NCBI GenBank assembly: GCA_037442105.1
Contig: JBBIQV010000034.1
Location: forward strand, 1-33,586
Length of the DNA: 33,586 nt
Reading direction: 5' to 3'
Source: Nitrospiraceae bacterium
GTDB taxonomy: Bacteria; Nitrospirota; Nitrospiria; Nitrospirales; Nitrospiraceae
The position numbers and the translations under genes were made by a program. Below the pieces are notes generated by a model. The model was given only the letters and a program-made list of their open reading frames with translations. It was not told the DNA's origin and did not search any database. How positions within the stretch are numbered: position 1 is the stretch's first letter; every line of letters begins with the position of its first letter. Below are positions 1 to 33,586 of the stretch, one piece after another.

Positions 1-60
1 ATTTTTCAACAGGGCCTCGTGTTCACTGTTGACAGAGGCCCTATTCATGGGAGGGTCATC

Positions 61-520
61 ATGGGGAGTCGAAAGTCGAAATGGGTGAGTGGAGTCGGGG
101 CGGTGCTGGTCATCGGGGGATTAGTACTCGCGAATGTGGGGAGCGGCGTCGCGCCGGCCGGGGCGCATCCCCCGCCGAACCCCTTCGGCCAGATTCTCGC
201 CAAGCTCGAGGAGATTCTGGCAGCCATCCAAGGCATTGGCGGAGGCGGAGACGGCAACCATACCCTGCGCTGGGACACCAACAATCCGTCCGCCTCGCGC
301 TTTGGTCGACGACGAATGCCGAGAATCCCAACAGCGCGAATCGTGATCTTCGGCTTGGCTGCATGAGCCCCCTGACCGCCGAACAGCATCTTGGATTGAT
401 TGCCTAACCCTCTCCTCATCCCTCTCTCTCAGCATTCAGGAAATGGACGGCAGCTTCCCAAAACCCGTTACCACTGACGCTTGGTGCGTGCGCGGTGGCA
501 TGCATGCGGGTCAGTATTGA
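61..520 (+). pseudogene. Disrupted secreted Lcl/DUF1566 (C-type-lectin-like) family gene
   Basis: Signal-peptide-like N-terminus then GNHTLRWDTNNPSASRF (to ~303); a different frame gives WSTTNAENPNSA (303-338); the typical C-terminus AWCVRGGMHAGQY-stop is at 479-520. The central domain is missing and the frames do not join. Confidence 0.6.
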
Positions 521-731
521 AGGGAGGCAAGGGGCACAAGGCGAGAGGCAATGGACGGGGAAAGTGAGAACAGGGAGAGGCACGCGGTAAGAGGCGAGGG
601 GCGGGAAAAGCGAGAATAGGAAGAGCTGCGGCGATACGGAATTTAGAGTCTTCGCCGACTTGGTGAAAACTGGGCTCATGGCGGGCGAAGACCAGCGTTT
701 CCGGCTACGTGAGGAACACTGCGATCCACGC

Positions 732-760
732 TTGCAACCCGCTCCCATCGCTTCTATACT
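732..760 (+). promoter_or_regulatory. Sigma70-type promoter of rnpB
   Basis: TTGCAA (732-737), 17 nt spacer, TATACT (755-760), just upstream of the RNase P RNA. Confidence 0.75.
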
Positions 761-773
761 GATTTTGCGCGCA

Positions 774-1190
774 GGAGAAAACCGGGTGATCGCTCGTCGA
801 GCTTATTCGATGGGAGGAAAGTCCGGACTCCAAGGGCAGGGCGCTGGGTAACACCCAGGCGGAGCAATCCGACACCGGCACCACAGAAAACAAACCGCCG
901 ATGGCCAAGGCGATGGGATCCCCATCTGATCGCGGCGGCTCAGGTAAGGGTGAAATGGTGGGGTAAGAGCCCACCGCGTTCGTGGCGACACGGACGGCAC
1001 GGTAAGCGTCGCCCGGTGCAAGGCCAAATAGGAGGACGACCGGGTGCTCGCGCACCAGGAAAGGCCGGCCCGGCCGAAGTCCTCGGGTAGGTCGCTTGAG
1101 GCTCGGGGCAACTCGAGTCCCAGAGAAATGATCACCCCCACCCAAGCCGCAGGCGAAGGTGGGACAGAATCCGGCTTATAGGTTTCCTCC
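774..1190 (+). ncRNA. rnpB: RNase P RNA, bacterial type A
   Basis: Conserved GAGGAAAGTCCGG, CAGAAAACAAACCGCC, GTAAGGGTGAAA..GGTAAGAG, GCAAGGCCAAATAGG, AGAAATGATC and ACAGAATCCGGCTTATAG motifs; P1 pairs GGAGAAAACC with GGTTTCCTCC. Confidence 0.97.
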
Positions 1191-1431
1191 AGCGCGCCCT
1201 TTTTATCGCCCGTCGCAGTTGTCCTTCCGTCACTTTTCCGGAGCACGCTTCGACCTGATCGATCAGGACGACGGGAATACGAGTGCCGTACTGCGCGGCG
1301 AGCCGGTGGTCCTGGTCAATATCTACCTTGGTGAGCTCAAACTCAAATTCCTGTTGAAGGTGGAGCGCGATCCGATAGAGCACATCGCAGAGATGGCAAT
1401 CTTTGCGAGACAGAATGGACAGGCGAGTCAT
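1132..1431 (-). CDS. Glutaredoxin-like protein (DUF836-type)
   Basis: SRKDCHLCD CxxC motif, VDID and YGTRIPVV cis-Pro motif; ATG at 1431 chosen over the longer ORF start at 1461. Confidence 0.8.
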   Translation of the reverse strand: MTRLSILSRKDCHLCDVLYRIALHLQQEFEFELTKVDIDQDHRLAAQYGTRIPVVLIDQVEACSGKVTEGQLRRAIKRARWRKPISRILSHLRLRLGWG

Positions 1432-1515
1432 TATCGCTACGCTACCACGGTCCTCACGCATCTGTCACCGCAGGCTCGACCTCTCGACGGGGAGCGACAA
1501 AGGGGAGTAGCTCTA

Positions 1516-1544
1516 TTGACCTTGAATGTGTGCGGTGGTAGGAT
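1516..1544 (+). promoter_or_regulatory. Putative sigma70 promoter of the ilv operon
   Basis: TTGACC (1516-1521), 17 nt spacer, TAGGAT (1539-1544) with TG extension. Confidence 0.6.
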
Positions 1545-1677
1545 CGCGCATCTTTCCCATTGATTTTTCAACGAGATCGCTGCTGGTGCTGGGAGGGTTT
1601 CTTTCCGGCCCTCGGCGAAAACGGATCAGATTCCCCTCTACCGACCCCCTGTCGGTAGAGTTCGAGGGGAGGTTCAT

Positions 1678-3453
1678 ATGAAGCTGAGCGGGGCGGAAAT
1701 CTTTATCGAATGTCTACGGCGTGAAGGCGTCAAAACGATCTTTGCTTTGCCGGGAGGCGTCGTCCTGAAGATTTTCGACGTGCTTCACCAGCAGAATGAT
1801 GTGCAAGTTGTGCTGACCCGCCATGAGCAGGGTGCAGGCCATATGGCCGAAGGCTATGCCAAGGCGACGGGGAGGGCGGGAGTCGCTCTGGTGACTTCCG
1901 GGCCGGGGATGACGAATGTGATCACCGCGCTGGCCGATGCCTATATGGATTCCGTTCCGCTCGTCTGTTTCAGCGGGCAGGTGTCGACCAACCTGATCGG
2001 GAACGACGCGTTTCAGGAGGCTGATAACGTCGGCCTGAGCCGCCCTTGCACCAAATACAACTTCTTGGTCAAGGATGTGAACGATCTCGCAACGACGATC
2101 AAGGAGGCGTTCTACATTGCCACGACCGGCCGGCCCGGCCCGGTGCTCGTAGACATTCCTAAGGATGTCTCGATGAACAAGGCCGAGTTCCACTATCCCA
2201 ACTCGGTCTCGATTCGCGGATATAACCCGACCTACGAGGGGAACAAGTGGCAGATCAAGCAGGCTGCCGAGGCCATCATGAAGGCCAAAAAGCCGGTCCT
2301 CTATGTAGGTGGGGGCGTGGTCTTTTCGGGGGCGTCGCAGGAGTTGCTCGAGTTGGCGGAGATGACGCACATTCCCGTGGATATGACCCTGATGGGGCTC
2401 GGCGCATTTCCCGGCGAGCACCCGTTATCCATGGGCATGATGGGGATGCATGGCACCTATTGGGCCAACATGGCGGTGCATTATTCCGATCTCGTGATCG
2501 CCGTCGGCGCCCGCTTCGATGACCGGGTTACGGGCAAGGTCTCGGAGTTCTGTCCCTACGCGAAGATCATTCACATCGACATCGATCCGACGTCGATTCG
2601 GAAAAACATCCACGTCGATATTCCGATCGTGGGCGATTGCAAGACGGTGCTGCGGGAATTGAATCAGATCCTATGCGCCACCGTGAACGGCGATCAGGAA
2701 GAATTGCGAAAGCCTTGGTGGGATCAGATTCGGGAGTGGCAAAAGGCGCACCCGTTGGCCTATCAGCAGGAGACCGATGGGCCGATCAAGCCGCAACACG
2801 TCATCAAGCGGCTCTACGAGCTGACCAAAGATCGCGATCCGATCGTCTCAACCGACGTGGGCCAGCATCAGATGTGGACGGCTCAGTATTTCAAGCTGGC
2901 GAAGCCGAACCGGTTCTTGACCTCCGGCGGTCTTGGCACGATGGGGTTCGGGTTCCCTGCGGCGATGGGCGCCCAGGCGGCTTTCCCCGGCCGACTGGTC
3001 CTTTGTGTCGCCGGCGACGGCAGCGTGCAGATGAATATGCAGGAAATGGCGACGGCTGTTGTGAGCAAGCTGCCGGTGAAGGTCGTCATTCTCAACAACC
3101 GGTTCCACGGTATGGTGCGCCAGTGGCAAGATCTCTTCTACGAAGGCCGCTATGCCTCCAGTTACCTGAATACGACGCCGGATTTTGTGAAGCTGGCGGA
3201 GGCTTACGGTGCGGTGGGTTTGCGGGCGAGTAAGGCGGCCGAGCTGGACGACGTGCTCAAAGAAGCGATCAGCGTCGACAAGCCGGTGGTTGTGGATGTG
3301 CCGACGCATCCCTATGAAAATTGCTATCCCATGATTCCCGCCGGTGGGTGCAACCACGAAATGATTCTGGAAGATCCGCCGGAGTTGAAACAGAAGCAGG
3401 CCACGGCGGGGAAAGTGGTCCCGGAGGACAAGGACACGATCTTAACGGCGTGA
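1678..3453 (+). CDS. ilvB: Acetolactate synthase large subunit
   Basis: RHEQGAGHMAEGYA, TSGPG, TDVGQHQMW and GDGS..NN TPP motif; GGAGG SD upstream. Confidence 0.97.
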   Translation: MKLSGAEIFIECLRREGVKTIFALPGGVVLKIFDVLHQQNDVQVVLTRHEQGAGHMAEGYAKATGRAGVALVTSGPGMTNVITALADAYMDSVPLVCFSGQVSTNLIGNDAFQEADNVGLSRPCTKYNFLVKDVNDLATTIKEAFYIATTGRPGPVLVDIPKDVSMNKAEFHYPNSVSIRGYNPTYEGNKWQIKQAAEAIMKAKKPVLYVGGGVVFSGASQELLELAEMTHIPVDMTLMGLGAFPGEHPLSMGMMGMHGTYWANMAVHYSDLVIAVGARFDDRVTGKVSEFCPYAKIIHIDIDPTSIRKNIHVDIPIVGDCKTVLRELNQILCATVNGDQEELRKPWWDQIREWQKAHPLAYQQETDGPIKPQHVIKRLYELTKDRDPIVSTDVGQHQMWTAQYFKLAKPNRFLTSGGLGTMGFGFPAAMGAQAAFPGRLVLCVAGDGSVQMNMQEMATAVVSKLPVKVVILNNRFHGMVRQWQDLFYEGRYASSYLNTTPDFVKLAEAYGAVGLRASKAAELDDVLKEAISVDKPVVVDVPTHPYENCYPMIPAGGCNHEMILEDPPELKQKQATAGKVVPEDKDTILTA

Positions 3454-3458
3454 GCAGG

Positions 3459-3525
3459 TAGCGAATAGCGAACAGCGAGTAGTTCGGAGTTTCCGGCTGT
3501 TCGCTACCGGCTATTCGCTGTTGGC
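3459..3525. repeat. Heptamer-periodic imperfect inverted repeat
   Basis: TAGCGAA TAGCGAA CAGCGAG followed by complementary CTGTTCG CTACCGG CTATTCG CTGTTGG. Confidence 0.6.
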
Positions 3526-3532
3526 TGATTCT

Positions 3533-4051
3533 ATGGAACACATCATCTCGGTTACGGTGGAAAACAAGTTCGGCGTGTTGTCGAGAGTGGCGGGACTCTT
3601 CAGCGGACGAGGGTTCAACATCGAGAGCCTGTCGGTCGCGCCGACGCTCGATCCGTCGATGTCGCAGATGACGATCGTGACTTCCGGTGATGATCGCATC
3701 ATCGAGCAAATCGTCAAGCAGTTGAACAAGCTCATCGACGTGATCAAGGTCGTGGACCTCAACGAAAGCGAGTTCGTCTCCCGCGAGACGGCGTTGATCA
3801 AGGTCCACACCAGAGATGAAGACCGAGCTGAAGCGCTCCGCATTGCCGACATTTTTCGCGCGAACGTCATCGACTCGACCCCGACCACCTATACGATCGA
3901 GGTGTCGGGCGACCTGAAAAAGATCGAAGCGATTATTAACCTGCTACAGCCGCTCGGCATCAAGGAACTGGTGCGGACCGGTCGCGTGGCGATCGCCCGC
4001 GAGCCGATCCGGCCTGCGGTGGTTCAACCCAAGCGAGTTGCGAAGGAATAA
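3533..4051 (+). CDS. ilvN: Acetolactate synthase small regulatory subunit
   Basis: MEHIISVTVENKFGVLSRVAGLFSGRGFNIESL ACT domain; follows ilvB. Confidence 0.96.
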   Translation: MEHIISVTVENKFGVLSRVAGLFSGRGFNIESLSVAPTLDPSMSQMTIVTSGDDRIIEQIVKQLNKLIDVIKVVDLNESEFVSRETALIKVHTRDEDRAEALRIADIFRANVIDSTPTTYTIEVSGDLKKIEAIINLLQPLGIKELVRTGRVAIAREPIRPAVVQPKRVAKE

Positions 4052-5080
<1,029 letters not shown>

Positions 5081-5141
5081 GAATGTAGTAATAACTCGCT
5101 CCGATCACTCATCACACATCAGCACCCACTGTGTTACTCAG

Positions 5142-5792
5142 ATGGCGGACCGCGCGGTTGGCATCCCGATCGTGAAAGAAGGGCTTCCCTTTGTAGGAAG
5201 CATGGGAGGTTTGGCGCTCTTGACGGGATGGTTCGGTTGGCCTGTGGTGGCCGTGCTGTTCGGCGGGCTGGCGATCTTCACGGCCTGGTTTTTCAGGAAT
5301 CCCCAACGGATCATTCCGCAGGGGCGGGGAGTGGTTGTCGCTCCGGGCGACGGGCGGGTGATCGCAATCGATGAAGAATACGAGCCGCGGTTCCTGAAAG
5401 AGAAAAGCATTCGCCTCAGCATTTTCTTGAACGTGTTCGATGTTCACGTGAACCGCATTCCCTGCGAAGGAGCCGTCGAGGATGTCGTCTATCAGCCGGG
5501 ACAGTTTCTGGTCGCCAGCCGTCCCGATGCGACGATCAGGAATGAGCAGAATGCGCTCATGTTGAGGACCGTCTCCGGTGCAAAGGTGCTTTGCGTGCAG
5601 GTAGCCGGTTTGATCGCCCGGCGCATTGTCTGTTGGGTATCGCCAGGCGATTGCGTGCAGCGGGGCGAGCGGTTCGGTCTCATTCGGTTCGGCTCGCGGA
5701 TGGATACCTTCTTGCCGTTGGGTACGGTATTACGAGTCGGCGTGGGGGACCGGGTCAAGGGCGGAGAAACCATTGTAGGAGAACTCCGATGA
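5142..5792 (+). CDS. psd: Phosphatidylserine decarboxylase proenzyme
   Basis: FFRNP, DVHVNR, GLIARRI and RFGSR self-cleavage motif; ATG at 5142 chosen. Confidence 0.92.
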   Translation: MADRAVGIPIVKEGLPFVGSMGGLALLTGWFGWPVVAVLFGGLAIFTAWFFRNPQRIIPQGRGVVVAPGDGRVIAIDEEYEPRFLKEKSIRLSIFLNVFDVHVNRIPCEGAVEDVVYQPGQFLVASRPDATIRNEQNALMLRTVSGAKVLCVQVAGLIARRIVCWVSPGDCVQRGERFGLIRFGSRMDTFLPLGTVLRVGVGDRVKGGETIVGELR

Positions 5793-6595
5793 AAGGATCA
5801 GGGTTCCGAAACGCCTTTGCGAAGGACGGAAAGCGACGCCGAGCGGTCCATCTGATTCCCAACCTCTTTACGACCGGCAACCTGTTTTGCGGCGTCTTCG
5901 CCATCTTATCGGTTTTCAATGCGAACTATATGGCGGCGGCGATCGCCATCCTCGTCGCAATGGTGTTCGATGTATTGGATGGGAAATCGGCTCGCCTGAC
6001 GAACAGCACGAGTCAGTTCGGGCTGGAATACGACTCCCTCTCCGATGTAGTGTCGTTCGGTGTGGCTCCCGGTCTATTGATCTATTCATGGGCTTTGAGC
6101 GGGCAAGGGATGTTCGGAGCCGCGGTGATGTTCGCGTACGTCGCGCTCGGAGCCGTTCGTCTGGCTCGGTTCAATGCGACGGTGGCGAATGCGGACAGCA
6201 AGTATTTTACGGGTCTTGCGATTCCGGCCGCCGCCGGCGTGGTGGCCTCGCTGGTGATCTTCGATCACCATATCGTTCGAATGGGAGCGGAGGTCAAGCC
6301 GCTGCTGATTTTGGTCATTACGCTCACGCTGGCGTTCCTTATGGTCAGCACGGTCAAGTATCGGAGCTTCAAGGATCTCAAGTTCCGCGGCAGACAACAT
6401 TTCACGTATCTGGTCTGGGGCATTCTTGGGCTTATGCTGATTGTGGCCTGGCCCCAAGTCATGTTATTTGTGATTTTTGCAGGGTATGCGCTGTCCGGGC
6501 CGGTGGAACGCGCCTTCAGTTTCCTGGTGAAGCTGCTCGTCAAGAAGCGAGGAGCACCCAAATCCGACGTGCCGGCTTTGGGCACGAAAGAGTAA
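5789..6595 (+). CDS. pssA: CDP-diacylglycerol--serine O-phosphatidyltransferase
   Basis: PNLFT, DVLDGKSAR...FGLEYDSLSD CDP-alcohol phosphotransferase motif, RLARFN; ATGA overlap with psd. Confidence 0.93.
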   Translation: MKGSGFRNAFAKDGKRRRAVHLIPNLFTTGNLFCGVFAILSVFNANYMAAAIAILVAMVFDVLDGKSARLTNSTSQFGLEYDSLSDVVSFGVAPGLLIYSWALSGQGMFGAAVMFAYVALGAVRLARFNATVANADSKYFTGLAIPAAAGVVASLVIFDHHIVRMGAEVKPLLILVITLTLAFLMVSTVKYRSFKDLKFRGRQHFTYLVWGILGLMLIVAWPQVMLFVIFAGYALSGPVERAFSFLVKLLVKKRGAPKSDVPALGTKE

Positions 6596-6596
6596 C

Positions 6597-6856
6597 GGCG
6601 ACGACGAGGAGTAGTAGGCGGTGCTGCAGGAACCGAGAGAGCTGGTGGACGGTGCAAACCAGCCCGCAGATCGCTGAACTCGCCTCTGAGCCGGGCCCGT
6701 GAAACGATCGAAGTAATGGGCTCCGCATCACCCCCGTGAAGGGTGCTAATGGAGGGCGAAGGGCAATCAGAATCGGTTGCCTGTCACCGAATCAGGGTGG
6801 TACCACGAAGCGCGCGAAGCCTTCGTCCCTGGCGGGATGGAGGCTTTTGTTTTTTT
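6597..6856 (+). promoter_or_regulatory. T-box riboswitch with Leu (CUC) specifier, upstream of leuA
   Basis: Stem I with AGTA and AGAGA motifs, GAA-CTC specifier (CTC 6679-6681), T-box AATCAGGGTGGTACCACG (6790-6807), antiterminator CAGGG/CCCTG plus ACGAAG/CTTCGT, and overlapping terminator. Confidence 0.92.
6817..6856 (+). terminator. Intrinsic terminator of the T-box leader
   Basis: AAGCCTTCGTCCC-TGGC-GGGATGGAGGCTT hairpin followed by TTGTTTTTTT. Confidence 0.88.
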
Positions 6857-6944
6857 AGCTAAAATCGTGCTGGCGAGTAGCTAGCAGTGAATAGCGAGTA
6901 GCTCCGGAACTACGGGCTGCTCGCTCAAGGAGAGAGGTGCTGCT

Positions 6945-8492
6945 ATGACACGGATGATTCGGATCTTCGATACGACGTTACGGGATGGGGAGCAGTCGCC
7001 CGGTGCGAGCATGAATGTGGAAGAGAAAGTCATGGTCGCCAAGCAGCTTGCCCGCCTCGGAGTCGATATCATCGAAGCTGGGTTTGCCTATAGTTCGCCG
7101 GGCGACTTCGAGGCGGTCCGGCGCATCGCTCAGGAGGTCGAAGGGCCGACGATCTGCAGCCTGGCGCGTGCGCGTCCCGAGGATATCGATCGTGCCTGGG
7201 AGGCGCTCAAAGGAGCGCCCAAGATCCGGATTCATACCTTCTTGTCTGCTTCGGATATCCACCTCAAGCATCAATTCCGTATGACGAGGGAAGAAGCCAA
7301 GAAGCGGGCGGTGGAGATGGTGCAGCGTGCCCGCAGTTATGTGGACGATGTGGAGTTTTCGCCGATGGACGCGAGCCGCTCCGATCCGTCCTACCTGTAT
7401 GAAGTGGTGGAAGCGGTGATTGAGGCGGGCGCGGGAACGATCAACATTCCGGACACCGTCGGCTATGCCATCCCTCAGGAGTTCGGAAAACTCATTCGAG
7501 GCATTCGCGAGCGGGTGCCGAACAGCACCAAGGCCATCATCTCCGTCCATTGCCATAACGATCTCGGCTTGGCGGTGGCGAACAGCTTGGCCGCCGTCAT
7601 GGAGGGAGCCGGTCAGGTGGAATGCACGATCAACGGGATCGGGGAACGGGCCGGCAACACCTCATTGGAAGAGGTCGTCATGGGGTTGCGCACGCGCAAG
7701 GACTTCTATGGTGCTGATACCAAGATCAATACGGAGGAGATTTCGAAGACAAGCCGGCTCGTCAGCAAGATCACCGGTATGGTCGTCCAGCCTAACAAAG
7801 CGATCGTGGGGGCGAACGCCTTTGCCCATACGTCCGGCATTCACCAGGATGGACTACTGAAGGAGAAAACTACCTATGAAATCATGCGCCCGGAGTCGAT
7901 CGGTTTGGTGCAAAGCAAGATGGTGATGGGGAAGTTGTCCGGGCGTCACGCGTTCCGTCAGCGACTGGAAGAGCTGGGGTACAAGCTGTCCGATGAAGAA
8001 GTGAATCACGCCTTCGAGCGATTCAAGCGGCTGGCCGACCAAAAGAAGGAAATCTACGAGGAAGATCTCGAAGTGATCATTTCGGAGGAGATCGCCAAGA
8101 TGTCCGAGCGCGTGGTGCTGAAATCGTTCGCCGTCGAGAGCGGAACGCACAAGGTGCCGACCGCGACGGTTGAATTGGAGATCGATGGAAAGCCGCTTAA
8201 ACATACCGGCACCGGCGATGGCCCGGTAGACGCGGTCTACCGGACGATCTCCGCGATGACCCAGACCAAGAGCCGGCTCGTCATGTACGCGGTCAACGCC
8301 ATCACGGGTGGGACCGATGCGCAGGGCGAGGTTTCCGTCCGGTTGGAGGAAGGTGAGCGAACGGTTTCCGGCCATGGCGCCGATACGGATATCATCACGG
8401 CATCGGCGAAAGCCTACCTCAATGCGTTGAACAAGCTGGCATATTTCTCCTCGAAACAAGCTGAGGGTATGCAGAAGGTCAGCTTGATTTGA
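6945..8492 (+). CDS. leuA: 2-isopropylmalate synthase
   Basis: [34 protein letters not shown] and C-terminal GDGPVDA regulatory domain. Confidence 0.97.
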
Positions 8493-8555
8493 GCGTGGTC
8501 TCAGGGTACAGTGGCCACCCCGTTGAGCGAGTCTTTTGAACATCCTGGTTCTGTC

Positions 8556-8918
8556 ATGTTTAAAACGACCTTGAGCGAATGCCATGAATTCCTCGCCGGA
8601 GACCATACGGTCCTGCGAGAGCTGCTCCATCCGGCGAAGCACTCGTTGCGGCTCGGCTACAGCTTGGCTCATGGGCGCCTGGAGCCTGGGAAGCGGTCGA
8701 AGTGGCACCGGCTGGCCTCCTCGGAGGTCTACTACTTTCTGGCCGGCGCCGGAGTCTTCACGGTCGATGACCGGTCAGTGCCGGTGATGTCCGGCACCAC
8801 GGTATATGTTCCGCCCGGCGCGAAGCAGTCGCTGGTAAATGACGGACCATCTGCCATTGAGTTCCTGTGCATGGTCGATCCGGCCTGGCGAAGCCAGGAT
8901 GAAGAGGTGTTGGAATAA
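8556..8918 (+). CDS. Cupin-domain protein
   Basis: LEPGKRSKWH...EVYYFLAG...VYVPPGAKQ cupin motifs; ATG at 8556 chosen. Confidence 0.85.
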   Translation: MFKTTLSECHEFLAGDHTVLRELLHPAKHSLRLGYSLAHGRLEPGKRSKWHRLASSEVYYFLAGAGVFTVDDRSVPVMSGTTVYVPPGAKQSLVNDGPSAIEFLCMVDPAWRSQDEEVLE

Positions 8919-8975
8919 CGGGGTGTCCGGAGTGCCCTTCGTGCTCGCGCAGTCAAGGGCACTCCGGACACCCCG
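8919..8975. repeat. Perfect 21-bp inverted repeat
   Basis: CGGGGTGTCCGGAGTGCCCTT (8919-8939) and AAGGGCACTCCGGACACCCCG (8955-8975), 15-nt loop, no U-tract. Confidence 0.9.
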
Positions 8976-9002
8976 CTGAAGAGAAGGGAAGGAGCAGGGA
9001 AA

Positions 9003-10079
9003 TTGAAAGCGAAAATAGCGGTGCTGGCAGGAGATGGGGTGGGGCGTGAGATCGTGCCCGAAGCGGTCAAAACGCTCAAGGCTGTGGCGGACTGGTATGG
9101 CCACACCTTTGAATTTGCGGCGGGAGATGTCGGGGGCCAGGCAATTGATAAAGTGGGTGTTCCCCTTCCTCAGGAGACGCTGGCGCTGGCCAAGCAGAGC
9201 GACGCGGTGCTGCTCGGCGCGGTGGGAGGACCGAAATGGGAGGGGCTGGAGTACAGCCTGCGTCCGGAGCGGGCGTTGTTGGGTCTGCGGGAACAGCTTG
9301 GCCTCTATGCCAACCTGCGGCCGGCCAAGCTCTACCCGATGCTGGCGGATGCCTCCACGCTCAAGCGCGAGGTTATTGAGGGGATCGATGTGTTGGTGGT
9401 GCGTGAACTGACCGGCGGGATTTATTTCGGAAAGCCGAAAGGGATCGAAAAGCTGCCGAACGGCGGCGAACGGGGCATTAACACCGAGGTGTATACAACG
9501 GATGAAATTCGCCGTATTGCGAAGATTGCATTCGAGGCGGCACGGAAGCGGCGGCGAAAGGTCACGTCCGTGGACAAGGCCAATGTCCTGGAATCGTCGG
9601 AACTGTGGAGGCGCGTGGTCACCGAGGTCCACAAGAAGGATTATCCGGACGTAGAATTAAGCCATATCTACGTCGATAACTGCGCCATGCAGCTTGTCCG
9701 GAACCCACGGCAGTTCGATGTGCTGCTCTGCAACAACATTTTCGGCGACATCCTCAGCGACGAGGCGGCGATGCTGACCGGGTCGATCGGCATGCTGCCA
9801 TCCGCCAGTGTAGGGGCGCAGGTGGGGTTGTTTGAACCGATCCATGGGAGCGCTCCGGACATTGCCGGGAAGAACATCGCGAACCCGATCGCAACCATCG
9901 CCTCAGCCGCTATGATGCTGTCCTATGCCTTCCAGTTGGAGAAGGAAGCAGAAGCTGTCGAGCGGGCCATCACGAAGGCGCTCGATCTCGGCTATCGTAC
10001 GAAAGATATTACCAGCCAGGGTATGCGGTTGGTCGGGACGGCTGAAATGGGCGACGCGATTCTCAGGAATCTGTCGTAG
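9003..10079 (+). CDS. leuB: 3-isopropylmalate dehydrogenase
   Basis: [55 protein letters not shown] start. Confidence 0.97.
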
Positions 10080-10097
10080 GCCTATCAGGGTTGGGCA

Positions 10098-11297
10098 ATG
10101 AGCGTCTCTACAAAATGGGGAACCATCTCGACCATCGCGGGAAGCGGCGTGCCGGATTTTTCGGGGGATGGCGGTTCTGCGGACAAAGCCTGCCTGAACG
10201 AGCCGAAGAGTCTGGCGGTGGATCAGTTCGGCAACCTGTATATCGCCGATTCCGAAAACCATGTCGTGCGAAAGGTCGAACGAGCTACGGGACGGATCGC
10301 GACAATCGCCGGCGCGGTGTTGCCGGAGGAGGGCAGCGCGGCGGGGACAGTGGCGAAAGATGCCGGAGGGGAAGATCCTTTTGCGGACCCTTCGTCCACG
10401 CGATTGCCCGGTTTCACGCAATTGGCCGATCTCAGCGGGACCGTCCGTTTCGTGGTGAACGGAGCCTCGGCGAAACGGTTTCAGGGCGATGGCGGCGCGG
10501 CGACTCAGGCGTTGCTCAATTTTCCGACGGCGGTGGCCGTAGACCGGCAAGGCTATGTCTATATTGCCGACACCATGAATCATCGGGTTCGGCGGGTTGA
10601 CGCGGTAACCGGGATCATCACCACGATCGCCGGTACCGGCCAGGCTCGGTATGCCGGAGATGGAGGGCCCGCCGTCTCGGCGGCGCTGAACGAACCGACG
10701 GCGCTGGCGATCGATGCTTCCGGGCGTTTGTATATCGCCGATCAAAGCAATAACCGGATCCGGATGGTTGATTTGACCACGGGTCTGATCGAGACGGTCG
10801 CGGGCAACGGCAGCGCTACGTATAATGGTGATGGCCTCCTCGCGGTCGAAGCCGGCCTGGCCGGGCCGAGCGGCTTGGCGTTGGGCCCAGGTGGAGAGTT
10901 GTATGTGGCGGACACGTTCAATGGACGGATTCGGATGGTTGATCCCAAGACCGGTTTGATCGGCACCGTTGTCGGGGATGGTGGCGAGTATCGGTATCAT
11001 GACCAGGACGACCGCCCGTCCATGAGTTTGTCTCGGCCTTATGGCATTGCCCTGGACCGCGCGGGTAATATTTTCGTGACGGATTCAGATAATCACCTCG
11101 TGCGAAAATGGGACCGGGCGCAGAACGTCATCCAGCGGGTGGGAGGGACCGGCCTGCCCGGATTCGGCGGAGATGGCGGACCGGCCGAAGCTGCGAGCCT
11201 GAATTATCCGTTTGGGATGGCGATCGATCGGGAAGGGACGGTCCTCATCGCAGACACGTTTAATCATCGCATCCGCGCGATCGCGAGTTACAAGTGA
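10098..11297 (+). CDS. NHL-repeat beta-propeller protein
   Basis: About six repeats of GDGG.A..A.LN.P..LA.D..G.LYIAD..NHRIR. Confidence 0.9.
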   Translation: MSVSTKWGTISTIAGSGVPDFSGDGGSADKACLNEPKSLAVDQFGNLYIADSENHVVRKVERATGRIATIAGAVLPEEGSAAGTVAKDAGGEDPFADPSSTRLPGFTQLADLSGTVRFVVNGASAKRFQGDGGAATQALLNFPTAVAVDRQGYVYIADTMNHRVRRVDAVTGIITTIAGTGQARYAGDGGPAVSAALNEPTALAIDASGRLYIADQSNNRIRMVDLTTGLIETVAGNGSATYNGDGLLAVEAGLAGPSGLALGPGGELYVADTFNGRIRMVDPKTGLIGTVVGDGGEYRYHDQDDRPSMSLSRPYGIALDRAGNIFVTDSDNHLVRKWDRAQNVIQRVGGTGLPGFGGDGGPAEAASLNYPFGMAIDREGTVLIADTFNHRIRAIASYK

Positions 11298-11348
11298 AAC
11301 GGACAAAGGCAAGAGTTGAGTTGCCGCTTGCCTTTTAGTAGGAGCCCT

Positions 11349-12401
11349 ATGCTGAACAAGAAGCCTGCCTATCGGGTGGCCGTCGTCGGGGCGACCGGCG
11401 CGGTGGGAACGGAGATGATCGAGGTGCTCGAGGAACGGAATTTCCCTGTGGAATCGCTCCTCCCCTTGGCCTCATCGCGCTCCGTTGGCGGAACGGTCAC
11501 GTTTCTGGGTGAGGATCTTGCCGTCCAAGTATTGACCAAGGACTCATTTGCCGGGGTCGACATCGCGTTGTTTTCTGCAGGCACCGATGTAAGCCGGGAA
11601 TATGCTCCCATCGCAGCCAAGGCCGGTGCGGTGGTCATCGACAACAGTGCCGCTTGGCGGATGGATTCCGAAGTTCCGCTTGTCGTGCCGGAAGTGAACC
11701 GGAATGATCTTGCTTGGCACAAGGGCATCATCGCCAATCCCAATTGCTCCACCATACAGATGGTCGTGGCGTTGAAGCCCCTGCACGAACAGGCGAGGAT
11801 CAAGCGTATTGTGGTGACGACGTTCCAATCGGTGTCGGGGACGGGTAAGGAAGCGATGGACGAGTTGATGGAGGAGTGCAAGGATTTGCTGAGCTTCAAA
11901 GAGCCGACTCCCAAAGTGTATCCCTATCAGATCGCGTTCAACTGTTTACCCCACATCGACGAGTTTTTGCCGTCCGGGTACACGAAAGAGGAAATGAAAA
12001 TGGTGAACGAGACGCGGAAGATCCTGGGCGATCAATCACTTCAGGTCACCGCCACGACGGTCCGCGTGCCCGTCTATGTCGGCCATTCGGAAGCGGTCAA
12101 CATCGAGACCGAACAGAAACTTTCTGCCAACGATGCTCGCGCCATCCTTGCGTCGGCTCCCGGCGTGCAACTCTATGACGATCCGTCCCGGAAGATTTAT
12201 CCCATGCCGCTCGATGTGGCGGGGAAGGACGATGTGTACGTGGGGCGGATTCGCGAGGACGAATCCATCGCGAACGGTCTCAATCTCTGGGTCGTGGCGG
12301 ACAACCTGCGCAAGGGTGCCGCGCTCAATGCCGTGCAGATCGCCGAATGCTTGATAGAACATAGGCTATGTCGGAATGGAGCGTCCTCGGGAAATTGTTG
12401 A
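11349..12401 (+). CDS. asd: Aspartate-semialdehyde dehydrogenase
   Basis: VGATGAVG, IANPNCST, QSVSGTG, GHSE, DNLRKGAALN; ATG at 11349 with AGGAG SD. Confidence 0.96.
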   Translation: MLNKKPAYRVAVVGATGAVGTEMIEVLEERNFPVESLLPLASSRSVGGTVTFLGEDLAVQVLTKDSFAGVDIALFSAGTDVSREYAPIAAKAGAVVIDNSAAWRMDSEVPLVVPEVNRNDLAWHKGIIANPNCSTIQMVVALKPLHEQARIKRIVVTTFQSVSGTGKEAMDELMEECKDLLSFKEPTPKVYPYQIAFNCLPHIDEFLPSGYTKEEMKMVNETRKILGDQSLQVTATTVRVPVYVGHSEAVNIETEQKLSANDARAILASAPGVQLYDDPSRKIYPMPLDVAGKDDVYVGRIREDESIANGLNLWVVADNLRKGAALNAVQIAECLIEHRLCRNGASSGNC

Positions 12402-12622
12402 TCGCGACCGGGCTCGGGCTTGTCCTGCTCGGGGTCCTGCTCGTGTTTTCGGACCGGCTTCCCGGCTTGAGCAACATGTTCGGCTGGTTCGGGAAACTGC
12501 CGGGCGATATATCCATCAAGCGCGACCACGTGAGTTTCTACTTTCCGGTCGTCACCAGCCTCGTGCTCAGCGTGGTGCTGAGCCTCATTTTCTATCTCTT
12601 CTCGTGGCTCTTTCGCCGATAG
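12368..12622 (+). CDS. DUF2905-like small membrane protein
   Basis: GKLPGDI.I....SFYFP..TS motif with two hydrophobic segments; directly before SpoIID. Confidence 0.85.
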   Translation: MSEWSVLGKLLIATGLGLVLLGVLLVFSDRLPGLSNMFGWFGKLPGDISIKRDHVSFYFPVVTSLVLSVVLSLIFYLFSWLFRR

Positions 12623-13842
12623 GCCGGCCGACCCTTTCTCTCGCCGGCCTTGGTTTCTTTCTCCTCGCACTTGCCGCGTGGCCGGCACCGGCGTCGGCCG
12701 AATCGGTCCGTGTGTTGCTCTCGCAGGACCTCCCTCGGCTTGAGGTGACGACACAGGACGATGCGGTGCTTGCGACCGTGAACGGCCATGAGCGCATGTT
12801 CAAAGCTCCGGTTGCGGTGGCCGTGCTCGGGGCGGGGATCAGCATAAACGGGATCAAGATGCCGGTAGCCGGTCTCACGCTCCGTCCCCTCCGGACCTGG
12901 TTGTCTCTGGCGATGAACGGGAAGACCGCCGCGTCGGCACCTTCGGCCGGTGGAAACAGCGACCTTGCCTCCAAAACGGTGCTGGAGGTCGGCGGAGTCG
13001 TCCAGATTCTTCGGCGAGGCAAAGGGCTGCTGGTGATCAATCAGGTGGATCTAGAAGAGTACGTGAAGGGCGTGGTGCCGTCGGAAGTGAATTCGGCTTG
13101 GCACCAGGAAATGCTCAAAGCGCAGGCTGTGGCGGCTCGGACCTATGCGCTCTATCTGCGTGGCCTGAGCGCGGCGCGGAACTATGACGTGGTCGCGAGT
13201 ATTCAGGACCAGGTCTATCGCGGTCGCCATGGGATCGACGGCCGGGTCGAGGAAGCGGTCGAATCGACGCGGGGTCTGGTCATTACTTATCAAGATGCGC
13301 CGATCTATGCCGCCTTCTCCTCGACGGCGGCCGGCCCAACGGAAGATGCGATGAATGTATGGGCCAAGGATTTGCCCTATCTCAAAGGGGTCGAGTGCCC
13401 ATTCGACTTGAACTCGCCCTATTACCAATGGCGCGCGTCCTTCAAGATCGACACGTTGGAACGCAATCTTCGCCAGCTTGGATTCACCGTGGGCACGATC
13501 GCCACCCTGACGCCGCTCACCCACAGCCGGGCTGGCCGCGTGGCCACCCTCAGAGTGTTGCATTCCGGCGGCGAACTGATCTTGAAAGGCGAGGACCTTC
13601 GCAAGGCTGTCGGGTACACGGTCGTGCCGAGCACGCAGTTCGCGATTGAATCCATCGGGGCGGAGATCGTGCTCACCGGCTATGGCGCGGGCCATGCCGT
13701 AGGCCTCTGCCAGTGGGGCGCGAAAGAGTTGGCCGAACTCGGCTACTCCTATATGACCATCCTTCAGTATTACTATCCAGGAACCGAATTGAAGGACGCC
13801 GCCCACACGAAACCGCCCGTGTCCGTCGTACCCACCTCCTGA
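12604..13842 (+). CDS. SpoIID/LytB-domain protein (peptidoglycan lytic transglycosylase-like)
   Basis: LEEYVKGVVPSE, LKAQAVAARTY, DQVY, GHAVGLCQWGA, ILQYYYPG; start uncertain (in-frame GTG 12604 gives a signal peptide). Confidence 0.9.
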   Translation: MALSPIGRPTLSLAGLGFFLLALAAWPAPASAESVRVLLSQDLPRLEVTTQDDAVLATVNGHERMFKAPVAVAVLGAGISINGIKMPVAGLTLRPLRTWLSLAMNGKTAASAPSAGGNSDLASKTVLEVGGVVQILRRGKGLLVINQVDLEEYVKGVVPSEVNSAWHQEMLKAQAVAARTYALYLRGLSAARNYDVVASIQDQVYRGRHGIDGRVEEAVESTRGLVITYQDAPIYAAFSSTAAGPTEDAMNVWAKDLPYLKGVECPFDLNSPYYQWRASFKIDTLERNLRQLGFTVGTIATLTPLTHSRAGRVATLRVLHSGGELILKGEDLRKAVGYTVVPSTQFAIESIGAEIVLTGYGAGHAVGLCQWGAKELAELGYSYMTILQYYYPGTELKDAAHTKPPVSVVPTS

Positions 13843-14028
13843 CCCGATGCTCTGTCGAAAGACGGTTGAAACCAGCGAAAGGAATTCCCTTGGGTTTTCG
13901 GGAAGTCGTGAAGGGTGCCCCCTTATTCCCTCTCCCTCCTTGGGCCTCGCCGGGGAGTTATCGAGCGTCAGGACTTTGAAGTCTAGCAGGCCGGACCCAC
14001 CGGGGTCTGCCACGCCGTGGTGCTGCCG

Positions 14029-14058
14029 TTGATCTGCCTATCAACGAACTTATATAAT
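14029..14058 (+). promoter_or_regulatory. Putative promoter of the RelE-like/XRE TA operon (likely leaderless)
   Basis: TTGATC, 18 nt spacer, TATAAT (14053-14058), then ATG at 14066. Confidence 0.55.
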
Positions 14059-14065
14059 GCACTTG

Positions 14066-14579
14066 ATGAAACCCCTGGAGTTTGTCGGGTCAAGCCTGGA
14101 AGACCTTAGCCCGCATTATTCATGACGGTTCGTCGCGAAATCGCGGAGCCGCGTCGCGAGAGCGGCGCGCGGAGCCCGGAGGTCCTGAGGCGTACTCGTG
14201 CAGTACGGCGAAGGACCGAGGGGCGAGCCCGCCGCCCGCAGGCTTGTCGCAGCAGCGGATCGGCGATTGCAGCAGAAGCGTTCATGAATAATGCGGGTTA
14301 GGGCGTTTCCGGCAGAAGCGCGGCGCGCAGCAGGGTTCGAGTTGGACTTTGTTCAGCGAGAACTGGACCCTTCGGATTTGGAAGCCCATGAACGAAGTAG
14401 GTACCGGTGTCCGGGAAATTCGCATCCACGTCTTGGGAGAATGGCGCGTGCTCTATGTGGCCAAATTCGCCGAGGCCGTCTACGTGCTTCATGCGTTCCA
14501 AAAGAAAACGCAGAAGACCAGAAGGGGCGATATTGAGCTGGCGCGTCAGCGGTATCGTCAGATTGGAGACCGGTCATGA
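14066..14579 (+). pseudogene. RelE/HigB-like (Gp49/DUF891-type) toxin, interrupted by a MITE and a +1 frameshift
   Basis: MKPLEFVGSSLEDL | MITE | RAFPAEARRAAGFELDFVQRELDPSD | extra T at 14377-14379 | WKPMNEVGTGVREIRI...YVLHAFQKKTQKT...; ends in an ATGA overlap with the antitoxin. Confidence 0.88.
14110..14297. mobile_element. 188-bp MITE with 16-bp perfect TIRs and 4-bp TSD
   Basis: TTAG (14106-14109) CCCGCATTATTCATGA ... TCATGAATAATGCGGG TTAG (14298-14301); removal restores CTT AGG GCG TTT (L-R-A-F). Confidence 0.9.
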
Positions 14580-14860
14580 AGAAGAACACGACGAAGTCTA
14601 GCGGCAATGTCTTTGTGGACCTCGGCTTCGATCCGGCCGAAGCCGCGGTGCTCCACATGCGAGCGAATCTCATGAGCGATCTTCGTCTCTATATCGAGAA
14701 GCACAAGCTCACCCAGTCGGAAGCGGCCAAACGTCTTGGCATTGCCCAATCACGGGTCTCCGATCTTGTGCGCGGGAAATGGGACAAGTTCAGCCTGGAA
14801 ATGCTCATCACGCTTGAAGCACGGCTCGGGCGGACCGTGCGAGTTGAATTCGCGGCGTGA
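14576..14860 (+). CDS. XRE/HTH antitoxin (HigA-like)
   Basis: SSGNVFVDLGF, LTQSEAAKRLGIAQSRVSDL.RGK...FSLEML. Confidence 0.9.
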   Translation: MKKNTTKSSGNVFVDLGFDPAEAAVLHMRANLMSDLRLYIEKHKLTQSEAAKRLGIAQSRVSDLVRGKWDKFSLEMLITLEARLGRTVRVEFAA

Positions 14861-15149
14861 TGAGTCGTGTGCGCCGCTCTTCAACCCGCACCTGCCCGCG
14901 CCCCGGCAGGCGGGTCTGTCGCACCTCCTGAAGACGATCGCCCGTGTCATGATGGCCCTCCTTGAGGGCGCACCCTAAACCGGACCGATCACGTGCTACC
15001 TACAAGCCTGGCCCACTCATTTTGACCCTCCACACTCAAGCGCCGTATTGTTATCCCACGTGCTGAACACACCAACATCGAGTCGCAGTAATCGAGCGCC
15101 CGCAACCCGCAATGTTGGATGGCAAGACCGTGACCCTGATGCTGCGCCC

Positions 15150-15305
15150 GTAACAATGCCAATGCTGTTGCCGGATCTCGTTGCCGAGCAAGTGAAGAAA
15201 GCGATGCCGATCCGTGTCATCGAGAAAGATGGGCTGCTGCGCATTCCCGCGTGCCGTGATGTGGTAGAGCGCGCCGGGGAATTCCAAGCGGAGCGAGCGG
15301 ACCAT
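15150..15305 (-). pseudogene. 5' fragment of a RAYT/IS200-like Y1 HUH transposase
   Basis: MVRSLRLEFPGALYHITARGNAQQPIFLDDTDRHRFL...HCY; similarity stops just before the expected M.NH.H HUH motif. Confidence 0.85.
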
Positions 15306-15535
15306 GAGGCCGGAGGATAGAGCGGAGGGGGTGCAAAGTCAAGAACTGACCCCCCATGGCTTGACTACACCCCTCGCAAAAGGAGAACAAGAAACGGTCT
15401 TGGCTCCTGTAAAAACCCGGCGGCGCGCCGAAAGTCAGGTCGACCAAGAACAAGGGCAAAAGTTAGAACTTGCCGATGCAGGCATGTGGCACATGTGGCA
15501 ATTGAGAAAAGAAAGAACCGAACAATCCACCGCTA

Positions 15536-16480
15536 CTATCTTTGACAGCCTGAGATAGATTGGACAACCCCCTGACCATTCAGATGAACGTTTACCGTGC
15601 CGTACGACCATACGTCATATTGATAGATACTCACGTTGCTCCTACCATCCGGCTTTCCTAGAAGCTCCGTCAATTCGGAGGGGCTCATTCCTGAGATAAT
15701 GTATCTACAAGCCTTTTGAGATCGAGATTTTACTCGCTCTTGAATTTGCATGGAGAGCCGCCTCATCTCCTGCTCACTCGCATCAAGCTTGGCTTCTGTC
15801 TCTTTGAGATAATCCATCAACGACCCACTTCGCTCGGAACGATTCATCTGCGCATTGTTCACTTGAAGCCTTGAATTGATCTGCTGCAACATCTGCTCAA
15901 CTTGCCGTTGTTGCTGATCCAATTTCGCGGCCTTCTCGCCAATTGTTACTTGCAACAGAGAAACCGATCCGAGAGTGTCCTGGATGCTCTTGGATCGGGC
16001 TTCCAATTCATGCTGCTTTTGGGCAAGAGCTTGCTGGATGGCTGTCAGCTCCTTCCGTGACTGCTCTAGAGTTTGCTCCTGGGCTCGGCTCTGTGCCTGA
16101 AGACGCTCTTGAATCACCACAAGCTTGGAAGCTGGCACTCGAAGAAGGCGGTAGATGGTGACGGTGCCGTCGGGATTAGACTCTTCATATGTCATTTGAG
16201 TTTCGACAACAAGACCCTGCGCTTCAAGGTTGGTGACTTGAGCATAATTCATCAGTTCGGTCTTACCCTGCTCGAAGGCCTGTCTTCGTCCTTCCTCAAC
16301 CGTTCGCGCTCTTGAAGCCACCCCGACGACAAACAAATCATCTCCTTCTATGAACGCTGACTTCTCGGCCCAGAATGGACGGGCATCTTTGGCAGCCCAT
16401 GTGATAGCAGTAGATAGGAGGACCGCTGTTAATACGATTTCTACAACAGAAATGGCTTTCCGCGTTTGACGTTCATTCAT
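15536..16480 (-). CDS. Hypothetical exported protein with central coiled coil
   Basis: 314-aa ORF with hydrophobic signal segment, long Q/E-rich heptads and C-terminal GMSPSELTELLGKPD..WSY (SmpA/BamE-like by eye); visibly more AT-rich than the backbone. Confidence 0.75.
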   Translation of the reverse strand: MNERQTRKAISVVEIVLTAVLLSTAITWAAKDARPFWAEKSAFIEGDDLFVVGVASRARTVEEGRRQAFEQGKTELMNYAQVTNLEAQGLVVETQMTYEESNPDGTVTIYRLLRVPASKLVVIQERLQAQSRAQEQTLEQSRKELTAIQQALAQKQHELEARSKSIQDTLGSVSLLQVTIGEKAAKLDQQQRQVEQMLQQINSRLQVNNAQMNRSERSGSLMDYLKETEAKLDASEQEMRRLSMQIQERVKSRSQKACRYIISGMSPSELTELLGKPDGRSNVSIYQYDVWSYGTVNVHLNGQGVVQSISGCQR

Positions 16481-16620
16481 GGAGTTGATTGTCTTACTGT
16501 TGAGGGGGCAAGTCTAGGCCATCTGTCAGGACCAGTCAAACAAGTGTCATTCCGTGCCCTTCGAATTACCGCCCTCGCATACTTCAGCTTCCTCGCCTTA
16601 AAAAGGCCGTTACTTAAAAA

Positions 16621-16655
16621 GCGCCGGCGACGACGACTTCTTTGCGGTCTTTTTC
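16621..16655 (-). repeat. Degenerate fourth copy of the Ppx/GppA 3'-end repeat
   Basis: Minus strand encodes EKDRKEVVVAGA; 28/35 nt match by hand to the EKSREEVIAAGA segment of the 18461 copy. Confidence 0.6.
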
Positions 16656-16701
16656 GGAACAATCAAGTGGCTCCTGGAACATTTTTCGGCTTGGAACTTT
16701 T

Positions 16702-17253
16702 TCAGCTAGCAGAATAATGAGCCCACCGCGTAATCCGGTATGCACCACCAAACACACGATGGGCAAAATAAACGCCCCGGAAACAGCCTCGATCAACGAT
16801 CCGGGATTCATCCCATGCATGTCCAAGACGAGCCACTACGTTCTTGTCGAAGAACGGATACTGAATCGAGATGATCAGATAGCCAGGCCCATATGTGTCT
16901 CGATACGGCACATAGGAGCTTTTGTTCAACTTTTCGGCAAGAAGAGTTACAAATCTCTGAACAAAATCCGCGGTGGGATTCACACATACAGCCCCATCAG
17001 GTACGGGCTTATGTGTTTCGCCTTCAGTTGCATAAGAGCAAAGGTCCCGAGCGAATGCGTCGCTCCAAAAAGCAGCAGTTACCTCTACCCATCGAGTAGT
17101 CTTCCCAGATTTGATGACCGCGTCAGGAGGATCTGGCTCATCAATAACCTTGAATTGCGAAGAATGCTGTCGATTAAACCATTCTAAAAACAAGTCTATC
17201 GTAAACTTTTCATGTGCCTTTAATACCTCCCGTCGATTCCTCCACCTTCGCAT
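16702..17253 (-). CDS. Hypothetical protein, possible PD-(D/E)xK nuclease-like fold
   Basis: 183-aa ORF (ATG 17253) with E..(helix)..PDPPD..WVEVT pattern; AT-richer than the backbone. Confidence 0.6.
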   Translation of the reverse strand: MRRWRNRREVLKAHEKFTIDLFLEWFNRQHSSQFKVIDEPDPPDAVIKSGKTTRWVEVTAAFWSDAFARDLCSYATEGETHKPVPDGAVCVNPTADFVQRFVTLLAEKLNKSSYVPYRDTYGPGYLIISIQYPFFDKNVVARLGHAWDESRIVDRGCFRGVYFAHRVFGGAYRITRWAHYSAS

Positions 17254-17498
17254 AGCGACTCTCTTCTCCAAATAATAGATGCACAGCTCATTCCTGTCGC
17301 AACCTATGCAAGCAGTCCGCAAATGTCAAAGTATTGTGTTCCAACCCCATAAACCTCGATTGTTTACGAGTACTCAAGTGGTCGAAGCTGGTCAATGTTT
17401 GAGGAGGAACTGGGCGCAGAGTGCAACTTCTGAGCATTGCGGAGCAGAAATGAGGGCCAAGCCTACACCCACACATTGCATAAGCTGATGGCCTGGCT

Positions 17499-17646
17499 TC
17501 AATGCTCTTTGATCCGCTTCGCCAGATCGATCAGCACGCCTTCCCGCAATCCCAGATCGCTGACCAGCACGTTGGACATCCCCAGCGTCTCCATGATCGT
17601 CCTAATGATAATCGCCCCGGCGGCGGTGACTTCGGCTCGGCCTCTT
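17499..17646 (-). repeat. Ppx/GppA C-terminal coding fragment, copy 1
   Basis: RGRAEVTAAGAIIIRTIMETLGMSNVLVSDLGLREGVLIDLAKRIKEH-stop; VS..GLREG is the Ppx/GppA C-terminal motif. Confidence 0.85.
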
Positions 17647-17650
17647 GCCG

Positions 17651-18066
17651 TCACGAGTTGAGCAGCGAGCGAAACTCTTCCAACGTCAGCCCCGCTTGGC
17701 GAAGCATTTCGTGAAGCAGCCACTTGGGAATGTCGCGCTTGTATTAGGAGCCTGTCCGACATGACCTTTCTACTGCGGCGAACGATCTGCGCCCATCTGC
17801 GTCGTTCTCGGCCAGAAAAAATCCTCAACGTATTCCAGCGAATACGCCTCCGGTTTTTTCGGGCCTGCGGCCTCGCATATGCCCGCACATCCTTGGCCTC
17901 GTCACGAACGGCAATGTCGGACAGGCTCCTGATGGCTGATCCGGACTCGCAGAATCGACCCGTTCGGCAGGAACTTTCGCCAGGTTTCGTGTTTTTCCGA
18001 TCGGAGATGTTCGAACCCCGCCCGCTTGAGCACAACACGGAAATCGTTATACGTGAACGCGGCCAT
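17651..18066 (-). pseudogene. HicA-family toxin interrupted by a MITE
   Basis: Removing 185 nt restores 76 aa: MAAFTYNDFRVVLKRAGFEHLRSEKHETW...VRISHQYKRDIPKWLLHEMLRQAGLTLEEFRSLLNS. Confidence 0.85.
17747..17929. mobile_element. 183-bp MITE with 16-bp perfect TIRs
   Basis: GGAGCCTGTCCGACAT ... ATGTCGGACAGGCTCC flanked by TA / TG (imperfect 2-bp duplication); removal restores the HicA frame. Confidence 0.88.
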
Positions 18067-18388
18067 GCTTGATCTCGATCAGCGTCCGCATCTCCCAATC
18101 GGTCTTACAAGCGGCAATGGCCTCGACATAGGGTAAATGGTGGGCTCGGTTAGGACTGGCGGCGTACCGATCGCGGTCGTGGAGATACTCCTTCGCATAG
18201 TCCTGAATAGCTTCAATTAAATCTTCCAGCGCGGCTTCGGCGGTGGGAAGTTCTGTTACGAGATCCAATTCGGGACACTTGGCACAGTAGTGCCCGTTGT
18301 CCTTCGCAAGAAGAACCGTCAGAAGAGGCTCCGCAACCATAATCTTTGGCTCCTTTGCCCGACGACGGGTCATCCTTGAAATTGCCAT
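18047..18388 (-). CDS. HicB-like antitoxin
   Basis: YCAKCPELDLVTELPTAEAALEDLIEAI HicB-like segment; GGAGG SD; overlaps the HicA start; TTGCTG-17-TACAAT promoter at 18441-18413. Confidence 0.75.
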   Translation of the reverse strand: MAISRMTRRRAKEPKIMVAEPLLTVLLAKDNGHYCAKCPELDLVTELPTAEAALEDLIEAIQDYAKEYLHDRDRYAASPNRAHHLPYVEAIAACKTDWEMRTLIEIKHGRVHV

Positions 18389-18460
18389 GATGGGTTCCTC
18401 CCAACAAGCTCCATTGTAGTCCACCGCTCACGTGTCAGCAACTGCGCCCTACTTCCTTGC

Positions 18461-18630
18461 TCACTGATTTTCAATTCGCTTCGCCAAGTCAATCAATACT
18501 CCTTCTCTCAACCCCAAATCGCTGACCAACACGCCGGCCATGCCCAACGTCTCCATCACCGTCCGGAGAATGACGGCGCCGGCGGCGATGACTTCCTCGC
18601 GGCTCTTTTCCAACTCTGGCAGACCGACCA
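18461..18630 (-). repeat. Ppx/GppA C-terminal coding fragment, copy 2
   Basis: VGLPELEKSREEVIAAGAVILRTVMETLGMAGVLVSDLGLREGVLIDLAKRIENQ-stop. Confidence 0.87.
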
Positions 18631-18652
18631 TCGCTAGTGGCCACAATCAAGG

Positions 18653-18919
18653 CTAGGCAATTGTTCTCCGGCGCATAGCTTTATCAAGGTCGTACGTGGC
18701 TTGGAGATTCATCCAGAGCTTCGCAGAAGTGCCCAGGACACGCGCCAGATCCAGAGCCGAGTCCGCCGTAATATCGCGCTTGCCCTTAATCAGCTCGTTT
18801 AGACGTGCCCGCGTCCAGCCAAGCTTCTCGGCCAGCGCAGCTTGGGTCATCTTTCCAGGAACAAGAAACTCTTCAAGCAGCATCTCGCCAGGATGGAAGG
18901 GGTTTTTAGGTAGTCTCAT
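18653..18919 (-). CDS. higA: HigA/VapI-family antitoxin
   Basis: HPGEMLLEEFL, TQAALAEKLG, NELIKGKRDIT, WMNLQ..YDL; AGGAGG SD before ATG 18919. Confidence 0.92.
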   Translation of the reverse strand: MRLPKNPFHPGEMLLEEFLVPGKMTQAALAEKLGWTRARLNELIKGKRDITADSALDLARVLGTSAKLWMNLQATYDLDKAMRRRTIA

Positions 18920-18946
18920 CGCTCGCACCTCCTGATATCCCACATC

Positions 18947-19237
18947 TCAGTGATAATCGATGACTTGAACCTCATAGGCATTGCCGGCGTGCCAGCGAAA
19001 GACAACCCGCCATCGATCGTTGACCCGAATGGAGTGAAAGCCCTTCCATTCACCCTTCAATGCCTCCAGCCGATTCCCAGGAGGCTCACGAAGATCGCTG
19101 ATCTCAGCCGCATCATGCAAATAGAGCAGCTTTCGACGAGCGGCTCGAATCAAATCCGGTGGAAAGCGCAGGACGGCTTTCGATCGCCGATCATCGAACA
19201 AGTCTTCTGCAAGCCGATTGGCAAAAGATTCAATCAC
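18947..19237 (-). CDS. higB: HigB (plasmid maintenance killer type) toxin
   Basis: MIESF, DLREPPGNRLEALKG, HSIRVNDRWRVVFRW, VIDYH; appears intact. Confidence 0.92.
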   Translation of the reverse strand: MIESFANRLAEDLFDDRRSKAVLRFPPDLIRAARRKLLYLHDAAEISDLREPPGNRLEALKGEWKGFHSIRVNDRWRVVFRWHAGNAYEVQVIDYH

Positions 19238-19243
19238 GGAACG

Positions 19244-19272
19244 ATGTTATCGAACATCGATAACTCACGCAA
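19244..19272 (-). promoter_or_regulatory. higBA promoter with palindromic operator
   Basis: Minus-strand TTGCGT, 17 nt spacer, TAACAT ending 6 nt before the GTG; perfect GTTATCGA-ACA-TCGATAAC palindrome at 19246-19264. Confidence 0.7.
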
Positions 19273-19308
19273 GAGGGAACCGGACAGCCCCCATCCTCGG
19301 CGCACCAA

Positions 19309-19446
19309 TCACACCAAGCGGCTCGACAGATCAATCAGGACCCCCTCGCGCAATCCTAGATCACTGACCAGCACCGCCGATATTCCCAGCGTCTCCATCA
19401 TCTTGCGAACAATGATCGCGCCACCGGCGATGACCTGTTTACGGTC
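19309..19446 (-). repeat. Ppx/GppA C-terminal coding fragment, copy 3
   Basis: DRKQVIAGGAIIVRKMMETLGISAVLVSDLGLREGVLIDLSSRLV-stop. Confidence 0.85.
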
Positions 19447-19475
19447 TGATGGCCTCAAGAATTGAGCAGTAATTA

Positions 19476-19679
19476 GGGGTCTTGCAACCACACATTCGGT
19501 CGTCCCCGCGCGCGCTTGTTCTCCCATGTCCTGTCGTTTCGGCTGTCTTCAACCCTTTCTCACAGATCGCCGCTGATTTCTCGGTGCCTTTATTGGCGAA
19601 TTCGATAAGATTCACGAGCAGGTCGTCTGGTAGGTGTATCGGAAAAAGAGGCGAATGTATGATTGCAAGACCTGACCCC
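19476..19679. repeat. ~200-bp segment bounded by inverted copies of the RAYT-linked motif
   Basis: GGGGTCTTGCAACCACACATTCG (19476-19498) and CGAATGTATGATTGCAAGACCTGACCCC (19652-19679). Confidence 0.65.
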
Positions 19680-19761
19680 ATTTAGCGTGCGCATTTAGAA
19701 GCGGGAAGCGTTAGGTGATGCGGCCTTGATCTTTCCTGCTTCCCAGGCTACCCTTCAACAC

Positions 19762-19989
19762 ATGGATTGGAAGAATCGCATTACCATTGATCCCGAGAAG
19801 CGTGGCGGCAAGCCGTGTATTCGTGGGCTTCGCATGACCGTGTATGACGTTCTGGAGTACCTTGCTTCCGGCATGAGCGAAGAAGAGATTCTCAAGGACT
19901 TTCCCGATCTCACCCGTGAAGACATCCGGGCCTGTCTGGCCTTTGCAGCGGAGAGAGAGCGGAAGCTTGTGTCGATTCCACCGTCGTGA
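19762..19989 (+). CDS. DUF433-family antitoxin
   Basis: RITIDPEKRGGKPCIRGLRMTVYDVLEYLASGMSEEEILKDFPDLTREDIRACLAFAA; TTGATC-17-TACCCT promoter 7 nt upstream. Confidence 0.92.
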   Translation: MDWKNRITIDPEKRGGKPCIRGLRMTVYDVLEYLASGMSEEEILKDFPDLTREDIRACLAFAAERERKLVSIPPS

Positions 19990-20062
19990 AGCTGCTCTTC
20001 GATCAAAACCTCTCTCATCGACTCGTTACAGCCCTGCAGGAAGCATATCCCAACCCAGATAA
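19986..20062 (+). pseudogene. Truncated DUF5615/PIN-like toxin
   Basis: GTGA overlap with DUF433; MKLLFDQNLSHRLVTALQEAYPN, then similarity ends at the repeat motif at 20063; frame stops at 20144. Confidence 0.8.
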
Positions 20063-20149
20063 GGGTCAGGCGTTGCCATACAACATGTTCTCGTTCACAC
20101 TCTCGATCAACCGTAGGTGTTGTTGCGAGACCCCGATTCTCTGACGCGC

Positions 20150-21166
20150 ATGTTGCTGTCCGAGTTCGATTTTCCTTTCGATCCTTCCCTCGTTGCGACC
20201 GAACCGGTGATTCCCCGCGATCACGCGCGTTTGCTGGTCGTCGACCGGCATGGCGGACCGGTGCGCCATCAGCGCGTGGCCGACCTCCCTCAATTATTGA
20301 AGCGAGGAGATCTCCTCGTCGTGAACGACACCAAAGTCCTCGCCGCTCGGATGATGGGAAGGAAACGGCCCGGCGGGGGAGTCGTCGAGCTGTTGTTCGT
20401 GCGCGAGATCAAGCCCGATCTCTGGGAAGTGCTGATGAGGGGAACATGCCGGCCTGGTCAGATCATCGACCTCGATGGGGACGCGCGCGCACACGTGGTT
20501 GAGCGCGGGATATCATGCGTCGTTCGAATCGAAAGCGCCTGCCCGGTGCGGGAACTGTTCCAACGCGCGGGACACATGCCGCTGCCGCCCTATATTAAGC
20601 GGTCTCCCACTGATGCTGATCGCCTGTGGTATCAAACCCTGTTTGCGCGAGAAGACGGCGCGATTGCCGCGCCCACCGCCGGGCTTCACTTCACGCCTCG
20701 GTTGATTGAAGCGCTGCGCGGCACCGGCGTACAACTGGCGACTATCACGCTCCATGTTGGGCTGGGGACGTTCAAGCCGGTCACCGCGGAGCGCATCGAG
20801 GAGCATCGGATGGATGCCGAGGTGGTGGAGGTACCGGCGCAGACGGTTCACATGATTCGAGAGACGAAAGCGGCAGGAAGTCGGGTGGTGGCGGTCGGGA
20901 CCACGACGGTCCGTGCACTCGAGTCGGCTGCAAAGGAGGAGGGTGCATTACGACCGTTTCAGGGAAACACGAACCTGTTTGTTGTGCCCGGCTATGCGTT
21001 TCGAGTTGTGGACGCCCTGATGACCAACTTTCATCACCCTCGCACGACGTTGCTTATGCTGGTGTCGGCGCTGACGGGAGTGGAGCGTCTGCGAGAAGCC
21101 TACCGGACAGCGATCGAGGCCCGCTATCGATTCTACAGCTACGGGGATGCGATGCTGATTCTTTAG
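20150..21166 (+). CDS. queA: S-adenosylmethionine:tRNA ribosyltransferase-isomerase
   Basis: VNDTKV, PLPPYI, YQT, AAPTAGLHFT, LHVGLGTF, VGTT, TNFH, YRFYSYGDAM. Confidence 0.97.
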   Translation: MLLSEFDFPFDPSLVATEPVIPRDHARLLVVDRHGGPVRHQRVADLPQLLKRGDLLVVNDTKVLAARMMGRKRPGGGVVELLFVREIKPDLWEVLMRGTCRPGQIIDLDGDARAHVVERGISCVVRIESACPVRELFQRAGHMPLPPYIKRSPTDADRLWYQTLFAREDGAIAAPTAGLHFTPRLIEALRGTGVQLATITLHVGLGTFKPVTAERIEEHRMDAEVVEVPAQTVHMIRETKAAGSRVVAVGTTTVRALESAAKEEGALRPFQGNTNLFVVPGYAFRVVDALMTNFHHPRTTLLMLVSALTGVERLREAYRTAIEARYRFYSYGDAMLIL

Positions 21167-21252
21167 CGAATAGCGAGCAGCGAATAGCTAAGAGCGAGCA
21201 TTGGCCGGTCGTCTTCTGCTACCCGCTGCTTGCTACCTGCTGTTCGCTTTCT
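21164..21252. repeat. Heptamer-periodic imperfect inverted repeat between convergent genes
   Basis: TAGCGAA TAGCGAG CAGCGAA TAGCTAA ... CCCGCTG CTTGCTA CCTGCTG TTCGCT. Confidence 0.6.
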
Positions 21253-21253
21253 A

Positions 21254-21952
21254 TCAGAGGAGTTCTTTGCGAATCTTGACGGGCAGTGAGGCTTTCAGCG
21301 CTTCCTGATAGGCCATGAGCGCGCGCTGCTGCTTCTGAAACAGGAAGTCTTGGAAGATTCGATTTTGGGACGACTGGTCCTTGGATGCGTCGGAGGAAGA
21401 TTGCCGCGCCATGAGGGCTTGGGCTTCAGAGATCTCAGCAGGGGTCAGGGCGACTGCGTCGCTGACGATGGTCCGGGCTTTGTTCACCAGGATTTCTTTC
21501 GATTCCATCGCTTCGAAGATTGCAGGAGTGAGGTGATTGGCGGCCAGCAATTGCTGGTACACGTCCGGATCGAACTTGCCGTTGCGTTGGAATTCCGGAC
21601 GTTGCAGAATCGCCTCGCGGAGGGCTTCTTCTGTGACGGTCAAACCCATATTGGCGGCGGCAATGAGCCAAATCCGGTTATCGATCATTTGTTCGATCAC
21701 GTACTGTTTGATTGTTTCGTCTTTGAATTCGCCCTGCGCCTTCTCCTTGTAGAAGCGGTAGGTGTTCTCGTAGGCGCGACGGAACTCATCGCGCGAGACG
21801 ATCAGATTGCCGACGGACGCGACCACGTTGGCCTCTTGCCCCCCGAACCCCCACCAGCCCATTGTGATGACGAACGCGACCGCCAGCACGCCCATGATGG
21901 ATTTCAACAGCCACGGATAGTTGTGGGCGGCCTCACGCATCAGCTTGATCAT
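21254..21952 (-). CDS. SurA N-terminal-domain (PpiD-like) membrane-anchored chaperone
   Basis: N-terminal TM anchor, VASVG...SRDEF, FQRNGKFD..Y..LL; no PPIase domain visible. Confidence 0.82.
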   Translation of the reverse strand: MIKLMREAAHNYPWLLKSIMGVLAVAFVITMGWWGFGGQEANVVASVGNLIVSRDEFRRAYENTYRFYKEKAQGEFKDETIKQYVIEQMIDNRIWLIAAANMGLTVTEEALREAILQRPEFQRNGKFDPDVYQQLLAANHLTPAIFEAMESKEILVNKARTIVSDAVALTPAEISEAQALMARQSSSDASKDQSSQNRIFQDFLFQKQQRALMAYQEALKASLPVKIRKELL

Positions 21953-22117
21953 AACTTATGCCCTCTCCCGGTCAAATTAACCGAATTCTACTCAGCCAAG
22001 CGTGGGAAGGCAAGAGCCGGTGCGTGGGTGGCATCGCGCGGACCAGTCGGCGATGAGCGAAAAAAGAACGGCTCTTTATTTGTGCTGTCCGGGCGAATTT
22101 GTTATATTGTTCGCTAA

Positions 22118-23694
<1,577 letters not shown>

Positions 23695-23709
23695 GGTTCC
23701 CTCCTACAC

Positions 23710-24597
23710 ATGTGGATGGCCATGTTTCGGTCAACCTACGGCACACGGCGTGTGGCCGTGGTGTTGTTCTTCCTACTCCTCTCGGTTCTGCTTCTGCTTC
23801 CGGCGCAGCTCCAGGGCGTCCTTCAACAGGTCGGCGGCCCCGTTGGAAGAGTGCTGACGCTGCCGATCGAGGCGTTCGCTTCGATCGATCGCGGATTGTC
23901 GGAGATTTGGGAGGGGTATGTCGCCTTGCAAGGCGTACGAGAGGAGAATCAGCGACTGCAAAAAGAAATCGAAATGTTGCAAGAACAGAACAACCAGTTG
24001 CGCGAGACGGCCGTGGCGACCCAGCGCCTGGCCGCGCTTCTGAGCTTTAAGGAGCGGACGGCGTCCGAAACCATCCCGGCACAGGTGATCGGGCGGGATG
24101 CCACGAACTGGTACCGGTCCTTGGTGCTCAACAAAGGTGCGCAGGACGGGGTGCGGACCGAGATGGGGGTCATGACGCCGGCCGGCGTGGTCGGCCGCGT
24201 CGTCAAAACCGCCGCTTCATCCTCCGTGGTTCTGCTCGTCACGGACCCGAACAACGCCATTGCCGGCTTGATTCAGCGCACCAGGGATGAAGGGATCGTC
24301 GAGGGGACCATGAAGGGGCGCGCACGATTGAACTACATCCCGCTGCTTTCAGGGGTTCGTGCAGGTGATCGCGTCGTGACCTCTGGTCTTACGGGGGGAT
24401 TCCCGCGCGGAATCTTTGTCGGCTCGATTACCCGTATCGAAAGAGAGGAAGGTGATCTCTTTCAGTCCGCCGAGATCGTGCCCGATGTCGATTTCACGAA
24501 ACTGGAAGAGGTCTTGATCATCAAGGTGCCTTACGGCGAGGGCGACCGTCAGGACGATAGCCCGTTGGCCAATGCGCCGGCAAAGGACAAGCCATGA
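23710..24597 (+). CDS. mreC: Rod shape-determining protein MreC
   Basis: TM plus coiled coil (ENQRL), GVVGRV, VVTSGLTGGFPRG; follows mreB. Confidence 0.94.
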   Translation: MWMAMFRSTYGTRRVAVVLFFLLLSVLLLLPAQLQGVLQQVGGPVGRVLTLPIEAFASIDRGLSEIWEGYVALQGVREENQRLQKEIEMLQEQNNQLRETAVATQRLAALLSFKERTASETIPAQVIGRDATNWYRSLVLNKGAQDGVRTEMGVMTPAGVVGRVVKTAASSSVVLLVTDPNNAIAGLIQRTRDEGIVEGTMKGRARLNYIPLLSGVRAGDRVVTSGLTGGFPRGIFVGSITRIEREEGDLFQSAEIVPDVDFTKLEEVLIIKVPYGEGDRQDDSPLANAPAKDKP

Positions 24598-25094
24598 AGG
24601 CTATGATCTACGTCGCCCTGGCCGTGGCGATCGTTCCGCTGCAATCGACCCTCTGGCAGGCTGTGAACATAGATGGCATAAGGCCTGATCTTGGGCTTGT
24701 GGCCGCGTGTCTCGTAGGGTTTCTAGCCGGCGAATTGGATGGGCTGCTGCTCGGTTGTCTGCTGGGATTCTCACAAGACATTTTTTCCGCCGGCGCGCTG
24801 TGGCTGAACTTGGTAACGAAGGGCGGCGCCGGATTTCTGGCTGGTCTCGTTGAGCGCCAGGTGGCGCACCTCACGCCGATGTTGGTGTTTGTTGCGGTGT
24901 TGATCGTATCTGCCCTGTCCGGTGCTATCGTGATCGTTGCCATGAAGCTCAAGGCGTTCGACGATTTGTGGTTTACGGTCGGACGTGTCGTGGTGTTGCA
25001 GGCTGTTTTTGATGCATTGATGGGCGTGGGTGTTTACTGGGTGGTGCAGCGGCGATTCTTGGCCGAGCGGTTCCTGGCGGAAGACCGGCTCTAA
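24594..25094 (+). CDS. mreD: Rod shape-determining protein MreD
   Basis: Hydrophobic protein with RPDL motif between mreC and mrdA. Confidence 0.8.
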   Translation: MKAMIYVALAVAIVPLQSTLWQAVNIDGIRPDLGLVAACLVGFLAGELDGLLLGCLLGFSQDIFSAGALWLNLVTKGGAGFLAGLVERQVAHLTPMLVFVAVLIVSALSGAIVIVAMKLKAFDDLWFTVGRVVVLQAVFDALMGVGVYWVVQRRFLAERFLAEDRL

Positions 25095-25139
25095 ACGGGG
25101 GCGACGGCGGAGCCTGGTCCGGCAGGCGTGCAGTAATCG

Positions 25140-27023
25140 GTGATGGCAAGCGTTGGCTTTCAAGATACGGAACTGAGTGAGCTGCAGCGGCGGCTGACCA
25201 TTTTGCGAATCGGCCTGTTGCTCGTTGTGGCGCTGCTTGCGCTCCGTCTGTGGCATCTGCAAATCCACGAGGGGCTCTATTACAGGGATTTGTCAGAGAA
25301 CAACCGAACCCGCTCGGTTATTCTTGAACCGGCACGCGGGCTGATCTTCGATCGGAATGGCGTCCTCCTGGCCAATAACGTCCCCAGTTTTAGTCTGTAT
25401 GTCACGTTGGAGGACGTAAAGGATCGGGAGGTTTTGGTTGGACAGCTTACGTCGCTCTTGGGACTGGACCCCGCGCTCACCCGCAAGAAGCTTTCCGTTA
25501 AGGGGAGCAAGCTCCTGCAGCGAAAAATCAAAGATCGATTGACGCTCCGTGAGGCGACGATCATTGAATCCCACCGTCTGGATCTTCCGGGGGTCATGAT
25601 TCAGGTGGAGTCTCAACGCAACTACCCGGGCGGAGTCACTGCTGCGCATTTAATAGGGTACGTAGGTGAAATCTCAGCGGAGCAATTGGAGCGGGCAGGC
25701 ACCGATGATCTCCACCAAGGCAGTATTGTCGGACAGTACGGCGTCGAGAAGTCCTTTGATCGCTATCTGAGAGGACGGGCCGGCGAGAAGAGCGTAGAAG
25801 TCGATGCACTGGGCCACGAAAAACGGACGGCGGTGGTGGAGAAGCCCCGCGCCGGCGATGACTTGTATTTGACGATCGACATCCGCCTGCAACAACTGGC
25901 GGAAGCGTTATTGGGCGAGGAGGCCGGGGCGATCGTGGCGCTGGACCCCGCGAACGGCGATGTGCTGGCCTTGGCGAGCCGACCGGCCTTCGATCCGAAC
26001 ATGCTCTCGCGCGAGCTGACGCCCAAACAGTGGGTGGAGATCGTGCAGGATGAAGGGCGGCCCCTGAACAACCGGGCGACACAGGGGCAATATCCGCCCG
26101 GCTCCACCTTCAAAGTGGTGATGGCGGTCGCGGCGCTCGAAAGCAACACGGTGTCGCCGTCGTCGACGATCCGCTGCACGGGCGGCTATCAGTTCGGGAA
26201 CCGCCTCTATCACGACTGGAAGGCGGGAGGACACGGTTTGATTGATTTACGACACGCGCTGGTTCACTCCTGCGACGTGTACTTCTACACCGTCGGTCAG
26301 CGGATGGGTATCGACACGATTGCGGACTATGCCGCGCAGTTCGGGTTGGGACGCGAGACCGGGATCGAGTTGCCGTCTGAACGGGTCGGGATCGTCCCGT
26401 CATCGGCCTGGAAACAGAAAGCGAAAGGGCAGCCGTGGTTGCCGGGTGAAACCATCTCCGCATCTATTGGGCAGGGCTATGTCACGGTCACCCCGTTGCA
26501 GATGGCGAGTGTCATTGGGACCGTTGCGAATAGCGGTATCTCTTTCCGCCCCCGATTGGTACAAGCCGTGATGGATCGAACCACCGGCCGCTTGCAGGAG
26601 TTGCCCGCAGTCCCGCGCGGAAAGCTGAAAGTAACCGGTGATCACTTAAAGTTGATCCAGGAGGCCTTGGCTGGTGTCGTCACGGAAGGCACCGCCACAC
26701 GCGCGAAATCTCCCCTCGTGACGATTGCGGGCAAGACCGGGACGGCGCAAACCGCCGCGTTGCGCACAGGTCCGGAGGAGGACATCCCCAAGAAGCTTCG
26801 TGACCATGCCTGGTTTGTGGCCTTTGCGCCGGTGGAGGTGCCGCGCATCGCCGTGGCCGTGTTGGTGGAACATATGGGCCACGGAGGGTCGGCGGCGGCC
26901 CCATTGGCAAAATCCCTCATCGAGGCGTATGTGAAGCTCGCGCCTCGTGCGCCGATGGTGGTGCCGGTGGACAAACAGAACGGCGCCGAAGCCGTCAGCC
27001 GGGAGAGCGCACGTCTACTATGA
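25140..27023 (+). CDS. mrdA: Penicillin-binding protein 2
   Basis: ARGLIFDRNG, PGSTFK (SxxK), SCD, KTGTAQ, DHAWF. Confidence 0.95.
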   Translation: MMASVGFQDTELSELQRRLTILRIGLLLVVALLALRLWHLQIHEGLYYRDLSENNRTRSVILEPARGLIFDRNGVLLANNVPSFSLYVTLEDVKDREVLVGQLTSLLGLDPALTRKKLSVKGSKLLQRKIKDRLTLREATIIESHRLDLPGVMIQVESQRNYPGGVTAAHLIGYVGEISAEQLERAGTDDLHQGSIVGQYGVEKSFDRYLRGRAGEKSVEVDALGHEKRTAVVEKPRAGDDLYLTIDIRLQQLAEALLGEEAGAIVALDPANGDVLALASRPAFDPNMLSRELTPKQWVEIVQDEGRPLNNRATQGQYPPGSTFKVVMAVAALESNTVSPSSTIRCTGGYQFGNRLYHDWKAGGHGLIDLRHALVHSCDVYFYTVGQRMGIDTIADYAAQFGLGRETGIELPSERVGIVPSSAWKQKAKGQPWLPGETISASIGQGYVTVTPLQMASVIGTVANSGISFRPRLVQAVMDRTTGRLQELPAVPRGKLKVTGDHLKLIQEALAGVVTEGTATRAKSPLVTIAGKTGTAQTAALRTGPEEDIPKKLRDHAWFVAFAPVEVPRIAVAVLVEHMGHGGSAAAPLAKSLIEAYVKLAPRAPMVVPVDKQNGAEAVSRESARLL

Positions 27024-28138
27024 TCGATCGCGTCATCGATGGTCGTGGGTTCGATAACTTCGATTGGCGTTTCATGGGATTGATCGTCGGGATCCTCTCC
27101 TTGGGCGTGCTGTCGATTTATAGCGTCACGCATGAACAACAGGGGGGGCTGCCTTTCTACGTGAAGCAACTTTTCTGGATTGTCCTCGGGGCGGTGGCGT
27201 TCCTGGCTATGCTTCTGTTCGACTACCATAAGATCGCGCGCTTGGCCTATCCGCTCTATGGGATCATTCTCGTTCTGTTGGCGATCGTGCTGGTGATGGG
27301 AAAATCGAGCCGTGGGGCGCAGCGGTGGATTCCGATAGGGCCCTTTGCCTTTCAGCCGTCCGAATTCGCTAAGCTGGTGCTGATTTTGGTCCTGGCGAAG
27401 TACTACACGACTATGCCTCGCATCGGCTGGTTCCAGCGGGTGGTGCTGCCGGGACTGATGGTTCTGCCCGGGCTCCTGCTTATCCTCAAACAGCCGGACC
27501 TCGGGAGCGGTCTGAGTTTTCTGGCCGTTTATGCCGCTATGCTTCTCATGGTGGGGGTGCGTTCAAAGGCGTTGGGGGTCATCATCCTGTTTTCGCTCAT
27601 GCTGTTCCCCTTCGCCTGGGAAATGCTGTGGGGCTCGCTCCATGACTATCAACGACACCGCATCATGGCGTTTGTCGATCCGGCGTACGATCCGGGCGGC
27701 AAGGGCTATCATGCGTTGCAGTCACGTATCGCCATCGGCTCGGGCGAACTGCTCGGGAAAGGTTTGTATGGAGGGACGCAGAGCCAGCTCAAGTTTTTGC
27801 CCGAGGGCCATACCGATTTCGTGTTTGCGGTCTTTGCCGAGGAGTGGGGCTTTCTCGGCGTCCTGGTGTTGTTGGTATTGTTTGTGGTGTTGATCTGGCT
27901 GTCGCTGGAAATTGCGTTCAAAGCAAAGGATGCACTGGGCGCGCTGCTGGCCGCAGGGATCATCGCCATGTTGTGTTTTTGCGTCGTGGTCAATATCGGT
28001 ATGACGGCGGGGATGTTCCCGATTGTCGGCATCCCCTTGCCCCTCATGAGCTATGGGGGGAGCGCCACCATCATGACCATGGCGTCATTGGGCTTGTTGT
28101 TAAATGTGAAGCGGCGGCGGTTGACGCTGTTTTACTAA
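27020..28138 (+). CDS. rodA: SEDS peptidoglycan polymerase RodA
   Basis: GAQRW, QPSEFAK, QPDLGS, PEGHTDF, PLMSYGGS. Confidence 0.95.
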   Translation: MIDRVIDGRGFDNFDWRFMGLIVGILSLGVLSIYSVTHEQQGGLPFYVKQLFWIVLGAVAFLAMLLFDYHKIARLAYPLYGIILVLLAIVLVMGKSSRGAQRWIPIGPFAFQPSEFAKLVLILVLAKYYTTMPRIGWFQRVVLPGLMVLPGLLLILKQPDLGSGLSFLAVYAAMLLMVGVRSKALGVIILFSLMLFPFAWEMLWGSLHDYQRHRIMAFVDPAYDPGGKGYHALQSRIAIGSGELLGKGLYGGTQSQLKFLPEGHTDFVFAVFAEEWGFLGVLVLLVLFVVLIWLSLEIAFKAKDALGALLAAGIIAMLCFCVVVNIGMTAGMFPIVGIPLPLMSYGGSATIMTMASLGLLLNVKRRRLTLFY

Positions 28139-28231
28139 AGTAAGCCGTCAGCCGTCGGCTTTCAGCGCTCAGCCTGGAGTTTTCAACGAGCAAAGCGCTG
28201 ACCGCTGCACGCTCATGGTGAAGGAGTTCCT

Positions 28232-29740
28232 ATGGGTCTCGAGATTGCTATTGCTATTGCACGCGAGGAGACTCGCGTCGCCGTGTTGGACAACGGTGTC
28301 GTCACCGATCTCTACGGGGACCGCGCCAAACATAAAGACTTCGTCGGCAATATTTATAAAGGCCGGGTCGCGAAAGTCTTGCCGGGAATGCAGGCTGCGT
28401 TCGTCGACATCGGGATGGAGAAGGCGGCGTTCATGCATGTTTCCGATCTCTCGATGGAGACGGAGCCCGGCGATACGTTGATGGACGGAGACGACGACGA
28501 TCGGGAATCCGATATGCCCAAGCCCAAGCGGCAGAGTTCCAAGCCCATCGAGCAACTGCTTAGCGAAGGGCAGGAGCTGATGGTGCAGATTTCCAAGGGG
28601 CCGATCGGGACCAAGGGGCCGCGCGTCACGACCTACGTGTCGCTGCCGGGGCGGTACTTGGTCTTCATGCCGAGCGTCGAGCACATCGGGGTGTCGCGGC
28701 GTATTCCTCGGGATGAGGAGCGAGCCCGCTTGAAAGACATCATGAAGCGGGTACGCCGGCCTGGGTGCGGTTATATCGTCAGAACCGTCAGCGAAGGAGT
28801 GAAGGAAGACGAATTGCGGTCCGATGTCGAATTTCTGCATGTGCTCTGGCAGGACATCTTGGCGAAACGCGATCAGCTGGAGGCGCCCGCACTGCTTCAC
28901 ACGGACCTCAGTCTGAGTTTCCGTGTGGTCCGGGATCTCTTCAGCAAAAAGGTCGACCGGCTGCTGATCGACTCGCGAAGCGAGTACGAGGCGGTCCGGG
29001 ACTTCGTCCAGCGCTTCTCGCCGGAGCAGACTGCGCGTATCCACTACTACGACAAAGAGGAGCCGCTGTTTGACCACCTCGGTATCGAACAGGAAATTGC
29101 GCGCGCGCTCAGCCGGCGAGTCTGGCTGAAGTCGGGCGGCTATCTCGTGATCGACCACACCGAGGCGATGACGGTGATCGACGTTAATACAGGACGCTTC
29201 GTCGGCAAACGGGATCAGGAAGAGACGATTCTCCGGAACAACCTGGAAGCGGCCAGGGAGATCGCCTATCAGGTCAAATTGCGCGGCATTGGCGGCATCA
29301 TCATCGTCGACTTCATCGACATGGAGCGGGAAAAGAACCGGGATAAGGTCTATCACGCGCTCATCGAGGCGATGGGACCGGACAAGGCGAGAACGCGCAT
29401 CTCCCGCATATCCGACCTCGGCTTGATCGAGATCTCGCGCGAGCGGGTGCGGGAGGATTTGCTTCGGTCCCTGTCCGAACCTTGCCACTATTGCGAGGGA
29501 CGCGGTTATACGAAATCGCCCACCACCATCGTCTATGAGATTTTCCGCGAGCTCCGGCGCATCGGGAGCGAGGCCGATCAGCAGCGGATCGTGATCGGAG
29601 CGCATCCCACGGTGGCAGGCCTGCTGCAAGATGAAGAGCGGCATGGCCTCGAAGACCTCGAACGCCGGTGTTCGGCCCGCATCATCGTGACCGCCGACGA
29701 CAAACTGCATCTGGAACAGTTTGATGTGGCGGTGTTGTGA
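28232..29740 (+). CDS. rng: Ribonuclease E/G family (RNase G-like)
   Basis: GNIYKGRV..VLPGMQAAFVDIG, IDVNTG, GGIIIVDFIDM, CxxC.G.G; 502 aa with no long C-terminal tail. Confidence 0.92.
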   Translation: MGLEIAIAIAREETRVAVLDNGVVTDLYGDRAKHKDFVGNIYKGRVAKVLPGMQAAFVDIGMEKAAFMHVSDLSMETEPGDTLMDGDDDDRESDMPKPKRQSSKPIEQLLSEGQELMVQISKGPIGTKGPRVTTYVSLPGRYLVFMPSVEHIGVSRRIPRDEERARLKDIMKRVRRPGCGYIVRTVSEGVKEDELRSDVEFLHVLWQDILAKRDQLEAPALLHTDLSLSFRVVRDLFSKKVDRLLIDSRSEYEAVRDFVQRFSPEQTARIHYYDKEEPLFDHLGIEQEIARALSRRVWLKSGGYLVIDHTEAMTVIDVNTGRFVGKRDQEETILRNNLEAAREIAYQVKLRGIGGIIIVDFIDMEREKNRDKVYHALIEAMGPDKARTRISRISDLGLIEISRERVREDLLRSLSEPCHYCEGRGYTKSPTTIVYEIFRELRRIGSEADQQRIVIGAHPTVAGLLQDEERHGLEDLERRCSARIIVTADDKLHLEQFDVAVL

Positions 29741-29752
29741 TGGGCGATTGAC

Positions 29753-30892
29753 GTGACAGGATGCGCAGTGGCGACGACCTCGTTGCGGGCCTGGCTGGAG
29801 TTGCGGGCCATCGAAGGACTCGGCGATGTCGGGCTTGTGCGATGCGTCCGGGCGCTTGGCGGCGCTGAGGCGGTACGGAACGCCTCGACCGATGCGCTGC
29901 TCAAAATCGGATGCAGCCCTGTATTGGCGGAGCGAATCCAACGAGGACCGGACGCTCAAGTCCGTCGCCAGATTGACCGAGAGCTACAAGCGATAGAACG
30001 GGTGAAGGTGACCGTCTTGACCTGCCTTGATGCGGCTTATCCCGAGCGTTTGACCATGATCCCGGACCCGCCGCCGCTCTTGTATGTCACGGGAAAGCTC
30101 GATCGGCGCGACAACTATGCCGTGGCGATCGTGGGCGCGCGGCGAGCTACTCCGGCGGGACGGGTATTGACGGAAGAACTAAGTCGAGACCTTGCAACGG
30201 CTGGATTCACGATTGTGAGCGGATTGGCACGCGGAGTCGATGCGGCGGCCCATCGAGGTGCCTTGTCGGCGAAGGGGCGCACCTTGGCGGTTCTCGGCTG
30301 CGGCGCCGACCTGACCTACCCGCCGGAGCACAAGAAGCTGCGGGAGGAAATCCAGGCGAGCGGTGCGGTGATTTCTGAATTGCCGATCGGGGCCGCCCCG
30401 CATAGTTACCATTTCCCCCGGCGCAATCGTATTATCAGCGGGCTGTCTTTCGGCGTGGTGGTGACGGAAGCCGCCGTGCAGAGCGGGTCCCTCATCACGG
30501 CGAAGCTGGCTGCCGAGCAAGGCCGAGAGGTCTTCGCCGTTCCCGGTCCTGTCAAAGGGGAAAACAGCGGCGGGCCTCATGGCTTGATCAAGCAGGGGGC
30601 AAAACTGGTGGAACGGGCGCAAGATGTTATCGACGAATTGCTTCCGCAACTTGACGGATCGTTCCGGGCGCGAGCGGCAGGTGCGTCCGGGGGCGCACCG
30701 CGACATTCCAAGTCGGAATTGGGAAAATCGGAGGCGCGAGTGTATGATGCCCTCTCGTATGAGCCGATGCATGTGGACGCGGTGATCGAGAAGACGGGCT
30801 TGGCAGCATCGGAAGTAACGGCGCTGTTGCTCGCGCTGGAGCTTAAAGAGTATGTGCGGCAGCTCCCCGGTCACACGTATCTTCGACTCTGA
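29753..30892 (+). CDS. dprA: DNA-processing protein DprA
   Basis: AIVGAR, VSGLARGVD, FPRRNRIISG, SGSLITA, GREVFAVPG and C-terminal winged helix. Confidence 0.95.
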   Translation: MTGCAVATTSLRAWLELRAIEGLGDVGLVRCVRALGGAEAVRNASTDALLKIGCSPVLAERIQRGPDAQVRRQIDRELQAIERVKVTVLTCLDAAYPERLTMIPDPPPLLYVTGKLDRRDNYAVAIVGARRATPAGRVLTEELSRDLATAGFTIVSGLARGVDAAAHRGALSAKGRTLAVLGCGADLTYPPEHKKLREEIQASGAVISELPIGAAPHSYHFPRRNRIISGLSFGVVVTEAAVQSGSLITAKLAAEQGREVFAVPGPVKGENSGGPHGLIKQGAKLVERAQDVIDELLPQLDGSFRARAAGASGGAPRHSKSELGKSEARVYDALSYEPMHVDAVIEKTGLAASEVTALLLALELKEYVRQLPGHTYLRL

Positions 30893-30980
30893 TGGACCGT
30901 GTGAGTCTGGATCAGGTTGATTTGCTATACTTCTTGGGAGCGCCGGCTCCTGCGTGACCATGAAAGGACACAACAACACG

Positions 30981-33317
30981 ATGGCTAAATCTCTTGTCAT
31001 TGTAGAATCCCCCACCAAGGCGCGCACCATTACAAAGTATTTGGGGCGTGGCTACGCGGTTGTGGCCTCCGTGGGTCATGTGAAGGATTTGCCGACGAGC
31101 AAGCTCGGAGTCGACATCGAGCGTGACTTTGAACCCCAGTACGTCACGATCAAGGGGAAGTCCAAGGTGCTGGCCGAGATCAAGAAAAAGGCGGAAGAGG
31201 CGGAGAAAGTATTTCTTGCCCCTGACCCTGACCGCGAGGGTGAAGCGATCGCCTGGCACATTGCGCAGGAGATCGGCGGGAAACGGAAGAAGAAGGACGG
31301 CAAGGTGTTTCGTGTGCTGTTCAACGAAATCACCGAATCGGCCATCAAGCGGGCATTGCAATCTCCCGGGCAGATCGACATGAAGTTGGTGCATGCGCAG
31401 CAGGCGCGCCGGGTGGTGGATCGGATCGTCGGTTATCAAGGGAGCCAATTGCTCTGGAACAAAGTCCGCCGCGGTCTCAGCATGGGGCGCGTCCAGTCGG
31501 TGGCGGTGAAACTGATCTGCGACCGCGAACAGGAGCGCGAAGCGTTTCGCGCAGAAGAATACTGGTCCGTTACGGCGACGTTGGCCGGCGCACAGCCCCC
31601 ATCGTTCGAAGCCAAGCTCCACAGCGTCAACGGGCAAGATGCATCGATCGCCTCGGGCGAGGAGGCGCAACGCATTGTTGAGGCGATCAAAGGGAAAGAG
31701 TTCGTCGTCCAGACGATCGAGCGGAAAGAGAAGCGCCGGAACCCGGTCGCCCCTTTCATTACGAGCCGGCTCCAACAGGAGGCTGCCCGGAAGCTGCACT
31801 TCACGCCGAAGAAGACGATGACGTTGGCGCAGCAACTCTATGAAGGCATCGACATCGGTTCAGAAGGGCCGACGGGGTTGATCACGTATATGCGAACGGA
31901 CTCGCCGCGTATCTCGAACGAAGCGATGGAGGAGGCGCGACAGGTCATCCGGGCTCGGTTTGGGGCTGAGTATTTGCCGGAGACCCCGAACGTCTATAAA
32001 ACCCAAAAAGCGGCGCAGGAGGCGCATGAAGCGATCCGCCCGACCTCGGCCTCTCGCGATCCCGAATCGATCCGGCAATACCTGGAGCCCGACGTCTACA
32101 ATTTGTACAAGCTCATCTGGAATCGCTTCATCGCGTCGCAGATGGTCCCGGCGATCTTGGACGTGACCCGAGTGGAAACGGCGCCGGCCGGCACCAAAGA
32201 ACGGTACTTGTTTCGCTCGACCGGCACCGTTGTGAAATTCCCCGGCCATACTGCTGTGTACCTGGAAGGGACCGATAAGGAACTCGCTGCGCAGAAACCG
32301 AAGAACGAGCAAGAGCCTGAAGAAGATACGGAGCGTCTGTTGCCTGTGCTGAATGAAAGCGAACGGCTGCGACTCGTTTCCCAGGAAGGCCAGACGGTGC
32401 CAGGCTTGAGCTCGAAACAGCACTTCACCCAGCCGCCCCCTCGCTACAATGAAGCGTTGTTGATTCGCGAACTGGAGGAAAAGGGCATCGGGCGGCCGTC
32501 CACGTATGCCTCGATCATTTCCACCATTCAGGACCGGAAGTATGTGGAGAAAATCGAGGGCCGGTTCGCGCCGACCGAGACGGGCCGAACCGTCAATGAT
32601 TTTCTGATGAAAGGCTTTCCGGATCTCATCAACGAAGATTTCACCTCTCAGATGGAGGAAGAGTTGGATGAGATCGAGGAGGGTAACAAGGCGTGGGCGG
32701 AGGCGGTCAGGGATTTCTACGTGCCCTTCACGAAGGATATCGAGAAGGCGAAAACCATCCCGGGTCCAAAGGATGCCGTGGAACCTCCAACGGGCGTCAT
32801 GTGCGAGAAATGCGGGCGGGAAATGGAGATCAAATGGGGCCGCAACGGAAAGTTCCTGGCCTGCCCCGGCTACAAAGCCGACCCTCCCTGCAAGAACACG
32901 CAAAACTTTGAAAAGTTGCCGGACGGGACGATCAAGATCGTTCCCAAGTTGGAACTCACGACGGATGAAAAGTGCGAGAAATGCGGCAGCCCGATGGTCG
33001 TGAAGACCGGACGGTTCGGCAAGTTCCTCGCGTGCTCGGCCTACCCGGATTGTAAGACCACGAAGCCAATTGCCCTCGGTGTGAAATGCCCCTCACCAGG
33101 ATGTGGCGGGGATTTGGTGCAAAAGCGGACGCGCAAAGGCCGGTCCTTTTATTCCTGCAGCCGCTATCCCCAGTGCGAGTTTGCTCTCTGGGACCGCCCC
33201 GTCAACAAAGCCTGTCCGACTTGCAAGGCGCCGTTCCTTGTCGAAAAGGTCAACAAGCAAGCCGGTAGGATCATTCAATGCCAGAACGAGGAGTGCGGCT
33301 ACAAGGAAGCCAGTTGA
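30981..33317 (+). CDS. topA: DNA topoisomerase I
   Basis: LVIVESP, DPDREGE, GRVQS, ITYMRTDS, AHEAIRPT, GIGRPST and C-terminal Zn ribbons; ATG at 30981 chosen. Confidence 0.97.
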   Translation: MAKSLVIVESPTKARTITKYLGRGYAVVASVGHVKDLPTSKLGVDIERDFEPQYVTIKGKSKVLAEIKKKAEEAEKVFLAPDPDREGEAIAWHIAQEIGGKRKKKDGKVFRVLFNEITESAIKRALQSPGQIDMKLVHAQQARRVVDRIVGYQGSQLLWNKVRRGLSMGRVQSVAVKLICDREQEREAFRAEEYWSVTATLAGAQPPSFEAKLHSVNGQDASIASGEEAQRIVEAIKGKEFVVQTIERKEKRRNPVAPFITSRLQQEAARKLHFTPKKTMTLAQQLYEGIDIGSEGPTGLITYMRTDSPRISNEAMEEARQVIRARFGAEYLPETPNVYKTQKAAQEAHEAIRPTSASRDPESIRQYLEPDVYNLYKLIWNRFIASQMVPAILDVTRVETAPAGTKERYLFRSTGTVVKFPGHTAVYLEGTDKELAAQKPKNEQEPEEDTERLLPVLNESERLRLVSQEGQTVPGLSSKQHFTQPPPRYNEALLIRELEEKGIGRPSTYASIISTIQDRKYVEKIEGRFAPTETGRTVNDFLMKGFPDLINEDFTSQMEEELDEIEEGNKAWAEAVRDFYVPFTKDIEKAKTIPGPKDAVEPPTGVMCEKCGREMEIKWGRNGKFLACPGYKADPPCKNTQNFEKLPDGTIKIVPKLELTTDEKCEKCGSPMVVKTGRFGKFLACSAYPDCKTTKPIALGVKCPSPGCGGDLVQKRTRKGRSFYSCSRYPQCEFALWDRPVNKACPTCKAPFLVEKVNKQAGRIIQCQNEECGYKEAS

Positions 33318-33399
33318 ATCTCGCCTCAGCCCGCTAAGAAAACTCCCGCCACGATGACCAACCTTCTTTGTAGACGCGTTGAGGCCTTTCATTTTCAGA

Positions 33400-33422
33400 A
33401 ATTGAAAACTGTTTTCATTATC
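33400..33422. promoter_or_regulatory. Fur-like operator
   Basis: Perfect 7-1-7 palindrome TGAAAAC-T-GTTTTCA (33403-33417); minus strand reads GATAATGAAAACAGTTTTC. Confidence 0.6.
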
Positions 33423-33436
33423 TACGTAGAAACACC

Positions 33437-33466
33437 TTGACAGTCCGGATCGTAGAGCCTGATAAT
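33437..33466 (+). promoter_or_regulatory. Sigma70-type promoter
   Basis: TTGACA (33437-33442), 18 nt spacer, GATAAT (33461-33466). Confidence 0.6.
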
Positions 33467-33560
33467 GTCGTCGTCAACCTACTGGCTGACAGTTTCGTCT
33501 ATCAGTGAGCGCCCCCGAGCGCCCCGCCTCTCTCAACACTTCTCAAAGGAGGGACTCGCC

Positions 33561-33586
33561 ATGAAAGCCAAAGAGGGCGTCATCGA
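33561..33586 (+). CDS. Partial CDS (MKAKEGVI...), possibly bacterioferritin
   Basis: AAGGAGG SD then ATG; only 8 codons visible; product guessed from the N-terminus and the upstream Fur-like box. Confidence 0.4.

Follow-up and report, generated by a model that had tools for sequence, protein, structure and literature searches.

Spare gene ends mark a probable recombination hotspot for toxin–antitoxin cassettes in Nitrospiraceae

Introduction

Insertion with long target duplication is known from restriction-modification genes inserted singly (Furuta et al. 2010, PMC2853133). During C-terminal displacement in Rhs genes, a new tip displaces the old one and core fragments of variable length are left in arrays (Jackson et al. 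2009, PMC2935791), and displacement is also known for T6SS effector-immunity genes (Kirchberger et al. 2017, PMC5361080); as the engine, these two works propose either homologous recombination involving circles or illegitimate recombination facilitated by homology. The minimal mobile elements of Neisseria, as presented in PMC3787668, are sets of variable genes that lie between two conserved genes and are exchanged through homologous recombination in the flanks. Finally, additive flexible genomic islands at tRNA 3′ ends have been attributed to site-directed recombination at tRNA genes (PMC5217437).

Here we analyse a 33,586-nt stretch of Nitrospiraceae DNA (the window; contig JBBIQV010000034.1) and the hotspot to which an insert in it belongs, the interval between ppx and c0, a 496-aa methyltransferase-like gene, which are convergent and face each other in this family. 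A search of the openly accessible literature found no paper on this locus. The hotspot works like the long-target-duplication class, though it is not a restriction-modification case. As in that class, cargo without a mobility gene is accompanied by a long direct repeat of variable length that often spans a start or stop and leaves the target gene intact. A repeat of more than 30 bp, single at the empty site, was found in the pair L045 versus L059 and in five further pairs, with inserts below 20 kb; restriction plus modification cargo, by which the 2010 survey selected its cases, was not found. Unlike those insertions, the hotspot is serial, has mostly toxin–antitoxin cargo and two facing anchors, and shares its cassettes across genera. 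A study by Nobusato et al. from 2000 is reportedly a further reference for insertion with long target duplication.

The other systems resemble the hotspot in part. As in Rhs, the old tip is kept downstream behind a core fragment of variable length. In Rhs and T6SS, however, a toxin gene serves as the anchor and its exchanged tip is itself the payload, whereas here the anchors are ordinary core genes rather than polymorphic toxins, the tip amounts to a few codons and a separate gene forms the payload. With variable content flanked by two conserved genes (63 complete intervals), the hotspot recalls the minimal mobile elements, but these are described as acting by replacement, while addition at the hotspot leaves duplicated gene ends. 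Like integrons, it gathers co-oriented, gene-sized, toxin–antitoxin-rich cassettes that are added at an end and occur in varied orders; unlike them, it has, judged from scans, essentially no attC and no linked integrase, presumably no attI, and no fixed crossover, and its cassettes carry homology to the anchor gene. A duplicated gene 3′ end marks integration as in the tRNA islands, but the ends are protein-coding and the junctions scattered.

Results

A foreign insert between spoIID and queA

The window contains a 6.3-kb insert that reaches from the spoIID stop to the queA start (13843..20149). Positions 13842 and 20150 map to a single point in a same-genus genome (L139:11924), and the two genes are adjacent, ~50 nt apart at most, in 14 of 14 relatives, as taken from blastn rows. 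By eye, an apparent degenerate ~20-nt copy of the spoIID-stop/queA-start junction lies at the left end (13839..13858, plus strand) and another at the right end (20141..20163, plus strand), where it reaches the queA start codon at 20150. The end repeat at this site is ~20 nt; the direct repeats above 30 bp belong to the family hotspot.

The insert opens with a degenerate c0 3′ end (13871..14033, minus strand; profile positions 454-586; 37.8 bits, E=3e-10), followed by a Gp49/RelE-like toxin and an HTH_37 antitoxin assigned with Pfam (14066..14860, plus strand). The toxin is split at 14104-14303 by a MITE present in 12 copies in this genome, and the cassette is common in ppx–c0 arrays, with homologues at 80-94% aa. 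Next come a fragment of a RAYT-like Y1 transposase with its REP-like repeat (15051..15362, minus strand), 83% aa to C59:1016-1171, a stretch that overlaps a PF01797 match, and a second c0 3′ tail (15397..15473, plus strand; profile 517-592; 18.8 bits, E=0.00017), convergent with ORF314 and terminator-like on the cargo strand. Both c0 tails had been missed in the earlier note, whose four ppx tails are real. ORF314 (15536..16480, minus strand) has a coiled coil, a hydrophobic N-terminus and no family above cut-off; its homologue in the L064 array (64% aa) lies in the same ORF314/c0 tail/junction block. Beyond it are ppx tail0, a 38-nt remnant (16619..16656, minus strand; profile 183-220) that is now a hairpin followed by a T run, and ORF183 (16702..17253, minus strand), which has no Pfam or NCBIfam match and for which the ESM Atlas offers hypothetical proteins as look-alikes and a lead to DUF1780 (0.91).

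Tail1 (17499..17649, minus strand; junction ~180-188) stands right behind the stop of a hicA-like toxin gene (17651..18066, minus strand). The earlier note's hicB-hicA pair holds for the latter, although a 187-nt MITE with 10 near-full copies in the genome splits it at 17745-17931 (intact homologues occur in L034, L036, L094 and L096); its antitoxin partner (18047..18388, minus strand), called hicB there, matches PHD_like PF12910 and has homologues at 83-89% aa directly behind ppx or a tail in relatives. Tail2 (18461..18628, minus strand; junction ~163) has a tip matching that of the ppx or tail ahead of hicB in L046, L061, L066, L094 and L050. It is followed by higA (18653-18919) and higB (18947-19237), identified by family match (18653..19237, minus strand), whose homologues at 88-96% aa lie behind ppx in relatives, and by tail3 (19309..19447, minus strand; junction ~186), located directly after a REP-bounded MITE-like element (19477..19683; 3 near-full copies in the genome). 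A DUF433 gene (Pfam) and the apparent start of a partner, recognised by sequence alone, precede queA (19756..20110, plus strand).

The order, coordinates and shared minus-strand orientation of ppx tails and cargo reported earlier were confirmed, as were the Ppx/GppA identity of the tails and their start within ~50 nt of the preceding cargo stop (~24 nt for tail2, 4 for tail1 and 46 for tail0). Tails 1-3 match positions 236/241-282/284 of the 285 of Pfam Ppx-GppA and score 97-139 bits against a DNA profile of ppx 3′ ends; tail0 scores 17.4 bits (E=0.00088 genome-wide), the next non-ppx match in the genome being at E=0.42. The near-identical starts claimed for the tails are close without coinciding (profile positions 163, 180, 181 and 186). 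The promoters attributed to both toxin–antitoxin modules were not confirmed: a consensus scan gave no sigma-70 match immediately ahead of either higB or hicB.

This insert is a displaced foreign piece of the ppx–c0 hotspot, from another lineage, seated at spoIID–queA. That the array was built behind this genome's own ppx, as earlier supposed, is rejected, since no cargo lies there; moreover, when 86 ppx genes are ranked by their similarity to the four longer tails, this one comes only 77th-83rd. Cargo DNA is 76-87% identical between this genome and relatives, the ppx of the same relatives 67-72%, and the blocks higBA-tail-hicB and ORF314-c0 tail have colinear counterparts in two independent genomes (L061 and L064, respectively). 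Generic gene-end noise is rejected as well, a spoIID C-terminal query giving one match per genome in 26 of 26. The insert may have reached its site by ectopic recombination through shared cargo or REP/MITE repeats.

The ppx–c0 hotspot in relatives

Among 63 complete ppx–c0 loci, a non-random sample, the interval is empty in 21 and filled in 42, measuring ~0 to 9.5 kb; 24 of these loci carry 3′ tails of ppx, c0 or both, with the weak matches L075, L095 and L101 left out of the tail counts. The cargo-plus-tail arrays behind intact ppx that the earlier note predicted occur at 19 of 85 distinct loci (an enriched sample), and single-contig genomes (L045, L046) have arrays too. Tails measure ~50-170 nt and cassettes 0.35-1.9 kb, and a locus can hold as many as 5 tails of the same gene. 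The ppx tails stack on the ppx side and the c0 tails on the c0 side, forming two growth fronts: ppx tails lie ahead of c0 tails in all nine loci with both, and likewise in the window. Cassettes recur in different orders, as also foreseen, being shared across genera, with hicBA and higA in both orders. No consistent age gradient was seen along the arrays.

The cargo is mostly toxin–antitoxin. The 102 array proteins include two Mrr-type nucleases, one integron integrase and five transposases, and no integrase or transposase lies within a recurrent tail-bounded cassette. Recurrent cargo families keep to one strand in 30 cases out of 31, a polarity that leading-strand bias can explain because GC skew on the cargo strand is positive in 63/63 loci. 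We rejected c0 tails as selected terminators, as they keep the hairpin/T run no better than intact genes do (at least four T on the c0 cargo strand in 11/42 tails versus 20/63 intact genes, by a crude count).

Displaced ends and cassette-specific junctions

Filled and empty loci can be compared directly. The L045 locus is the L059 locus plus an 812-nt insert, with flanks 85% and 92% identical. In 6/6 such pairs the 45 nt past the conserved motif side with the empty relative (11-21 versus 1-4 sites), and in 5/6 the 90 coding nt ahead of these agree with the ppx of the genome itself, the exception being L043/L033, where the own-gene signal is absent in the coding part. Across relatives, 11 of 20 ppx tails place their own anchor in the top 10% of 86 and all 20 in the top half; for c0 tails the figures are 22/34 in the top 10% of 64 and 34/34 in the top half. 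L044 and L034 have young, near-identical repeats, the c0 tail of L044 being 98.5% identical to the c0 of its own genome. Tips travel with the cargo, and cargo is more conserved than ppx. The pairs show that each tail preserves an old gene end and that the intact gene has gained a new tip, so that displacement, as the earlier note had it, is right.

The same note placed all integrations at one site in ppx, a claim to be abandoned if the tails had scattered 5′ breakpoints. This is the case: junctions follow the cassette and not the site, they lie at ppx ~162-273 and c0 421-553, a spread of 110-130 nt, and one shared breakpoint or the fixed crossover of a 3′-end integrase island is rejected. Several different cassettes nevertheless begin at ppx 179-190 and c0 529-536, a partial clustering that a relaxed-specificity enzyme could give and that upstream anchor erosion together with profile bias can also explain. 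The clusters apparently overlap the most strongly folding 28-nt windows, which may reflect profile bias. A shared CTTGA motif before tails and CTGGAAAAG, present in the two anchors, caught the eye but were rejected as absent from most junctions.

Nor is the pattern specific to ppx, as had been assumed. Besides the c0 tails, a local-repeat scan revealed purL heads (13/102 relatives with a match, 5 of which were read) and a uvrA tail behind uvrA, making at least four unrelated anchors used at heads and tails. A genome-wide head/tail/middle blast was rejected as an anchor finder, being swamped by repeats (78, 73 and 57 genes).

Discussion

Small toxin–antitoxin and defence genes accumulate beside certain housekeeping genes, each leaving a spare gene end. 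We read the tails as marks left by duplicated gene ends at a recombination hotspot; they are a striking form of a scar already known and not a new integron. Two engines had been named in the earlier note; the trans-acting recombinase found no positive evidence, and homologous recombination, mentioned there in brackets, fits best. Our preferred model, to which we give a probability of about 0.6, is one of one-off illegitimate joints followed by spread through homologous recombination with gene-end duplication. An arriving cassette, as the filled and empty loci show, provides the intact gene with a few new last codons and a spacer travelling with it, and the old end and the following DNA are pushed downstream as a 60-170-nt tail. 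Each junction would have been made once, by an illegitimate joint inside an anchor-gene end with same-gene homology anchoring the other side. From then on, ordinary homologous recombination with the gene end of a recipient, by way of either a looped-out circle or a pair of crossovers, could carry the unit of tip, cargo and junction into other strains and genera, and no dedicated recombinase would be needed. Such a geometry would persist because the anchor is kept intact and no resident toxin–antitoxin pair is deleted, and the short diverged repeats would seldom loop out. ComEC, counted for the model, is present in 17/18 family genomes; in the window's own genome, which is 87% complete, it was not found and counts against the model, and neither was Ku. 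The support is all comparative, and as the genomes are related, counts overstate independence.

A bolder version, which we regard as doubtful, is that Nitrospiraceae run a family-wide, integrase-free equivalent of the integron. Ends or starts of core genes (ppx, c0, purL, uvrA and others) would act as 60-170-nt homing arms, a shared toxin–antitoxin and defence pool would pass between genera as small arm-plus-cargo circles, a dedicated activity would often make new boundary duplications at structured G+C-rich spots, and heads and tails might be kept for translational coupling or as terminators.

Three other explanations seem clearly less probable. It is quite unlikely that mini-cassettes enter an att site in ppx through a site-specific recombinase in trans, for instance the integron integrase of this genome. 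This integrase is intact (C39:23652-24929; TIGR02249, 470 bits), at L123 an integron integrase and attC follow ppx, and the partly clustered junctions and the orientation of the cargo on one strand would agree with it. However, junctions are scattered across more than 110 nt of ppx and 130 nt of c0 with no common core seen by eye, the anchors are unrelated and include heads, and leading-strand bias can account for the polarity. IntI matches were obtained at two of the loci searched (L123 and L034) and, as the earlier note stated, none in the window. attC arrays are rejected by the near absence of attC sites: a heuristic scan, stricter than a covariance model and negative also near the C39 integrase, found none in the window insert and a single site in 238,696 bases of arrays.

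We judge it improbable, too, that a REP-associated Y1 (HUH) transposase nicked REP hairpins to create the founding joints, later spread by homologous recombination. REP-like motifs occur at 5/20 ppx tail junctions against 40/1220 random array windows (3%), tail3 abuts a REP-bounded element, and the island contains the RAYT-like fragment; but such a motif is seen at only 3/45 c0 junctions and at no junction of higBA or hicBA, the commonest ppx cassettes, and the motif list was drawn from the loci examined here, with three of the five hits belonging to one cassette or its kin. Y1 transposases are present in the genome.

Tails could instead be leftovers of the opposite anchor, a donor having recombined at one gene and joined illegitimately inside the other, or a large duplication having been trimmed by deletion. 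This would require only standard homology-facilitated illegitimate recombination, would account for the upper size limit and suits the c0 tails at L038, a ppx locus without intact c0. Under it, however, c0 tails should lie closest to ppx and ppx tails closest to c0, whereas all nine loci with both have the opposite order. No back-to-back c0/ppx double tail was seen, and the purL heads before purL and the uvrA tail are left unexplained; we hold it to be hardly likely. Lastly, a chimeric assembly of several strains' ppx loci is highly improbable: the genome is metagenome-derived and incomplete and the tails do not match its own ppx, but they are too diverged from each other (68-75% identical) to collapse, the cargo contains insertions of two MITE families of this genome, blocks are colinear with independent genomes, and single-contig genomes have arrays too.

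The mechanism class is itself already known. How additive cassette arrays grow when no integrase is involved is still debated by comparing genomes. The locus supplies filled and empty pairs, growth fronts on two opposite sides, purL as a head-type control and cross-genus cassettes, features that set apart the predictions of circle integration, homology-facilitated illegitimate joining and a trans enzyme. It is likewise a place of exchange of toxin–antitoxin and defence genes among nitrifiers, and gene-end fragments offer a simple signature for finding such hotspots.

Gene ends occur at further places as well. Extra c0-tail copies were found in at least 7/82 relatives by a DNA search that scored 7 candidates per genome, and contig C50 of this genome has a fifth ppx tail, which follows the end of the hicA gene described above.

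The array in the window and its origin

The earlier note described a minus-strand array in which cargo genes alternate with copies of the ppx 3' end (tail0 to tail3, tail3 being the rightmost), and our analyses agree with this layout in order, orientation and tails. In a profile search, tails 1–3 align to the final 45–50 positions of Pfam Ppx-GppA, and a DNA profile of the ppx 3' end retrieves genome-wide, below E=0.4, the intact ppx (contig C6), the four window tails, a fifth tail on contig C50 and nothing else. The cargo comprises higBA, a hicA-like toxin with a PHD_like partner, ORF183 and ORF314. Two tails of c0, the gene that faces ppx in Nitrospiraceae, are also present. A 187-nt MITE (terminal inverted repeats beginning GGAGCCTGTCCG, flanks mostly TA(G), 10 near-full copies in the genome) splits hicA at window 17745-17931, and a second MITE of ~200 nt (window 14104-14303; 12 near-full copies), whose inverted ends are long, interrupts a Gp49/RelE-like toxin; two of the three toxins of the insert are therefore knocked out, with their antitoxins intact. 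Terminator-like hairpins with T runs occur on the cargo strand in tail0 (window 16622-16635) and in the right c0 tail (window 15416-15432), and a perfect 21-bp inverted repeat (window 8919-8975) lies between a cupin-like gene and leuB.

The array did not grow at this genome's own ppx. That gene (C6:49820-50788) has a convergent sensor kinase 17 nt from its end. Its identity to the longer tails, three from the window and the one on C50, is 64-68%, and in a ranking of 86 ppx ends by similarity to these four tails it comes 77th-83rd. The stretch at window 13843-20149 was inserted: its two borders fall on one base of the same-genus genome G001; the spoIID-queA distance is ~50 nt or less in all 14 relatives fetched. 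Behind ppx in relatives lie homologues of all tested insert genes except ORF183 and DUF433. The insert is therefore an imported and orphaned piece of array. Two other orphan scraps were seen in this genome: a hicA end plus ppx tail with REP-like repeats on either side (C50:3604-3835), and a short c0 tail adjoining a MazE/MazF-like remnant (C6:88236-88281).

The home locus in relatives

Of the loci, from Nitrospiraceae relatives, 10 came from a first search, 20 were chosen because the genome had at least two matches, 20 were taken by score among genomes with one match, and 56 were taken for their similarity to tail2; the sample is enriched by these choices. As the earlier note had predicted, cargo-plus-tail arrays occur behind the ppx of relatives, with ppx tails downstream of 19 of 85 deduplicated ppx ends in this enriched sample; the 20 single-match picks contain ppx tails in none and c0 tails in five. 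Opposite most ppx genes stands c0 (C28:203-1699 in this genome; L134:10226-11959). Its product of ~496 aa, conserved in Nitrospiraceae, contains a class I methyltransferase domain, and no family scored above cut-off. Among 63 complete ppx-c0 intervals, 21 measure <600 nt and 42 are filled; ppx tails occur in 12, c0 tails in 18 (at most five per interval) and either in 24. The cargo includes HigBA, HicA, HEPN/MNT, PIN, RES, Mrr, TIR, HNH and adenosine deaminase, and 30 of 31 labelled recurrent families lie on the ppx strand (antisense shadow frames excluded). As GC skew is positive on that strand at 63/63 loci, this polarity may reflect a leading-strand bias.

In this genus c0 no longer faces ppx, and G001 still has a tail 1.1 kb from an intact c0; G001 also carries two recG-ppx regions (on its contigs C60 and C1), possibly through contamination. 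A PF10136 'site-specific recombinase' family gene of 620-790 aa is recurrent cargo in four arrays (L109, L058, L083, L091); members of this family are membrane proteins that are not known to have recombinase activity.

Displacement of gene ends and position of the junctions

Displacement of the old gene end is shown by the clustering of tips (the last codons of a gene or tail) and by pairs of related loci with and without a cassette. Tips group with the cargo behind them, on intact genes and tails alike: that of tail2 resembles tips ahead of hicB in five relatives, and the tail ends of loci L045 and L044 resemble the intact gene ends of L059/L097 and L109, L045 being the L059 locus plus 812 nt. 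Six filled/empty pairs were chosen by eye. Beyond the conserved motif, the next 45 nt are closer to the empty relative in 6/6; the 90 nt of coding sequence ahead of the motif are closer to the genome's own ppx in 5/6. Tails are mostly similar to their own anchor, the core gene whose end is duplicated; host sequence is therefore the source of the repeat, or has since renewed it, even at junctions shared between genera, such as the hicBA junction common to L034, L094, tail1 and C50. Where both kinds are present (9/9 loci), the ppx tails are nearer to ppx than the c0 tails are, an order that speaks for addition at each anchor rather than for remnants of the facing one.

The earlier account stands as to a real array and displaced gene ends, but not as to integration at one shared site, since junctions are scattered and grouped by cassette. 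The 25 change-point calls for ppx range over profile positions 162-273 after removal of two (L122, L044) misplaced within higA, and 45 c0 junctions range over 421-553, again grouping by cassette; some clusters are common to different cassettes. Since decayed anchor sequence is often present ahead of the called junction, the joints as first formed may lie more 5'. A heuristic scan for attC found none in the window insert and a single site across 239 kb of arrays. The genome encodes Y1 transposases and, away from the array, an intact integron integrase (C39:23652-24929) near which the heuristic found no attC; no tie of either to the recurrent cassettes was found. At one end of contig C28 (C28:1-100), an integrase-like fragment adjoins the 3' end of c0.

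Other anchors

Duplicated gene ends around cassettes are general, beyond ppx. Between purQ and purL (C6:65309-69000, L155), three copies of the purL start lie between toxin-antitoxin cassettes; one head frame ends overlapping the start codon of the next gene, which suggests translational coupling. Of the 102 relatives that gave a match, 13 have extra purL heads, at cassette-specific junctions common to several genera. Behind uvrA (C14:56494-57568, L156) come a small two-gene cassette, which reads like an antitoxin-toxin pair, and a 129-nt uvrA tail, 88% identical. An M28-like peptidase tail and other gene-end copies around small cargo likewise occur in this genome (C36:11661-12569, C6:86039-87595, C54:6930-8194, C53:2943-4213, C14:3643-6056, C13:1767-3522), among them a tail around a Fic-like gene, a radical-SAM-like head, hsdM heads and tail, and an Rhs-like repeat. 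Profile matches aside, the gene names at these additional anchors are putative. The spoIID control gave no extra gene-end copies in 26 genomes.

Known systems and mechanism

The array feature is real, and its type of scar is already known. Insertion with long target duplication is defined, with repeats that can span starts or stops (PMC2853133), displacement models are set out (PMC2935791, PMC5361080), and minimal mobile elements and additive islands are covered (PMC3787668, PMC5217437). Our literature search, in a library with few subscription papers, returned nothing on the ppx-c0 locus, nor any account of housekeeping-gene tails repeated in series with toxin-antitoxin cargo. The two-front, head-and-tail and family-wide form, with its filled/empty pairs, makes the mechanism testable.

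Gene-end duplication, displacement, cassette-specific joints, two fronts and sharing across genera are established. Beyond these, with a probability of roughly 60%, each cassette would have been founded by an illegitimate joint for which homology within the same gene served as anchor, and then spread by homologous recombination, via putative circles or double crossovers and probably after DNA uptake, while addiction and anchor integrity would select the gene-end-duplication geometry. The sharing shows in cargo identity of 76-87% between this genome and relatives, against 67-72% for ppx. As for uptake, ComEC was found in 17 of 18 family genomes and not in this genome.
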